Assembly (NCBI GenBank): GCA_025928935.1
Contig: JAICNB010000008.1
Location: 2,456 to 66,455 of the forward strand
Reading direction: 5' to 3'
DNA length: 64,000 nucleotides
Source: Acidimicrobiia bacterium
GTDB lineage: Bacteria > Actinomycetota > Acidimicrobiia > Spongiisociales > ZC4RG35
Positions 1-64,000 of this stretch are shown here, in pieces. Every line of letters begins with the position of its first letter. The first letter of the stretch is position 1. The notes under the pieces were generated by a model. That model searched no databases and was not told where the DNA came from. It saw only the letters and a list, made by a program, of their open reading frames with translations. Both the position numbers and the translations under genes were made by a program.

Positions 1-344
1 AGCGTGTCCCGTTCCAGTTCGATACCGGTGAACCGCTTCACGCCCTCGACCACGTCGGCTGGTGAGATCGAGCCATATAGCTGGCCCTCGTCGCCGGCCT
101 GGGCCGCGATCACGACCCGGCTCCCCACCAGTTGGGTGGCGAGCCGTTCAGCGTCTTCCTTGGCCTTCCGCTCGAACTCGATCCGCGCCTCGCGTATGGC
201 CTCGGCCTGGGCGAGGGCGCCCTCGTTCGCCTTCACCGCCTTCTTCCGGGGAAGCAGGTAGTTGCGGGCATAGCCCTCGGCCACGTCCACGACGTCGCCA
301 CGCTTGCCCAGGGTCTCGACGTCGGAGGTGAGGATGAGCTTCAT
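1..344 (-). CDS. rplI: 50S ribosomal protein L9 (3' end runs off the window)
   Basis: Hand translation from ATG at 344: [34 protein letters not shown], the L9 N-terminal signature; ATGA overlap with the rpsR stop; not in the ORF track. Confidence 0.96.
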
Positions 345-613
345 CGGGTGTTCAGATAGGGAAGCAGGGCCATCTCCCGCGCGTTCTTGATGGCGTTCGC
401 CACCTCACGCTGATGTGTCGGGCAGTTCCCGTTCACTCGACGCCCCCGGATCTTTCCCCGGTCGGACATGTACTTGCGCAGGACCGAGACATCCTTCCAA
501 TCGATGAACGCGACCTGCTGTTTGCAAAAAGCGCACGGCTTCGGACGTCCCCGGCGCATCTCCATCCCCCGACGCCGCTTGGGTCGCGGGTTGTTGGTGC
601 TCTTTCTTGCCAT
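341..613 (-). CDS. rpsR: 30S ribosomal protein S18, Zn-binding (C+) type
   Basis: KPCAFC...[19 protein letters not shown]...[25 protein letters not shown]; start taken at ATG 613. Confidence 0.96.
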
Positions 614-632
614 TTTTTCGACTACTCCTGGA

Positions 633-1088
633 TCAGAAGGGCGCCTCGTCGGGCCCGTAACTCTCTCTGGCCACCGGCGCCGGGGGCACATCGGCTCCCT
701 GCCCGCCGCCACCGCTCCACTCACCGCCGCCGGAGCGCTGGGTCTTGTTGACCGAGGCCGTCGCCCAGCGCAGCGAGGGACCGATCTCGTCGATCTGGAC
801 CTCGACCACCGAGCGCTTGTCCCCCTCGGGGGTCTCCCAGCTCCGCTGCTCGAGACGGCCGGTGACGATGACCCGGGCCCCCTTCTGCAAGGACTCGGCG
901 GCGCTCTCCGCCTGCTCCCTCCACACCGTACCGGTGAAGAAGCTGGTGTCTTCCTGCCACTCGCCGTCGTTGCTCCGCCAACGCCGGTTCACGGCGAGGC
1001 GGATCTTGGCCATGGCCACCCCGGATGGGGTGAATCGCAACTCCGGATCGTCGACCAGGTTGCCTATCAATGTGACGTTGTTCGACAT
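633..1088 (-). CDS. ssb: single-stranded DNA-binding protein
   Basis: [25 protein letters not shown], acidic tail DEAPF; rpsF-ssb-rpsR order. Confidence 0.97.
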
Positions 1089-1150
1089 GTGAAATCTCCT
1101 CTTCTCACGTCCCTGCGCCGATCATGCCCCAGCCCTGGGACGGATTCCAG

Positions 1151-1438
1151 TCATCCGGGCTTGCGGACGATCTTGTGTCGAAGCACCTCGTCGGCCAGCG
1201 ACAGCATCCGATCGAGTGAGTCGACGGCAGCCGCCTCTGCCTGGAACGTAACCACCGAGTAGTAACCCTCGGACAAATGGTCGATCTCGTAGGCAAAGCG
1301 TCGCTTCCCCCAGAGATCCCTCGCATCGAGCGTCGCGCCCTGGCCGGACAAGTGCGACTCCAGGTCGGTGATCCTGGCTTCGACCTCATCCTCGGCCAGG
1401 TCGGGCCGATGGATCGTCATTACCTCATAGTCGCGCAT
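1151..1438 (-). CDS. rpsF: 30S ribosomal protein S6
   Basis: MRDYEVMTI...WGKRRFAYEI...EGYY...VLRHKIV; AGGAGG upstream of ATG 1438. Confidence 0.96.
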   Translation of the reverse strand: MRDYEVMTIHRPDLAEDEVEARITDLESHLSGQGATLDARDLWGKRRFAYEIDHLSEGYYSVVTFQAEAAAVDSLDRMLSLADEVLRHKIVRKPG

Positions 1439-1440
1439 GT

Positions 1441-1497
1441 GACCTCCTGTGGACATCCGATTCGGAAGGCCCCACCAACACGGTGGAGCAGGGGCTT
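1441..1497 (-). promoter_or_regulatory. putative S6:S18 ribosomal protein leader (autoregulatory mRNA structure)
   Basis: Minus strand CCCTGCTCCACCGTGTTGGTGGGGCC...GTCCACAGGAGG: CCCTG can pair with CAGGAGG over the SD, there is an inner hairpin, and a CCR triplet sits just before the SD arm, as in known rpsF leaders. Confidence 0.7.
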
Positions 1498-1551
1498 CAC
1501 GCCGGCCGGCGGCGCGAGACGCCGGGGCGGAGACCTCATTCTAGGGCGAGC

Positions 1552-2028
1552 TCAGCCGGAAGCCGAAGTCGTGAGGATCGCCCCATCCTCGAAGGCGAAA
1601 TCCCCCGACGGGGTCTCGAGTGACCAGCCCACCGGGAACGAGGTTGGGTAGAGGGTGCAGGGCTCCTCGGCACAGGGCTCCATGGCCACCATGGAGATCA
1701 GCGCGCCGCTGGGGTCGAAGTGCCAGAGGTCGAGCGGGATGAGGGTGTTCTTCATGGTGAACGTGGGAACACCCGGGGGGTCGAAGATGAACATCATCCC
1801 GTCGATTCCCTCGGGCAGGCTCTCGAGCATGCTCAGTCCCTTGCTTCGTTCCTCCTGGCTGTCGGAGACCCACACACTCAGCGTCACATCGTCGACGGTG
1901 ATCTCCTCGACCGGGAACAGGTCCTCGCTCGCCGTGCCGGGCACTGACTCGTCGGTGGGGACCGTGGTCCCGGCGGACCCTCCGCCGCATGCCGCGACGA
2001 GGAGGAGCGCTGCCAATATCAGAACCAT
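1552..2028 (-). CDS. DUF192 family lipoprotein
   Basis: Lipobox LVAAC; ERSKGL...GMMFIF...FTMKNTLIPLDL...PC...C..YP...LE. Confidence 0.85.
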   Translation of the reverse strand: MVLILAALLLVAACGGGSAGTTVPTDESVPGTASEDLFPVEEITVDDVTLSVWVSDSQEERSKGLSMLESLPEGIDGMMFIFDPPGVPTFTMKNTLIPLDLWHFDPSGALISMVAMEPCAEEPCTLYPTSFPVGWSLETPSGDFAFEDGAILTTSASG

Positions 2029-2075
2029 CAGCTGTGGTCTTCGCTCAGCGGAGGAGCGAATCCTGGGTTCGGTGG

Positions 2076-2924
2076 CTAGCCGGATTTCCGGCCTCTGAGC
2101 ATCTCTGCGGCGATCTCGTCCGACACGTGATAGGACTCGTCTTCACCGGGGAAATCGCCCGAGGTCACGTCGGCGACATACCGCTCGAGGGCAGCCACGG
2201 CGTCGTCGGCCAGGCTGGCATATGGGCGGACGAACTTGGGGTAGTTGCCAGAGCCCAGGCCGAGCACATCGTGGAAGACGAGAACCTGGCCGTCAGTGGC
2301 CGGGCCGGCGCCGATGCCGATGGTTGGTATGTCGACCTCCTTGGTGATGAGCTCGCCGAGAATATCGGGCACACCCTCCAGCACGACGCTGAAACAGCCG
2401 ATTTCTGAAATGGCGATCGCGTCCTCTATCAAAGCCTGGGCGGCATCGACCATCTTGCCCTGGACCTTGAACCCACCCATGGCGTGGACCGACTGCGGGG
2501 TGAGGCCGAGATGGCCCATCACCGGGATCTCGGCGTCGAGGATCGCCTGGATCATCGGGAGACGCTTTCGCCCTCCCTCGAGCTTGACCGCCTCGGCGCC
2601 GCCCTCCTGGACGATCCGACCGGCGTTACGCACCGTGTCCTCGACCGACACATGGAAGCTGAGCCAGGGCATGTCGACCACGAAGAGTGCCTTCGGATCG
2701 GCCCGTTTCACCGCCCGGGCATGCATGATCGTCTCATCCATCCCGAACTCGAGTGTCGTGGACATCCCGTGGACCACATTGGCCGCCGAGTCGCCGACCA
2801 GGACGATGTCGACTCCTGCCCGATCTGCGATCACCGCCCCCGGGTAGTCGTAGACGGTGACCATCGAGATCCGCGGACCACCTTTTCGTTCCCTGATTGC
2901 TGGAACCGTGACCTTCTGGCGCAT
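2076..2924 (-). CDS. panB: 3-methyl-2-oxobutanoate hydroxymethyltransferase
   Basis: TVYDY, LVGDSAANV, DMPW, AVKLEGG, GHLGLTPQS, GIGAG, DGQVLV; TATCCT-N6-ATG supports start 2924. Confidence 0.96.
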   Translation of the reverse strand: MRQKVTVPAIRERKGGPRISMVTVYDYPGAVIADRAGVDIVLVGDSAANVVHGMSTTLEFGMDETIMHARAVKRADPKALFVVDMPWLSFHVSVEDTVRNAGRIVQEGGAEAVKLEGGRKRLPMIQAILDAEIPVMGHLGLTPQSVHAMGGFKVQGKMVDAAQALIEDAIAISEIGCFSVVLEGVPDILGELITKEVDIPTIGIGAGPATDGQVLVFHDVLGLGSGNYPKFVRPYASLADDAVAALERYVADVTSGDFPGEDESYHVSDEIAAEMLRGRKSG

Positions 2925-2989
2925 GCGGGAAGGATAACGGCCGGTCCCAGATCCGGTCCCAGGGCCTGTTGTTATGCTCGAAGAGCACC

Positions 2990-5938
2990 TTGCTGGTGTT
3001 GCTCCTCGCCCATGCCGCGGCCGCCCTAGGCGCACCGACCCTCGTCTCATGGCTGGGACGCCGGGCGTTCCTGGTTCTTGCCCTGGTACCAGGCTCGGCC
3101 GCAGCGTGGGCACTCGGCCAGACCGCGGCAGTGACCTCGGGAGAAGGCCCGACCATGACCCTCTCGTGGATCCCGGCACTGGGGATCGACCTCGCCTTCC
3201 GGCTCGACACACTTTCCTGGTTGATGGTGCTGCTGGTGGGAGGAGTCGGGGCCCTCGTCCTTGTCTACTGCTCTGCCTACTTCTCGCCCGCCTCGGGCAA
3301 TCTCGGACGATTCGCCGCCTTCTTCGTGGGCTTCGCCGGCGCGATGCTCGGCCTGGTAACCAGTGACAACTTGGTCCAGCTCTACGTCTTCTGGGAGCTG
3401 ACAACGGTGTTCTCCTACTTGCTGATCGGGCACTACACCACGCGCAAGTCGTCGCGGCGGGCGGCCACCAAGGCGATCCTGGTCACCACCGCAGGAGGTC
3501 TCGTCATGCTGATCGGGATCGTCCTCATCGGCGATCTGAGCGGGACGTACTCCATCACCGACATCGTCGCCGCCCCTCCCACCGGCCCTGTGGCGGTGAC
3601 CGCGGTGGTCCTCCTCCTGGTCGGGGCCGCCAGCAAATCGGCTTTGGTGCCGCTCCACTTCTGGCTACCGGCGGCGATGGCGGCCCCGACCCCGGTCAGT
3701 GCCTATCTCCACGCCGCTGCGATGGTCAAAGCCGGGATCTATCTCGTCGCCAGGCTCGCCCCCGGATATGCGGGACTGGAGGCGTGGCAGCTGATGATCC
3801 TGGTGCTTGGTGGCTTCAGCCTCGTGATGGGCGGCTACCAGGCGCTCCGTCAGCATGACCTCAAGCTGCTGCTGGCGTATGGCACGGTCAGCCAGCTCGG
3901 TCTGCTCGCGATCCTCCTCGGCGCCGGGTCCCGTGCCACGGCCCTCGCCGGTCTCGCCCTGCTCGGCGCCCACGCCATGTTCAAGGCCTCGCTGTTCCTC
4001 GTGGTCGGCCTGGTGGACGCGGCCACCGGTACCCGGGACCTTCGCAACCTCTCAGCCATCTGGCGCCGTCTCCCCGTGACCGCGGTCATGGCGGCACTGG
4101 CAATGGCGTCCATGATCGGGCTGCCTCCGTTCGCCGGGTTCGTGGCCAAAGAGGCGGCACTCGAATCGTTGCTCCACGGCGGGGCCAGCCCTGCTTGGCT
4201 GGACATCGCACTTCTGGTTGCGTTCGTGGCCGGGTCGGTGCTGACAGTGGCCTACGGTTTGCGGCTCTGGTGGGGGGCCTTCGCCACCAAGGCGACAATC
4301 CCGGAAATCGAACCGGTCAGGGTCATCCGGCCCCCTTTGCTGCTTCTCGCTCCAGCGGCGCTTCTGGCAGTGGGTGGTCTCGCCGTCGCTGTGCTCCCCG
4401 GGCTGGGAGACCAGGTGCTGTCGCCCTATGCCAACACCTATCCCGCCGGCGAGCCGGGCCACCTCACTCTGTGGCCGGGTCTCACCCCGGCCCTGGTCAT
4501 CTCGCTCGGGATGCTGGCGGCCGGGGTCGGGCTCTTCGCGATCAGGGACCGGGTGGAGCGGTGGCAGGCGACCCACCAGGGCCCTCTCGACGCCGACAAC
4601 GTCTACCGGCGGACGCTGCGCGGCCTGGATCTCTTTGCCGCCGACCTCACCTCGTTGTTCCAAAGGGGCTCACTGCCTTTCTACCTCGGGATCGTCCTCC
4701 TCATGGTGGTGATCCTCCCGGGCGGGGCCATGGCCCTGGGAACCTCGCTTCCAGACCGCATCAGCCTGCGCGGCGGCGTCCCCCAACTGCTCGTTGGTGC
4801 CCTGGTGGTAGTCGCCACGATCCTCACCGTCCGATCGCGGCGCAGGCTCAAGGCCGTGATCCTCACCGGGATCACCGGCTACGGGACCGCGATGTTGTTC
4901 TTCCTCTACGGAGCCCCGGATCTCGCCCTCGACCAGGTGTTGGTGGAGACCATCACTCTGGTCGTCTTCGTCCTGGTCCTCCGTCGGCTCCCGGCCTATT
5001 TCTCCAATCGGCCGCTGGCGGCAGACCGCTGGGTTCGACTCGGTATCGGGATAGCGGTGGCGGTAACCGTGGCCGGGTTCGCCATGGTGGTGCCTCAGGC
5101 CCGTCTCGAACCACCGGTGTCTGCGGCCCTTCCCCAGGAGGCTGTGGCGTTCGGCGGCGGGAGCAACGTGGTCAACGTGATACTGGTCGACGTCCGGGCC
5201 TGGGACACGATGGGCGAGATCTCGGTGCTGGTGGCGGCGGCCACCGGGATAGCTTCCCTGACCTTCCTCAGGAGCCGGACCAGGGACTCTCGCCGACCCC
5301 GCGACCACGTTCCCGGCGAATTGCCTGTCCTCGGACTGGGCGATCCCGATCCCATGGCCCCGTTGCGACGACCCGGGACCTCATCGGGCTCACGATCCCA
5401 GGAGTGGCTCCGCGGTGGGCGGACCCTGGCCCCGCAACGCCGCTCCGTGGTCTTCGAGGTGACGACCCGGATGCTCTATCACACCATGCTGGTCTTCGCC
5501 ATCTGGCTCCTCTTCAGCGGTCACAACGCCCCCGGGGGAGGGTTCGCCGCCGGCCTGATCACGGGCCTCGCCTTGGCCGTCCGCTATCTGGCGGGGGGCC
5601 GCTACGAACTGGCCGAGGCTGCTCCGCTCCATCCGGGGTTGCTCCTCGGGTCGGGGTTGTTCCTGGCCACGGGCAGTGGGCTGATCCCGATCCTCCTCGG
5701 CGGCGAGGTGCTGCAGACGGCCATATTCGACCTGACCGTTCCCTTGATCGGTGAGGTTCACCTCATCACCTCGACGTTCTTCGACATCGGCGTCTACCTG
5801 GTGGTCGTGGGGTTGATGCTCGACGTCCTGCGCAGTCTCGGGGCCGAGATCGACCGGCAAGGTGAGGCCACAGGCCACGACAGCGACCTGGTCGGCCCCG
5901 CGCTGGAGCCGGCTCCACCTCTGCGGGACCGCCTGTGA
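2990..5938 (+). CDS. mrpA: Na+/H+ antiporter subunit A (MrpA-MrpB fusion, group 2)
   Basis: FWELTT, KSALVPLHFWLPAAMAAPTPVSAYLHAAAMVKAG, NVILVDVRAWDTMGE, GHNAPGGGF; start uncertain (2969 or TTG 2990). Confidence 0.95.
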   Translation: MLVLLLAHAAAALGAPTLVSWLGRRAFLVLALVPGSAAAWALGQTAAVTSGEGPTMTLSWIPALGIDLAFRLDTLSWLMVLLVGGVGALVLVYCSAYFSPASGNLGRFAAFFVGFAGAMLGLVTSDNLVQLYVFWELTTVFSYLLIGHYTTRKSSRRAATKAILVTTAGGLVMLIGIVLIGDLSGTYSITDIVAAPPTGPVAVTAVVLLLVGAASKSALVPLHFWLPAAMAAPTPVSAYLHAAAMVKAGIYLVARLAPGYAGLEAWQLMILVLGGFSLVMGGYQALRQHDLKLLLAYGTVSQLGLLAILLGAGSRATALAGLALLGAHAMFKASLFLVVGLVDAATGTRDLRNLSAIWRRLPVTAVMAALAMASMIGLPPFAGFVAKEAALESLLHGGASPAWLDIALLVAFVAGSVLTVAYGLRLWWGAFATKATIPEIEPVRVIRPPLLLLAPAALLAVGGLAVAVLPGLGDQVLSPYANTYPAGEPGHLTLWPGLTPALVISLGMLAAGVGLFAIRDRVERWQATHQGPLDADNVYRRTLRGLDLFAADLTSLFQRGSLPFYLGIVLLMVVILPGGAMALGTSLPDRISLRGGVPQLLVGALVVVATILTVRSRRRLKAVILTGITGYGTAMLFFLYGAPDLALDQVLVETITLVVFVLVLRRLPAYFSNRPLAADRWVRLGIGIAVAVTVAGFAMVVPQARLEPPVSAALPQEAVAFGGGSNVVNVILVDVRAWDTMGEISVLVAAATGIASLTFLRSRTRDSRRPRDHVPGELPVLGLGDPDPMAPLRRPGTSSGSRSQEWLRGGRTLAPQRRSVVFEVTTRMLYHTMLVFAIWLLFSGHNAPGGGFAAGLITGLALAVRYLAGGRYELAEAAPLHPGLLLGSGLFLATGSGLIPILLGGEVLQTAIFDLTVPLIGEVHLITSTFFDIGVYLVVVGLMLDVLRSLGAEIDRQGEATGHDSDLVGPALEPAPPLRDRL

Positions 5939-6429
5939 TCTCGACGCCCGATTTCGTCCTGGTGGTGGTGATCGCCGTACTGTTCGCGGGCGGCGTCTAT
6001 CTCATGCTGGAGCGGAGCCTGTCCCGTGTCCTGATCGGGATCATCCTCGTCTCCAACGGAGCGAACCTGCTCATGCTGGTGGTCGGTGGGCCCCCTGGAG
6101 GCGCCCCGATCGTCGGGATGACTCCCGAGCAGGAGATGAGCGACCCCCTGCCCCAGGCGATGGTGCTCACCGCCATCGTGATAACCCTGGGGATGAGCGC
6201 CTTCCTGCTCGCCATGGCCTACCGGTCCTGGCAGCTGAACGAGCACGACGAGGTGCAGGACGACCTGGAGGACCGTCGGCTGGCCAGACAGGCCGCCACC
6301 GATCAGGGTCTCCGGTCGGAGCTTGGCTTCGACGGTGCTCTGCCGGCCACCCTCGACGAGGACGCGGCGGAAGCAAGAGACGAGATGGCTCTGTTCGGCG
6401 AGGAACGGGCGGAGGTGGACTGGGAGTGA
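5935..6429 (+). CDS. mrpC: Na+/H+ antiporter subunit C
   Basis: SNGANL, DPLPQAMVLTAIVI; GTGA overlap. Confidence 0.95.
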   Translation: MISTPDFVLVVVIAVLFAGGVYLMLERSLSRVLIGIILVSNGANLLMLVVGGPPGGAPIVGMTPEQEMSDPLPQAMVLTAIVITLGMSAFLLAMAYRSWQLNEHDEVQDDLEDRRLARQAATDQGLRSELGFDGALPATLDEDAAEARDEMALFGEERAEVDWE

Positions 6430-7964
6430 CCTGGCTCGTGCCTCTCCCGGTGATCCTCCCCCTGGCCGGCGCCGGTCTGGCCCTGACCATGTCCCGCCAT
6501 CCCCGCGCCCAGCGAGTGATCAGCGTGGTCGTGCTGACCTTGGTACTGGTGGCGGCGGTGAGCCTGCTCGGCCTTGCCGACCGGGGTCCCCTGGTGGTCG
6601 ACGTCGGGGGCTGGGCGGCGCCCGTGGGCATCTCGCTGGTATCGGACCGGCTCGCCGCCCTGATGCTGTCGGTTTCTGCAGCGGTGACGTTATGCGTCCT
6701 CCTCTACTCGCTGGCTCAGGGATTGGCGGATGGCGACGAGGAGGCCCCGGTCGCCATCTATCACCCGACCTACCTGGTCCTCGTCGCCGGGGTGGCCAAC
6801 ACGTTTCTATCCGGGGACCTCTTCAACCTCTACGTGGGCTTCGAGATGCTCCTCCTGGCCAGCTTCGTGCTGATCACCTTGGGCGGGACCGCGGCCCGGA
6901 TCCGCTCCGGCTCGATCTATGTCGTGGTGGCGATCGCCTCGTCGCTTGTCTTCGTGGTGGCGATCGCCCTCACCTACTCGGCCACCGGCACCCTGAACCT
7001 GGCGCACCTGGCACAGCGGCTACCCGAGATCGACCCCGGGATCGCTCTGGTGCTGCAGCTCCTCTTGCTCATCGCATTCTCGGTCAAGGCTGCCGTGTTC
7101 CCCATGTCGGCCTGGCTGCCCGACTCCTACCCGACCGCGCCGGCCCCGGTCACCGCGGTGTTCGCGGGTCTGCTCACCAAGGTTGGCATCTACGCCATCC
7201 TTCGCACCCAGACCCTTCTCTTCGCCGAGGGCCGGGCCGACGAGCTCCTGATGACCGCCGCCCTGATCACGATGCTGGTCGGAATCCTGGGTGCCGTCGT
7301 CCAGAACGACGTGAAGCGGCTCCTCTCGTTCACCCTGGTCAGCCATGTCGGCTACATGATCTTCGGCATATCCCTGTCCAGCCAGGCCGGGCTGGCTGCC
7401 GCCATCTTCTATGTGATCCATCACATCACAGTGCAGACCTCGCTCTTCCTGGTGGTCGGCTTGATCGAGCGGCGTGGTGGCACGACCTCCCTGATCCGTC
7501 TCGGCGGTCTGGCAAGAGTCGCCCCACTGCTGGCGATCTTGTTCTTCGTCCCGGCGATGAGCCTGGCCGGGATCCCGCCGTTTTCCGGATTCCTGGGCAA
7601 ACTCGGGCTGCTCCAGGCCGGCGTGGCCGACGGATCGCTGCTCGCCATCGTGCTGGTCATCGGCGGGGTGGCGGTGTCGCTGCTCACCCTCTACGTCATC
7701 ATCAAGGCCTGGAACCAGGCGTTCGTCCAGGATGCCCCTGACGACCTGCCCGACACCACCCTGCCCCGGGGCATGGTGGGCCCGACCGCCGCCCTGGTCG
7801 CCCTGGGCCTGACCCTCACCTTCCTGGCCGGCCCTCTCTACGCCTACGCCGATCGGGCAGCCTCCGACCTCCTCGCTCAGAGCCCGTATGTCGACTCGGT
7901 CTTCTCCCGAGGCGACCGCGGCGTAGGCGAGTCACCCGAGGCCGCAGAGGGGACCCCGCCATGA
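6426..7964 (+). CDS. mrpD: Na+/H+ antiporter subunit D
   Basis: GDLFNLYVGFE, WLPDSYPTAPAPVTAVFAGLLTKVG, GIPPFSGFLGK; GTG 6426 overlaps the mrpC stop. Confidence 0.95.
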   Translation: MTWLVPLPVILPLAGAGLALTMSRHPRAQRVISVVVLTLVLVAAVSLLGLADRGPLVVDVGGWAAPVGISLVSDRLAALMLSVSAAVTLCVLLYSLAQGLADGDEEAPVAIYHPTYLVLVAGVANTFLSGDLFNLYVGFEMLLLASFVLITLGGTAARIRSGSIYVVVAIASSLVFVVAIALTYSATGTLNLAHLAQRLPEIDPGIALVLQLLLLIAFSVKAAVFPMSAWLPDSYPTAPAPVTAVFAGLLTKVGIYAILRTQTLLFAEGRADELLMTAALITMLVGILGAVVQNDVKRLLSFTLVSHVGYMIFGISLSSQAGLAAAIFYVIHHITVQTSLFLVVGLIERRGGTTSLIRLGGLARVAPLLAILFFVPAMSLAGIPPFSGFLGKLGLLQAGVADGSLLAIVLVIGGVAVSLLTLYVIIKAWNQAFVQDAPDDLPDTTLPRGMVGPTAALVALGLTLTFLAGPLYAYADRAASDLLAQSPYVDSVFSRGDRGVGESPEAAEGTPP

Positions 7965-8530
7965 GCCGGGGATCGCGACGCCGGCTCCCCTGGCGAATGC
8001 TCGTGTGGCTCACACTGGTGTGGCTGATGCTCTGGGGGAGGCTGTCCACCGGGACCCTCCTGGCTGGTATCGCCATCGCAGCCCTCGTCACGACGACCCT
8101 TCCCCTCCCAGCCGTGGAGTTCCAGGGTGGGATCCACCCTTTCGCCACGGCCCGCCTCGTCGGTCGCTTCATCCTCGACCTGGTGCGGGCCAGCATCCAG
8201 GTCACCCTCCTCGCCCTCAACCCGAGCCGGACGCCGAGCGGCGCCGTGATCCGGGTCCACCTTCGCAGTGAGTCTGACCTCTACCTGACCCTGACCGCCG
8301 AGTTGTCCACCCTGGTCCCTGGCTCACTGGTGGTGGAGGCAAATCGGCAGACCGGGGTCCTCCACCTGCACATCCTCGACGTCGACGCCCTCGGTGGCAT
8401 CGAGAAGGTCAGGGCGGACACCCTCGGCATCGAGGCCAGGGTCCTGCGTGCCCTCGCCTCCGACGACGAGCTGGCGGCCGCTGGTCTGACCCGGTCGGGT
8501 CGTGACGAGCGAAGGGTGGAGCAGACATGA
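7961..8530 (+). CDS. mrpE: Na+/H+ antiporter subunit E
   Basis: VWLMLWG, STLVPGSLVVE, LHLHILD; operon position. Confidence 0.92.
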   Translation: MSRGSRRRLPWRMLVWLTLVWLMLWGRLSTGTLLAGIAIAALVTTTLPLPAVEFQGGIHPFATARLVGRFILDLVRASIQVTLLALNPSRTPSGAVIRVHLRSESDLYLTLTAELSTLVPGSLVVEANRQTGVLHLHILDVDALGGIEKVRADTLGIEARVLRALASDDELAAAGLTRSGRDERRVEQT

Positions 8531-8889
8531 TCGTCGTGGCTGTCTCCGGGCTCCTCCTCGTGATCGGCGCCGTCCTCGCCGTGCTCCGGGTGGAGAGAGG
8601 CCCGAGCATGCTCGACCGGGCGGTCGCGCTCGACATCATCACCAGCATCCTGGTCATCGGAGTGGCGCTCGAAGCAGCCTGGAGCCGGCGCCTCGACACA
8701 ATGCCGATCCTCGCCGCGCTGGCCCTGGTCGGGTTCATCTCCTCGGTCACCGTCTCTCGGTATGCCGCCATCGAGCCCGAGGACGAGGGCCGGATCCGGA
8801 CCGCCGAGGAGATCGCCGCCGAGGACGCCGAGAGACACGCTCTGGAAGAAGAGGCCGCCGCCCGCGAAGCCGGGGAGGACCCGCTGTGA
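8527..8889 (+). CDS. mrpF: Na+/H+ antiporter subunit F
   Basis: GPSMLDRAVALD, ALVGFISSV. Confidence 0.92.
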   Translation: MIVVAVSGLLLVIGAVLAVLRVERGPSMLDRAVALDIITSILVIGVALEAAWSRRLDTMPILAALALVGFISSVTVSRYAAIEPEDEGRIRTAEEIAAEDAERHALEEEAAAREAGEDPL

Positions 8890-9257
8890 GCTGGGACGTG
8901 GTCCTCGATATCGCCGCCGCCGTCTGTTTCGTGTTCGCCGGCCTACTCTCCCTCGCCGCCGGGGTGGGAGTCCTCCGATTCGGCGACCTTCTCTCCCGGA
9001 TGCACGCCGGCACCAAGCCTCAGGTGCTGGGAGTCCTCCTCGGGCTGGCCGGGTATGGCCTGCGGATGCGATCCGGCCCGGTGCTGTGGACGGTTCTCCT
9101 AGTCGCCCTCTTCCAGCTCCTCACCGCCCCGGTGGCGGCGCACATGGTGGGACGGGCCGGGTACCGCACCGGGAAGGTCTCGAGTGACAGGCTCGTCGTC
9201 GACGAGCTGACCAGCGACCTGAACCGGGCGCAGCAGGACACCCGGAGGACTGACTGA
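8886..9257 (+). CDS. mrpG: Na+/H+ antiporter subunit G
   Basis: GVLRFGDLLSRMHAGTKPQ, FQLLTAPVAAHMVGRA; GTG 8886 overlaps the mrpF stop. Confidence 0.93.
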   Translation: MSWDVVLDIAAAVCFVFAGLLSLAAGVGVLRFGDLLSRMHAGTKPQVLGVLLGLAGYGLRMRSGPVLWTVLLVALFQLLTAPVAAHMVGRAGYRTGKVSSDRLVVDELTSDLNRAQQDTRRTD

Positions 9258-9338
9258 GGATCGCCAGCCCGCCGATCTGGCATGGCGCCGGCGCCTCGAT
9301 AGCATGCGATCGTCCCCGGAGAACTCGAAGGGTCGTCG

Positions 9339-11627
9339 ATGCCCAAGGTGTCACGGTGGCGCCTCTTGTGGACTGTGGTCTCGATCGGCGCTGCCGTATA
9401 CGTAGTCCTGAACAACCCGGTCAACCTCGGTCTCGACCTCCGCGGGGGGACCCAGGTCGTCCTCGAGGCCCAGGACACCGCCGACGTCACTGTCGATAGC
9501 GACGTGACCGCCCGCACCCTGGAGGTGCTGCGCCGTCGTGTCGACGCCTTCGGGGTGGCCGAGCCGACTCTTCAAGCGTCCGGCGACCGCCGGATCATCA
9601 TCGAGATGCCCGGTGTCGACGACCCGGACGCGGCTCTGGAGGTCATCGGCCGCACAGCCCAGCTCACGTTCCATCCAGTGCTGGAGTCGGTGCCCACCGG
9701 CACAGACCCTCAGATCCAGGACGCGGTGGTCCTCCCCGGAGAGCCTGGAGAGGACCTGGTCCTGGGGCCGACCGCGGTCAGTGGGGACCAGGTTGAGAGC
9801 GCAGCCGCCATCTTCGACACCCAGGGCTCCGGCCTGTGGGCCGTCTCGATCAACTTCCTACCCGAGGGCGAACAACAGTGGGCCGAGCTCACGGCGGCCG
9901 CCGCCTGTGCGCCGCCCGGCGACCCGACACGAAGGATCGCCATCGTCCTCGACGAGAGCGTCCTGTCCAGCCCGGGCGTTGCCACCTCGGTGCAATGCAA
10001 CGTGGGTATCACCGGCGGGGAGACCCTGATCACAGGCAACTTCGACGAGGAGAGCGCCGGCGAGCTTGCCCTGCTCATCCGCGCCGGCGCCCTCCCGGTG
10101 CCGGTCGAAGTGGTCGAGCAGGGCACCGTCGGGCCGTCACTGGGCGAGGCCGCCATCGAGGCGAGCCTGCAGGCGGCATTGATCGGCGCCGGCCTGACCA
10201 TCCTCTACATGATCGCCTACTACCGGCTCATCGGCGTGGTGGCGGCGGTGTCTCTGGTCGTCTATGGGCTGCTCTCGTATGCGGTTCTGCTCTGGCTGGG
10301 AGCCACGCTGACCCTGCCCGGGATCGCCGGATTCATCCTCGCCATCGGAATGGCGGTCGACGCCAACGTCCTCGTCTACGAACGAGCGAAGGAGGAGTAC
10401 CAGGTCGAATCGTCGATAGGCGGGGCGCTCGCCGCAGGGTTCCAACGCGCCTGGAGCGCGATCGCAGACGCCAACGTCACCACCCTGCTCGCCGCCGTGC
10501 TCCTCTTCTTCTTCGCCGCCGGGGCGGTGCGAGGATTCGGTGTGACCCTGACCATCGGGGTCCTGGTCTCGATGTTCTCGGCTCTCGTTGTGACACGGGT
10601 CTTGTTGGAGCTGCTCATGCAGGTCAAGTACCTGGAGGAACGGCCAGGGCTGATGGGCATGAACGTCGGCCGCCGTCTCCAGGAATGGCTGAAGACCTCG
10701 GGACCGAACCTGTTCGCCAAACCGAACCGTTGGCTGGTCATCTCAGGCGTCCTGATCGCGGTAGCCCTGGCCGGCATCGTCGTCCGCGGCCTGAGTTACG
10801 GGATCGAGTTCCAGGGAGGCCGACTGATCGAGTTCTCCACCACCGAGCCGGTCGATATCGAGCAGCTCAGGCAGGATCTGGCCGACCAAGGGCTCTCCCG
10901 TTCCCTCATCCAGGAGACCGGTGAGGGCAACATCGTGATCCGATCGGAGGAGCTGGACCCGGCCCAGGAGGAGGTGCTCCAGGAAACCGTTGCTGCCATG
11001 GGCGGAGACGTGGCAGTGGTCAGGGAGCAGTTCGTGGGGCCGACCCTCGGCGACGAAATCCGCAATCGAGCGCTCATCGGACTGGGCCTGGCCCTTCTGG
11101 TGCAGCTGATCTATCTGGCCATCAGGTTCAGGTGGACCATCGGCGCCGCGGCGGTGGTTTCGATGTTCCACGACGTGATCATCGTGATCGGCCTGTTCGC
11201 GTGGCTGGGCAAGACACTCGACGGTGTGTTCCTCGCCGCCCTGCTGACCATCATCGGTTACTCGATCAACGACTCGGTGGTCATCTTCGACCGAATCCGG
11301 GAGCGCCAGGCGGAGCGCCCGGGGGAGCCGTTGGGCCCGATAGCCAACGAGGCATGCCTGCAGACGGTGCCGAGGACGATCAACACGGGTCTCGGGGCGA
11401 TCCTCATCCTGGTCTCACTCTTCGTGCTGGGTGGTGACACTCTCTCCGATTTCGCACTCGCCCTCCTGGCCGGGATCTTGATCGGCACCTACTCCTCGGT
11501 GTTCACCGCCTCTCCCCTGGCGATCGTGCTGGAGGACCGCTACCCGCGATCGATCCCCGAGCCGGATCCGAGCGCGCGGAAGCGACACCAGAAGCAGAAG
11601 ACAGGCCCGAAACGGATCTTCGAATAG
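9339..11627 (+). CDS. secDF: fused protein translocase subunit SecDF
   Basis: LGLDLRGG, RRVDAFGVAEP, GMAVDANV (SecD) and GIEFQGG, FHD, GYSINDSVVIFDRIRE, GTYSS (SecF) in one ORF. Confidence 0.95.
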   Translation: MPKVSRWRLLWTVVSIGAAVYVVLNNPVNLGLDLRGGTQVVLEAQDTADVTVDSDVTARTLEVLRRRVDAFGVAEPTLQASGDRRIIIEMPGVDDPDAALEVIGRTAQLTFHPVLESVPTGTDPQIQDAVVLPGEPGEDLVLGPTAVSGDQVESAAAIFDTQGSGLWAVSINFLPEGEQQWAELTAAAACAPPGDPTRRIAIVLDESVLSSPGVATSVQCNVGITGGETLITGNFDEESAGELALLIRAGALPVPVEVVEQGTVGPSLGEAAIEASLQAALIGAGLTILYMIAYYRLIGVVAAVSLVVYGLLSYAVLLWLGATLTLPGIAGFILAIGMAVDANVLVYERAKEEYQVESSIGGALAAGFQRAWSAIADANVTTLLAAVLLFFFAAGAVRGFGVTLTIGVLVSMFSALVVTRVLLELLMQVKYLEERPGLMGMNVGRRLQEWLKTSGPNLFAKPNRWLVISGVLIAVALAGIVVRGLSYGIEFQGGRLIEFSTTEPVDIEQLRQDLADQGLSRSLIQETGEGNIVIRSEELDPAQEEVLQETVAAMGGDVAVVREQFVGPTLGDEIRNRALIGLGLALLVQLIYLAIRFRWTIGAAAVVSMFHDVIIVIGLFAWLGKTLDGVFLAALLTIIGYSINDSVVIFDRIRERQAERPGEPLGPIANEACLQTVPRTINTGLGAILILVSLFVLGGDTLSDFALALLAGILIGTYSSVFTASPLAIVLEDRYPRSIPEPDPSARKRHQKQKTGPKRIFE

Positions 11628-11630
11628 CCG

Positions 11631-11677
11631 TTCTGTGCGGATTCGCGCGTCGGGACGCGCGATAGACCCGCACAGAA
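11631..11677. terminator. long imperfect hairpin between convergent secDF and nfo (bidirectional terminator or REP-like element)
   Basis: TTCTGTGCGG/CCGCACAGAA outer stem plus TCGCGCGTC/GACGCGCGA inner stem. Confidence 0.65.
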
Positions 11678-11682
11678 TGATC

Positions 11683-12447
11683 TCAGGTCAGCACCCGTCG
11701 CACCCACTCGATGTCGGCGGACTGCTCGTCGACACCGCCCGGGGTCTCGACGGCCACGGGGGCATCGGCCTCGATGATCATCCGTGCCATCTCGTCGGGC
11801 GGTATCTGGCCCATCCCAAGGTTCTCATGACGGTCGCGGCGTGAGTCGAATGAGTCCTTCGAGTCGTTGACCTGGACCAGGTCGATCCGCCCCGTAGCCG
11901 TCATGATCCGGGGAACCACCTCGTCGAGAGGCTCTCCCCCCGCCCAGAGGTGACAGGTGTCGAGCACGAAGCCGACGTCGTAGCTCCCGATCTCCTCGAA
12001 GAGACGGGCGATCCACTCCACCCGCCGCGCCACCGCCTTGTCGCCGCCGGCGGTGTTCTCTATGAGGATGGGGACTTCCGTCTCCACAGCCTCGAGGGCC
12101 TTTCGCCACCGGTCGATTCCCTCTTGCTGGGGGCCATCGCCGGTCACGTGGCCCCCGTGGACGATCACGCCGAGCGCTCCGACATCGGCGGCCGCGTCGC
12201 AGGTGTCCTGGAGGATCTTCCGTGAGGGGATCCGAATCCGGTTGTTGTCGGCGCAGACGTTGATCAGATAAGGGGCGTGGACGTAGACCGGTATCGGCGA
12301 GTTGCGCAGCGCCTCGGCATCCGGGTGCGGCGGCGGCTTTTTCCAGGACTGGGGGTCAGACAGGAAGATCTGGACCAGGTCGGCCTGGCGCTCCGCCGCC
12401 TCCTCCAGCGGGTGGATCGAGGGCACATGAGCACCGACTGGGATCAC
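11683..12447 (-). CDS. nfo: endonuclease IV (AP endonuclease)
   Basis: HAPYLIN, VHGG, ENTAG, DTCH, NDS, DRH, ETP metal-ligand motifs. Confidence 0.92.
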   Translation of the reverse strand: MIPVGAHVPSIHPLEEAAERQADLVQIFLSDPQSWKKPPPHPDAEALRNSPIPVYVHAPYLINVCADNNRIRIPSRKILQDTCDAAADVGALGVIVHGGHVTGDGPQQEGIDRWRKALEAVETEVPILIENTAGGDKAVARRVEWIARLFEEIGSYDVGFVLDTCHLWAGGEPLDEVVPRIMTATGRIDLVQVNDSKDSFDSRRDRHENLGMGQIPPDEMARMIIEADAPVAVETPGGVDEQSADIEWVRRVLT

Positions 12448-13031
12448 GACTGGTCCGGGACTCGAACAGTGTGCGCCCGGGCCGTCCGTGTCGCTGCGTC
12501 CACCGCATACTGCCCGATCTGGTCGGCTGCCTGCGCCGGAGCGATGGACCAGTCCTGGGCGAGCATGCCGAGCACCCTCGGCTCCAGCCAGCGCGCCCCC
12601 CAGGGATGCTCAGGGAGGTCCCCCCGGGTGGACAGTTCGATTCGCAAGAGGATCAGAACGTCACCCTCGTCCATGATCTCCCCGGGGCCGATGTCGAGGA
12701 TGTTGCCCCAGGGGACCAGATCCGGTTTCCGCAAGGGCCCGCGCAGCCTGATCTGCAGCCCATCGTCTTTCGCCTCGATGACCTTGGTGGGCCGGAACAG
12801 CTCCTTGAGGCCCCAGAGGACGATGAATGCCGAGAAGAGGAGGATCGCCCAGGCCCAGATGACGTCACGTGGCTCGTAGATCTGTGTGTCCTCCGGAGTG
12901 AAGATGAGCTCGCGGAGCCAGTTCGTGATGCGGCGGCTGGTGAGGACGTCGACCGCAATCACCAGGAGGGGTATGCCGCCCAAGGCCAGCAGCCACATCT
13001 TGACCGCCGAGCGTTGGACGACGACCTTCAT
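12444..13031 (-). CDS. hypothetical membrane protein (2 TM plus possible bacterial PH-like domain)
   Basis: ATG 13031 overlaps the pyrE stop and its own stop overlaps the nfo start; two hydrophobic segments, then a DGLQIR...VPWGNI pattern. Confidence 0.7.
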   Translation of the reverse strand: MKVVVQRSAVKMWLLALGGIPLLVIAVDVLTSRRITNWLRELIFTPEDTQIYEPRDVIWAWAILLFSAFIVLWGLKELFRPTKVIEAKDDGLQIRLRGPLRKPDLVPWGNILDIGPGEIMDEGDVLILLRIELSTRGDLPEHPWGARWLEPRVLGMLAQDWSIAPAQAADQIGQYAVDAATRTARAHTVRVPDQS

Positions 13032-13573
13032 CTCTTGACGCCGAGGTCCTTCGGTGACACCAGGGCGACGTAGGGGATCGACTGCTCCTCGAATGCATCG
13101 GCTGCCCGGCCATCGGACCGATCGACCAAGGCGATGGCCTGGATGACACGGAGGCCGGCGGCAGTGGCGGCCTCGGCCGCGTCGAGCGCCGCGCCCCCGG
13201 TGGTGGTCGTGTCCTCCAGGATGGCAACGGGCATACCCGCCTTGACCGGCCCGACCACCCGGCCGGTGACGCCATATTGCTTGGTCGTCTTCCGGATCGA
13301 GAAAGCGTTGATCTCCCGCCCCCGTGAGCTGGCGACCACTGCGACGGCGAGAGCGATCGGATCGGCGCCCATGGTCATCCCACCCACGGCCATCACGTCG
13401 GGATCGAGGACTTCCAGGACGGCATTCCCCACGATCGGGGCCCCTTTGCCGCTGAAGGTGGTCTGACGTGCGTCGAGGTACCAATCGGAGCGGAGCCCTG
13501 AGCGCAGCGTGTAAGGCCCGTCGGTGAAGACCGCGTGGTGACGCAGATGATCGATCAGGGCTTGACGGGACAC
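13028..13573 (-). CDS. pyrE: orotate phosphoribosyltransferase
   Basis: TLRSGLRSDWYLD, GGMTMGADP, IRK, PRPP motif ILEDTTTTGG, LVDR. Confidence 0.93.
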   Translation of the reverse strand: MSRQALIDHLRHHAVFTDGPYTLRSGLRSDWYLDARQTTFSGKGAPIVGNAVLEVLDPDVMAVGGMTMGADPIALAVAVVASSRGREINAFSIRKTTKQYGVTGRVVGPVKAGMPVAILEDTTTTGGAALDAAEAATAAGLRVIQAIALVDRSDGRAADAFEEQSIPYVALVSPKDLGVKR

Positions 13574-13638
13574 GGCGCGCAATCGTATTACCCCTCGACA
13601 GGTATGAGCCATCGGTCGGGCACCGTTACCGTTTGCCC

Positions 13639-14325
13639 ATGGAGCTGTACCTGGTGCGTCACGGCCAGCCCGACTGGACTCCCGGGCAGGTCGCCCGCAA
13701 CGACCCCGACCTCACCGTGCTCGGTCATGAGCAGGCAAAACGGGCGGCACACCGCATCGCCCACCTTGGGGGCTTCGATGAGGTCTGGGTCTCCTCCATG
13801 GCACGGGCCCGCCAGACCTCGGATCCGATCGCTTCGGAGCTGGGAACACGTCCCGAGTTCTACGGATGGCTGCGCGAGATCCAAAATCCTCCCGAGTGGG
13901 AGGGCTCGCCGGCCGAGGAGATCGAGAAGGCGCTGGGTGACGCCCACTTCCGCACCATGGAGGAGATGTGGGACGGGTTGCCCGGGGGCGAGTCGTTTCG
14001 TGTCTTTCACCGAAGGGTCGTCGACGGGCTGGAGGAGACTCTGGCCGCGCACGGGATCAGGCCAATGCACGAGCAGCACCGGCACCTGTGGGACGTCGAG
14101 GACCCGGGGATGAGAGTCTTGATCGTGGCCCATGCCGGGACCAACGCCGTGGTTCTCGGCCGTCTCCTCGGCCTCGAGCCCGTCCCCTGGGAGTGGGATC
14201 GGTTCCGTCAACCCCACACCGGCGTGTCCCGTCTGACCATGGACCGGATCAGCACCGGCTGGGGGTTCTCCCTGCGTCAGTTGGGCGATGTGAGCCATCT
14301 CGATGAGGAGATGGTCACCGAGTGA
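13639..14325 (+). CDS. histidine phosphatase (phosphoglycerate mutase superfamily)
   Basis: LYLVRHG, SSMARARQT, LRE, PGGES, VAHAG; TACCGT-N6-ATG. Confidence 0.9.
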   Translation: MELYLVRHGQPDWTPGQVARNDPDLTVLGHEQAKRAAHRIAHLGGFDEVWVSSMARARQTSDPIASELGTRPEFYGWLREIQNPPEWEGSPAEEIEKALGDAHFRTMEEMWDGLPGGESFRVFHRRVVDGLEETLAAHGIRPMHEQHRHLWDVEDPGMRVLIVAHAGTNAVVLGRLLGLEPVPWEWDRFRQPHTGVSRLTMDRISTGWGFSLRQLGDVSHLDEEMVTE

Positions 14326-14704
14326 GCGTGCCGAGGTGAGGTCACGAGAGCTCGACGACTACTTCGACGGACGGCCAGAGTCGAGAGAGATCTTCGACAC
14401 CCTCGCCGAGCGGATCAACGCCCTGGGTGAGGCGAAGATGACGATTGGCTCACAGATCAGCTTCGGGAGGCGGCGGAAGTTCGCCTGGTTCTGGCTCTAC
14501 AACGTCACGAAGAGGAATCCAGATGGCGTGCCACACCTCATGCTCGCCCTCGACCACGAGCGAAAGAGCGAGCACGTTCGAGACGTCAGCCAGGTCGGGG
14601 AAAGACGCTGGAATCATCAGATCGTCGTCAGGTCTGCAGCCGACGCCCGGAGCCGCTGGCTCGGCGAGCTCCTCGCTCTGGCCTACCGATACGGCGATGG
14701 ATAG
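14303..14704 (+). CDS. DUF5655-like hypothetical protein
   Basis: SQISFGRRRKFAW, RWNHQI, LLALAY pattern; start may be GTG 14336. Confidence 0.65.
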   Translation: MRRWSPSERAEVRSRELDDYFDGRPESREIFDTLAERINALGEAKMTIGSQISFGRRRKFAWFWLYNVTKRNPDGVPHLMLALDHERKSEHVRDVSQVGERRWNHQIVVRSAADARSRWLGELLALAYRYGDG

Positions 14705-14730
14705 GCAAAGGCCGGTGCGGGCGCCCGAGA

Positions 14731-15126
14731 TCAGACCCGGAACGGTGGTCGTTGCTTGCGATAGGAGTTCTTCTTCGTGATCTTGCCGTCATTCACGGTC
14801 AGGAAGTCGCAGCCGTTGACCTCAAGGCGCCGACCGTCGGACAGCGTCCCGGTCAGGGTCCATTCCGAGACGGCGTAGTCAGGGGCGATGATGCGGTGGC
14901 GCCCGTCGCCCCAGTGAGCGTCGGGCATGGTGGAGAACACGTCGGCAAAGGCCTGCTCGACCTGCGCCCGGCCTTCGTACCGATTGCCCCAGACCTGTTC
15001 CCCACCCGATGACTCGAACACACAGTCGTCGGCGAAAAGGCTCATCAGGCCGTCGAGATCGTGGCGATTCCACGCCTCGATATGCCTGACCAGAAGGTCG
15101 TTCAGGTCCGTGTCGGTTCCCACCAC
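14731..15126 (-). CDS. SnoaL-like / NTF2 family protein
   Basis: AWNRHDLDGLMSLFADDCVF, SEWTLTGT, GCDF, KNSYRK. Confidence 0.85.
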   Translation of the reverse strand: MVGTDTDLNDLLVRHIEAWNRHDLDGLMSLFADDCVFESSGGEQVWGNRYEGRAQVEQAFADVFSTMPDAHWGDGRHRIIAPDYAVSEWTLTGTLSDGRRLEVNGCDFLTVNDGKITKKNSYRKQRPPFRV

Positions 15127-15153
15127 GTTGTCTCCTCCTCTATTGCCGGGGCT

Positions 15154-15699
15154 TCAAGGCCCGGACGTCGGCTCCAGGACCACGACCGCGGTCTCCCCGG
15201 ATCGGAGCGCGGCGTAGCCGTCCAGGTTGGTGTCGATTTGGCGCCATCGGGCCCAGAGACGGGACCGCTCCTCGCCGTCGGCCGCCCGGCCCCTGACCTC
15301 CCGTCGGTTCCCCGGGATCTCGACGGTCGCCTCGGGAGTGGCTTGGAGGTTGAGCCACCAGGCAGGCTCTGGGTCGGCCCACCCATTCATCGCCATGGTG
15401 ACCAGGTTCGGGCCGTCTTCGAAGTAGCCCAGGATCACGCTCCGCTCCTGACCGCTGCGACGACCGATGGTGGTGAGACGCATCATCCCGTATCGGTCCC
15501 TCTTGGGGCGTCGCAAGCCGAAACGCCCACCCGTCACCCGGTACAGCCCGCGGTGGATCGACCAAGCGGAGCGCACGAACCATCTCGGGGGGACCCGCGC
15601 TGCGTTGTCGGGATGATCTGGCAACGGGATCGGCTCCATGGGCTGGTCGGTCCAGGCTATTACGGCCCGCAGACGACGTGAGGCGTCGACCGACGCCAC
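15154..15699 (-). CDS. F420H2-dependent nitroreductase/quinone reductase (DDN family)
   Basis: LTTIGRRSGQER, NGWADPEPAWWLNLQATP, ERSRLW, VVVLEP; start uncertain. Confidence 0.85.
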   Translation of the reverse strand: MASVDASRRLRAVIAWTDQPMEPIPLPDHPDNAARVPPRWFVRSAWSIHRGLYRVTGGRFGLRRPKRDRYGMMRLTTIGRRSGQERSVILGYFEDGPNLVTMAMNGWADPEPAWWLNLQATPEATVEIPGNRREVRGRAADGEERSRLWARWRQIDTNLDGYAALRSGETAVVVLEPTSGP

Positions 15700-15789
15700 G
15701 GACGGTGGCTCCAGTGACCCGGGACGAAGTCGTCGACCATGATCGGGCGAGAGCCCGATACGAGAAGCGGTCCCGAGGAGACGAGCCGC

Positions 15790-16557
15790 CTACTTCCCGA
15801 AGCGACGGTCTCGACTCGTGAAGTCGCGCAGGGCGCGCAGGAAGTCGACCCGGCGAAACGCCGGCCAGTTCACATCGACGAACACGAACTCCGAATAGGC
15901 CGACTGCCAGAGCAGGAAGCCGGAGAGACGTGATTCTCCCGAGGTTCGGATCAACAGATCGGGATCGGGCAGGTCGGCGGAGTACATATGGGAAGCGAGT
16001 GAGTCCGCATCGATATGGGTCGCGATGTCGTCGGGATCGATGCCATCCGCGACCAGCTTGGCGACCAGGTCCTTGGCGGCATCGACGATCTCCTGTCGGC
16101 CCCCGTAGCCCATTGCGATGTTGAGACGCCGCGACCCGAACGGCTGGGCCTCCTCGGCCAACTTCGCCGCGGCCACCAACTCGTCGGGAAGGATGTCGAG
16201 GCTCCCGATGAACCTGATCCCCATGTCGTAGGTCTGGCAGAGCGCGGGTAGCCGACCGAACAGCTCCACCAGGACGTCGAAGTAGGGCTCGAGCTCCTCA
16301 CTGGGACGGGAAAGGTTCTCCCGGGACAGCACCCAGGCGCTGACCGCGGGGATCTCGAGATCGTGCGCCCACCCGAGGAACTCTTCGAAGCGCCTCATCC
16401 CCACCCGATAGCTGTCCGTGTAGGTAGGCAGCCGCTCCTCCCGGGCATGACGGCGATGCCCGTCGAGGACGATCCCTATGTGACGGGGCAGCCGGTCGCG
16501 GTCGAGACCGTTGACGAGGTTGTGCTCGTAGAGACGGTAGAGGACACCGAGCGCCAT
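15790..16557 (-). CDS. uppS: cis-isoprenyl (polyprenyl) diphosphate synthase, Rv1086-like
   Basis: HIGIVLDGHRR, SRENLSR, GYGGRQEI, PDPDLLIRTSGESRLSGFLLWQSAYSE, RRFG. Confidence 0.92.
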   Translation of the reverse strand: MALGVLYRLYEHNLVNGLDRDRLPRHIGIVLDGHRRHAREERLPTYTDSYRVGMRRFEEFLGWAHDLEIPAVSAWVLSRENLSRPSEELEPYFDVLVELFGRLPALCQTYDMGIRFIGSLDILPDELVAAAKLAEEAQPFGSRRLNIAMGYGGRQEIVDAAKDLVAKLVADGIDPDDIATHIDADSLASHMYSADLPDPDLLIRTSGESRLSGFLLWQSAYSEFVFVDVNWPAFRRVDFLRALRDFTSRDRRFGK

Positions 16558-16662
16558 GGAAGGAGGTAATGGTACCGATCAGATGGGACCAAACGGGCGA
16601 TCGGGCCTGGGCCGTTCGACCCCTTCCGACTAGAGCTCGGCAGTCGATACGCTCGTCACGAA

Positions 16663-17325
16663 ATGGAGAGGATCACCTTGGGGCGGATGCAGAACCCGAT
16701 TCGAGGGTTCCTCCATGGCTCCGCTGCGATCGCCGCCGTGGTCGGGCTGGTCTTGCTGATGGACAGGGCATGGGGCCGGGCCGAAGCCGTCGCCGGGGCT
16801 TTCGTATTCGGCGGCGCCCTCCTCCTCATGTTCACCGTTTCTTCGCTGTACCACTCGATCCCCTGGGGAGAGCGATGGAAGACGAGGCTGCAGCGAATCG
16901 ACCATTCGATGATCTATCTCGTCGTCGCCGGCACCTTCACCCCGATTGCGATCGCTTCTCTCCAGGGGATCGCACTCGCCGTGGCGCTGGGCGTCGTGTG
17001 GGGGATCGCCGTCACCGGGATACTGCTCAAGGCGCTGATGCCCCAGATCCGGACCCACCTATCGGTGACCCTGCAGATGGTCATGGGCTGGTCGGCGTTG
17101 ATCTGGGCACCTTGGATCTGGCGTGAGCTGGGCCCGAGGGCGTTCGCCCTGATCCTCCTCGGGGGCGCGTGCTACGTGATAGGCACGGTCATCTACGCCC
17201 TGCAACGCCCTCTCCTGTTCCCCAGGTCGTTCTCCAACCACGAGCTGTTCCACCTGCTGGTGATAGGCGGAAGTGCCTTCCACTTCTTCGCCATCCTCCT
17301 ATACGCCATCCCGGCGACGGTCTAG
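16663..17325 (+). CDS. hemolysin III / PAQR (TrhA) family membrane protein
   Basis: SSLYH, RIDHSMIYLVVAGTFTP, HELFH; divergent from uppS as in other actinobacteria. Confidence 0.92.
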   Translation: MERITLGRMQNPIRGFLHGSAAIAAVVGLVLLMDRAWGRAEAVAGAFVFGGALLLMFTVSSLYHSIPWGERWKTRLQRIDHSMIYLVVAGTFTPIAIASLQGIALAVALGVVWGIAVTGILLKALMPQIRTHLSVTLQMVMGWSALIWAPWIWRELGPRAFALILLGGACYVIGTVIYALQRPLLFPRSFSNHELFHLLVIGGSAFHFFAILLYAIPATV

Positions 17326-18773
17326 GGCCTGGGCAGGGTCGGGGTCTCGGCGCAGAGGGCTTCGATCTCATCGATCCCCTTCGGGACGGTCGTCGTCAGG
17401 TTCTCGTGGCCGTCGTCGGTGATCACGACGTCGTCTTCGATCCTGATACCGATCCCCAGGAACTCGGGTGGCACCACGTGGGTGATCTTCTCCGCCTGTT
17501 CCCTCGCCTCTGCCTCCTTGGCCATCGCCGCGGCTCTGCCCTCGACCAGCCGGCGTTGATTCCATTCGTCCTGGTCGTACTCGAGGAGGGTGAGCGTGAT
17601 CTCGCCCTTGTCGGGAGCGATGTACAGACCGGGCTCGACTGTGTGTGCCATCCCCGGTTCGAGTTTCCTGGGCACACCGTCCACCCGATAGGTGCCCATG
17701 TCGTGCACGTCGAGGCCGAGCCAGTGGCCGGTCCCGTGGAAGTAGAACTGGTTGTAATGATGCATCGCCAGGGACTCGTCCAAACCCTTGGGGAGGAGGC
17801 CGAGTGCGATCATGCCCTCGGTCAATACCCGGGTCGCCGCATCGTGGATCGCCCGCGGGCTCGAGCCCGGCACCGACATCTCGAGCCCTTTGTCGATGGC
17901 TGCAAGCACCACCTCATAGACGGCCCGCTGGGGCGCGGTGAAACTGCCATTGGCTGGAAAGGTCCGGGTGATGTCCGAGGAGTACCCGTCGAGCTCGGCC
18001 GCGGCGTCGATCAGGATGAGGTCACCATCCTCGATGAGCCGGTGGTTCTCGACGTAGTGGAGGATGCAGGCGTTTGGCCCGGAGGCGACGATCGATGGGT
18101 AGCCGTTGTGACGGGCGCCGGCCAACCGCCATCGGTACTCCAGGGCGGCCTGGACCTGATATTCGTATAAACCCGGCGCCGCAAAACGCATGGCCTCGGC
18201 GTGACCCAACGCCGACAACTCGCAAACCTCGCGAAGGGCATCGATCTCATCGTCGGTCTTGAACAGACGCATCTCCCCGAGGAGGACCGATACGTCACGG
18301 ACAGCCGAGGGAACTGCTCCCCCGTATCGTTCGCGGTGGTTGCGAGCCTTCGCCACGAGACTGCTGACCCGAGCATCGTGATGAGAGTTCCCCGTGCGAT
18401 ACCAGATGACCTCGCGCCCGATCATGTAGCGGCTGAGCACCTCATCGAGACTGGCTAGCTCGAAGGCCCGGTCTGCCCCAAACCGCTCCAGGGCACCCTC
18501 CGCCCCGGCTCGATAGCCATCCCACGCCTCCATCTCAGGGTCACGCGGCCTGACGAACAACGTGTACTCGCCCTCGGAATGACCCGGCGTGATCACGGCC
18601 AACGCCTCCGGCTCGGGGAACCCGGTCAGATAGAAGAAGTCGGGATCTTGATGGAACTCGTATTCGGTGTCGTGACTCCTGATCACCTCGACCGCGGCCG
18701 GGATGATGGCGATCGCGTCCTCACCTATCTCCTTGGCCAGCCGCGCCCGACGCTCGGCATAAGGATCCGACAT
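17322..18773 (-). CDS. pepP: Xaa-Pro aminopeptidase
   Basis: FHQDPDFFYLTGF, DAAAELDGYSSDITRTFP, HGTGHWLGLDVHD, TVEPG, GIRIEDD; TAGCGT-N7-ATG. Confidence 0.93.
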   Translation of the reverse strand: MSDPYAERRARLAKEIGEDAIAIIPAAVEVIRSHDTEYEFHQDPDFFYLTGFPEPEALAVITPGHSEGEYTLFVRPRDPEMEAWDGYRAGAEGALERFGADRAFELASLDEVLSRYMIGREVIWYRTGNSHHDARVSSLVAKARNHRERYGGAVPSAVRDVSVLLGEMRLFKTDDEIDALREVCELSALGHAEAMRFAAPGLYEYQVQAALEYRWRLAGARHNGYPSIVASGPNACILHYVENHRLIEDGDLILIDAAAELDGYSSDITRTFPANGSFTAPQRAVYEVVLAAIDKGLEMSVPGSSPRAIHDAATRVLTEGMIALGLLPKGLDESLAMHHYNQFYFHGTGHWLGLDVHDMGTYRVDGVPRKLEPGMAHTVEPGLYIAPDKGEITLTLLEYDQDEWNQRRLVEGRAAAMAKEAEAREQAEKITHVVPPEFLGIGIRIEDDVVITDDGHENLTTTVPKGIDEIEALCAETPTLPRP

Positions 18774-18793
18774 GCCGGCCACGCTACTTCCTT

Positions 18794-18852
18794 CCTCGAA
18801 ATTGGGAGCTTGCGTTACGCATACCGAGGCTCCCGATCCCGATTTCGAAGGG
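18794..18852. repeat. 59-bp imperfect palindrome, left copy
   Basis: CCTCGAAATTGGGAGC-N8-CGCATA-N13-TCCCGATTTCGAAGGG; the arms are reverse complements; direct repeat of 19797-19855. Confidence 0.85.
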
Positions 18853-18890
18853 GTTCCGTCCGATTGGCCGGCACAGTAGAAGGATCAGGG

Positions 18891-19829
18891 ATGGAGGTGG
18901 GTCGAGAGGCAAAGTTGATCGAACTGGCTCGTCGCCAGCACGGGGTGTTCAGCCTCGCCCAGTGGACTGGACACGGTCTGAGTCCAGCATCCCTGACGAG
19001 AAGGGTGCGTGGTGGGCTCGTCACACGTATGGCGCCCCAGGTGTATGCCTACGCCAGTGTGCCCCCCACCTGGCACATGGAAGTCGCAGTAGCCGTCCTC
19101 GCGTCCGGGAGGCGTGCCGCCGCTTCACATCGCACGGCGGCACACATCCACGGTCTCGCCGGCAGGCCTGACCGGATCGAGGTGGTGACGCTGCGGACCG
19201 GGCGTCGCCCGTCGGGCTACACCCTGCACCAGTCGACCGATCTGGCCCGTTCCCACATCACGAAGGTGAACGGGATATCGACGACCACTATCGCTCGCAC
19301 CATTGTCGACATCGGCGTGCCGCACGGGATCGGCCGGACCGGATCGTGTCTCGATGAGGCAAGGCGACGCGAGCTCGTGTCACTCGAGGACGTCGCGTCC
19401 GTGCTCCATCAGGTTGCGAGACGGGGACGGAATGGTGTCGGACCCGCTCGGAAGATCCTGGTCGAACGTCTCGCCTGGGATCAGATCACAGAATCACAGC
19501 TGGAGGATCGATTCCTTCATCTGCTGCAGGGCTACGAGCTCCCTGTTCCTCGGTGCCAGCACCCCATCTACGACGCGCAGGGTGGTCTCGTGGCGCGCGT
19601 CGACTTCGCCTATCCCGAGTCAGGTTTGCTGATCGAGCTCGATGGCGCGCAGTTTCACACCGACCGGCGGTCCTTCCAGCTGGATCGGGTGCGACAGAAT
19701 CGCCTCATCGCCCAGGGATACCGGGTGTTGCGCTTCACCTATTGGGACGTGATGGCAGCCCCGGAGTATGTGATCGACACCATCGACTCGTTCCTCCCTC
19801 GAAATTGGGAGCGAGAAGCGCGCATATGA
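18891..19829 (+). CDS. AbiEi-like antitoxin N-terminal domain plus DUF559 (Vsr-like PD-(D/E)xK) endonuclease
   Basis: LARRQHGVFS, SHRTAA, TTIARTIVD, ESQLE, RVDFAYP..LIELDG..FH, DRVRQN, GYRVLRFT. Confidence 0.88.
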   Translation: MEVGREAKLIELARRQHGVFSLAQWTGHGLSPASLTRRVRGGLVTRMAPQVYAYASVPPTWHMEVAVAVLASGRRAAASHRTAAHIHGLAGRPDRIEVVTLRTGRRPSGYTLHQSTDLARSHITKVNGISTTTIARTIVDIGVPHGIGRTGSCLDEARRRELVSLEDVASVLHQVARRGRNGVGPARKILVERLAWDQITESQLEDRFLHLLQGYELPVPRCQHPIYDAQGGLVARVDFAYPESGLLIELDGAQFHTDRRSFQLDRVRQNRLIAQGYRVLRFTYWDVMAAPEYVIDTIDSFLPRNWEREARI

Positions 19830-19855
19830 CACCTAGCGGTCCCAATTACGAAGGG
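19797..19855. repeat. 59-bp imperfect palindrome, right copy
   Basis: CCTCGAAATTGGGAGC-N8-CGCATA-N13-TCCCAATTACGAAGGG; contains the stop codons of both convergent flanking genes. Confidence 0.85.
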
Positions 19856-20784
19856 CCCGGCGCGTACTGCAGGTCGACCACCAGTGGGAAGTGGTCTGAT
19901 CCCATAGCGGGGCCGAGGCGGCGGTCCCGCACCCTCAGGTCCTGGCTGTGCAGCAGATGGTCGATCGGGACACGGAGCAGGAAGATCGTGTCGGCCGAGA
20001 ACGACGGCTGGAGTCCGAACCCCAACTGTGAGTTGCGCATTCGCCCATCGCCGAGGAGCGTGGCGAAGGGCGAAGACCATGGAGAGGCATTCAGGTCTCC
20101 CACGACCAGATAGGCGCCCTCCTGCTGTGACGCCCAGTCCGCGGCGAACTCGAGCTGGGCGTCACGGAGCGCCGCCCGGTCCCCGCTGGTCGGGGCCACC
20201 GGATGAGAGGACAGGACCTTCACCGGGGCCGGCCAGCCCTCCGGCTGGTAGGAGAGGGCGATGGCCCTTCCATCCCCCTCGGCGAATCCAAAGGAGGTTG
20301 CGTCGACCGTCTGCCTGGCCAGGACCAGCGTCCCGAAGATGAGGTTGTCGGATCGGCCCCGCACGATCTCGTAGTCGAGATCCGAAGACTCCATGGCCAC
20401 TTCCCATGGCCGGCTCGACTCGTGAAGCAGCACGATGTCGGGAGTCGTGGCCTCGATGTACTCGATCACCTCGTTGTAGCTCTCGTTGGTGGAGAGGAGG
20501 TTGAAGCTCATCACCCTCATCTCGGGGGCGCCGGCCACGGGCTCACCCGGGGAGCCGACGAACAGCGGTGCGACGAAGACGCCGTTGAGGAGGGCCACGC
20601 CGAGTATCGCCAGACCGGTCCGTCTCCAGCGGCTGGCCAGGATCACCAGGCCGAGCACAGCCAGGACTGCGACGTACTGGGCCCGGAAGTTGGCCAGCAC
20701 ATCGAGCCACCAGACCCAGCCGCCGGCGAACGAGGCGAGGCTGATCACTGCGATGAGGACGGCAGGGATCACCAGGAGGACCAC
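19846..20784 (-). CDS. membrane-anchored endonuclease/exonuclease/phosphatase (EEP, YafD-like) protein
   Basis: N-terminal TMs, MSFNL, DIVLLHE, GDLN, PIDH, GSDHFP. Confidence 0.88.
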   Translation of the reverse strand: MVLLVIPAVLIAVISLASFAGGWVWWLDVLANFRAQYVAVLAVLGLVILASRWRRTGLAILGVALLNGVFVAPLFVGSPGEPVAGAPEMRVMSFNLLSTNESYNEVIEYIEATTPDIVLLHESSRPWEVAMESSDLDYEIVRGRSDNLIFGTLVLARQTVDATSFGFAEGDGRAIALSYQPEGWPAPVKVLSSHPVAPTSGDRAALRDAQLEFAADWASQQEGAYLVVGDLNASPWSSPFATLLGDGRMRNSQLGFGLQPSFSADTIFLLRVPIDHLLHSQDLRVRDRRLGPAMGSDHFPLVVDLQYAPGPS

Positions 20785-20807
20785 TGGGGTGGCACCTTAG
20801 GGATGGA

Positions 20808-22193
20808 TCAGGACGTGGGTGGCGTGGGTGGGCCGCCGACGTCGGCGATCCTCCGCCTCAGCTCGGCTGCCTGGGCGTGCACCGAGTCGGGGCTACCTCC
20901 TCCAGGGCTTATCCGCCGTTTCACCGACCCGCCGGCATCGATCAGCTCGAGGTCGGCCTCGATGAACGCACTGTGCGCACCGGTCAGGTCACCGGGCCCC
21001 GCATCGAGAAGGGTTCGGTCTTCGGCTTCCAGGCTCAGGACGAGTTTGCCAACGGCCTCATGGGCCTCCCGGAAGGGGACGCCCCGTGCCACCAGTGCCT
21101 CGGCGAGATCGAGGCTGGCGGTCTCGACCGAGGGAGTCACCTCGAAGAACTCGGTGTGATCCAGCAACTCCGTCATGGCGGAGAGGGTCCCGGCCAGCGT
21201 GTCATCGGCTTCGAAGACCAGCCTCTTGTCCTCCTGAAGATCGCGGTTGTACGCCAGGGGTAAGGCTTTCTGCAGGGCCATGATGGAGGTGAGTAGCCCG
21301 AACACCCGCGCGGCCCTTCCCCGGGCAAGCTCGGCGATGTCCGGGTTCCGCTTCTGGGGAAGAGCCGACGACCCGGTGCTCACCGAATCGCGGAGACGGG
21401 CCCTCCCGAATTCGGGCGTCACCCAGAGGATGATCTCCTCGGCGAGACGAGAGAGATTGGCCATCGCCTGGGCACAACAGAAGACGTACTCGGCGAGATG
21501 GTCGCGCGAGCCGACAGCGTCGAGGGAGTTCTCGAATGCCGACCCCATGTCGAGCCTCCGAGCGGTCTCGTCGGGATCGATCGGCAGCGAGGTACCGGCG
21601 GAGGCTCCCGCACCCAACGGGGAGACGTCGATCCGGGTTCGGGCCGCCGAGAACCGCTCGGCGTCCCTAAGCGCCATCCATGCGTAGGCCATCAGGTGGT
21701 GTCCCAGGGTCGTGGCCTGGGCCTGCTGGAGATGGGTGAGAGAGGGCACGATCGTCGAGGCATGTTCCTGTGCGAGGTCGGCCACGGCCACCGCGAAACC
21801 ATGGAGTTGGGTGATCCGATCGGAGGCGGCGCGGCGGGTGTAGAGACGCATGTCGAGTGCGATTTGATCGTTGCGGCTGCGCGCCGTGTGCAGCTTGCCG
21901 GCCACGTCACCCACCAACTCGAACAATCGTCGCTCGACCGTGCTGTGCACGTCCTCGTCGGTTTCGAAGAACTCGAAGCTGCCCGCCTCCGCCTCGATTC
22001 GAATCGCCTCCAGCCCACCGAGCAGCGTCTTCACCTCGGCGTCTTGGAGGATGCCGGTCTCGCCGAGCATCGCGACATGGGCCATCGACCCGGTCACATC
22101 ATCGTCGAGGAGCCGGCGGTCGGAATGATCGGTGGTGTAGTCCCACAGGACCCGGCCCGGGCCCTCCTCGAATCGGCCACCCCAGAGGGTCAT
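20808..22193 (-). CDS. argH: argininosuccinate lyase
   Basis: [59 protein letters not shown]. Confidence 0.96.
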
Positions 22194-23380
22194 CCCGCCT
22201 CCCCACTGCCGAACCCCCGGATCCGGAGAGCGTTGAGGGAGATGAAGCCCTCGGCATCGGCCTGGCGATAGACCTGGTCCGCCTCGAACGTGGCCGAATC
22301 CGCGTCGTAGAGACTGTTGGGCGATCGTCTCCCGGTGACCATCGCCCCACCCTTGTAGAGGACGAGGCGGGCCTCGCCGCTCACCGATTGCTGGATCTCG
22401 TCGACGAGCGCCTGCAGTGCGATCCGCTCCGGGCTGAACCAGAATCCGTTGTAGACGATCTGGGCGTAGCGGGGGATCAGGCCATCCCGGATGTGCAGCA
22501 CCTCTCGGTCCAGGGTCAACGACTCGACGGCCCGGTGGGCGAGATGGAGGATGGTGCCGCCAGGGGTCTCGTAGACCCCGCGACTCTTGATCCCTACGAA
22601 CCGGTTCTCCACGAGATCGACACGGCCCACCCCGTGTCGGCCCGCGATCTGGTTCGCCTCGGCCAATAGCTCGACCGGCCCGAGCTCGCGTCCCCCGATC
22701 GTCACCGGATTGCCGTGTTCGAACCCGATGACCACCTCCTCTGGCTGATCGGGAGCATCGGTGGGATCGACGGTGAGCCGGAACATCTTGGGCGGCGGTG
22801 CCTCCCACGGGTCCTCCAGGATGCCTCCCTCGTAGGAGATGTGGAACAGGTTGGCGTCCATCGAATACGGGTCTTGCTTGGTCACCGGGACAGGGATGCC
22901 CCGCTCCCGGGCGTACTCCATCAGGGCGGTGCGCCCATCGAGGTCCCACTCACGCCAAGGTGCGATGACCCGCAGCTGGGGGGCGAGTGCGGCCACGGAG
23001 AGCTCGAAGCGGACCTGGTCGTTGCCCTTGCCGGTCGCCCCGTGGGAGATGGCATCGGCATCGAAGGCCAGGGCGGTCCTGACCAGCCCTTCGCTGATGA
23101 TGGGGCGAGCCAATGAGGTGCCCAGCAGGTATTGGCCCTCGTAGACCGCCCCGGCGCGAAGCGCCGGGAACACGGCGCCGGTGACGAATCTCTCGGTGAG
23201 GTCCTCCACCACGGCGTCGACGGCCCCGGTGGCCATTGCCTTCTCTTTGGCCTCGCCCGCCTCCGCCCCCTGTCCGACGTCGGCGGTATAGGCGATCACC
23301 TCCGCTCCCCTCTCCTCACGGAGCCAGGCGAGGATCACCGAGGTATCGAGACCACCCGAGTAGGCCAGGACCACCTTCAT
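22190..23380 (-). CDS. argG: argininosuccinate synthase
   Basis: [41 protein letters not shown]. Confidence 0.97.
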
Positions 23381-24817
23381 CTATTCGTCCTCGAGGTCCG
23401 GCGGCGGTCCCGGATCGGGAATCCCCCGAGCCATGGCCCATTCCCGCACCATGACGTAGGCGTCGGCGGCCCCGTAGGGGCCCTCGTCGATCCGGCGTTC
23501 CAGCATCAGCTCCATGATGTCACCGATAATCGGACCGGGGCCAATCCCCAGATACGCCATCACCTGATGCCCGTCGATCGGTGGCCGGAGCCGAGAGATC
23601 TCCTCCTTCTGACTCAGCTCGGCGATTCGCTCCTCGAGCTCGTCGATCCGATTCTGTATGGCTCGGGCCCGGCGTGGGTTGGCGGTGGTCACGTCACACC
23701 TGACCAGCTCGTTGAGCCGGTCGAGCAGAGGGCCGGCATCTCGGACATAGCGACGAACAGCCGAATCGGTCCAACCCATCTTGAGGGTGTGCGGCCGCAG
23801 ATGCAGGAAGACGAGACGGGAGACCTCATCCACGACCTCCCTCGGATAGCGCAGAGCCTTCAGACGTCGCCGCGCCAGCCTCGCCCCGACCACCTCGTGA
23901 TGATGAAAGGAGACGCCGTCCTTCCCGAACTGGCGGGTCTCGGGCTTCCCGATGTCGTGGAACAGAGCACCGAGCCGCAGCACCAGGTCGTCGGATGTCT
24001 TGTCGACCACTGCCAGGGTGTGGGCCAGGACGTCCTTGTGACGCTGATGAGGGTCCTGTTCCATGGCCAGGTCGGGGAGCTCGGGGATGAAGTGATCGGC
24101 GAGCCCGGAGGCAACCACACCGGCCAGAGCGTCTCCGGCCGTTCGGGCGACGACCAGCTTGGAGAGCTCGTCCCTGATCCGCTCGGCGGAGACGATGTCG
24201 AGCCTGTCACCCATCTCCGATACCGCCGCCAAGGTCCCGGCCTCCGGCTCGAAACCGAGTGTTGCCTGGAACCGGAACAGCCGCAGCATCCGCAGCGGGT
24301 CCTCGGAGAAGGAGATGCGCGGGTCGAGAGGCGTGCGCAGCACACCACCGGCGAGGTCACTCAGGCCGCCGAAGGGATCGATCGGGACCATGTCCATGAG
24401 GGTGAGCGCCATGGCATTGATGGTGAAGTCCCGGCGTGAGAGGTCGGTCTCGATGTCGTCGGAGAAGCTCACCTGTGGCTTCCTCGATTCATCCCGATAG
24501 ACCTCGTTGCGGAAGGTGGTGACCTCGACCGTCCATCTTCCCTTGACCGCGGCGATGGTGCCGAAGGTGGCGCCCACGCTGTACACCACGTCGCCCCAGC
24601 CCTCCAGCAACCGTGCGATGCGATCGGGCCGGGCATCGGTGGCGAAATCGAAGTCGTACGTGTAGTCGTCCAGCCCGCGTTCGAGGAAGGCGTCACGCAC
24701 CGACCCCCCGACCAGATAGAGCTGATGCCCCGCGCCGGCGAACACATCGTGCAATTGCGCCGGCGGAAGGTCGGCGGAGACCAGGAACTCGAGCCGCTTC
24801 GGGATCACCCCATCCAT
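23381..24817 (-). CDS. cca: CCA tRNA nucleotidyltransferase with HD domain
   Basis: LVGGSVRD, DFDFATD, EVTTFR, DLSRRDFTINA, EDPLRML, SAERIRDE, HDIGKP. Confidence 0.92.
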   Translation of the reverse strand: MDGVIPKRLEFLVSADLPPAQLHDVFAGAGHQLYLVGGSVRDAFLERGLDDYTYDFDFATDARPDRIARLLEGWGDVVYSVGATFGTIAAVKGRWTVEVTTFRNEVYRDESRKPQVSFSDDIETDLSRRDFTINAMALTLMDMVPIDPFGGLSDLAGGVLRTPLDPRISFSEDPLRMLRLFRFQATLGFEPEAGTLAAVSEMGDRLDIVSAERIRDELSKLVVARTAGDALAGVVASGLADHFIPELPDLAMEQDPHQRHKDVLAHTLAVVDKTSDDLVLRLGALFHDIGKPETRQFGKDGVSFHHHEVVGARLARRRLKALRYPREVVDEVSRLVFLHLRPHTLKMGWTDSAVRRYVRDAGPLLDRLNELVRCDVTTANPRRARAIQNRIDELEERIAELSQKEEISRLRPPIDGHQVMAYLGIGPGPIIGDIMELMLERRIDEGPYGAADAYVMVREWAMARGIPDPGPPPDLEDE

Positions 24818-24872
24818 TTTGGCGCGCCGATCTGGACCTATAGGTCGAGATCGGCGCGCGAGAACGCTGTGC

Positions 24873-25952
24873 CTACAGCTGGATGCCCGCAGCCATCGCC
24901 TTGGCCCGGACCTCGTGGACGTTCCGGGCGTGGGGGATGGCGGCGGGAAGGTCGACGGATCGGTCGATGACGAGCTTGAGCAGAGCCGCGTCCATGGTTT
25001 GCATCCCGAAGAACTCACTCTCCTTGATGATCTCGACCAGGGCGGCTGTGTCTGCCCCTCCGATGACCCATTCCTGGACTCGCTCGCTGTTGGTCAGGAC
25101 CTCGCAAGCGAGGGACTTCCCGTTCCCCTGGCCCTCGAGCAGGCGCTGGCTGAGGATGGCCAGCATCTGGGCGGCCAACTGGCTCCTCACCACGCGCTGC
25201 TGGGCTTCGGGGAACAACGAGACGATGCGATCGATGGTGTCGGCAGGATCGGTCGTTCGCATCGACGAGATGACCAGGTGACCGGTCTCGGCGGCGGCTA
25301 TGGCGGCCCTCGCCGTCTCCGCGTCACCGATCTCGGAGATCATCAGCACGTCGGTGTCGTGACGCATTGCGCTCCGCACCGCGTCGGCCGCGCTCGGGGT
25401 GTCGACGCCGACCTCACGCTGCACGACCACGCTTCGTTTGTCGGGATGGAGCACCTCGATCGGGTCTTCCACGGTGAGGATCGACACCGCCCGCTGATTG
25501 TTGATCCAATCCAGGATCGAAGCCATGGTGGCCGTCTTTCCCGACCCGGAAGGGCCGGTGACCAGCAGCAGGCCGGACTTGGCCGCAGCCAGCTTCTCCA
25601 CGATCCTGGGCAGGCCCAGCTCGGCGAACGACCTGGACCCGGGAACGACGCGACGCAGGACCACCGACACCGAGCCGCGCTGGCGGAAGGCGGTGACCCG
25701 GAACCTGCCGATCTCCTGTCTGCCGAACGCGAAGTCGGCCGTGCCGGTCGCCGCGAAGTCGGCGGCGGCCCGTGGCGTGAAGAGCGAATCGGCATACGCC
25801 TGGGTGTCGTTGGGCTTGAGGACAGCGAAACCCTCCAGTCGCTCCAGCTCCCCCGCGATGCGGGCCACGGGGGCTGACCCCACCTTCAGATGAACGTCCG
25901 TCGCCCCAGATGAGACCGCCCTGCGAAGAAGATCCTCGATGTTGACTTCCAT
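24873..25952 (-). CDS. PilT/PilU family ATPase, divergent
   Basis: ATDVHLKVG, GRFRV, Walker A GPSGSGKT, EDPIE, QREVG, AAETGHLV, GMQTMD. Confidence 0.85.
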   Translation of the reverse strand: MEVNIEDLLRRAVSSGATDVHLKVGSAPVARIAGELERLEGFAVLKPNDTQAYADSLFTPRAAADFAATGTADFAFGRQEIGRFRVTAFRQRGSVSVVLRRVVPGSRSFAELGLPRIVEKLAAAKSGLLLVTGPSGSGKTATMASILDWINNQRAVSILTVEDPIEVLHPDKRSVVVQREVGVDTPSAADAVRSAMRHDTDVLMISEIGDAETARAAIAAAETGHLVISSMRTTDPADTIDRIVSLFPEAQQRVVRSQLAAQMLAILSQRLLEGQGNGKSLACEVLTNSERVQEWVIGGADTAALVEIIKESEFFGMQTMDAALLKLVIDRSVDLPAAIPHARNVHEVRAKAMAAGIQL

Positions 25953-26020
25953 GTTCCCTTCCCGATTCAGGCCAGCAAGTGGTTATCGGCGCGGGTCGCC
26001 GGGGAACTTGAAAGACCTTC

Positions 26021-27025
26021 TCAGATCGCCCAGTGGCGGGCGACAGCCTCACCTGCCTCCTCGACCGCTCGAGCCGCGCCCGGGACCGACGAGAGTGGAG
26101 GGCCAAAATGCTCCTCCCCGGCCATACCCAGGACCGTGGAGCGGGCCGAGTGACGCAGACCGTCGAGGTCGTATCCCCCCTCGAGGGCGAAGACCGTACG
26201 ATTTGGTGGATGGACACGGGCGAGCCGGGAAGCCATCCACCCGTAGTCGGCATCGAGCAGATCGAGGTCGGCGAGGGGATCTTCGGTGTGGCCGTCGAAG
26301 CCGGCGCTGACCAGCACCCAGTCCGGGCGGAACTGAGTGAGCACAGGGAGCACGAGCGTCTCCCAGGCCCTCCGGTACACATCGCCACCGGTGCCGGCCG
26401 GAACCGGGATGTTGACCGTCGTCCCCTTGGCCTCGATCTCGATGTCATCGGGATGGCCTTCGAACGGATAGAAGTGGTCCTGATGGACCGACACGTAGAG
26501 GATTCCCGGGTCGGCCGCCACCAATGACTGCGTCCCGTTCCCGTGGTGGACGTCCCAGTCGAGGATGGCGACACGCTCACCTTCCGCCCTCAGCAAGGCG
26601 GCCACGACGACGACGTTGTTGAACAGGCAGAAGCCCATGGCCCTCGCCCGCAGGGCGTGATGGCCCGGCGGCCGGCAAAGGGCGAACCCCGTGGCGTCCT
26701 CCATCTCACGTAGTGCGTCCACGAGGGTCTTGACTCCACCCACTGCGGTGAGAGCCGCCGGCCAGGACTCGGGTGAGACGATGGTGTCCATGTCGAGGGC
26801 ACCACCTCCGGCCAGACAAAAGCCCTCGATCGCCTCGATGTAGGCCGGGTCATGGACGAGAGCGAGATCGGCCCGGCCGATCGCCAGGGACTCCACCTCG
26901 ATCAGGCCGAGCCCGCTTTCGGAGATGCCCCGGTACACCGCGCGGAGTCTCTCGGGTCGTTCCGGGTGATGGCCCCCGGTGTCGTGGAGCATCGCGTGCG
27001 GGCTGATGGCCACTACGACTTCCAT
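26021..27025 (-). CDS. histone deacetylase family protein (AcuC/AphA-like)
   Basis: HPERPERL, RPPGHHA, GFCLFNN, DWDVHHGNGTQ, SAGFDGH..DPL, LEGGY. Confidence 0.93.
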   Translation of the reverse strand: MEVVVAISPHAMLHDTGGHHPERPERLRAVYRGISESGLGLIEVESLAIGRADLALVHDPAYIEAIEGFCLAGGGALDMDTIVSPESWPAALTAVGGVKTLVDALREMEDATGFALCRPPGHHALRARAMGFCLFNNVVVVAALLRAEGERVAILDWDVHHGNGTQSLVAADPGILYVSVHQDHFYPFEGHPDDIEIEAKGTTVNIPVPAGTGGDVYRRAWETLVLPVLTQFRPDWVLVSAGFDGHTEDPLADLDLLDADYGWMASRLARVHPPNRTVFALEGGYDLDGLRHSARSTVLGMAGEEHFGPPLSSVPGAARAVEEAGEAVARHWAI

Positions 27026-27043
27026 CCCCGTACTCTCCCACAG

Positions 27044-27805
27044 GTGCCCGAACGCCTGCACGTGGATGGGGCCTGGCCCGGCCAGCTGACCGTGCGCAGG
27101 GGTTGGCACAGGGCGGTCGCCCGCCCCTGGAACGACAAGGTCCTCGATGCGGCGGTCCGTCTCGAGCGGGGATCGAGCGAGTTCCTGCGCACCGTGGCCG
27201 AGCTCCTCGCCCCGATGGGCTCGGGTGTGGTCTACTCCCCCGCCCTCTACCCCGAGGCGACCAGGGTGTGGGCCAAGGCCGGCTTCACCCCCTTCGGAGT
27301 GCTCGATGTCATGGAGATGCGTCTCGGGGCCGGGGTCACGCCACCGAGACACACGATCCAGGCAACCCGCCGACCGGTCTGGTCATCGCTGGTCGATCTC
27401 GACCACCTCGCTTTCGACGGGTTCTGGAGCATGGGTGAGGCGGGCCTGGTGGAGGCGATGAGGGCGACGCCCCGTTCCGTGGTGCTCGAAGCCCGGCTCG
27501 ACGGGGCGTTGGCGGGCTATGCCCTGGCCGGCGCCCAGACCATGCTCTCGTTCCTGCAGAGGGTTGCGGTGGCGCCGACATACTCCGGTCAGGGGGTGGG
27601 CACCTCGTTGCTTCGTGCCTCGGTGGCATGGGCCGCAGCCCGAGGGGCGAGGGTGATGGTGCTCAACGTCAGACCGGAGAACGACCGGGCCCGGCGCCTA
27701 TATGAGCGGGAGGGGTTCGAGATGAGAGACGTCCACCTCGACCTGTTGCGATTCGGAGCTCCTCCGCGCCCTATCGGGGGTCTGGGGGCCGCCCCCCAGA
27801 GATGA
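27044..27805 (+). CDS. GNAT family N-acetyltransferase (RimI-like C-terminal domain)
   Basis: QRVAVAPTYSGQGVGTSL, LNVRPENDRARRLYEREGF; TACTCT-N7-GTG. Confidence 0.85.
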   Translation: MPERLHVDGAWPGQLTVRRGWHRAVARPWNDKVLDAAVRLERGSSEFLRTVAELLAPMGSGVVYSPALYPEATRVWAKAGFTPFGVLDVMEMRLGAGVTPPRHTIQATRRPVWSSLVDLDHLAFDGFWSMGEAGLVEAMRATPRSVVLEARLDGALAGYALAGAQTMLSFLQRVAVAPTYSGQGVGTSLLRASVAWAAARGARVMVLNVRPENDRARRLYEREGFEMRDVHLDLLRFGAPPRPIGGLGAAPQR

Positions 27806-27826
27806 CAGCTGCTGAACTGAAGAGAC

Positions 27827-29119
27827 ATGGCGCCCCCGGTCTCTGATCGCTTCCGGCTCGAGATGCGTCTCGGCCGTGATCAGGACATCGAGGAGTGGCT
27901 GGCCACCGACACCTCACTGGAGCGGCCGGTCCTGATCAGGTCCCTCGGGCCTGAATCGAGTCAGGAGCGCCGTTCCCGGTTCATCGCCGCGGTGAGTGGC
28001 GCCGCCAAGACCGCCCACCCCCATCTGGCCCGGGTCTTCGCGGTAGAAGACGTCGCGGGAGGCGCATACGCCGTGTGCGAATGGACCGGTGGGGCTTCGG
28101 CGGCCGACCGCATCGCCGCGGAGCAGATGGTCGGCCTCGAGGAGTTCCTACCCAACGCTTCCGGGCTGGCCGGTGCGTTGGCCGCCCTCCATGAATCAGG
28201 GGCCACCCATGGCCGCATCGACCTCTCTGCCATCTCCTGGTCCGTAGCTCATCCGGCCAAGCTTGGCGGATTCGGCCGGGAGGCACACACCGATCAAGAG
28301 GGGGACGTCCGTGCGCTCGCGGCAGCCCTCGAAACGGCCCTCACCGGTGCCGTGCCGGGCGGCCCTCCGCCGTCCGAGAGCATCGACGGTGTGCCCCGGG
28401 CCATCGATCGGATCCTGCGCTCCGCCCAGTCGGGGCGGGCCAGCGCCTCAGACCTGGAGAAGGCGCTGATAGCTGCCCCTTCGCTGCGGGCTGCCCAGCC
28501 CGAGCCGCCTTCCACCTCCCGCCGACTGCTCTATGTGGCCATCGGATTGGTGGTCGTGGCCATCGGACTGGTGGCCCTTGGTCGTCTGTTCATCGGAGGG
28601 GGCGAGCCGATCATCCCCGTCGTTCCCCCCTCCACCACGCTCGGCCCCACTCCGACCAGCACCGTCGTGACCGTGACCACCCTCCCCACGGGACCGGTCC
28701 GGGTGGCCGGGTTCGCCTCGTTCGACCCGTTCGGCGACGGATCCGAGAATGACGATGCGGTCGGCGACGTGCTCGACGGCAGCGCCTCCACCGTCTGGAG
28801 ATCGGAGCGATACGTGGACCCCCTCTCCCTGGTCAAGCCCGGAGTCGGGCTGCGGTTCCAGCTGACCGGCACCCCGTCCGCGGTGCAGCTGGTCGGGCTC
28901 ACCACCGGGACCACCTTCGACATCTACTGGTCACGGGAGCCTCCCGAAGGCATCGACGGGTTGGAGCGTGCCCTCAGTGGCACCGCGGAGGCGAGCGAGA
29001 CCTTGTTCCCCCTCCCCCCTCGGGAAGGAGGCCACTGGCTTTTGTGGATGACCGAGTTCCCCCAGCAGCCTGACGGTTCCTATTACGCGGAGCTGGCAGA
29101 AGTACGATTCACCCCGTGA
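27827..29119 (+). CDS. membrane pseudokinase (kinase-homology domain, TM, Thr/Pro linker, extracellular domain)
   Basis: Kinase-like layout (HPHLARVF, VCEW, HGRI) without the catalytic K, HRD or DFG; TM then SFDPFGD..EN and KPGVGL; lies upstream of sigM. Confidence 0.75.
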   Translation: MAPPVSDRFRLEMRLGRDQDIEEWLATDTSLERPVLIRSLGPESSQERRSRFIAAVSGAAKTAHPHLARVFAVEDVAGGAYAVCEWTGGASAADRIAAEQMVGLEEFLPNASGLAGALAALHESGATHGRIDLSAISWSVAHPAKLGGFGREAHTDQEGDVRALAAALETALTGAVPGGPPPSESIDGVPRAIDRILRSAQSGRASASDLEKALIAAPSLRAAQPEPPSTSRRLLYVAIGLVVVAIGLVALGRLFIGGGEPIIPVVPPSTTLGPTPTSTVVTVTTLPTGPVRVAGFASFDPFGDGSENDDAVGDVLDGSASTVWRSERYVDPLSLVKPGVGLRFQLTGTPSAVQLVGLTTGTTFDIYWSREPPEGIDGLERALSGTAEASETLFPLPPREGGHWLLWMTEFPQQPDGSYYAELAEVRFTP

Positions 29120-29664
29120 CGGTCCCCGGCAACGAAGCCGAGTTGCTGGCTCGCGTCGTCATCGGGGATCGGCAGGCTTTCGAGCTGGTCATGCGGAACC
29201 ATGAAGACCGGGTCTTCTCGGTCTGTCTCCGCATCCTCGGTGATCGGGAAAGGGCGCTCGACGCCACCCAGGACACTTTCCTGACCGTCTTTCGCAAGGC
29301 GCGCCAATTCGAAGGACGCTCCGCCGTGGGGACCTGGATCTACCGGATCGCCGTCAACACTTGTTACGACCAGCTGCGGCGGATGCAACGGAGACCCACG
29401 GAGAGGTTCCCCGAGCACCTCGACCCGTCGGATCCGGGGGCCGAGCAGGAGATCGAGTCGGCCGGTCTCCGGCCCGAGATCGAAGCCGCCCTCGCCGTGC
29501 TTTCGCCCGACTTCCGCAATGCGGTGATTCTGTCCGATCTCGAAGGTCTGTCCCTGCCAGAGGTGGCCGATGTCCTCGGTGTCCCCGTGGGGACGGTCAA
29601 GTCCCGCCTGTTCAGGGGACGCCGGCTCCTGGCTCAGCGTCTGGGGAACCAAACGATGTCATGA
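29116..29664 (+). CDS. ECF sigma factor, SigM-like
   Basis: GDRQAF, DATQDTF, TWIYRIAVN, EVADVLGVPVGTVKSRLFRGR; sigM synteny before trxB. Confidence 0.9.
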   Translation: MTVPGNEAELLARVVIGDRQAFELVMRNHEDRVFSVCLRILGDRERALDATQDTFLTVFRKARQFEGRSAVGTWIYRIAVNTCYDQLRRMQRRPTERFPEHLDPSDPGAEQEIESAGLRPEIEAALAVLSPDFRNAVILSDLEGLSLPEVADVLGVPVGTVKSRLFRGRRLLAQRLGNQTMS

Positions 29665-29674
29665 GACCATCCAA
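29644..29674 (+). promoter_or_regulatory. putative ECF (SigM-type) promoter at the 3' end of the sigma gene
   Basis: GGGAACC-N17-CATCCAA ending 7 nt before ATG 29682. Confidence 0.5.
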
Positions 29675-29681
29675 CCAGGGA

Positions 29682-30461
29682 ATGCACGAACACGACCTCG
29701 ATCTGATCGCCGCTCTGGCGGATGGTTCTACCAGCGATGCGGCGGATGGCGCCGCGAGCGGCGCGGCCGGCGCACGCTCCCTGGTCGAGACGTGCCCGGT
29801 CTGCCGCGCCGAATACGAGGCTCAGACGGAAGTGATCGCATGGCTCGCCGGCTCCCCCACCCCGGCCATGACCGACATGGAGCGAGCCGGCCTGCATCGC
29901 GCCGTCCGCTCGGGGATCGAGAGCGAGAAGCCGGCAGCCCCGGCGGCCCCGTGGTGGCAGCGTCTCGGCTACGTGGCGGCCGGGCTGCTGGTGGTGGCCG
30001 GCCTCGTCGCTGTGTTGCAGAACTCGGGTGTGTTGGGCGGCGCCGACGGCCTGGCCGAATCCGCCGCCACGACCGTCGCCGGGGAGGCCGAAGCCGCCGG
30101 GGGGGCAGAAGGCACCGGGGCGCCGACCGAAGGGATCCCGTTCGTTGCCGGCGACACCGCTGAGGATTTCGACCCTCAGGAGGCGCCCACGACCACAGCG
30201 GCCGCGTCGGAGTCGCTGACTCTCCCCTTTGCCGAGTTCGCCGACGAGGCCCGCTCCAGCCAGACCCAGCGCGAGGAGACCGACACCAATGAGGACGATC
30301 GGGAGTGCCTCGCCCGGGCCGGGCTCGACCGTCACGTCGTGGTGAGGGAGATCGAAGACGAGAAGACCTACCTGGTGGTGATGCCCGAAGACCCGGCTGA
30401 GGACCCGGTCGTCTTTTTCGTCGAGGTGCCCGAGTGCCGCATCGTCTTCGAGGATCGCTGA
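29682..30461 (+). CDS. putative Zn-binding transmembrane anti-sigma factor
   Basis: H...ALADG...CPVC ZAS-like motif, one TM, acidic extracytoplasmic part with two Cys; alternative start 29661. Confidence 0.78.
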   Translation: MHEHDLDLIAALADGSTSDAADGAASGAAGARSLVETCPVCRAEYEAQTEVIAWLAGSPTPAMTDMERAGLHRAVRSGIESEKPAAPAAPWWQRLGYVAAGLLVVAGLVAVLQNSGVLGGADGLAESAATTVAGEAEAAGGAEGTGAPTEGIPFVAGDTAEDFDPQEAPTTTAAASESLTLPFAEFADEARSSQTQREETDTNEDDRECLARAGLDRHVVVREIEDEKTYLVVMPEDPAEDPVVFFVEVPECRIVFEDR

Positions 30462-30506
30462 CCACGCGCTAGGGCTTGGACCGTTCGGCAAACTATCCTC
30501 GCCGCA

Positions 30507-30776
30507 ATGGAGGAATGGGCTGCTCGCTTTGCCGAGGTCCTCGAGCAGATCGGGGTCAAGGTTCGCTCGCTGACGGTCGACCGGGTGGCCCGAGGGATCC
30601 GGCTCACCGGTCTGGGAATCCTCGCCGCAACTTTGGGGTTCTCCGCGGTGCTCTTCCTCTTTCTAGCGATATTCGGCGCCCTCGAGATCCCGCTGACGAC
30701 GGCCGGGGCCCTGGCGGTGATCGGTGTCGCTCTGATCGGGGGGGGCAGCTACCTCTGGATCAAGAGAGTCGAATGA
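30507..30776 (+). CDS. small two-TM hypothetical protein
   Basis: TATCCT-N7-ATG, two hydrophobic helices, ATGA overlap with trxB. Confidence 0.7.
30614..30640 (+). promoter_or_regulatory. putative SigH/SigR-type promoter for trxBA
   Basis: GGGAAT-N18-GTT about 130 nt upstream of trxB, matching the GGAAT-N18-GTT consensus; trxBA is a classical target. Confidence 0.55.
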
Positions 30777-31699
30777 ATCACGAGAAACTGATCATCATCG
30801 GTTCGGGGCCGGCTGGTCTCACGGCCGCCCTCTATGCCGCGCGGGCCGACCTCGAGCCGCTCGTGTTCGAGGGGGTGGCCGCCGGCGGGCAGTTGATGAT
30901 CACGACGGATGTGGAGAACTACCCCGGCTTTCCCGACGGGATCCTCGGACCGGAGCTTATGGATCAGTTCAGAAAGCAGGCCGAGCGCTTCGGGTCCCGG
31001 CTCCAGCAGGTCGATGTGACCAAGGTGGACTTCGGCGTCAAGCCTTTTCGGGTCGACGTGGGTGCCGACGTCTACACCGCGGACGCGGTCATCGTGGCCA
31101 CCGGCGCCAGTGCCAGGTGGCTCGGCGTGCCCGGTGAAGAGAAGCTGACCGGGCGCGGGGTCTCGGCATGTGCCACCTGTGACGGGTTCTTCTTCAGGAA
31201 TCAGGACCTGATCGTCGTCGGTGGTGGTGACACCGCCATGGAAGAGGCTCTCTTCCTCACCAAGTTCGCCAACAAGATCACGATCGTCCATCGCCGCGAC
31301 GAGTTCAGGGCGTCGAAGATCATGGCGCAGCGGGCGATCGACCATCCCAAGATCGACGTGCTGTGGAACACGGTGCTCGAGGAGATCCACGGTGAGGGAA
31401 CCGTCGAGAAGGTCACCCTGAGGGACACGGTCACGGGCGTCACCCGGGAGATGGCAGCGAACGGCGTCTTCATCGCCATCGGGCACAAGCCCAACACCGA
31501 TTTGTTCGCTCAGCATCTCGATCTCGACGAGAATGGATACATCGTGAAGTCACCCGACGGAAGCACACGGACCAACGTGGATGGTGTGTTCGCCGCGGGG
31601 GACGTCGCCGACCACACCTATCGCCAGGCGGTCACTGCGGCAGGGACCGGGTGCATGGCGGCCATCGACGCAGAGCGATGGCTCGCCGGCCTGGAATGA
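30773..31699 (+). CDS. trxB: thioredoxin-disulfide reductase
   Basis: [41 protein letters not shown]. Confidence 0.97.
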
Positions 31700-31728
31700 C
31701 GCCCCGACCGCGAGGAGAGACCAGAGAA

Positions 31729-32049
31729 ATGCCCGAAAACATCGTCACCCTGAATGACGGCACATTCAACGACGCGATCAGCGGCGACAAGCCCATCCTG
31801 GTCGACTTCTGGGCCGAGTGGTGCGGTCCGTGCCGGGTGATCGCCCCCGTCCTGGAAGAGATCGCGGCCGAGAACGAGGGACTCACCATCGGCAAGCTCA
31901 ACATCGACCACAACCCGATGCCGGCGGCGAAGCACGACGTCATGAGCATCCCGACCCTGATCCTGTTCAAGGACGGCGTGGAGAAGAAGCGCATCGTCGG
32001 GGCCGCCCCCAAACACAGGCTGTTACAGGAACTGTCAGAGTTCCTGTGA
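31729..32049 (+). CDS. trxA: thioredoxin
   Basis: DFWAEWCGPC, SIPT. Confidence 0.96.
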   Translation: MPENIVTLNDGTFNDAISGDKPILVDFWAEWCGPCRVIAPVLEEIAAENEGLTIGKLNIDHNPMPAAKHDVMSIPTLILFKDGVEKKRIVGAAPKHRLLQELSEFL

Positions 32050-32050
32050 A

Positions 32051-32081
32051 TCGGTCGGGGCGGAGCGGCAGCCCCGGCCGA
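32051..32081 (+). terminator. GC-rich hairpin after trxA
   Basis: TCGGTCGGGGC/GCCCCGGCCGA stem immediately after the stop; no clear U tract. Confidence 0.5.
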
Positions 32082-32198
32082 CCGGCGTCAGTTTGGCCGG
32101 CAAGGGCGACTTAGTCTGATACGCATGACGGTGGTCCCCCACTCGCGACGTACCCTCGGTCTCGGAGGCAGTCGGCCAAAGTCGGCCGGCAATTAGGG

Positions 32199-33182
32199 AT
32201 GCGTCTCTATCGCGCCGGTGATGAAGGAGCCGCGGTCCGGGACATCCAGGAACGTCTCGACGCGCTCGGCTTTTCGCCCGGGCAGGACACACCGAGCTCC
32301 TTCTCCGCCGGAACCGAAGACGCAGTGCGGGAGTTCCAGCGGGCCCGAGGGCTCGACGTCGACGGAATCGTTGGCCCCGATACCTGGCGCTCCCTCTACG
32401 AAGCGGGGTATCGACTCGGTGATCGGATGCTGTTCCTCCGCCGCCCGATGATGCGGGGCGAGGATGTGTCGGAGCTGCAGTCCCGTCTCAGCTCGCTCGG
32501 ATTCGACGTGGGCAAGGTCGATGGGATCTTCGGGCCGAAGACCGAGCAGGCCGTCATCGAGTTCCAGCACAATCGTGACCTGGCAGAAGATGGAAAGGCA
32601 GGCCCGGAGGTGGTTACCGAGGTCCACCTGGTGACTCGTGGGGAGATGCGTGAGGGCCGCCAGGCGGTGCGGGAGCGGGAATGGCTGAGAAGACTCCCCG
32701 CGACCGTGGCGGGAACGCGGGTCTACATCGATGCCGGCTGTCGCGATCCCCATGAGGCGTCCGTTGCGTGGGACGCGGCATCGGCCGCGGCTCTCGCCCT
32801 ACAGGACCTGGGTGGCCTGCCCGTCATGTCACGGTCACAGGACGCATCCGTCCCCGAACGTCTACGCGCCAACAGGGCAAACGTGTTCGGCGCCGACCTG
32901 ATCGTCGCATTCCAGTTGAGCGCCGACGGCGACGACTCGGTGTTCTACTTCGCCTCGGAGCACAGCCGCTCCGAGGCAGGTGAGCTCCTGGCCCGATCTC
33001 TGGCGACGGTTCTGGGCGGCAAGGTGGAAGGTCGTGCCGGCGCTCTGCTCAAAGAGACCCGGGCCCCCGCCGTGGTGGTGTCACGGGGGAGACTCGATGA
33101 GGAAGTGGGCTACGCCGTGGTCGACGGTCTGACCCGGTTCTTCGCCGGTGCGGCCGTCGATGCGGCCGCTTCTACCCGTTGA
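32199..33182 (+). CDS. CwlM-like protein (two peptidoglycan-binding domains plus degenerate amidase_3)
   Basis: AVREFQRARGLDVDGIVGPDTW, YRLGDR, DGIFG, ERLRANRAN, LLKETRAPAV; trxA-cwlM-parB synteny. Confidence 0.82.
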   Translation: MRLYRAGDEGAAVRDIQERLDALGFSPGQDTPSSFSAGTEDAVREFQRARGLDVDGIVGPDTWRSLYEAGYRLGDRMLFLRRPMMRGEDVSELQSRLSSLGFDVGKVDGIFGPKTEQAVIEFQHNRDLAEDGKAGPEVVTEVHLVTRGEMREGRQAVREREWLRRLPATVAGTRVYIDAGCRDPHEASVAWDAASAAALALQDLGGLPVMSRSQDASVPERLRANRANVFGADLIVAFQLSADGDDSVFYFASEHSRSEAGELLARSLATVLGGKVEGRAGALLKETRAPAVVVSRGRLDEEVGYAVVDGLTRFFAGAAVDAAASTR

Positions 33183-34023
33183 AGATGCGGTAGAGACGCT
33201 CCAGCTCGCCGAGCGACCCGAACTTGATCTCCACCTTTCCCTTCTCGTTCCGGTAGGTGATCTTCACCGGGGCGGCGAGATGGTCGGTGAGCCTCTTCTC
33301 CAACTCGATGATCTCAACCGGGCGTAGCTGGCGGACACCCGTCGGCGTGTTACGACCCGTCCCCTTGCGGAGACGCACCGCATCCTCGATCTGCCGAACG
33401 CTCCAACCGTCGTCGACTGCCCGTCCCGCCAGATGGATTGCGTATCCGGAGTCCTCGAGACCGACCAGGGCGCGGGCGTGCCCGGCCGAGAGATCCCCGG
33501 CGTCGACCATCGCCTGGACCTCCTCGGGTAGCTGCAGCAGTCGGAGGGTGTTCGACACCGCCGGTCTCGACTTCCCGACTCGTTCCGCCACCTTCTCCTG
33601 GGTCATTCCATAATTTTCCAGGAGTTGCTGGTAGGCGTGAGCCTCCTCCAGTGGGGTGAGATCCTGACGTTGCACGTTCTCGATGAGCGCTTCGACCAGG
33701 GTTGGTTGACCCGTGGTCTCGCGGATCACTGCCGGGATCAGCGACAGACCGGCTCTCTTCGCCGCCCGCCATCGTCGTTCACCGGCGATGAGCACATACC
33801 CGTCATCACCGCTGGTCACCACCACCGGCTGGAGAACCCCGACCTCCTTCATCGATGACGCCATCTCTTCCAGGGTGTCGTCGTCGAATCGGGACCGGGG
33901 TTGGTCGGGGTTGACCGAGATCTGATCGACCGGGATCTGCTTGAAACCCTCGGGCTCACCCCCGGGCTCGATCGGGATGAGTGACTCGAGACCTCTGCCC
34001 AACCCGGTGCGCCGACTGGTCAT
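33172..34023 (-). CDS. parB: chromosome partitioning protein ParB
   Basis: GLGRGL, NPDQPR, LIAGERRWRA, ENVQRQDL, HTH, GHARAL. Confidence 0.96.
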   Translation of the reverse strand: MTSRRTGLGRGLESLIPIEPGGEPEGFKQIPVDQISVNPDQPRSRFDDDTLEEMASSMKEVGVLQPVVVTSGDDGYVLIAGERRWRAAKRAGLSLIPAVIRETTGQPTLVEALIENVQRQDLTPLEEAHAYQQLLENYGMTQEKVAERVGKSRPAVSNTLRLLQLPEEVQAMVDAGDLSAGHARALVGLEDSGYAIHLAGRAVDDGWSVRQIEDAVRLRKGTGRNTPTGVRQLRPVEIIELEKRLTDHLAAPVKITYRNEKGKVEIKFGSLGELERLYRIFNG

Positions 34024-34024
34024 G

Positions 34025-34816
34025 TCATCCTCCCTTGCTCAACCCGTGTCGCTCGATGAACTCCCGTCCCAATTGGCGATAGGCGATGGCCCCCCGGCTC
34101 ATCGGGTCGAAGGCCTCGATCGGCTCCCCATAGGATGGGGCCTCGGACAACCGCACCGATCGTGGGATCACCGCCCGATAGGTGCTGTCGGCAAAATGAT
34201 CCCGGACCTGGCTGGCCACGTCTTTGGACAACTTGGTGCGACCGTCGTACATGGTCAACACCACACCCCCGACCTTCAAGTCGGAATTGAGGTTTTGGGT
34301 GACCAGCTGGACGTTGCGCAACAGCTGGCTCAAACCCTCCAGGGCGTAATACTCACATTGGATCGGGATCAATACCTCATCGGCGGCGGTGAAGGCGTTG
34401 ACGGTGAGCAGACCCAAGGAGGGTGGGCAGTCGATCAAGATCACATCGAAACCCTGATCCAGCTCGGCTATGGCGGTGCGGAGACGGGTTTCACGTGAAA
34501 ACAGGGAGACCAGCTCGATCTCGGCGCCGGCCAGGTCGATGGTGGCAGGGAGAACGAAGAGATCACGCACCGAGGTGGCCTCCACCGCATCCTCGACCTC
34601 CGCCTCTTTGAGCAAAACCTCGTAAACCGAGGTGTCTACTGTGGAACGATCCAGACCGAGCCCGCTGGTGGCGTTGCCCTGTGGGTCGAGATCGATGAGA
34701 AGGGTGCGTTGACCCTGAAAGGCCAATGTCGCGGCCAGATTGATGGCGGTGGTGGTCTTGCCAACCCCACCTTTCTGATTGGCCAGAGCGACCACCAGTG
34801 GTCCTTTGTCAGTCAC
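34025..34816 (-). CDS. parA: chromosome partitioning ATPase ParA/Soj
   Basis: NQKGGVGKTT, DLDPQGN, IDCPPSLG, QCEYYALEG, IPRSVRLSEAPS. Confidence 0.96.
   Translation of the reverse strand: MTDKGPLVVALANQKGGVGKTTTAINLAATLAFQGQRTLLIDLDPQGNATSGLGLDRSTVDTSVYEVLLKEAEVEDAVEATSVRDLFVLPATIDLAGAEIELVSLFSRETRLRTAIAELDQGFDVILIDCPPSLGLLTVNAFTAADEVLIPIQCEYYALEGLSQLLRNVQLVTQNLNSDLKVGGVVLTMYDGRTKLSKDVASQVRDHFADSTYRAVIPRSVRLSEAPSYGEPIEAFDPMSRGAIAYRQLGREFIERHGLSKGG
34488..34501. promoter_or_regulatory. parS-like site inside parA
   Basis: GTTTCACGTGAAAA, 13/14 match to GTTTCACGTGAAAC; read as FSRET in ParA. Confidence 0.65.
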
Positions 34817-34825
34817 TGCTGTAAC

Positions 34826-35479
34826 TCACTGAGGACGCATGATAAGAAGCCAGACCCTTTGGTCAAGGACCGCTCCCGGTACCTCCATCAAATCGAAGCC
34901 GACCACCTCGGGTGGAGACGCCCAGGAACCACCGACCACCGCCCTACCCTCCGGCCCCAGGATTCGGGTGAAACTGGTCACCGCCTGGTCCGGGGAGAGA
35001 CTGGCTCGGGAGACGATCCCATCCACCGGGGTTTGCCAGTTGGCGATATCTCCAAGTACTACCTCGACATTCTCCAGATCGAGAACCCGGACCGCTCGTT
35101 TCATCAGTTCGATGCGACGACCGGAGCGATCGAGCAGGGAGAATCTGGTATCGGGCATGAGGATGCTGAGCGGGATACCGGGGAGACCCACACCCGAGCC
35201 GACATCGAGGATGTGCTTCGGGTTGATGGGGAAGCCACCGGCGAAGAGCAGTGAATCACCGATGTGACGATTGTCGATCCGCTCGGTCTCGTAGGGCCCA
35301 ATCCCGCCCGCCTTGACCGCTTCGGTCAACAGCCAGTCCCGGTACTCCGCCAGTTTGCCCAGATCCGATGGGGTGAGATGACGACCCGACCATTCGGTAC
35401 AACGGGTCCACACCAGATGTGAATGTTCCACGTGAAACAGTGTGGGATCTGGGTTCGAATCGTGAGTTCGGGAACCCAA
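34826..35479 (-). CDS. rsmG: 16S rRNA m7G527 methyltransferase
   Basis: GIGPYE, RHIGDSL, DVGSGVGLPG, SRA; start uncertain. Confidence 0.9.
   Translation of the reverse strand: MGSRTHDSNPDPTLFHVEHSHLVWTRCTEWSGRHLTPSDLGKLAEYRDWLLTEAVKAGGIGPYETERIDNRHIGDSLLFAGGFPINPKHILDVGSGVGLPGIPLSILMPDTRFSLLDRSGRRIELMKRAVRVLDLENVEVVLGDIANWQTPVDGIVSRASLSPDQAVTSFTRILGPEGRAVVGGSWASPPEVVGFDLMEVPGAVLDQRVWLLIMRPQ
35424..35439. promoter_or_regulatory. parS site
   Basis: TGTTCCACGTGAAACA, matching the TGTTNCACGTGAAACA consensus, upstream of parAB. Confidence 0.9.
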
Positions 35480-35499
35480 AACCCCGACCCGGGACCCGT

Positions 35500-36363
35500 C
35501 TATTCCTCTTCGCCTTTTGCGGTGGCGGTGGCGGTGGCGGTCAAAACCACATAACGACGGGGTGATTCCCCCTCGGAGTATGAGTTGACCCCTTCCCGGG
35601 TGGCGGCCGCATCATGGATGACCTTTCGATCGGCCGGGCTCATTGGCTCCAGCATGATCTCACCACCCTCGACCATCAGTTGGTCGATGAGACGCTCCGC
35701 ATAGATGGTCAGCGCCTGACGACGACGCTCCGCATAACCGGCAATGTCGAGTCGAAGACGAGCCGTGTCATGGGCATAACGCTGCATCACGGTGCGGGTC
35801 AATTCGTGGATGGCGGACCTGACCGATCCACGAACCCCGACCAAAGCCTCGGTCTGCTCTCCATCGACATCGGCGATGATGACCCCGTCATCGATCTGGG
35901 TCGAAACGGTTCCCTCTAGACCGTAGGCGTCGACCAAACCCTCGAGGAAGCGACCGGCGATCTCGGCCTGTTCCTCGATGGATATGTCAGGGCGATCATC
36001 CACCTTGGGCTCTCGGTTCTCTCCAGATTGGCTCATGTGACGACCCTTGTTCTGTGTCTGGTTTCGTTGCCCGCGGGGTTTGCCCCCACCATTCTTAGTC
36101 GGTGCCTGGGTCTTTTGCCTGGCCGTCTGCTGCTGAGTCTGGCCACGGGTCTCCTTCTTTCGATCGTTGCGACGACGTCTGCTCTTCCGACGCTTGACCC
36201 TGACCACGGCATCCTGACCCCCGATGCCCAGAAATCCCTTCTCCGGTTCCTGGATCACCTCGACCGAGAGCTGGTCGCGATTGCTGACACCCAACTCCTG
36301 CATGGCGGCCTCGACGGCGAGGTCCACGGTCTTGGCCCGAACCTCGATCTCGACGTAACTCAC
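35500..36363 (-). CDS. khpB: Jag/EloR/KhpB RNA-binding protein (Jag_N, KH, R3H)
   Basis: AKTVDLAV, EVIQEPEKGFLGIG, LDIAGY, EPMSPADRKVIH, SEGESPRRYV. Confidence 0.9.
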   Translation of the reverse strand: MSYVEIEVRAKTVDLAVEAAMQELGVSNRDQLSVEVIQEPEKGFLGIGGQDAVVRVKRRKSRRRRNDRKKETRGQTQQQTARQKTQAPTKNGGGKPRGQRNQTQNKGRHMSQSGENREPKVDDRPDISIEEQAEIAGRFLEGLVDAYGLEGTVSTQIDDGVIIADVDGEQTEALVGVRGSVRSAIHELTRTVMQRYAHDTARLRLDIAGYAERRRQALTIYAERLIDQLMVEGGEIMLEPMSPADRKVIHDAAATREGVNSYSEGESPRRYVVLTATATATAKGEEE

Positions 36364-36364
36364 G

Positions 36365-37225
36365 TCACCTCCTCCTGCGCCGACGGCGCTTGTCCGCGGC
36401 ACCCTGTTGTGGCTTCTTCGCCGATGCCTCGGAGTCTCCTGGTAACTCCTTTGGCTCCTCTGCGGTCTTCGCCACCGGGGTGGGGCGCCCATCCATCTTG
36501 AAGATCAGGGCCTGCTGGCCGAGACGAAACAGGTTTCCCGTGGCCCAATAGACGATGAGACCTGCCGGGAAATTCCAGGAGATGAAACCGATGAACAGGG
36601 GCATGATCTTGGTTATCGCCTGCTGGGCCCCGGCACCGGGCTGGCCGGCAGGTCTCTCCTGACCGTAGGTGGCATGCCATTGCTGGACGTACTGGGTGGC
36701 CACCATCAGGGTGATCATGATGAGATAGGGCAATGCGACGCCGATCCCCAGACTCATCGCATCCGACGGGCTGGTGAAGAGGTCCATGCCGAGGAAGGTC
36801 TTGGGTACTTCGTCCGCCAGGGCCATCCCCAGTGAGCTCTGCGCGTCGATGTGTTGACTGGGGTTCTGCAGAAGCCGGAACAGCGCGAACCAGATCGGCA
36901 TCTGGATGAGGAGGGGGAGCAGACACCCACCAGGGGTCGCCCCGGCAGACCGCTGCAGCTGCATCAGCTGCTTCTGCATCTCCTGCGGATCATCCTTGTA
37001 CTGAGTCTGGATCCGCTTGATCTCGGGTTGGATCGCGGTGAACGCCCTCGTCGCCCTGGTCTGCTTCAGGGTCAGCGGGAAAACCAGCAGGTTTATGAAG
37101 ATGGTGAGAAGGATGATGGCCAGCCCCAGGGCGGTCCCCTCGGCGACCAGGCCATCCCACAGGTCATAGAAGAAGGCGAGGACCGATCCCAGACCGTCGA
37201 CGAGGACGTTGAAGACGTTGCCCAT
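36365..37225 (-). CDS. yidC: membrane protein insertase YidC
   Basis: AIILLT, PLTLKQ, QPEIK, GGCLLPLLIQMP, PAGLIVYW. Confidence 0.94.
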   Translation of the reverse strand: MGNVFNVLVDGLGSVLAFFYDLWDGLVAEGTALGLAIILLTIFINLLVFPLTLKQTRATRAFTAIQPEIKRIQTQYKDDPQEMQKQLMQLQRSAGATPGGCLLPLLIQMPIWFALFRLLQNPSQHIDAQSSLGMALADEVPKTFLGMDLFTSPSDAMSLGIGVALPYLIMITLMVATQYVQQWHATYGQERPAGQPGAGAQQAITKIMPLFIGFISWNFPAGLIVYWATGNLFRLGQQALIFKMDGRPTPVAKTAEEPKELPGDSEASAKKPQQGAADKRRRRRRR

Positions 37226-37473
37226 CAGCCCGCTCGCCAGGAGTCAGGCACCGGGTCGTACCCACCGGTACGGAGGGGATGACATCGACCGATCCGTTTC
37301 AGGCCCAGCCAACCCCCCCGGATGACCCCGAACCGGGTTATCGCCTCGGCGGTGTACCTCGAGCAGGTGGGTTGATAACGACAGTTGGCCGGCATGGTGG
37401 GGCTTACCAGTTTTTGGTAAATGCCGATCACAGCGACCACGAGGAAGCGGGGCCGGTACCAACGCTCAGACAT
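37225..37473 (-). CDS. yidD: membrane protein insertion efficiency factor
   Basis: [31 protein letters not shown]. Confidence 0.95.
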
Positions 37474-37798
37474 CGCCGAACCGGTCGTCGTCGAGGGCGC
37501 GCTCCAGCCACCCCATCAGCTCGCTGTGGGGAACCTCTGCCACCTGGCTGCTGCCGATAAGCACGTAGTCGATCCCTGGTCTCAATTGGACCGCACCGAG
37601 GGTGTGTCGGAGACGGCGTTTGATCCGGTTGCGGGTGACCGCGTTGCCGGTGCTCTTCGAGACTACGAGCCCGACCCGCGATACTCCCGGTACACCGGAG
37701 CATTGCACCATCACGACGCCCCCTGAGCGGCGTCTTGTCCCCTCCTTCAGCACCCGCCGGAAGTCCCGGGGGGAGCGAAGGGATTCGAAGTCAGGCAG
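37466..37798 (-). CDS. rnpA: ribonuclease P protein component
   Basis: [24 protein letters not shown]; in-frame upstream [16 protein letters not shown] suggests a start upstream of GTG 37753, possibly CTG 37798. Confidence 0.88.
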
Positions 37799-37925
37799 CG
37801 AGACGCTTCCGACCTTTGAGCCGACGCGCTTTGACGATGCTGCGCCCGGCCCGGGTCTGCATGCGATGACGGAAGCCGTGACGGCGCTTTCGCCTTCGAA
37901 CCTTGGGTTGGTAAGTCCTCTTCAT
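37791..37925 (-). CDS. rpmH: 50S ribosomal protein L34
   Basis: Hand translation [44 protein letters not shown] (44 aa); below the ORF track cutoff. Confidence 0.96.
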
Positions 37926-38155
37926 GACAAAAAAAGGGGGGGTTGGAGAGTGAGTGTCGACAGGTTACGAATCCTCGTCGAACTATGTCAAAGTTCGACA
38001 AGCCCCGCAGCGGGCTCGTCCCCGCTCCGGAGAACCGGGCGGAGCGCGAAGAAACGGGACGGCTCGCGAAAAGAATGCGAGGGGCATGAGACGGATCGTG
38101 AGCTCCGAGAAGCGTGGCAGACCCTGGAAAAACCATATCCTACCTGGGTACTCTC

Positions 38156-38372
38156 TGTGGAAAGAAGGCACCGGACTCTTCCACACCGTCGAATTCCGCG
38201 TTCTTGCGGGGCTGTCATCGAGGGTCGATACTCGCCTGCCTTGACCTTGGGAGCGTGATCGACTTCCTCAGCCATCTTCGGGTGGCTGGACCGCTCTCGC
38301 TGACAAGCTGATGGATGTCCCGGTTGGGTGTTCCACAGCCATTTCCACAGATGTGGATGGATCTGTGGACAA
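38156..38372. promoter_or_regulatory. DnaA box cluster upstream of dnaA
   Basis: TGTGGACAA (38364-38372, perfect reverse TTGTCCACA), plus degenerate TGTTCCACA, ATTTCCACA, TGTGGATGG, TGTGGAAAG and TCTTCCACA. Confidence 0.75.
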
Positions 38373-38394
38373 CTTCCCGGTAGGAGGAGTGGTC

Positions 38395-39792
38395 TTGGTA
38401 CAAGAACATGAGGCGCCGGACGGCTGGGGCCAGTTTCAAGATGTGTTGAGAGCCGGTGTCTCGAAGGCGAACTGGGACACATGGCTCTCCCGGCTGGAGC
38501 CCGATTTCGGCGGTGACAACTTGGCTCTGATCGCACCTAGCGAGTTCCATCTCCGCTGGGTGCGCGACAAACACGGCGATCTCATCGATTCCGCCTATCG
38601 GGACGTCTTTGGCCACGAGACCAGGCCGGTCTTCAAGGTCGTCGAGCCCGAGGCCCTCCCCGAGCAGACCCTGCCCCTCGAGGACCGGGTCGAAGACCGT
38701 CTCGTCGACGCCGAGCGGCGGCTCCCCGTCGTCGACGGCCTCTCCCCCGCCACCAACCTCATCTCCCGGTACCGGTTCGAGAGCTTCGTCGTGGGGCAGT
38801 CGAACCGGTTTGCCTGGGCCGCGGCGATGGCGGTCGCGGAGCAACCCGGAGCGCACTACAACCCGTTGTTCATCTACGGGGGCGCCGGTCTGGGCAAGAC
38901 CCACCTGCTCAACGCCGTGGGTCATCAGGCCCTCGAGATGTACCCGAGCCTCGTCGTGCGCTATGTCTCCTCGGAGAACTTCCTCAACGACTTCATCGAC
39001 TCGATCCGGCGGAAGCGGCCCGACGACTTCAAGCACCGATATCGAGGAGTCGACATCCTCCTCCTCGACGACGTGCAGTTCTTCGAGGGCAAGGAGCAGA
39101 TCCTCGAGGAGTTCTTCCACACCTTCAATTCCCTCTACGAGTCGGGGAAGCAGATGGTCATCAGCTCGGATCGTCATCCGCGCAACCTCTCCTCGCTGGA
39201 GGACCGTCTCCGCAGCCGATTCGAGTGGGGCCTGCTCACCGACATCCAGCCACCCGACGTGGAGACCCGGCTCGCCATCCTGAGACGCAACGCCGAATTC
39301 GCCCCGAGGCCAGTGCCACTGGAGGTGCTCGAGCACATCGCCGGCCTCGTCTCGGACAACATCCGCGAACTCGAGGGCGCCCTCACCCGGGTGACGGCGT
39401 GGTCTGCGTTGAACCGCCGTGACATCGATCTCGAGACGGCGGAGCGGGTGCTGCGGGACATTGTCACCACCGATGAGCTGGTCCCCCTCGGCCCCGACAC
39501 GATCATCCGGGCCACGGCCACCGCCTACGGCTTCACCGTGGAGGACGTCCTCAGCCCGAGCCGGCGCCAGCCCCTGGTCCTGTGCCGTCAGATCTCGATG
39601 TACCTGTGCCGCGAGCTCACCGATCTCTCCCTGCCCAAGATCGGGGAGCATTTCAAACGCGACCACACCACAGTGCTCCACTCGGTCGAGAAGGTGAAGC
39701 GGATCCTCCGCTCCGACCGGGCGGTCTTCGATCGGGTCACCCAACTCACACAGGACCTGAGGAAAGGTGGGGTCATATCCACACGTGTCTGA
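38395..39792 (+). CDS. dnaA: chromosomal replication initiator
   Basis: YNPLFIYGGAGLGKTHL, LLDDVQF, EEFFHTFN, RLRSRF, RELEGA, RDHTTV; AGGAGGA 6 nt before TTG 38395. Confidence 0.98.
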   Translation: MVQEHEAPDGWGQFQDVLRAGVSKANWDTWLSRLEPDFGGDNLALIAPSEFHLRWVRDKHGDLIDSAYRDVFGHETRPVFKVVEPEALPEQTLPLEDRVEDRLVDAERRLPVVDGLSPATNLISRYRFESFVVGQSNRFAWAAAMAVAEQPGAHYNPLFIYGGAGLGKTHLLNAVGHQALEMYPSLVVRYVSSENFLNDFIDSIRRKRPDDFKHRYRGVDILLLDDVQFFEGKEQILEEFFHTFNSLYESGKQMVISSDRHPRNLSSLEDRLRSRFEWGLLTDIQPPDVETRLAILRRNAEFAPRPVPLEVLEHIAGLVSDNIRELEGALTRVTAWSALNRRDIDLETAERVLRDIVTTDELVPLGPDTIIRATATAYGFTVEDVLSPSRRQPLVLCRQISMYLCRELTDLSLPKIGEHFKRDHTTVLHSVEKVKRILRSDRAVFDRVTQLTQDLRKGGVISTRV

Positions 39793-39930
39793 CTTGTCCC
39801 CGGATCAGGCCGTGTATCCCACAGACGATCAACAGACCGATCCACACTCCAAGACCCAAGTCGCACAAGGGAGAATCCGGTTAATCCCCATATCCACAAC
39901 CCCCTACTACCACTAATACTCTTTAGATGA
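39775..39930. other. oriC (dnaA-dnaN intergenic) with DnaA boxes, DnaA-trios and unwinding element
   Basis: Co-oriented ATATCCACA, TTGTCCCCG, CGATCAACA, CGATCCACA, TAATCCCCA and ATATCCACA, then a C-rich run, CTACTACCACTAATACT (trio-like) and an AT-rich tract. Confidence 0.88.
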
Positions 39931-39964
39931 AGTTCAATAGGAGCAGAAGAAGGGACCTCCATCT

Positions 39965-41047
39965 GTGAGAATCCGAGCGCAGCGAGATGATCTCGCCGAC
40001 GTACTCACCCGAGCCAACCGGGCGGTCGGGGCCCGGACCGCCCTGCCGGTGTTGCAGGGGTTGCTGTGCGAGGTGGCGGGGACCACCTTGCGTGTCACCG
40101 GGACCGATCTCGATGTGACCGTGCGCACGTCGGCCGAGGTAGAGGTGATGGAAGAGGGGAGGGCGGTCATCCCGGGCCGGCTCCTCTCGGAAGCGGTTCG
40201 CAAGATGCCCACCGGATCGGTGACCATCGGCGTGAGCGACACCGACATCGAGATCCAGGGCAACGGCCCGCGATTCACCCTGCGCCCACTCACGGTCGAC
40301 GACTTCCCTGTGCAAGAGGACGTGGTTGCCGATGGGGTCGAGGTGGATGGTGAGGAGTTGGCCGAGGCGATCGGCCAGGTCACCATCGCAGCGTCGGGTG
40401 ACGGCGCCCGTCCCATCCTCGGCGGAGTCCTGTTCGAGAGCTCCGATTCCGGTCTTCGCATGGTCGCCACTGACTCCTACCGCCTGGCGAAGCGAGAGCT
40501 GCGTGGCGTCGGGCTGGAGGGGACCGGTCTCGTCCCGGCCCGTGGTCTGCGGGAGCTGCCGAGGTCAATCGGGGCCGCCAAGGTCACCGCTCAGCTTCGC
40601 GAGCGTGAAGCCGTGTTCACCTCGGACAAGGGGATGCTCCGCCTCCGCCTGATCGACGGCAACTTCCCCAAGTACCAATCCCTGCTCCCCGAGAGCTATC
40701 CGAGCCAGGTGGTGATCGACAAGGACGTCCTCCTCGACGCTCTGGGCCGGGTGACCCTGGTGGCCGAGGATCACATCCCGGTGCGGCTGAAACTGATGGA
40801 AGGCGGGGTCGAAGTGGCGGTTACCCGTCAGGACGTCGGGGGAGAGACCGAGCATCTCCCGGGCGTCTTCGAGGGCGCCGAGGACGAGGTCTCTATCGCT
40901 TTCAACCCGCGGTACCTCCAGGACGGAGTGACTGCCATCCACGGTGATTCGGTCCGGATCAGGGTCATCGACGCGTTCAAGCCGAGCGTGATCGACAGCG
41001 GCGCCGAGGACGAGTTCCTCTACCTGCTGATGCCCGTCCGGGTGTGA
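39965..41047 (+). CDS. dnaN: DNA polymerase III beta clamp
   Basis: LPVLQG, GTDLD, VATDSYRLA, RLIDGNFPKY, AFNPRYL, YLLMPVR. Confidence 0.97.
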   Translation: MRIRAQRDDLADVLTRANRAVGARTALPVLQGLLCEVAGTTLRVTGTDLDVTVRTSAEVEVMEEGRAVIPGRLLSEAVRKMPTGSVTIGVSDTDIEIQGNGPRFTLRPLTVDDFPVQEDVVADGVEVDGEELAEAIGQVTIAASGDGARPILGGVLFESSDSGLRMVATDSYRLAKRELRGVGLEGTGLVPARGLRELPRSIGAAKVTAQLREREAVFTSDKGMLRLRLIDGNFPKYQSLLPESYPSQVVIDKDVLLDALGRVTLVAEDHIPVRLKLMEGGVEVAVTRQDVGGETEHLPGVFEGAEDEVSIAFNPRYLQDGVTAIHGDSVRIRVIDAFKPSVIDSGAEDEFLYLLMPVRV

Positions 41048-42169
41048 ATGAAGGTCGACTGGGTCACTCTCGGGAACTTCCGCTCCTATGACACCCTCGA
41101 GTGGGAGCCCGACCCCGGGGTGAACCTCCTGCTGGGGGCGAACGGCGCCGGCAAGACCAACCTGCTCGAGGCAATTGCGTTTCTCTCCACCCTTCGATCG
41201 TTCCGCTCGGTGCCGGACACCGGTCTGATCGGCGACGGAGGGGCAGCCGCGGTGATCAGGGCCGGCGTATCCAGTGGTGATCGCGAGCGGCTGATCGAGG
41301 TCGAACTGTCCCGGGGCGGCCCGCGCCGGGCCCAATTGGAGAAGTCCCGTCTGCAGAAGACCGCCGATCTCCTCGGTGTGATCCGGGTTGTGGCCTTCCT
41401 CCCCGAGGATCTCGACCTCGTCAAGCGCGGCCCGGCCTACCGACGGGACCTTCTCGATGCGGTCGCCGTGCAGCTCTGGGCGGCGGCCCATCACGATCAG
41501 ACCGAGTTGGACCGGGCGCTTCGCCAGCGCAACGCCTTCCTCAAGTCCGGGCTCCGTGACGACACCACTCTGTCGGTCTGGGATGCTCGGCTCGCCCAAT
41601 CCGGGGGTCGGGTGATGTCGCGGCGGGCCCGGGTCATCGAGACGCTCGCCCCCCATCTGGAGATGGCATACGCCGACATCGCAGGCGGGGCGGAGAGGGC
41701 GGCCATCGGCTATGTCGCCTCGTGGGGAGGTGACATCGCTCCTGAGGCCACGGCAGCCGAGTTCACCACCTCCATCATGGAGGCGCTGGAGCGGTCTCGT
41801 CGGGCCGACTACGAGAGACGACTCACCACGGTGGGGCCGCATCGGGACGAACCGGTCCTCTTGCTCGACGGCTCCGACACCAGAACCCATGGCAGCCAGG
41901 GGGAGCAGCGGACGATGGCGCTGGCGGTGAGGCTGGCGGCGCATCGGGCGGTCGCGGACATGACAGGCGAACCACCGGTCCTCCTCCTCGACGACGTCTT
42001 CTCCGAGCTCGACGCGGACCGGTCGGCTGCCCTCGCCAAGACACTGCCCCCCGATACTCAGACCATGATCACCTCGGCCCGGCCCGAGGACGTTCCGGTC
42101 GAAGGCCGGGTATGGCGGGTCGGCGAGGGCCGGGTGAGGCCGGCCGGTGGGGACACCGTGGGGCGATGA
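41048..42169 (+). CDS. recF: DNA replication/repair protein RecF
   Basis: NFRSY, GANGAGKTNLLEA, QRNA, GPHRD, GSQGEQR, LLLDDVFSELD. Confidence 0.96.
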   Translation: MKVDWVTLGNFRSYDTLEWEPDPGVNLLLGANGAGKTNLLEAIAFLSTLRSFRSVPDTGLIGDGGAAAVIRAGVSSGDRERLIEVELSRGGPRRAQLEKSRLQKTADLLGVIRVVAFLPEDLDLVKRGPAYRRDLLDAVAVQLWAAAHHDQTELDRALRQRNAFLKSGLRDDTTLSVWDARLAQSGGRVMSRRARVIETLAPHLEMAYADIAGGAERAAIGYVASWGGDIAPEATAAEFTTSIMEALERSRRADYERRLTTVGPHRDEPVLLLDGSDTRTHGSQGEQRTMALAVRLAAHRAVADMTGEPPVLLLDDVFSELDADRSAALAKTLPPDTQTMITSARPEDVPVEGRVWRVGEGRVRPAGGDTVGR

Positions 42170-42471
42170 GCGAAGGCGACCTGACCTCTTTCCAAACCTC
42201 GATCGAGGAGATGTTCCGCAAGCTGGGGCTGTCCGACCCGATGGCGCTGGCCCGGCTCACCGGTTCCTGGGATGAACTGGCCGGTACCCCATGGGCGGGG
42301 CGATCGAAGCCGCTCTTCATCCAGGGGAAGACGCTCGTCGTGGAGGCTGCGGCCCCTTCGATGGTGGCCTTCCTCAGGTACGGCAGCGCCACTCTCGTCA
42401 CCACTCTCAACGACGTCCTCGGACCTGGTGTGATCGATCGGATCGAGGTCCGCGCCCCGGCCTCGCCGTGA
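42166..42471 (+). CDS. DUF721 / DciA family protein
   Basis: W.ELAG, SKP, LVVEA pattern; recF-DUF721-gyrB synteny; ATGA overlap. Confidence 0.82.
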   Translation: MSEGDLTSFQTSIEEMFRKLGLSDPMALARLTGSWDELAGTPWAGRSKPLFIQGKTLVVEAAAPSMVAFLRYGSATLVTTLNDVLGPGVIDRIEVRAPASP

Positions 42472-42518
42472 TTCTCGAACCCCTTGATTGATTCGTTTTT
42501 GCCAACTAGTCCTTGTAA

Positions 42519-44521
<2,003 letters not shown>

Positions 44522-44522
<1 letters not shown>

Positions 44523-46957
44523 TGACTGCGCAGAACCCACCCGCCGAGGGGATCCCCCAGGTCGAGATCACCGACGAGATGGAGCAGAGCTTCGTCGACT
44601 ACGCGATGTCGGTGATCGTCTCTCGGGCCCTGCCCGACGTGCGTGACGGCCTCAAGCCGGTTCAGCGCCGAATCATCTACTCGATGTTCGAGAACAACAT
44701 CACCTCGAGCTCGGCCCACCGCAAGTGCTCAAAGGTGGTCGGGGACGTGATGGGGAACTACCACCCTCACGGCGACCAGGCGATCTACGACGCACTGGTA
44801 CGCATGGGCCAGGACTTCTCGATGCGACACCTGCTCATCGACCCGCAGGGCAACTTCGGGACCATCGATGATCCGCCCGGGGCCTCCCGTTACACCGAGT
44901 GCCGGCTGACCAAGCTGTCCAACCATCTCCTCGAGGGGATCAAGGAGGACACGGTCGACTTCGAGGACAACTACTCGGGGGAGATGCAGCAGCCGTCCGT
45001 CCTCCCCTCCCGTTTCCCCAACTTGCTGGTGAATGGCTCTCAGGGGATCGCAGTGGGGATGGCGACCAACATCCCGCCACACAACCTCGGGGAGATCATC
45101 GACGCCTGTCTGCATGTCATCGAGAACCCGGACGCCACCGCCGAGGAGCTGTTGCAGTTCGTCAAGGGCCCCGACTTCCCCACCGGTGGCTTCATCGTTG
45201 GCACCGGTGGCATCCGTGACGCCCTGACCACCGGTCGGGGATCGGTCAAGATCAGGGCGGTCTGTGACGTGCAGGAGATCCGCAAAGGCCGCACAGCGAT
45301 CATCGCCACCGAGCTCCCTTATCAGGTGTCGATGGAGCGGATCATCGCCAAGATCAAGGAGCTGGTCGACTCCAGGAAGCTGGAAGGGATCGCCGAAGTC
45401 CGCAACGAGTCCTCCGACCGGGTCGGCACGCGGCTGGTCATCGAGCTGAAGGGCACCGCCGTTCCCCAGGTGGTCCTCAACCAGTTGTTCAAGGGCACCC
45501 CCCTCCAGGACTCATTCGGTTACAACATGGTCTCTCTGGTCGACGGAGTTCCCCGCACCCTCGACCTGGCCCAGATGATCGGCTACTACCTCGACCACCA
45601 GATGGAGGTGGTGGAAAGACGGACCCGATTCCGTCTGGAGGAGGCCCGGGCCCGGGCCCACATCCTCGAGGGCCTCATCATCGCCGTCGACAACATCGAC
45701 GAGGTGATCCAGATCATCCGGGGCTCGTCAGACACCCCGGAGGCGAGATCCAACCTGATCGAGCGCTTCGAGCTCACCGAGATCCAGGCCAACGCCATCC
45801 TCGACATGCCCCTGCGCCGTCTCACTGCTCTCGAGGTCGACAAGCTGCGCACCGAGCTCGCCGAGTTGCACGAGCTGATCGCAGAGCTGGAGTCGATCCT
45901 GGCCGATCCCAAGCGCCGCTGGTCCATCATCCAGGACGAGCTGGGTCAGATCAAGGAGACCTATGGGGAGAATCGTCGGAGCAGGGTCATTCCAGACGAG
46001 GGCGATCTGTCCCTCGAAGACCTGATCGCCGACGACGAGCTGATCGTCACCGTGTCCGAGGCGGGCTACATCAAGTCGGTGCCTGCCTCGACCTACCGGA
46101 CCCAGGGCCGGGGTGGTCGGGGGGTCAAGGCGGCCGAGGTCCAGGGTGAGGACGTGATCAGGCACCTGGTCCACACCACCGCCCACGCATATCTGCTGTT
46201 CTTCACCAACAAGGGCCTCGTCCATCGCCTCAAGGCCCATGCCATCCCGCGTCAATCCCGGACAGCCAAGGGTGTTCTCGCCCAATCCGTCCTCCCCCTC
46301 GGGCCAGAGGAGACAGTCCAGGCCATCATCGACACCAGGGACTATGAGACCGGGCGGTACCTGGTGATGGTGACCAGGAAGGGTGTGGCCAAGAAGACCG
46401 AGTTCAAGGAGTACGACTCGAGGAACCAGACCTTGGTCGCTATCAAGCTGAACGAGGGTGACGAACTGGTCACGGTGCGTACTACCAACGGCGAGAACGA
46501 CCTGCTCATTTTCACCAAGGAGGGGATGGGGATCAGGTTCAAGGAGGCCGATCTGCGCAGCATGGGCCGGGGCACCCAGGGGGTGCGCGGCATCAAGCTA
46601 CGAGAGGGTGACCATGTGGTCTCCGCCGTGTCCAACGTCGAGGGCGACGAAGTGCTCCTCGTCACCTCTGCCGGTTACGGGAAGCGGACTGCCATCAGTG
46701 AGTTCCGGCGCCAGACCCGGGGCGGGATCGGGGTAAGGGCGTTCAAGCTCACCCGTGTCCGGGGAGCGTTGGTCGGGGCCCGCGCCGTCACCAAGGACGA
46801 CGATGTGTTCCTGATCACCTCGGCAGGCGTTGCGATGAGGACCCCGGTGGCCAAGATCAGCAGGCAGAAGCGTGACTCCACCGGCGTCCGGGTCATCGGC
46901 GTTGGCGACGGGACCGAGCTCTCGGCACTCGCCGTGGTCTCCGACGTCGAAGAGTGA
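44522..46957 (+). CDS. gyrA: DNA gyrase subunit A
   Basis: RALPDVRDGLKPV, HPHGD, catalytic RYTE, GyrA box QGRGGRG, beta-pinwheel repeats. Confidence 0.98.
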
Positions 46958-47035
46958 GGGAACCCGACGCCGATGCCAGTCGTTGGTCTAGTGCGGGCAT
47001 CCTTTAGACTGCCCCGGTAATCCCCAGGAGCCCAA

Positions 47036-47545
47036 TTGGCAACTGTTCGACGCGTAAGACGCATCATTCGAAAGATCGACCCCTGGACCGCGCTCAAGGT
47101 CTCGGCTGTGGTCTGGGCCGTGCTCGCCCTGGCCATGGTGCTGGGCGGGGTGATCTTCTGGTCGGTCCTGGAGCGTGCGGGCCTGCCCCAGCGGATCACC
47201 GACTTCATGGTGGAGATCACGCTCATCGACGAAGGGGCTCAGCCCTTCGCAAACGTGGAGCAGTTTTTCCGGGTCATGATCTTCGGATCCGTGGTCTGGT
47301 GGGTGACGATGACCGGGGCCACCGTGGCCGGCGCCATCGTCTACAACCTGGTCTCGGATGTCGTTGGCGGGCTCGAAGTGGTCGTCCTCGAGGAGACGCT
47401 CAACCCGGTGGTGGCGGCCGCTCCCTCACAGGTGCTGCACCCGCCGACCGACTACAAGCCGGGCAACGGCTCGGTGACTCCTCCCCAGGATCACGCCGAC
47501 ATCCCCACCGAGGAAAGCCCCAGGGTCGGCACACCGCGTCCCTGA
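47036..47545 (+). CDS. DUF3566 family membrane protein
   Basis: IRKIDPWTALKVS, YNLVSDVVGGLEV; canonical position after gyrA. Confidence 0.85.
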   Translation: MATVRRVRRIIRKIDPWTALKVSAVVWAVLALAMVLGGVIFWSVLERAGLPQRITDFMVEITLIDEGAQPFANVEQFFRVMIFGSVVWWVTMTGATVAGAIVYNLVSDVVGGLEVVVLEETLNPVVAAAPSQVLHPPTDYKPGNGSVTPPQDHADIPTEESPRVGTPRP

Positions 47546-47599
47546 CCTGTCGCCGGACCGGTCAGAATCTCGGGCCAGTCAGGCATTGCGGGATAGCGG

Positions 47600-48238
47600 C
47601 TACCGGTCGTCGGCCAGCACCAGGCCCATCGCCGATGCGGCTTGCAGATAGGGGAGGGCGCGGTCCCAGACCGCCGCGGGGCTGCCCCCGTCGACGGCAT
47701 CGATCGCGGCGGCCAGGGCGATGCCGGACATGAATGCGCCGTCGTCGACGATGGTCACCATTCGCTCCGAGCCCACCGCGAGACACGCAGCGAACCGGTC
47801 GGGGGGGTGGGCGAGTGCCACCCGACGTCCACCGAAGGTGGCGTCGGCGATCTTGACCGAGCCGACCGGGTCGGGGAAACGCACCTGGTGATCGGAGCCC
47901 TCATCGAATTCGGGATGGGCCGCGGCGACGATTCGAGGATCAGGCTCCCGGGCGGCCATGGCGAGGGCGAGGCCGATGGGGGAGGCCCCCCACACCGTCA
48001 CCCCCTCCTCGGAGGTCTCTCCGTCCCAGAGCAGGGGAACTCCGAGTTTCCGGGCTCGCCCCGGGGCAGCCGGCCCGGAGCCGACCAGGATGTCGCACTC
48101 GGTGGCGTCCGGGACGACCCGGAAGCTCCGACTGCGTGCCGGGCCGATCACCAGAACTTCCTCGACCGGAGGGTGGGCGGCGAGGGAATGGGCGGCCCTG
48201 ACCGCGGTGTCCCCGCTGGCGAGGACGCCGACCTTCAC
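47600..48238 (-). CDS. hypothetical protein with Rossmann-like N-terminus
   Basis: MKVGVLASGDTA start; GC3-rich frame; GTGA overlap with the upstream micro-ORF. Confidence 0.65.
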   Translation of the reverse strand: MKVGVLASGDTAVRAAHSLAAHPPVEEVLVIGPARSRSFRVVPDATECDILVGSGPAAPGRARKLGVPLLWDGETSEEGVTVWGASPIGLALAMAAREPDPRIVAAAHPEFDEGSDHQVRFPDPVGSVKIADATFGGRRVALAHPPDRFAACLAVGSERMVTIVDDGAFMSGIALAAAIDAVDGGSPAAVWDRALPYLQAASAMGLVLADDR

Positions 48239-48354
48239 GAGGGCTCTACTGGTTTCCAGGCCGAATCGGGGATCACCACTTCGGATTCACGACGACGCAT
48301 CAACAGGAAGGCTGCGATGGCTCCGAGGATGATGACGGGGGAGAGGCGCTTCAC
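48235..48354 (-). CDS. 39-aa single-TM microprotein
   Basis: MKRLSPVIILGAIAAFLLMRRRESEVVIPDSAWKPVEPS; TACACT-N6-GTG leaderless signal; stop overlaps the next start. Confidence 0.7.
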   Translation of the reverse strand: MKRLSPVIILGAIAAFLLMRRRESEVVIPDSAWKPVEPS

Positions 48355-48394
48355 GGGGCCAGTGTAAGGCCGGCCGCCAGGCTTCCGGATTCGG

Positions 48395-49627
48395 TCAGAG
48401 CGCCGCCAGGGCCTCCAGGGCGCGGTCGACCTCGGCGACGGTGTTGTAGTGGACGTATCCGATCCGGGCCAGACCCCCGGATTCGAGGGCGCCGAGACGC
48501 TCGACGGCGTTGAGGGCGTAGTAGTGGCCCGACCATATGTAGATGCCCTGAGCGGCCAGACGCGAGGCCACCACGTCTGCGGTCATTCCGTCCACAGAGA
48601 TGGCGAAGGTGGCGACGCGGCCGTCGCCCATCGCAGGCACACCGTGGACTGTCACCCGGCCCAGTCCGGAGACGCCCTCGATGAAGCGAGTGCCCAACCC
48701 CTCTTCGTGTGCGCCGATGTGTCGATACCCAGCCTCGAGGCGGTCCCGCCGGTTGTCGCCCTCACCCAGACCGGCCAGGTAGTCGACCGCCGCCGTAACC
48801 CCGGCGATCGATTCGAAGCTCTGGGTGCCGGTCTCCAGCTTGTCGGGCGGGTCGGACGGGGCGGGCCGGACCTTGTAGAAGTCGAGATCGGCCAGCAGAT
48901 CGAGCTTCCCGTAGAGGATCCCGGTGTGGGGGCCGAAGAACTTGTAGGAGGAGGCCACCAGGAAATCACAGTCGATGGAGCGGACGTCGAGGAGTCGATG
49001 TGGCCCGGCATGGACCGCGTCGAGGTAGACCAGGGCCCCAGCCTCATGTGCCATCCGGGTGACGGCGGCTACGTCGACGACTGTCCCGATGGCGTTGGAG
49101 GCGACGCAAGTGGCGACCAGGCGCACCCTCTCGTCGAGCAGCTCGCCAACCGCGTCCGGTTCGAGGACACCAGTGGCAGGGTCGAACTCGGCGATGCGAA
49201 TGTCCGCTCCGGCATCGTGGGCGGCCCGCACCCAGGGGGTGAAGTTGGCGTCGTGGTCGAGACTGGTCACGACGATGGCGTCACCGGGCTGCCAGGAGCG
49301 AGAGATGGCCCTGCTCACCGCAAAGGTGATGCTGGTCATGTTCTGACCGAAGGAGATCTCACCGGCGTCACAGGCGAAGAGATCGGCCATTGCCTCCCGG
49401 CCCTGGGCCAACGCCTCCTCGGCATCATGTGACGCACCGAACCCACCTCCGAGATTGCTCACCCCGTGTTCGAGGACACCACTCACGGCGTCGATGACCG
49501 GTTGTGGGACCTGGGTGCCACCCGGGCCATCGAGATAGGCGACGGGGTGGCCGTGCTCACGCCGGTGCAGGGCGGGGAACATGGCTCTGGTCGCCTCGAC
49601 GTCGAGACCGGGATGTGGGCCCGTCAT
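48395..49627 (-). CDS. cysteine desulfurase-like class V PLP enzyme (VC1184 subfamily)
   Basis: YLDGPGGTQVP, FGQNMT, LDHDAN, DAVH, SSYKFFGPH, ETGT, HYNT. Confidence 0.9.
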   Translation of the reverse strand: MTGPHPGLDVEATRAMFPALHRREHGHPVAYLDGPGGTQVPQPVIDAVSGVLEHGVSNLGGGFGASHDAEEALAQGREAMADLFACDAGEISFGQNMTSITFAVSRAISRSWQPGDAIVVTSLDHDANFTPWVRAAHDAGADIRIAEFDPATGVLEPDAVGELLDERVRLVATCVASNAIGTVVDVAAVTRMAHEAGALVYLDAVHAGPHRLLDVRSIDCDFLVASSYKFFGPHTGILYGKLDLLADLDFYKVRPAPSDPPDKLETGTQSFESIAGVTAAVDYLAGLGEGDNRRDRLEAGYRHIGAHEEGLGTRFIEGVSGLGRVTVHGVPAMGDGRVATFAISVDGMTADVVASRLAAQGIYIWSGHYYALNAVERLGALESGGLARIGYVHYNTVAEVDRALEALAAL

Positions 49628-49647
49628 CGGGCGTTGTGTAGCAGCCG

Positions 49648-50583
49648 TCAACCGAATGGAAGAGCCGGCTGGGAGGTGGCTCGTGGCTCTTGCTGTCTCG
49701 ATCGGGATCTTCCACGTGGGTGGCGGGGTAGATAGACCCGGTCGCGGTACAACTCCTCGTAGGTCTCGATGAGCTCGGGATGGGCACCGTTCAACCACCC
49801 CATGAAATGCTCCCGCACACCAGCACGAAGATGGAGAGGGATGGAGTACACCGATCCGGCCCCGGCCTCTCGACAGGCCGCCTCGACCTCGGCCACCTGC
49901 TCCGGCCGATCCGACAAACCCGGGATGATGGGGGCTATCAGCACCCCCGTAGGGACACCGGCCTCACTGAGACGGGCGATCGCCTCCACCCTCCGCAGAG
50001 GGTGGGGTGTGCCGGGCTCGGTCTCCTTCCAGACCACTGGATCGAGCGTGCCGATCGAGAAGCTGACCGTGACTTCCGAATGGCGCGCCGCCTCTGCGAA
50101 GAGATCGATGTCACGCAGGGCCAAGGTCGACTTGGTCAGGATGCTGAACGGGTTGCGTCGCTCGGTCAGCACCTCGAGGATGCCCCGGGTCAATCGGTAT
50201 CGGCCCTCGGCGGGCTGGTAGGGGTCGGTGTTGGTCCCCATCGCGATGGGCGCGCCCGACCACCGGGCCGGTGACGTCTCGGCTCGGATGAGCTCGACGG
50301 CGTTGATCTTGACCACGATCTGGGTGTCGAAGTCCACACCCGTGTCGAGCCCCAGGTATTCGTGGGTGGGCCGGGCGAAGCAATAGACGCATGCGTGGCT
50401 GCAACCGCGGTAGGGGTTGATGGTCCAATCAAAGGGGAGGAAGGTCCCCGGGACGCGGTTGAGGATGGTCTTGGCTTCGATCTCGTGGAACACGAGGCCC
50501 CGGTACTGCCCTCGTCCCGGCACACGGCGGGTCAGTTCGAACAGGCCACCATCTGATGGAGCGTTCCATCTCAGCTCGCTCAT
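49648..50583 (-). CDS. Rv2578c-family (SplB-like) radical SAM DNA repair protein
   Basis: INPYRGCSHACVYCFARPTH, MGTNTDPYQPAEG, ILTKS, EPGTPHP. Confidence 0.9.
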   Translation of the reverse strand: MSELRWNAPSDGGLFELTRRVPGRGQYRGLVFHEIEAKTILNRVPGTFLPFDWTINPYRGCSHACVYCFARPTHEYLGLDTGVDFDTQIVVKINAVELIRAETSPARWSGAPIAMGTNTDPYQPAEGRYRLTRGILEVLTERRNPFSILTKSTLALRDIDLFAEAARHSEVTVSFSIGTLDPVVWKETEPGTPHPLRRVEAIARLSEAGVPTGVLIAPIIPGLSDRPEQVAEVEAACREAGAGSVYSIPLHLRAGVREHFMGWLNGAHPELIETYEELYRDRVYLPRHPRGRSRSRQQEPRATSQPALPFG

Positions 50584-50591
50584 GGAGCGCG

Positions 50592-50620
50592 ACCATAGGT
50601 CGAACGTGTGTTCGGGTCAA
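50592..50620 (-). promoter_or_regulatory. SigA promoter with LexA (SOS) box in the spacer
   Basis: Minus strand TTGACC-N17-TATGGT-N8-ATG; the spacer holds CGAAC-N4-GTTCG (50601-50614); Rv2578c is LexA-regulated in mycobacteria. Confidence 0.85.
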
Positions 50621-50782
50621 GCGGGTCTGCTGAGACAACCTCATCGGATTCTCGGTTCACGTCTCTCATCGTCACCTGCAGCGATGGCTCGGAGGTGCCT
50701 GGGTCGCGGCGACCGACTTGGGGTAGGTGCCCAGATCATGAAATCGGGCCCGGCAAGGCCGCCTTCAGCTCTAACCCGTCGG

Positions 50783-51790
50783 TCAGTCCATTCCATGGCT
50801 GACCACGCGTCGGATCCACTCACTTGCCTCTGGGACCGTTTTTTCCAGGGCTTCCGAAAGGGCGGTGGTCAACGCCAAATGGCTTCGGAAGCCATGCGCG
50901 TCGAGCATATGGCCCTGCCATCGGGAGAAGTCCAGAAGCGGCCGAGGGTCGTCCACGAGCATCGACGCCTCGGTCACCAACAGGGCCGTTGCCAGTTCGG
51001 TTCGCTGTCGAGCCCCCGGTGGCTCGCCGAGGGCGTGAGCGAGAAGGGCCTCGGCCTCGGCCAGAACGGCGTTGTGTCTTTCCATGACCCGTTCCAGCAC
51101 TCCACCCGGGTTCTTGGCTCGGGCTTCGGAGGCATGTACATCGGGCGCCCACGACTCGAGATGGTCGGCGACCTCGCCCGGTGATGCCACCCAGGCGTCC
51201 GCACCCACCCGTTCAGCCCAGATCCCGTTCTCGCCGAACGCTCTCCCTCCCACGAGGACCGGGATTCCGGCGGAGTGGCTCGCCCGGATGGCGTCACGAG
51301 CGCCGAGGAGATGGCTGGTCATGGCGCCTGACAACACCACCGCCGCGGCTGGGTCGAACTCGAGGTACTCCCTCAGATCGGGCGCCAGGACGTTGGCACC
51401 GAGAAAGGTGGTGCGATGGCCCAGATAGAGAAGATGTGCGGCCACCGCCCGAGCCGGCAAGGAATGGCTATCGCCCGGCGTCGTAGCTACGACGACAGCC
51501 GATTCCTTCTCCGGCTGATCCAATGACCCGGTCAACAGTGCGATCACCGTCTCCAGAGTTGCCGTGGCCGCATGCTCCTCGGTGACGAGGTAGTCCCCAG
51601 CCTGCCAGCGCAGGCCGACTTCCCGTTCGGATCTGAGAAGCATGTCGAAGACGACTGTCTCGAAGGGGGTTCCCTCATCGAGGAGGTGGGCCACGAGCCG
51701 GTACACCGAGCCAGAGTCGCCGGCAATGGCCGCGGCGGTGATCCCTAGCTGGATCTCAGAGATTCGTGACTGCTCCATGCGGACCATCAC
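50783..51790 (-). CDS. cobalamin-binding domain protein (B12-binding_2 plus Rossmann B12 domain plus helical C-terminus), no HTH
   Basis: VGLRWQAGDYLVTEEH (W-x9-EH), PGDSHSLP (DxH), FLGANV, VVLS, VLVGGRAF, VGADAW. Confidence 0.85.
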   Translation of the reverse strand: MMVRMEQSRISEIQLGITAAAIAGDSGSVYRLVAHLLDEGTPFETVVFDMLLRSEREVGLRWQAGDYLVTEEHAATATLETVIALLTGSLDQPEKESAVVVATTPGDSHSLPARAVAAHLLYLGHRTTFLGANVLAPDLREYLEFDPAAAVVLSGAMTSHLLGARDAIRASHSAGIPVLVGGRAFGENGIWAERVGADAWVASPGEVADHLESWAPDVHASEARAKNPGGVLERVMERHNAVLAEAEALLAHALGEPPGARQRTELATALLVTEASMLVDDPRPLLDFSRWQGHMLDAHGFRSHLALTTALSEALEKTVPEASEWIRRVVSHGMD

Positions 51791-52545
51791 GTGCTCCTGA
51801 CTTCCCCCGGGTCACGCTGGCGATCTGCCTGTGGCCAGGCATAGACGATGACATTGCTGTCGTATCGAGAGATGCTCGAATCGAATCCCCCACCACAGGT
51901 GACCAGGGTGAGCACAGGCGGCCCACTCCGGCTGAAGATCGCCTCGGTGGGTAGATCGGCTTTCAGGTAGGTCGCCTTGGCCTGCACCGAGAACGTTGCC
52001 TCGCTTCCGTCGTCGAACTGGACCACGATCAGGTCACCCGGCTCGAGCCGGTGCAGATCGAAGAAGACGCCGCGACCTTGTCCCATCAGGTCGACGTGTG
52101 CCGCCAACACGGCCGATCCCGGTTCTCCCGGCGCGGGCCCGTACTCGTACCAACCGACTTCTACGACGTTGTCTGGCACATCCATTTGACCTGTGGCGCG
52201 GTCGACGCCGTGGGGACGGATTTCCGCAGCGACACCGATCGCCTCGATGTTGAGGACTGTTGGCGTTCGCCTTGGATCTTCGGGCGCTTCGAGGGACGGT
52301 CCCTCGTTCACCTGCCACAGCGGGCGAGGGGGCGCTTCCACGGGCTCCGAGTTCGTGGTGGAAGGTGACCTGACGATGGATGACGGCGACGGGGTGGACA
52401 AGGATTGCTCGACGCGTTCCACGTCGCCCAGGGTGGGGTTCTCGGTCTTGGTGAATTCAGCGACGGAAGCGATGGCAAGGCCAATGCCCAGGGCCAGGCC
52501 CAGGAGACCGAGCAGCAACGGCGCGTGAGGGGAAGGTCTCTTCAT
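51787..52545 (-). CDS. class F sortase
   Basis: N-terminal TM, VGWYEYGPAPGEPGSAVLAAHVD, VFFDL, LTLVTCGG, YDSNVIVYA. Confidence 0.92.
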   Translation of the reverse strand: MKRPSPHAPLLLGLLGLALGIGLAIASVAEFTKTENPTLGDVERVEQSLSTPSPSSIVRSPSTTNSEPVEAPPRPLWQVNEGPSLEAPEDPRRTPTVLNIEAIGVAAEIRPHGVDRATGQMDVPDNVVEVGWYEYGPAPGEPGSAVLAAHVDLMGQGRGVFFDLHRLEPGDLIVVQFDDGSEATFSVQAKATYLKADLPTEAIFSRSGPPVLTLVTCGGGFDSSISRYDSNVIVYAWPQADRQRDPGEVRST

Positions 52546-52556
52546 CGCAGGTGGGC

Positions 52557-52584
52557 GAGGGAGGCCCTATCAGGGGCCTCCCTC
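52557..52584. terminator. 11-bp perfect hairpin between DUF4397 and sortase genes
   Basis: GAGGGAGGCCC-TATCAG-GGGCCTCCCTC; no U tract. Confidence 0.6.
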
Positions 52585-52607
52585 ATGATCATGGTCGACT
52601 CGATCGA

Positions 52608-53405
52608 CTATCGGTTCGCCTTGGCCAGGGCCATGGCCCCACCACTGAATGCGATGACGGCGAGGCCCATCAAGACGACGCCGAGCCATGCGCTGTCGGC
52701 AGCCAATCCGGCGGTGCCGGTGGGAACGCCGGTAGGCGCCCCGGCCAGACCGGTCAGAGCGGCGGTCACCACCTGGAAGCTCCCGCCCTCGACCGAACCG
52801 ATCGCATAGGCGATGCTGTTGGTCCCTTCCGCCAGGTCGAGGTCGGCCTCGAAGGCACTGGTCGCCGGGTCGCCGGCAGCGGTGATCTTGATGTTGTAGG
52901 TGTCGGCCGGCACATCGGCGTCGCCGCCCTGACCATTGGTCACGCCGGAGAACACGGCAGAGTCATTGGCCAGGATGTCGACCGGGCCGAAGTCGGCGAG
53001 GTGTCTCGCCGTCACCCGGGCGTTCCCCGCCTCGATCGTCGCGTTGTTCTCGACGAAGACGCCGAGAGTGGGCTCACCGCCCTCCTGCAGGTGGGCGGCG
53101 ATCGTGACCGCTGCCCCTGCCTCGAGGTCGGCCGACCCGCTCAGGGCCGGATCGTCCGCGTCGGGATCGGCCCCCGCGGCATAGATCTCCACTTCGTAGG
53201 ATCCAGCGGGCAAGGGGAGCGGACCGGCCACGTCGCCGTACTGGAACCCCTCGAGGGTCAGTTCGCCGTTGACGTAGACGTCGACATCGAGATCGGGCAC
53301 ACCGTGAACCACGATGACCTGACCTTCGCTCGACTGCGCCATTGCGGCTGTGGCCGGGATTACGGCGAGCAACATGGCGGTGATGAGAAGCATCAGCTTT
53401 CGCAT
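52608..53405 (-). CDS. DUF4397 secreted protein with C-terminal sorting signal
   Basis: Signal peptide AMA, VVHGVPDLDVDVYVNG, RHLADFGPVDI, then PTGVPTG, TM and KANR. Confidence 0.88.
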   Translation of the reverse strand: MRKLMLLITAMLLAVIPATAAMAQSSEGQVIVVHGVPDLDVDVYVNGELTLEGFQYGDVAGPLPLPAGSYEVEIYAAGADPDADDPALSGSADLEAGAAVTIAAHLQEGGEPTLGVFVENNATIEAGNARVTARHLADFGPVDILANDSAVFSGVTNGQGGDADVPADTYNIKITAAGDPATSAFEADLDLAEGTNSIAYAIGSVEGGSFQVVTAALTGLAGAPTGVPTGTAGLAADSAWLGVVLMGLAVIAFSGGAMALAKANR

Positions 53406-53463
53406 TGGGATCTCCTTTACATTCCACGACCTGCGTTTTGTCGGTCGTCTGCTTCGACCGTGT

Positions 53464-53490
53464 TTCGGATCAGGTCGGGAGAATGGATGA
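53464..53490 (-). promoter_or_regulatory. SigK-like ECF promoter
   Basis: Minus strand TCATCC-N16-CCGAA, 58 nt upstream of the DUF4397 ATG. Confidence 0.75.
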
Positions 53491-53507
53491 CCCAGTTGGC
53501 AGGTTTC

Positions 53508-54674
53508 TCAGCGGGAGAAGACCCATTGCTCGACGTTTATTCGGCCGATGCGAAAGCCGGCCTCGCACAAGGTGAGATATAGCTCCCACATCCGACGGAA
53601 CCTCTCGTCGAAGCCGTCTCGCGCCGAGAGCTCTGGCCAGGCATCCTCGAATCGCGACCGCCAGGCAGCCAGGGTGCGGGCGTAGTCGAGGCCGAAGGTC
53701 TCGATCTGGTCGACCTCGAGCCGCACTTTGCGGGCCAAACGCCTCAGCACCTTCGGCGCGGGCAGCTGCCCGCCGGGGAAGATGTATTGCTGAATGAAAT
53801 CGGCGCGGGAGCGGTAACGCTCCCACTCCGAGTCATCGATCGTGATGACCTGCATCGCGGCCTTGGCTCCCGGGCGAAGCCTGCGGGCGATGGCGGTGAA
53901 CAGCCCCGGCCAATGCGACTCGTCCACCGACTCGATCATCTCGATCGAGACGATGGCGTCGAACTCCCCTTCCACTTCGCGGAAGTCCTGGACCCGAACG
54001 TCGACCCGGTTCGTCAGACCGCGCTCGGCGATGCGTTTGCGGGCGTGGTCGGCCTGCTCGGTCGACAGGGTGATGGCGACCACATCGCATTCCCTCTCCG
54101 AAGCGGCATATGCGGCGAAGCCACCCCAACCGCAGCCAATCTCGAGAACACGCATGCCAGGCTCGATCCCGGCGTGATCGGCCATCGACCGGTACTTGTT
54201 CTTCTGAGCTTCGTCGAGCGAATCGTTTGGTCGTCTGAATCGCGCCGAGGAGTAGGTCATGGCTTCGTCGAGCCAGGACTCGTAGAACTCGTTGCCCAGG
54301 TTGTAATGGTCGTTCATCGAGCGCACCCGGGGATGTCGGCGCTCCGGACGTATCCGTTGCCACACCTTGCGCAAGGGACGGGTAGCCCTGGCAACGGGAT
54401 GGTCGAACCATGCGACCCGGTTGGCCGCCCCCCATTCGACGAGCGCCGAGAGGTCGGGTGTGTCGATGCGACCATCCATGTGTGCTTCGGTGAATCCGAT
54501 GAGGCCGGAGCGGACGATGTCCACCACGGCCGAATAGCTGGAGACCGTCAATTCTGCCGACGGCGAACCGGCTCCGATCCGGTGGACCCGGCCATCGGGC
54601 AGGGTCAGCGTGAGTCGACCCGTCCGGGCGAGACGCGAGAGGACCCAGACCCCGAGACCGCCGCCCAAGGTCAT
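53508..54674 (-). CDS. cyclopropane-fatty-acyl synthase family methyltransferase (UfaM/UfaA1-like)
   Basis: HYNLGNEFY, MTYSSA, LEIGCGWG, SIEMIE, DFIQQYIFPGG, DYARTL, RMWELYL..CEAGF. Confidence 0.9.
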   Translation of the reverse strand: MTLGGGLGVWVLSRLARTGRLTLTLPDGRVHRIGAGSPSAELTVSSYSAVVDIVRSGLIGFTEAHMDGRIDTPDLSALVEWGAANRVAWFDHPVARATRPLRKVWQRIRPERRHPRVRSMNDHYNLGNEFYESWLDEAMTYSSARFRRPNDSLDEAQKNKYRSMADHAGIEPGMRVLEIGCGWGGFAAYAASERECDVVAITLSTEQADHARKRIAERGLTNRVDVRVQDFREVEGEFDAIVSIEMIESVDESHWPGLFTAIARRLRPGAKAAMQVITIDDSEWERYRSRADFIQQYIFPGGQLPAPKVLRRLARKVRLEVDQIETFGLDYARTLAAWRSRFEDAWPELSARDGFDERFRRMWELYLTLCEAGFRIGRINVEQWVFSR

Positions 54675-55465
54675 GTCGAGAGGGCCGCTCGACCGACGAT
54701 GGTCACCGTTTCCTTCGCCGGCTCCGGCCGCTTTCGATATTCGGCGCCCTTCAACCAGAGGCGGAGGGCCTGCCAGTGGATCCCGACGATGACGTGCAAG
54801 GTCACCAGGGGGTGGGCGAGGAACAGCTTCAACAGGTTGAAATCACTCATCGGGAGCTTTCTCAAGCGAAGACCGGCACGGAACATCGGGCCCTCGGAAT
54901 CGGTCTGTTCGATCGCCAGTGACAAGTGATCTCCGGGCACGGTCATGGTGAAGTGATATGTCTGGTCCATGTCGTTGAAAGGCGAGACATGGAGTCTCTT
55001 CTCGACGGCATGACGCAGGTCGGATGAACCTCGGATGGGCGCCACGTAGATGTGCCGATCGCCGAAGGTATTCCTCACCTCGTGGATCACCGCCCGTAGC
55101 TCGTCTTCTGGCCCGTAGCAATACCACACGCTGATGGGATTGAACACATAACCGAGGACTCTGGGAAGCGTCAGGAGCCTCACGCGTCCCCCTTCGAGGT
55201 TCACCCCCGCCCGAGCCAGGGTCGCTTCGACCCATGGCCTGAGATCGCCGACGTTCTCGGCTCCGTGATCGGAAGGATCGAATCCGTAGAGATTGCGCCG
55301 GCCGACGGAGAAGAGCCTCAGATCCTTCGCCAGGTCCTCCAGCTCGGCCAGGTCGAACATGGCGTAGTAGATGCGGTATTCGAAATCGTGATGGAAGGGC
55401 TGGAGCCGGGTGTGCCTGACTTTGCCCCGATACAGCGCCGATCGGAGGCTGCTCATGCCGCTCAT
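54671..55465 (-). CDS. DUF1365 family protein (UfaO-like)
   Basis: LYRGKVRHTR, DHG, PRVLGYVFNPISVWYC, EVRNTFGDRH, KRLHVSPF, IHWQALRLWLKG. Confidence 0.92.
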   Translation of the reverse strand: MSGMSSLRSALYRGKVRHTRLQPFHHDFEYRIYYAMFDLAELEDLAKDLRLFSVGRRNLYGFDPSDHGAENVGDLRPWVEATLARAGVNLEGGRVRLLTLPRVLGYVFNPISVWYCYGPEDELRAVIHEVRNTFGDRHIYVAPIRGSSDLRHAVEKRLHVSPFNDMDQTYHFTMTVPGDHLSLAIEQTDSEGPMFRAGLRLRKLPMSDFNLLKLFLAHPLVTLHVIVGIHWQALRLWLKGAEYRKRPEPAKETVTIVGRAALST

Positions 55466-56763
55466 GCCGCCTCCAGCTCCTCTCTCATCGCCGACTCGCC
55501 CCGCTCGAAGGTGGCGTGCCACGGAGCCGGGCTGCCCAGCGACGCGGCCACTTCGAGCCCCGACCTGAGACCATCTTCGTGGAAGCCATAGCCGAGGTAG
55601 GCGCCGGCGAACCAGGTGTTGTTCCGACCCTGGATGGCAGCGATGGCTCGTTGCGCTCCCGGGGTGCGAAGGTCGAACTGGGGATGGGCGTAGATGAAGG
55701 TGCGATGGGTCAGCGCCGGGTTCGGGTCCCGTAGAGGGTTCAAGGAGACGAACAGCGGGGCCTCGGTCTCGAGGGACTGAAGGCGGTTCATCCAGTAGGT
55801 CACCGAGGCGGGCCCGCCCCTGGCCGACTCGGAGGTCATGGCGTTCCAGCTCGACCACAGCCGCCGGTTGCGCGGCATGAGGTGCGGATCGCTGTGGAGG
55901 ACGGCGAGGTTGGGCCGGTAGCCGATCGCCCCCAACGCCGACCGTTCCTGGTCGGTTGCGTCGTCACCCAGAATGCGCCGGGCCTGATCGGAGTGCGTCG
56001 CGATGATCACTTGGTCGAAGTGACTGCGATCCTCTCTCGTCTCCACGATGACACCGGCCCCGCTGCGGATCACCCGTCTCACCTCGGCGCCCGTCCTGAT
56101 CACGTCAGAGAAACCCGCGATGAGACGTTCCACGTACTCCCGGCTCCCACCCGTCACGGTCCGCCAGCGAGGTCTGCCCGCGATCTCGATCAGCCCGTGG
56201 TTGTGGAGGAAGGTGAGGATCGACCGAGCGGGGAAACCGCCGATCTCGCCGAGGCCGGTCGACCAGATCGCTCCCGTCATCGGGTACACATAGTCCTCCA
56301 AGAACGCCGCTGAGAACCCGTGACGTCGCAGGAGATCTTCGATGGTCTCACCACTCGCCGGCTGCAGACTCGCCCCGATGCGGCGGAATCGATTGATGTC
56401 CGCAAGCATCCCCAAGAACCTCGGCTTGGCGAGGTTGCGCGGCTCGGCCAGCATTCCCGAGAGGCTGGCCGCGTACTCGAATCTACGATCGACCGAGAAC
56501 GCGAACGACATGTCACTCGCCTGTGTAGGCACGGCCAGCGCCCGAAAGAGCTGGGTCAGGTTCGGATAGGTCACCTCGTTGTAGACGATGAAGCCGGTAT
56601 CGACCGCGACCGAGCCCTGCGGCGTGTCCACCTCGACGGTGTTCGTGTGCCCGCCGATCCTGTCGTCCGACTCGTACACGGTCAATTCGTGCTCGTGCGA
56701 GAGCGCCCATGCAGCTCCCAGCCCTGAGATGCCGGTCCCGATGATTGCGATTCGTTGTCCCAT
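55462..56763 (-). CDS. FAD-dependent oxidoreductase/desaturase (UfaD/Rv0449c-like)
   Basis: IGTGISGL, GGHTNT, VDTGFIVYN..YPN, GGSREY, ATHSDQA, SSWN, TYWMNRLQ, YAHP, GFHEDG. Confidence 0.92.
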   Translation of the reverse strand: MGQRIAIIGTGISGLGAAWALSHEHELTVYESDDRIGGHTNTVEVDTPQGSVAVDTGFIVYNEVTYPNLTQLFRALAVPTQASDMSFAFSVDRRFEYAASLSGMLAEPRNLAKPRFLGMLADINRFRRIGASLQPASGETIEDLLRRHGFSAAFLEDYVYPMTGAIWSTGLGEIGGFPARSILTFLHNHGLIEIAGRPRWRTVTGGSREYVERLIAGFSDVIRTGAEVRRVIRSGAGVIVETREDRSHFDQVIIATHSDQARRILGDDATDQERSALGAIGYRPNLAVLHSDPHLMPRNRRLWSSWNAMTSESARGGPASVTYWMNRLQSLETEAPLFVSLNPLRDPNPALTHRTFIYAHPQFDLRTPGAQRAIAAIQGRNNTWFAGAYLGYGFHEDGLRSGLEVAASLGSPAPWHATFERGESAMREELEAA

Positions 56764-56771
56764 GCCTCCCA

Positions 56772-56798
56772 TTCGGACCCGAGGGGGTGGGCGGATTG
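56772..56798 (-). promoter_or_regulatory. SigK-like ECF promoter
   Basis: Minus strand CAATCC-N16-CCGAA, 8 nt before ATG 56763. Confidence 0.75.
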
Positions 56799-56832
56799 CA
56801 TCGAAGGTGGCTCCGAAGGCGGGACGCCGGGG

Positions 56833-56859
56833 GCATCCAGATCGACGAGCGGCTTCGAA
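56833..56859 (+). promoter_or_regulatory. SigK-like ECF promoter, divergent
   Basis: GCATCC-N16-TCGAA about 120 nt upstream of the acyltransferase. Confidence 0.5.
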
Positions 56860-56981
56860 CTCGGGCAAGAGGGTGATCCCTCGACGATCCGATTTGGGTT
56901 TTCGTGACGGGAGCGCCGGCTACACGGTGCCCGTCGTGGTGGATGTCCCCGGGGAGGCATGACAATGAGACAAATGGACCG

Positions 56982-57989
56982 ATGAGCCCGATGTTGCGTG
57001 GTCCCCTTCTCCGGAGGCTGGTGACAGTCCCAAGCACGTACTTGTTGCTGGTGGCCGTGACCGTCCTCCTGCCGATCCTGCTCCCTCTCGCCGCTCTGAA
57101 CGACCTCGTCCGATGGCTGGCGAATCGAACACCTGCCATGAGCCTGAGGATGCTGACCTTCGGATGGCTGTACCTGGTGGGAGAGAGTTGGGCGATCGTC
57201 GCGCTCGCCATCCTGGGTGCCCTTCCCGAGAGCGCCTCCATGAGGCTCACCTACGGAGCGCAGCGTGCGTGGCTCGATTGGAACTTCGATGCACTTCGGC
57301 TCGCCTTCTCGCTCGACTTCACCGTCGAGGGAGGAGAAGAGGTCGCGCCCGGCCCAATCCTCCTCCTCTCGCGACACGCCTCGATGATCGACACCATGCT
57401 GCCCGGCCGTTACGTCGTCAGACCGCACCGGATAAAGCTCCGGTATGTGCTGAAGAAGGAGCTGCTGGTCGACCCCGCACTCGATATCGGGGGCAACCGC
57501 CTCCCCAACTACTTCATCGACCGGGCGGGGAATGCAGCTACAGAGATGGCCGCCTTGCGAGACCTGGCACGCTCACTAGACGTGGACGAGGGCGTCCTCA
57601 TCTATCCCGAGGGAACCCGGTACACCGAAAAGAAGCGCGTCGAATACTCGGCACGATGGGAGCAAGCAGGCGGGGCGCTGGCCGAGATCGCCTCGAGTTA
57701 CAGGCGAGTACTGCCTCCCAGGCCGGGAGGGACCCTGGCTCTGCTCGATGCGAGCACTGCAGACGTGGTCGTCCTGGCACACCGTGGCCTGGAGGGGTTC
57801 GCCCGGTTGTCAGACATCTGGAACGGACGTCTTGTCGGTTCCGAGGTCCAACTTCGCTTCTGGCGGGTTCCCCGCCCGCAGATTCCGGATGGTGACGCCG
57901 AGCGGACCGAGTGGCTCTTTCGTCTCTGGGCCGAGGTCGACGCCTGGGTGGTGGGGGAGGAAGGCAGGGCCGCAGGCGGGTCTGGCTGA
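56982..57989 (+). CDS. PlsC-family acyltransferase
   Basis: SRHASMID (Hx4D), YVLKKEL, FIDR, YPEGTR, PRPGG. Confidence 0.88.
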   Translation: MSPMLRGPLLRRLVTVPSTYLLLVAVTVLLPILLPLAALNDLVRWLANRTPAMSLRMLTFGWLYLVGESWAIVALAILGALPESASMRLTYGAQRAWLDWNFDALRLAFSLDFTVEGGEEVAPGPILLLSRHASMIDTMLPGRYVVRPHRIKLRYVLKKELLVDPALDIGGNRLPNYFIDRAGNAATEMAALRDLARSLDVDEGVLIYPEGTRYTEKKRVEYSARWEQAGGALAEIASSYRRVLPPRPGGTLALLDASTADVVVLAHRGLEGFARLSDIWNGRLVGSEVQLRFWRVPRPQIPDGDAERTEWLFRLWAEVDAWVVGEEGRAAGGSG

Positions 57990-58015
57990 TCGGTCAGGCG
58001 ACTCTCATCCAACCC

Positions 58016-58936
58016 TCATCCGACCAGCACATCGCTGCCGGTCAAGGTCACCAACTCATCCCAAAGCCGGGCTCGATCCGCGGCCGTCTCCCTGGTGGAG
58101 TCGATCAGATGTGTCGGCGCGACGGCGCGGTCGAACCAGAACCGACCGGTGGTGGCAGCGGGTTCTGCCGCTGCGGCCAGCCAGACAATCGTGTCCGCAC
58201 CTTGTTCCGGGGTCCTGAGAAACGGCTTCATCATCATGTTGAAGGTAGGCAGCGACTCGGCGACGCCGGCCGTCGCCGCCCACCCCGGGTGCATCGAGTG
58301 GAAGACGATGCGCTGGTCGGGAAACCGCTCGGCCCACATCTCGGTCACGATCACCTGACCTCTCTTGCTGTGGGCATATGCGGCGGTTCCGCTGTACTCC
58401 CTGTTGGTGAACTGGAGGTCAGCGGGTCGGATCCTCTCCGAGTACATGCCTCCGGAGCTGACGCTGATCACTCGGGCCGGAGGCGACTCGAGCAGCCTCG
58501 GGATCAGCAGATTCGTGAGCAGGAATTGGCCGGCGAGGTTGGTCGCCATGGTCTTCTCCAATCCTTCGCCGGTTACCTCCCGCTGAGGAAGCAAGACCCC
58601 GACGTTGTTCACAAGTGAGTCGATGCGGGGCTCTGTCTCGAGGATCCGCCTCCCCAGCTCCCTGACCTCGTCCAGCAGGCTCAGGTCTGCCACTTCGATG
58701 GAGGGCGTGCCACCGACGCTTGCCTTGGCCTCATGCAGCTTCTCCTCGCTCCTGCCCACCATGATCACGCGTGCGCCCATCGCACCCAATCGCCGGCTGA
58801 CCGCCAGGCCGAGTCCTCCGGTGGCGCCAGTGACGACAACAGTCTGACCGGTCAGGTCTGTCTGGAGCGGCTCGAAGCTACGGGCATGTAGGTGATACCC
58901 GATGTTGGTGAACGACGCGATCTGAAGGCGGTTCAC
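58016..58936 (-). CDS. short-chain dehydrogenase/reductase (DHRS12-like)
   Basis: TGATGGLG, NNVG, VSSGGMY, YAHSKR, MHPGWAAT, QGADTIVWL. Confidence 0.9.
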   Translation of the reverse strand: MNRLQIASFTNIGYHLHARSFEPLQTDLTGQTVVVTGATGGLGLAVSRRLGAMGARVIMVGRSEEKLHEAKASVGGTPSIEVADLSLLDEVRELGRRILETEPRIDSLVNNVGVLLPQREVTGEGLEKTMATNLAGQFLLTNLLIPRLLESPPARVISVSSGGMYSERIRPADLQFTNREYSGTAAYAHSKRGQVIVTEMWAERFPDQRIVFHSMHPGWAATAGVAESLPTFNMMMKPFLRTPEQGADTIVWLAAAAEPAATTGRFWFDRAVAPTHLIDSTRETAADRARLWDELVTLTGSDVLVG

Positions 58937-59403
58937 CGGTCGAGGGCCCTGGCCAGCCCGTCGAGGGCGTCTTTCCCGACCTTTTCCAGGATGGGCCTCA
59001 TCAGGGGCCGGATGAATCTGAACAGGTTGCGGAACGTGAGATCTGCCGCGTAGTCGATCACAGTCATGTTGTCTTGACTGGCGAACGTGATCTCGTCGAC
59101 GGCGTGCAGCTTCTCACCATCGCCGACGAGTACCACGCGGTGGTCGGGCTGATAGACGGTGATCTCGTAGATCATCGGGGTCGTCCCTGCGCCGAATTTG
59201 ACCTCCAGTGCGAAACGGGTGCCTAGCCCTATCGGGCCCTCGGTGACCTTTCTCGACGCCACCACGCCGGGATCCCAGTCTTCGATGTTGGAGAAGTCGG
59301 CGGTGTATTCGAACGCCTCTGGTTGGGGCCGGGTCACCGAGCGACGCTCGACGAGGCGCACCGCCCCTCCAGGCGGTCGCCTGTTGTTGGTCTGTTGGCT
59401 CAT
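58933..59403 (-). CDS. SRPBCC/START family protein
   Basis: AFEYTADFSNIEDWDPGV, GTRF, AVDEITF, IDYAA; overlaps the SDR start. Confidence 0.85.
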   Translation of the reverse strand: MSQQTNNRRPPGGAVRLVERRSVTRPQPEAFEYTADFSNIEDWDPGVVASRKVTEGPIGLGTRFALEVKFGAGTTPMIYEITVYQPDHRVVLVGDGEKLHAVDEITFASQDNMTVIDYAADLTFRNLFRFIRPLMRPILEKVGKDALDGLARALDR

Positions 59404-59411
59404 GACACTTA

Positions 59412-59438
59412 TTCGTCACCGCCTGTGGTGACGGATGA
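59412..59438 (-). promoter_or_regulatory. SigK-like ECF promoter
   Basis: Minus strand TCATCC-N16-ACGAA, 8 nt before ATG 59403. Confidence 0.75.
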
Positions 59439-59488
59439 GCCCGCCCTCCTTTTCGGCCTTGTCCACTGGCGGGTAAGTGTTCGGTCTC

Positions 59489-59992
59489 ATGCACTCCGAG
59501 CCAGCAAGCGATCGCACGCACCGAAGTTCGTTGTCCAACTTGGCCGCTCTCGTGATCTTCGGCGGGGCCACGGCGCTGGTGGCCGGGCTCGGCTCATGGA
59601 TTACCGCAGCGTCGGTGGATAGCCAATGGTTCGATGCGCTGGCGAAGCCCGCCTTCTATCCGCCCTCGGCCACCTTCGGGATCGTCTGGACGATCCTGTA
59701 TGTGCTGATCGCGCTTTCCGTGTGGATCGCCTGGCGAGGTGGCGGTCGGGCCGAGATGCTCATCCCGTGGTTCATCCAGCTGGCGTTGAACCTTGGTTGG
59801 ACGATGGCGTTCTTCGGTGCCAGAGCACCAGAGATCGGGATGGTTGTGATCATCGCCCTGCTATTAGCGGCGATCTGGACGGCCGCGGCAATGTGGCCAC
59901 ACAGCCGATTCGCCGCCTTGATGTTCGTGCCCTACATCTTGTGGGTGGCTTTCGCCGCGGTGCTCAACTGGTCGATCGTTGCCTTGAACTAG
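59489..59992 (+). CDS. tspO: TspO/MBR tryptophan-rich sensory protein
   Basis: WFDALAKPAFYPP, FGIVWTILY, QLALNLGW..AFF, PYILWVAFA. Confidence 0.92.
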   Translation: MHSEPASDRTHRSSLSNLAALVIFGGATALVAGLGSWITAASVDSQWFDALAKPAFYPPSATFGIVWTILYVLIALSVWIAWRGGGRAEMLIPWFIQLALNLGWTMAFFGARAPEIGMVVIIALLLAAIWTAAAMWPHSRFAALMFVPYILWVAFAAVLNWSIVALN

Positions 59993-60052
59993 CGGGCAAG
60001 CATCAGAAAGGCTCCAACTCCGGTTGGATCAGCCGGCGACGCCGGTGAGTAG

Positions 60053-61300
60053 TTGGCTGGTAAGTGGCCAGCTCGAGCGGCCCAGCCTCTCACGGGGCGG
60101 GGGAACGAGATCTACGGTTGCCCCAATGTCGTCTCCCGCATCGGTACCGGCTTGATCTCGGCATTCTTCTTCACCTGGTTTGCAGCCGCGTGCCTCTGGA
60201 CGGTCAACGCGCTCCGCCGGCCGATTCCGCCGGGTAAGCCCTTCCCACCACTTTGGCTACCAGCGATGCTCGTGTCCGAGCTCGCTCCGGCGTACTTCCT
60301 TCTCAGGATCGCCGTCGCCGCGTTGTTCCTGACTCTCGGGGCGGCAACCCTGGCCATCGGACAAGCCGGCATGGTGCTCTTCGTGCTCTCCGAGATCGGG
60401 CTGATCGTGCTGATGTCGAGAACGACTCGAGCGTCCAGAGCTACCGGTCACCCGCCTTCCCTGCTCACCCTCTTCAAAGTCTGGGAACGGTGGCCGAAGG
60501 GTGTCGAACACCATGTCGAGGTGCCCTACTGGGGCTCCCTGACACTCGACATCTATGCCCGACGCAATCTGAATATGGCGCCGACGCTCATCTACGTGCA
60601 CCCGGGCTCGTGGATGCGAGGGAGACCGGGTCGACAATCACGGGCGATGTTCCATCGTCTCGCCAAGATCGGCTGGGTGATCCTGGATATCAGATATCCA
60701 CTGTCGCCGGAGGCGACCTTTCCCGAGCACCTGATCGGTGTGAAGCGGGCGATCGCATGGGCGCGTGAAGAGGGTGCCGGCTATGGCATCGATGGCAACC
60801 GCATCGCCATATCCGGTGGTTCCTCGGGGGCACATCTCGCCGCCCTCGCTGCATTGACCGCCCGCAATCGCGATCTGCAGACGGGGTTTCAGAAAGTCGA
60901 CGTCGAAGTGGCCGCCTGTGTTCCCTTCTACGGCATCTACGACCTCCTGGTCCGGAATCCCACCCGATATGACTGGCCGTTCATAGCGCAAAAGGTGATG
61001 AAGAAGCCCGCCTCGGAGGATCCCTACCTCTACTCACTCGGATCACCCATCGATCAGGTCCACGCGGAAGCGCCACCCTTCTTCGTCATTCATGGAGAGT
61101 TCGACTCGGTGGTCCTTCCGGCCGAGTCCGAGCACTTCGTCGAGGCTCTGAGGCAAGCGGACGTAGATACCTCTTACTTCGAGGTGCCCGGGGCACAACA
61201 CGGCTTCGATGCGGTGGCAAGTCTCCGCACCCGCGCAGTGGCAGCGCTGTGCACCGAGTGGCTGGAGAAGAGCGTCAACGGTCTCAGGCAGAACCGATAG
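60053..61300 (+). CDS. membrane-anchored alpha/beta hydrolase (HSL-type esterase)
   Basis: N-terminal TMs, LDIY, HPGSW, YPLSP..FP, GGSSGAHL, HGEFD, HGFD; true start probably later (TTG 60152). Confidence 0.85.
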   Translation: MAGKWPARAAQPLTGRGNEIYGCPNVVSRIGTGLISAFFFTWFAAACLWTVNALRRPIPPGKPFPPLWLPAMLVSELAPAYFLLRIAVAALFLTLGAATLAIGQAGMVLFVLSEIGLIVLMSRTTRASRATGHPPSLLTLFKVWERWPKGVEHHVEVPYWGSLTLDIYARRNLNMAPTLIYVHPGSWMRGRPGRQSRAMFHRLAKIGWVILDIRYPLSPEATFPEHLIGVKRAIAWAREEGAGYGIDGNRIAISGGSSGAHLAALAALTARNRDLQTGFQKVDVEVAACVPFYGIYDLLVRNPTRYDWPFIAQKVMKKPASEDPYLYSLGSPIDQVHAEAPPFFVIHGEFDSVVLPAESEHFVEALRQADVDTSYFEVPGAQHGFDAVASLRTRAVAALCTEWLEKSVNGLRQNR

Positions 61301-61369
61301 GAATTCGGCCTGCCAGACGCCGGTTTGGCAATCGATGTGCCTCTGGACGGGGTGCCAGCCACACCCGAA

Positions 61370-61396
61370 TGATCCATTCCGGCCTCCGCTGACGAA
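61370..61396 (+). promoter_or_regulatory. SigK-like ECF promoter
   Basis: TGATCC-N16-ACGAA, 6-9 nt before GTG/ATG 61403-61406. Confidence 0.72.
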
Positions 61397-61402
61397 TAAC
61401 AG

Positions 61403-62863
61403 GTGATGGCATCACCCAAGATCCTTGTCACCGGGGCCACCGGCTACATAGGCGGTCGTCTCGTTCCCCGGCTTCTCGAGTCCGGCTTCGAAGTTCGCTG
61501 CGTGACCCGAGATCCGGCCAAGCTGGAGGGAGTCTGGTGGCATCACCGCGCCGAGGTCGTCGTCGGAGATCTTCTCGACCCGGAATCACTGGACGTCGTA
61601 TTCGATGGCATCGATAGGGCCTTCTATCTGGTCCACTCGATGGATGGATCGAGTGGGGGCTTCGACGAGCGTGATCGCCGCGCCGCAGCCAACTTCAGCG
61701 CCGCAGCTGACCGAGCCGGGCTACGCCGGATCGTCTATCTGGGCGGGCTGGGAGAGGGCGATCTGAGCCCTCATCTCGCCAGTCGACAGGAGGTAGGCCA
61801 GGTCCTCGGCTCGGGCGCCACCCCGGTGACCGAGCTCCGGGCGGCGGTCATCATCGGGTCGGGCTCGGTGTCCTTTGAGATGCTGCGGTACCTCACCGAG
61901 GTCCTACCCCTGATGGTGACCCCAAAGTGGGTGCGGACCCTTTGTCAGCCGATCGCCATCCGCGACGTCCTCGAGATCCTGTTGGCCTCGGTGATGGAGG
62001 ATGGGCCCAATGTCATACACGAGATAGGCGGGCCCGACCGACTCAGCTACGAGGAGATGATGCGGGTCTACGCAGAAGTAGCCGGTCTTCCCCGGCGGCG
62101 GATCATCAGGGTGCCGGCCCTGAGCCCCCGTCTTTCGAGCCACTGGATCGGTCTGGTCACCCCACTGCCCACCGGGGTCGCCAAGCCGCTCGTCGACAGT
62201 CTCACCGTCGAGGTGACCGTCGACGACAACTCCTTTGCCAAGAGGGTCGCTGGGCCCCTCATCGGATACCGCGACGCCGTCTCTCGTGCCCTGACAAGAG
62301 TCACCGACCTCGACGTTGCCACCCGTTGGACAGGAGCCTCCTCAGATCCGGCGGTCCCTTTTCCTGCCGATCCGGACTGGTCGGGAGGCACCGTCGAGAT
62401 CGACGAGCAGATCGTCAGCAGCACCGCCCGCCCCGAGGACCTGTTCTGGGCGTTCAGCCGCATCGGCGGCGACATCGGCTACTACGCGATGAACTGGGCG
62501 TGGAAGGCGCGCGGCCATCTCGACTCGCTCGTCGGCGGTGTCGGCCTGAGACGGGGGCGTCGTCATCCCGAGGAGCTGCGGAAAGGCGAGTCAGTCGACT
62601 TCTGGCGGGTTGGTTCCGTAGTACCCGGCCGGTCGTTGGACCTCTACGCCGAGATGAGGGTGCCCGGAGAGGCATGGCTCTCCTTCCGGGCGGATGAGAC
62701 GCCGAACGGGAGAGACGGCTCGGTCCTCACGCAGACCGCCCTGTTCCGTCCGCGGGGACTGCTCGGGCGTCTGTACTGGTGGGCGATGTTTCCATTCCAT
62801 CTATTCATCTTCAAGCGAACGGCCAAGCGCATCGTCGACATTGCCGAACACCGGCATTACTAG
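61403..62863 (+). CDS. YbjT-like atypical SDR with C-terminal DUF2867
   Basis: VTGATGYIGGRL, YLVHSM, HLASR, IIGSGSVSFEM, QPIAI, RIGG, DFWRV, AEMRVPGEAWL, PRGLLGRLYW. Confidence 0.92.
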   Translation: MMASPKILVTGATGYIGGRLVPRLLESGFEVRCVTRDPAKLEGVWWHHRAEVVVGDLLDPESLDVVFDGIDRAFYLVHSMDGSSGGFDERDRRAAANFSAAADRAGLRRIVYLGGLGEGDLSPHLASRQEVGQVLGSGATPVTELRAAVIIGSGSVSFEMLRYLTEVLPLMVTPKWVRTLCQPIAIRDVLEILLASVMEDGPNVIHEIGGPDRLSYEEMMRVYAEVAGLPRRRIIRVPALSPRLSSHWIGLVTPLPTGVAKPLVDSLTVEVTVDDNSFAKRVAGPLIGYRDAVSRALTRVTDLDVATRWTGASSDPAVPFPADPDWSGGTVEIDEQIVSSTARPEDLFWAFSRIGGDIGYYAMNWAWKARGHLDSLVGGVGLRRGRRHPEELRKGESVDFWRVGSVVPGRSLDLYAEMRVPGEAWLSFRADETPNGRDGSVLTQTALFRPRGLLGRLYWWAMFPFHLFIFKRTAKRIVDIAEHRHY

Positions 62864-62872
62864 GACGTCGTT

Positions 62873-62957
62873 ATCAGATCAAACGGCGCAACATCAAAGC
62901 CTCCATCAATCGCTCGCCCATGGCGCGACCTCAGGTCGAGCATGTGTTCGGGTCAAG
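62873..62957 (-). pseudogene. degenerate copy of the promoter, SOS box and first codons of the Rv2578c-like gene
   Basis: 62933-62957 matches 50597-50621 at 23/25; similarity continues over GCTCGCCCATGG and a frameshifted PFDL (vs LFEL) remnant. Confidence 0.7.
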
Positions 62958-63024
62958 GGGAGGAGCGGATGCACCCGGCGTGGCCGGCGGGCAGACTGCG
63001 ATGGGTCACACGGGAGGGTGATCG

Positions 63025-64000
63025 GTGCAGTTCCATCTCAACGGATTCAGACCGGGAGACCCCTCGATCTCCGAGCCTGCCTTTCCCGAAGGATCGCGAC
63101 GGGACATGCCCGATGAGGTCGATGTCCTGATCGTCGGTGCTGGGCCGGCCGGGCTGACATTGGCCGCACAGTTGTCCGCCTTTCCGGAGATCGTGACCCG
63201 GATCGTCGAGCAGAAACCCGGCCGGCTGCTGCTCGGCCAGGCCGACGGCATCGCGGTACGGACGATGGAGATGTTCGAGGCGTTCGGGTTCGCCGACCGG
63301 GCGCTCGCGGAGGCGCACTGGGTCAACGAGACGACCTTCTGGCAGCCCGACGAGAGCCGTCCGGACACGATCGTGCGGGCGAGCCGGATCCAGGACACCG
63401 AGGACGGGCTGTCCGAGTTCCCCCATGTCCTCCTCAACCAGGCCCGCGTGCACGACTTCTACCTCGACATCATGGCGCGGTCATCGACGAGGCTGGAACC
63501 GGACTACTCGTGCCGCGTGATCGACCTCCAGGTCTCAGAGACAGGGGACCACCCGGTCACGGTCACTATCGAACGCAGCGATCCAGATCGCACAGCGCGG
63601 GTCCGGGCCAGATACGTGGTGGGCTGCGACGGGGCCCATAGTGCCGTCCGGACGCTCATGGGGAGCACCCTGCACGGAGACTCGGCCAACCGCGCCTGGG
63701 GCGTCATGGACGTGCTGGCGGTCACGGACTTTCCCGATATCCGGCTGAAGTCCGCCATCCACTCCAACAACGAGGGCAGCCTTCTGATCATCCCCCGGGA
63801 GGGCGGGTATCTGGTTCGTATCTACGTCGAACTGGACGAGCTCAGAGAGGGTGAGCGGGTGGCCGCCCGAAACATCACATCAGATCATGTGATCGCCGCC
63901 GCACGGCGGATCCTGCACCCCTACTCCCTGGAGGTGCATGAGCTCGTGTGGTGGTCGGTCTACGAGATCGGGCAGCGGCTGTGCGACAAGTTCGACGACG
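63025..64000 (+). CDS. phenol 2-monooxygenase / 3-hydroxybenzoate 4-monooxygenase family FAD monooxygenase (3' end runs off the window)
   Basis: Hand translation MQFHLNGFRPGDP...DVLIVGAGPAGL...GQADG...LNQARVHD...VGCDGAHS...WGVMD...TDFPDIR...IIPREGG...YEIGQR; GGGAGGG SD; absent from the ORF track. Confidence 0.9.
   Translation, partial: MQFHLNGFRPGDPSISEPAFPEGSRRDMPDEVDVLIVGAGPAGLTLAAQLSAFPEIVTRIVEQKPGRLLLGQADGIAVRTMEMFEAFGFADRALAEAHWVNETTFWQPDESRPDTIVRASRIQDTEDGLSEFPHVLLNQARVHDFYLDIMARSSTRLEPDYSCRVIDLQVSETGDHPVTVTIERSDPDRTARVRARYVVGCDGAHSAVRTLMGSTLHGDSANRAWGVMDVLAVTDFPDIRLKSAIHSNNEGSLLIIPREGGYLVRIYVELDELREGERVAARNITSDHVIAAARRILHPYSLEVHELVWWSVYEIGQRLCDKFDD

Follow-up and report, generated by a model that had tools for sequence, protein, structure and literature searches.

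A candidate SigK-type ECF sigma regulon in a soil Acidimicrobiia bacterium, possibly controlled by a B12 photoreceptor

We found that a 12-kb block (positions 50622-62863) of the window, the 64,000-nt stretch of DNA from a soil Acidimicrobiia bacterium that was analysed here, carries four strong predicted ECF-type promoters and a weaker one (56833-56859) of the form (T/C)(C/G)ATCC(G/A)-N15/16-CGAA(T), and that a single ECF sigma factor of the SigK type, whose gene lies in trans on contig C82, appears to have its main set of targets there. In the reading that we favor, to which we give as a whole a probability of roughly 0.5, this SigK-type regulon would be controlled by light through a protein of the photocobilin family. 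If so, a photocobilin replaces the usual inhibitor beside a SigK-type sigma, and light switches the block on.

The original prediction had listed five sites resembling the mycobacterial SigK promoter, all located between genes and pointing into genes, with three of them ending 6-9 nt before a start codon. All five were found at their coordinates and on their strands, intergenic position and orientation hold for each of them, and the three short gaps measure 8, 8 and 6 nt (Table 1). The bare pattern ATCC-N17-CGAA is not rare, with 6 occurrences in the window for 3.13 expected (10 of 100 shuffles reach 6) and with 83 of its 103 genome matches falling inside genes; it is not significantly enriched, and the case for promoters stands on clustering, a spacer control, a weight matrix, orthologous sites and the gap to start codons. 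Five of the six window matches fall inside the 12 kb, all between genes and each directed into a gene. Using gene boundaries from a crude codon-usage caller, 20 of the 103 genome-wide matches at spacer 17 were intergenic, versus a mean of 10.4 for eleven other spacers, and 10 were upstream of and co-oriented with a gene, versus a mean of 4.2. When both strands of the 3.08-Mb genome were scanned with a matrix derived exclusively from relatives (12 sites), P4, P1, P2 and P5 took four of the first six ranks, and rank 3 was a site adjoining the candidate sigma gene on C82. Motif sites also lie before orthologous genes in G150, G182, G174, G074 and G033. Furthermore, an ORF of 70 codons or more begins exactly 8 nt past CGAA in 9 of 23 distinct sites (6-9 nt past in 13), which suggests that several units may be transcribed as leaderless mRNAs.

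That the sites are chance matches, or repressor operators instead of promoter elements, would be in line with the non-significant count in the window and with the many matches within genes. We nevertheless consider it very improbable, given the ranks obtained with the relatives-only matrix, the constant 8-nt distance to start codons, the bipartite -35/-10 layout in which spacer length is constant while spacer sequence varies, the strand of the sites, which is in every case that of the downstream gene, and the non-palindromic pattern. Altogether, matrix ranks, spacer control and orthologous sites agree with SigK-type ECF promoters, and judged from the sequence these promoters are very probably real.

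Table 1. Features of the block and the candidate sigma gene (window positions unless a contig is given)
Feature	Position	Strand	Sequence or match	Remark
Predicted promoter P1	53464..53490	-	TCATCCA-N15-TCCGAA	matrix rank 2; ~58-nt leader with AAGGAG ahead of DUF4397 gene
DUF4397 secreted protein	52608..53405	-	PF14344, 1.8e-31	
Sortase, nearest class F	51787..52545	-	PF04203, 4.5e-21	
Photocobilin-family protein	50783..51790	-	PDB 8j2w/8j2x, E 5.4e-31	match over residues 18-315
Predicted promoter P2	56772..56798	-	AATCCG-N15-TCCGAAT	matrix rank 4; ATG 8 nt past CGAA
FAD amine-oxidase-like, UfaD-like	55462..56763	-	PF01593, 1.3e-24	
DUF1365 protein, UfaO-like	54671..55465	-	PF07103, 4.8e-82	
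Cyclopropane-fatty-acyl-phospholipid-synthase-like SAM methylase, UfaM/UfaA1-like	53508..54674	-	PF02353, 8.5e-82	
Weaker predicted promoter P3	56833..56859	+	CATCCA-N16-CGAA	matrix rank 29, score 14.5; 44 nt before GTG 56904
PlsC-type acyltransferase	56904..57989	+	PF01553, 9.7e-11	start 56904 or 57021
Predicted promoter P4	59412..59438	-	TCATCCG-N15-GACGAAT	matrix rank 1; ATG 8 nt past CGAA
SRPBCC (Polyketide_cyc2) protein	58933..59403	-	PF10604, 4.7e-14	
Short-chain dehydrogenase	58016..58936	-	PF00106, 8.6e-28	
Predicted promoter P5	61370..61396	+	TGATCCA-N15-GACGAAT	matrix rank 6; GTG 6 nt, ATG 9 nt past CGAA
NAD(P)-binding (NmrA/SDR-like) protein with DUF2867 domain	61403..62863	+	PF11066, 3.7e-32; PF13460	
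TspO	59477..59992	+	PF03073	
BD-FAE / alpha-beta hydrolase esterase	60053..61300	+	PF20434	
SigK-type ECF sigma	C82, 57266-57817	-		best SigK match of genome

The first unit encodes a DUF4397 protein with a C-terminus that resembles a sorting signal in the four orthologues compared (conserved GVPTGTAGL, hydrophobic stretch, basic residues), a sortase that scored 139.9 bits against the class F model NF033748 (cut-off 166) and a photocobilin with B12-binding_2, B12-binding and globin-like C-terminal domains. A 4-nt overlap with the sortase gene places the photocobilin gene third in the P1 operon. Counterparts of P1 precede DUF4397 or sortase genes in G150, G174 and G033, and also in nine of nine f5/f6 loci, there with a CGTA -10. 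The P2 transcript is probably leaderless, and in G174 and G243 orthologous sites stand ahead of the gene for the amine oxidase. The genes predicted to be ufa-like indeed match UfaD, UfaO and UfaM domain for domain, with a DUF1365 gene overlapping its neighbor by 4 nt on each side, so that the operon looks like a three-enzyme set for furan fatty acids; UfaD is described as an NAD/FAD-binding, phytoene-desaturase-like protein (PMC7380195, excerpt), and the third protein stayed under the cut-off of every NCBIfam CFA synthase model. On the other strand, P3 probably drives the acyltransferase gene, which neighbors sigK or regulon genes in six relatives (G150, G174, G100, G242, G238, G070); in G174, a genome of the same genus, the plus-strand site corresponding to P3 drives a sigK-rskA pair located inside the island, with the ufa operon on one side and the acyltransferase gene on the other. 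P4 has counterparts before SRPBCC-SDR genes, themselves overlapping by 4 nt here, in G182, G174 and G033, while the DUF2867 protein gene behind P5 adjoins sigK or a photocobilin gene in G033, G180 and G112.

The proposal that the whole block forms one regulon thus stood for several units that share the motif, less firmly for the acyltransferase with its weak site, and not for TspO and the esterase. As had been stated, no motif directly precedes tspO or the esterase gene, and none was found there or upstream of the radical-SAM gene when degenerate sites or a spacer of +/-1 were allowed. TspO is also absent from the syntenic position in G174 and from all 135 related loci searched by tblastn, and in G150 and G033 the esterase gene lies next to the acyltransferase gene in divergent orientation.

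No sigma gene lies in the block, as originally noted, and the expected SigK-like sigma is encoded in trans on C82; of the SigK/RskA-type pair that was then searched for, only the sigma was found, with no RskA partner for it anywhere in the genome. Its best match in the PDB is M. tuberculosis SigK (4nqw, 1.5e-23), followed by Rhodobacter sphaeroides RpoE (2q1z, 5.1e-16), and its best NCBIfam model is SigK NF007228 with about 144-145 bits, which is under the curated cut-off of 226 and leads the matches of the genome, the runner-up being 52 bits lower, at 92. Motif promoters flank this sigma gene, one before a DUF378 gene and a weak one (matrix rank 38) before a fasciclin/MPT83-like gene. The sigma gene itself has no autoregulatory site (best score -1.9 in the intergenic region shared with a photocobilin gene), and in eight relatives (G174, G033, G050, G007, G082, G090, G134, G229) the gene of its orthologue is preceded by the motif. 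It is therefore likely that the C82 sigma reads the block promoters.

With 32 Sigma70_r2 matches in the genome, another ECF sigma could read the motif instead, either the one paired with the sole RskA_C protein (C82:81273-82472), which is the second-best match to the SigK model, or the one at 31583-32104 of C27, the contig of the window; sigmas of the ECF18/19 types are described as having anti-sigma types in common (PMC7826278, excerpt). This is improbable, considering that the best PDB match of the RskA_C-paired sigma is SigW and not SigK, that no motif was found upstream of its gene, and that the DUF378 and fasciclin sites flank the C82:57266 sigma, whose orthologues carry the motif themselves.

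In M. tuberculosis, the SigK-RskA system belongs to ECF19 and comprises the sigK locus Rv0449c-Rv0444c and mpt70/mpt83/dipZ. Its promoter consensus is reportedly CCATCC-N16-CCGAAT, which the block promoters resemble. Likewise, a fasciclin gene and an operon for amine oxidase, DUF1365 protein and CFA synthase are among the targets, relatives autoregulate the sigma operon, and sister species encode RskA right after the sigma; SigK-binding sites are also described as conserved in Actinobacteria at large (PMC7509140, excerpt). Unlike in M. tuberculosis, the sigma gene is here unlinked from most of its targets, is not autoregulated, lacks an RskA and scores under the SigK cut-off; its product has zero cysteines, so that the redox disulphide of M. 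tuberculosis SigK cannot apply. DUF4397-sortase-photocobilin, SRPBCC-SDR, DUF2867 and DUF378 are additional members, as is heliorhodopsin in relatives. The second close system is RpoE-ChrR of R. sphaeroides (ECF11, with a counterpart in P. syringae), which shares the GATCC/CATCC -35 and a similar spacer, and whose CGTA -10 is used by other families of this order. Its singlet-oxygen core regulon has the same enzyme families behind TGATCC-N16-CGTA: UfaD (RSP1091), UfaO (RSP1090, with DUF1365), UfaM/cfaS and an SDR, RSP1087 (PMC5507510, PMC7380195, excerpts). It differs in that this genome uses CGAA as the -10 and has no ChrR-type (ZAS + cupin) partner; a photolyase (PF03441) was not found in it either. 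We thus regard the block as a new variant of the SigK and RpoE-ChrR regulons.

A second photocobilin gene, of the B12/bilin photoreceptor family, is divergent from the C82 sigma gene; it is not behind a motif, and TATAAT-like boxes are found in the region that both genes share. The Wx9EH and DxH B12-photoreceptor residues are invariant among 17 homologues, and bilin binding is putative, no heme oxygenase (PF01126) for biliverdin supply having been found in the genome. In 12 of 20 loci, no more than 4.2 kb separate the sigma and photocobilin genes, which are direct neighbors in 9. The predicted complex of the two C82 proteins scored 0.64, versus 0.00 for the best of three controls, with contact agreement of at least 89% and partner pLDDT of at least 88 across runs; this score is a model confidence and not a measurement, and the calibration, in which that mark was attained by 58 of the 80 solved complexes and by 2 of the 110 mismatched pairs, applies only roughly because own alignments were used. 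The predicted contacts join residues 37-86 and 119-181 of the sigma to residues 2-40, 52-61 and 84-88 of the photocobilin. We give even odds to the photocobilin gating the sigma by direct binding. In the dark, the N-terminal helical bundle of the photocobilin, which caps the upper ligand of B12, would hold the sigma much like an anti-sigma domain wedged between sigma regions 2 and 4. B12 chemistry driven by light would then free the sigma, which would turn on lipid-remodelling and envelope genes together with the photocobilin copy of the P1 operon, restoring inhibition by negative feedback. The idea that the B12 protein of the block is a sensor is thus kept as to its photoreceptor family; encoded downstream of the sortase in the same operon, it is one of the outputs of the regulon and may sense as well.

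Alternatively, with the same promoters and sigma, photocobilins may only be outputs, like the heliorhodopsin of relatives, with another trigger such as envelope or oxidative damage, the RskA-less sigma being controlled through the level at which it is expressed or by some factor that escaped recognition. The photocobilin of the window is indeed third in a motif-driven operon, the one of G033 has a motif site of its own, and the SigK-RskA signal is called obscure (PMC9861118, excerpt). Moreover, a canonical RskA (PF10099 + zf-HC2 in sister species) directly follows sigK in 27 of 40 relatives' loci, including same-genus G050 and G174, and 8 of these 27 also have a B12 gene, so that RskA would be enough as a regulator in most lineages and the photocobilin, not being a general replacement or partner, may be only a target. 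We still find this tentative reading somewhat less probable than control by photocobilin, since the complex prediction passes with its controls at 0.00 and the C82 photocobilin gene lacks a motif while sharing its intergenic region with the sigma gene. A B12/photocobilin gene also adjoins 10 of the 12 assessable loci without RskA, a sample that is biased by the 10 of 40 loci retrieved with a photocobilin query; among loci selected by sigma only, the association is weak (3 of 5 without RskA versus 7 of 24 with it). Finally, anti-sigma factors commonly belong to their own regulon, and being an output is therefore compatible with being a regulator.

The photocobilin of the window is nearly full-length homologous to SasPcob (8J2W/8J2X) and AbDPcob (8J2Y) (Zhang et al. 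2024, PMC10979010), with which we group the photoglobin-B12 module (PMC8717448, excerpt), and it is of the stand-alone form, whose function is called "less clear" with protein-protein interaction suggested (PMC10979010, excerpt). Here the conserved neighbor and predicted partner is an ECF sigma, whereas the excerpted literature describes only STAS/SpoIIE partner-switching proteins and enzyme domains. In the DNA-binding repressor CarH, a B12 module of the same type couples light to transcription, and Streptomyces LitR controls the ECF sigma LitS. AerR/PpaA, which bind CrtJ/PpsR, exemplify a B12 protein that acts on a transcription factor with no DNA-binding domain of its own (PMC9144470, excerpt). 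The protein studied here has no DNA-binding domain, and its proposed target is the sigma itself, in anti-sigma style; in the literature searched, we found neither such a hold by a B12 photoreceptor nor any published sigma-photocobilin link. In Myxococcus xanthus CarQ-CarR, an ECF sigma also starts photoprotection on light (PMC8156234, excerpt), but its sigma group is unrelated, its anti-sigma is a membrane protein that responds to light/singlet oxygen, and its targets are carotenoid genes instead of lipid remodelling.

Gene content and neighbors point to induction of the block by light or singlet oxygen, and we lean towards light or photo-oxidative stress as the physiological trigger. Within the order, heliorhodopsin genes have a promoter of the same type in front of them at 20 of 30 loci, for a background of 12 matches in 206,622 nt, and the M. 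kansasii fasciclin genes mpk83/mpk70 are light-induced (PMC9861118, excerpt). On the opposing side, metatranscriptome contigs show no more than the presence of motif-bearing units in RNA libraries, and one of them, X19 (52698-53774), passes uninterrupted over P1.

All five ATCC-N17-CGAA sites that the original prediction had placed in the 12-kb block were found at their claimed positions, and the observation of five promoter sites is confirmed (see table; G numbers denote genomes, G000 being the one studied here, L numbers relatives' loci, C numbers G000 contigs and f numbers families). The pattern alone is not rare: the window (C27:2456-66455 of a 3.08-Mb genome in 144 contigs, 65.5% G+C) contains six matches for 3.13 expected, and at least six occurred in 10 of 100 shuffles, so that the case for these sites is made not by the raw count but by a spacer control, a relatives-only matrix, conservation and the distance to start codons. 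Using gene calls from a codon-usage caller made for this analysis, which placed 93% of the genome in 3,109 genes, 20 of the 103 genome-wide matches with spacer 17 were intergenic, against a mean of 10.4 for eleven other spacers (12-23), and 10 lay in front of a gene and in its orientation, where the other spacers average 4.2. When a weight matrix from 12 sites, all in relatives' loci, was scanned on both strands of the genome, P4, P1, P2 and P5 took ranks 1, 2, 4 and 6, respectively, with rank 3 adjoining the candidate sigma gene on contig C82 and rank 5 being intragenic; P3 is weaker (rank 29, score 14.5). Nearly all strong target promoters predicted for the candidate sigma factor are found in this one block. 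In 9 of 23 distinct sites, CGAA is followed after exactly 8 nt by the start of an open reading frame of 70 codons or more, and in 13 the distance is 6-9 nt, as would be expected for leaderless mRNAs made from a fixed promoter.

Coordinates of promoter sites, genes and related features (window coordinates unless a contig or locus is named)
Feature	Location	Strand	Sequence	Remark
P1 site	53464-53490	-	TCATCCATTCTCCCGACCTGATCCGAA	before DUF4397-sortase-photocobilin
P2 site	56772-56798	-	CAATCCGCCCACCCCCTCGGGTCCGAA	before ufaD/ufaO/ufaM-like operon
P3 site	56833-56859	+	GCATCCAGATCGACGAGCGGCTTCGAA	before acyltransferase
P4 site	59412-59438	-	TCATCCGTCACCACAGGCGGTGACGAA	before SRPBCC-SDR
P5 site	61370-61396	+	TGATCCATTCCGGCCTCCGCTGACGAA	before DUF2867
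Motif-like, spacer one base shorter	62944-62973	-	TGCATCCG...CCCGAACAC	in gap after DUF2867 gene, antisense into its 3' end
Radical-SAM gene (Rv2578c family)	49648-50583	-		just outside block
Its promoter-like site	50620-50592	-	TTGACC-17-TATGGT	ends 8 nt before ATG
Candidate sigma gene	C82:57266-57817	-		
Sigma/photocobilin upstream region	C82:57818-57921			common to both genes
Photocobilin paralogue gene	C82:57922-58914			divergent from sigma
tRNA-like stretch	C82:56270-56345			
Motif-like site	C8:8794-8818	-		before DUF1990-like gene, divergent from CrtI-like oxidoreductase
Motif-like site	C139:8109-8133	-		before WhiB-like gene
Motif-like site	C2:2000-2024 (region 1997-2027)	+		between rplA and rplJ
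RskA gene of G050	L200:782-1492	-		overlaps end of sigK-like gene
String inside sigma gene	L207:1735-1765		CTCATCCGCTC...CGCCGTACAA	example from loci L207-L225
Heliorhodopsin	L066:9696-10469	+		8 nt behind motif
Heliorhodopsin	L063:7758-8534	-		8 nt behind motif
Heliorhodopsin	L082:8219-8995	+		8 nt behind motif

The motif is also conserved in front of orthologous genes in relatives: before DUF4397 or sortase genes in all 9 loci from families f5 and f6 as well as in G150, G174 and G033, before SRPBCC-SDR in G182, G174 and G033, before the amine-oxidase operon in G174 and G243, and before DUF378 in G074 and one further MAG. In the G000 genome scan, CGTA-type variants (1 of 26 matches intergenic) and variants with a spacer one base shorter added nothing. 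The weaker motif-like sites on C8, C139 and C2 were dropped as regulon members, having a lower score or no gene in range; a DUF1990 homologue is found near the sigK island in G182. A motif-like string also occurs within the sigma gene, at a constant position, in about 15 loci of f4-f6, f44 and f1, where it encodes the conserved (V/L)IRSE..AR(R), and could be either a product of coding conservation or an internal rskA promoter.

The gene list of the original prediction was supported by Pfam and NCBIfam. On the minus strand, an amine-oxidase-like gene, DUF1365 and a CFA-synthase-like gene follow each other with 4-nt overlaps, as do SRPBCC and SDR and, in the third unit, the sortase and the B12 protein, while DUF4397 and the sortase are separated by a 62-nt gap; such overlaps indicate translational coupling within these units. 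Family for family, the amine-oxidase/DUF1365/CFA trio resembles R. sphaeroides UfaD (RSP1091), UfaO (RSP1090) and UfaM, and the SAM methylase, FAD desaturase and DUF1365 families are all present in this one translationally coupled operon. In R. sphaeroides, UfaD (FAD desaturase), UfaO (DUF1365) and UfaM (SAM methylase) jointly make a methylated furan fatty acid, in a pathway acting on phospholipid acyl chains, according to PMC7380195, from which we take the family roles. At its C-terminus, the DUF4397 protein has a conserved GVPTGTAGL followed by a hydrophobic stretch and a basic tail, which looks like a sorting signal. The claim that the block forms one regulon was largely right for the motif-bearing units, but remains unproven for TspO and the esterase, which have no site: with spacers of 16-18, no ECF site was detected before tspO, the esterase gene or the Rv2578c-family radical-SAM gene, and TspO does not adjoin SRPBCC in same-genus G174. 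The radical-SAM protein is distantly like spore photoproduct lyase, and the promoter-like sequence before its gene was the only sigma-70-like site of a terminator and sigma-70 scan whose counts were at chance level.

Among 32 Sigma70_r2 matches in the genome, the protein encoded on C82 stood out as the candidate sigma factor. In the PDB it is closest to M. tuberculosis SigK (4nqw, 1.5e-23), followed by R. sphaeroides RpoE, and it is the best SigK match of the genome (144 versus 92 bits for the next, a 52-bit lead), scoring 145.1 bits against its best NCBIfam model, SigK NF007228, below the cut-off of 226. SigK reportedly recognizes CCATCC-N16-CCGAAT, with targets including fasciclin (mpt83-like) and Rv0449c-ufaA1-like genes; fasciclin is the family of MPT70/MPT83. 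The C82 sigma gene is flanked by two motif sites, of which that preceding a DUF378 gene has rank 3 and that preceding a fasciclin gene is weak (rank 38). A tRNA-like stretch lies between the fasciclin promoter and a gene for a 270-aa membrane protein without Pfam match. The sigma has 183 aa and no cysteine, and so lacks the conserved redox cysteine pair of SigK; natural cysteine-less SigK proteins are functional according to PMC7509140. Since the motif precedes the own genes of its orthologues (51-60% identity; G174, G033, G050, G007, G082, G090, G134 and G229), as is usual in ECF autoregulation, motif and sigma are tied together; a sigma-based scan for related loci returned mostly non-orthologous ECFs. 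The block had been expected to be driven in trans, which is right, as the C82 sigma gene lies outside it. The sister species has the undivided form: in G174, sigK-rskA is part of the island, with the ufa operon on one side and the acyltransferase gene on the other, at the position to which the weak P3 corresponds. No motif precedes the C82 sigma gene itself, and the upstream region that it shares with a photocobilin gene lacks an ECF site and has boxes like TATAAT/TATATG on each strand, suggesting that this pair is constitutively expressed; in relatives whose sigK has RskA only, an ECF site precedes sigK.

The search for a SigK/RskA-type pair elsewhere in the genome yielded the SigK-like sigma, but no RskA for it in G000. 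No gene for an RskA (zf-HC2/RskA_N, a transmembrane segment and RskA_C) was found beside the sigma gene, the only PF10099 match in the genome belongs to another ECF, three zf-HC2 matches are on other contigs, and the G050 RskA used as tblastn query gave no match in G000. In 27 of 40 loci, including same-genus G050 and G174, the sigma gene is followed by one for a canonical RskA (PF10099 plus zf-HC2), which at L200 and 26 other loci overlaps the sigK-like gene at its end. G000, G074, G182 and several other lineages lack RskA, and in most of these a B12/photocobilin gene lies beside sigK. Such a gene neighbors the sigma in 10 of 12 RskA-less loci (a thirteenth, cut by a contig end, was left out) versus 8 of 27 with RskA, in a set of 40 loci of which 10 were retrieved with photocobilin as the query and in which related genomes are not independent; among the 30 sigma-selected loci, the B12 gene is found in 3 of 5 without and 7 of 24 with RskA. 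A photocobilin gene lies within 4.2 kb of the sigma in 12 of 20 class loci and directly adjacent in 9. Several relatives' genomes have both RskA and photocobilin, and we dropped photocobilin as a general replacement for RskA, which is present in 27 of the 40 loci. G000 is a natural simplification, in which the sigma lost RskA and autoregulation and keeps only the adjacent photocobilin.

By their sequences, the B12 protein of the window and its paralogue on C82 (~50% identical) are both assigned to the photocobilins. The window copy contains PF02607 (B12-binding_2 helical bundle) and PF02310 (B12-binding) and matches 8j2w/8j2x (SasPcob) at E 5.4e-31 over residues 18-315 of 335, its C-terminal globin-like (photoglobin) part being recognized by this homology where no Pfam model covers it. 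The photoreceptor residues W57, E67, H68, D102 and H104 (Wx9EH, DxH(xxG)) are invariant in 17 homologues. G000 has these two photocobilin genes though PF03441 photolyase, PF01126 heme oxygenase and heliorhodopsin were not found in this genome, estimated 98.5% complete.

A predicted complex of sigma and photocobilin scored 0.64, against 0.00 for the best of three controls, and was graded "supports binding", a mark reached by 58 of 80 solved complexes and 2 of 110 mismatched pairs; this calibration is rough, since we used our own alignments of 12 sigmas and 17 photocobilins as input. Contact agreement between runs was at least 89% and partner pLDDT at least 88; these values express a model's confidence rather than measured binding. 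To our knowledge there is no solved sigma-photocobilin-type complex, so that the score is unlikely to reflect an already known structure. The predicted contacts join sigma residues 37-86 and 119-181 (regions 2 and 4) to photocobilin helices 2-40, 52-61 and 84-88, in an N-terminal bundle that carries W57/E67/H68 over the upper face of B12. This predicted geometry is similar to that of class I anti-sigmas, whose helical domain sits between sigma regions 2 and 4 and occludes core binding, although the bundle has no sequence relation to the anti-sigma domain (ASD). It suggests how photolysis could release the sigma: in the dark, the B12-capping bundle would clamp the SigK-type sigma, and upon photolysis photocobilin would let it go. 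We give a probability of about 0.4 to photocobilin being a light-gated anti-sigma that, in this lineage, fully takes the place of membrane RskA; light gating through photocobilin, at about even odds, is the most interesting and least secure part of the model.

A light theme also appears in relatives, three of which encode a heliorhodopsin (PF18761, ~1e-100) directly behind a motif site. Heliorhodopsin occurs in 62 of 121 genomes of the order, and [CG]ATCC[AG]-N15/16-CG[AT]A was found at most 150 nt upstream of it in 20 of 30 loci (L166-L195), for a background of 12 matches in 206,622 nt. The sigma is detected at E<=1e-25 in 19 of 20 motif-bearing genomes versus 6 of 10 without motif (the tally of 76 of 121 genomes includes G202 and G206, flagged unpublished, on which nothing else here depends). 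The -10 element at heliorhodopsin is CGAA in f1 and mostly CGTA in f3-f7, the latter as in the RpoE-ChrR system, for which PMC5507510 gives TGATCC-N16-CGTA promoters and phrB in the core regulon. RpoE-ChrR has a real overlap in gene families with the window block, but G000 differs from it in having no ZAS gene beside the C82 sigma, a CGAA -10 and no PF03441. We conclude that this SigK/RpoE-type ECF regulon has a new configuration.

This regulon joins three questions: the signal of SigK-type systems, whose stimuli are called "obscure" in PMC9861118, where light is also described to induce the fasciclin genes mpk83/mpk70 and the phrB-tspO locus in M. kansasii; the role of stand-alone photocobilins, "less clear" in PMC10979010; and the role and switching of heliorhodopsin in relatives, its function being "unclear" in PMC7771536. 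Neither a photocobilin-sigma nor a heliorhodopsin-sigma link was found in the papers searched, among them passages of PMC10979010, PMC8717448, PMC11796333, PMC7826278 and PMC7771536; supplementary tables of PMC7826278, PMC10979010 and PMC8717448 might list neighboring sigmas. If the model is true, photocobilin would become the first B12/bilin photoreceptor with a demonstrated direct action on a sigma factor, stand-alone photocobilins would gain a function, light would be named as the input of a SigK-type regulon, and furan-fatty-acid synthesis, for which the block includes a complete ufaD/ufaO/ufaM-like operon, would come under such light control, together with heliorhodopsin in relatives. If photocobilin is an output only, the block still defines what a SigK/RpoE-like regulon for photo-oxidative stress contains in bacteria other than mycobacteria and proteobacteria. 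A small clonable set, consisting of one sigma, one or two photocobilins and four putatively leaderless promoters, could be used to ask if an ECF sigma responds to light by way of a B12 protein.

DNA nearly identical to that of the window is found in soil and rhizosphere metagenome runs from several studies. Logan contigs from four soil metatranscriptome runs, with 95-100% likeness, cover DUF4397, the ufa genes, SDR-SRPBCC and DUF2867; such contigs give no starts, strand or levels, and uncovered parts (the radical-SAM gene and most of tspO and the esterase gene) are not evidence. Two contigs, one from each of two studies, stop 17-19 nt past the CGAA of P1, at 53447 and 53445, and a third crosses P1 (52698-53774). 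Contigs from three runs in two studies share an end at exactly 59209, within the SRPBCC gene; this common end could come from strain variation or an assembly break.
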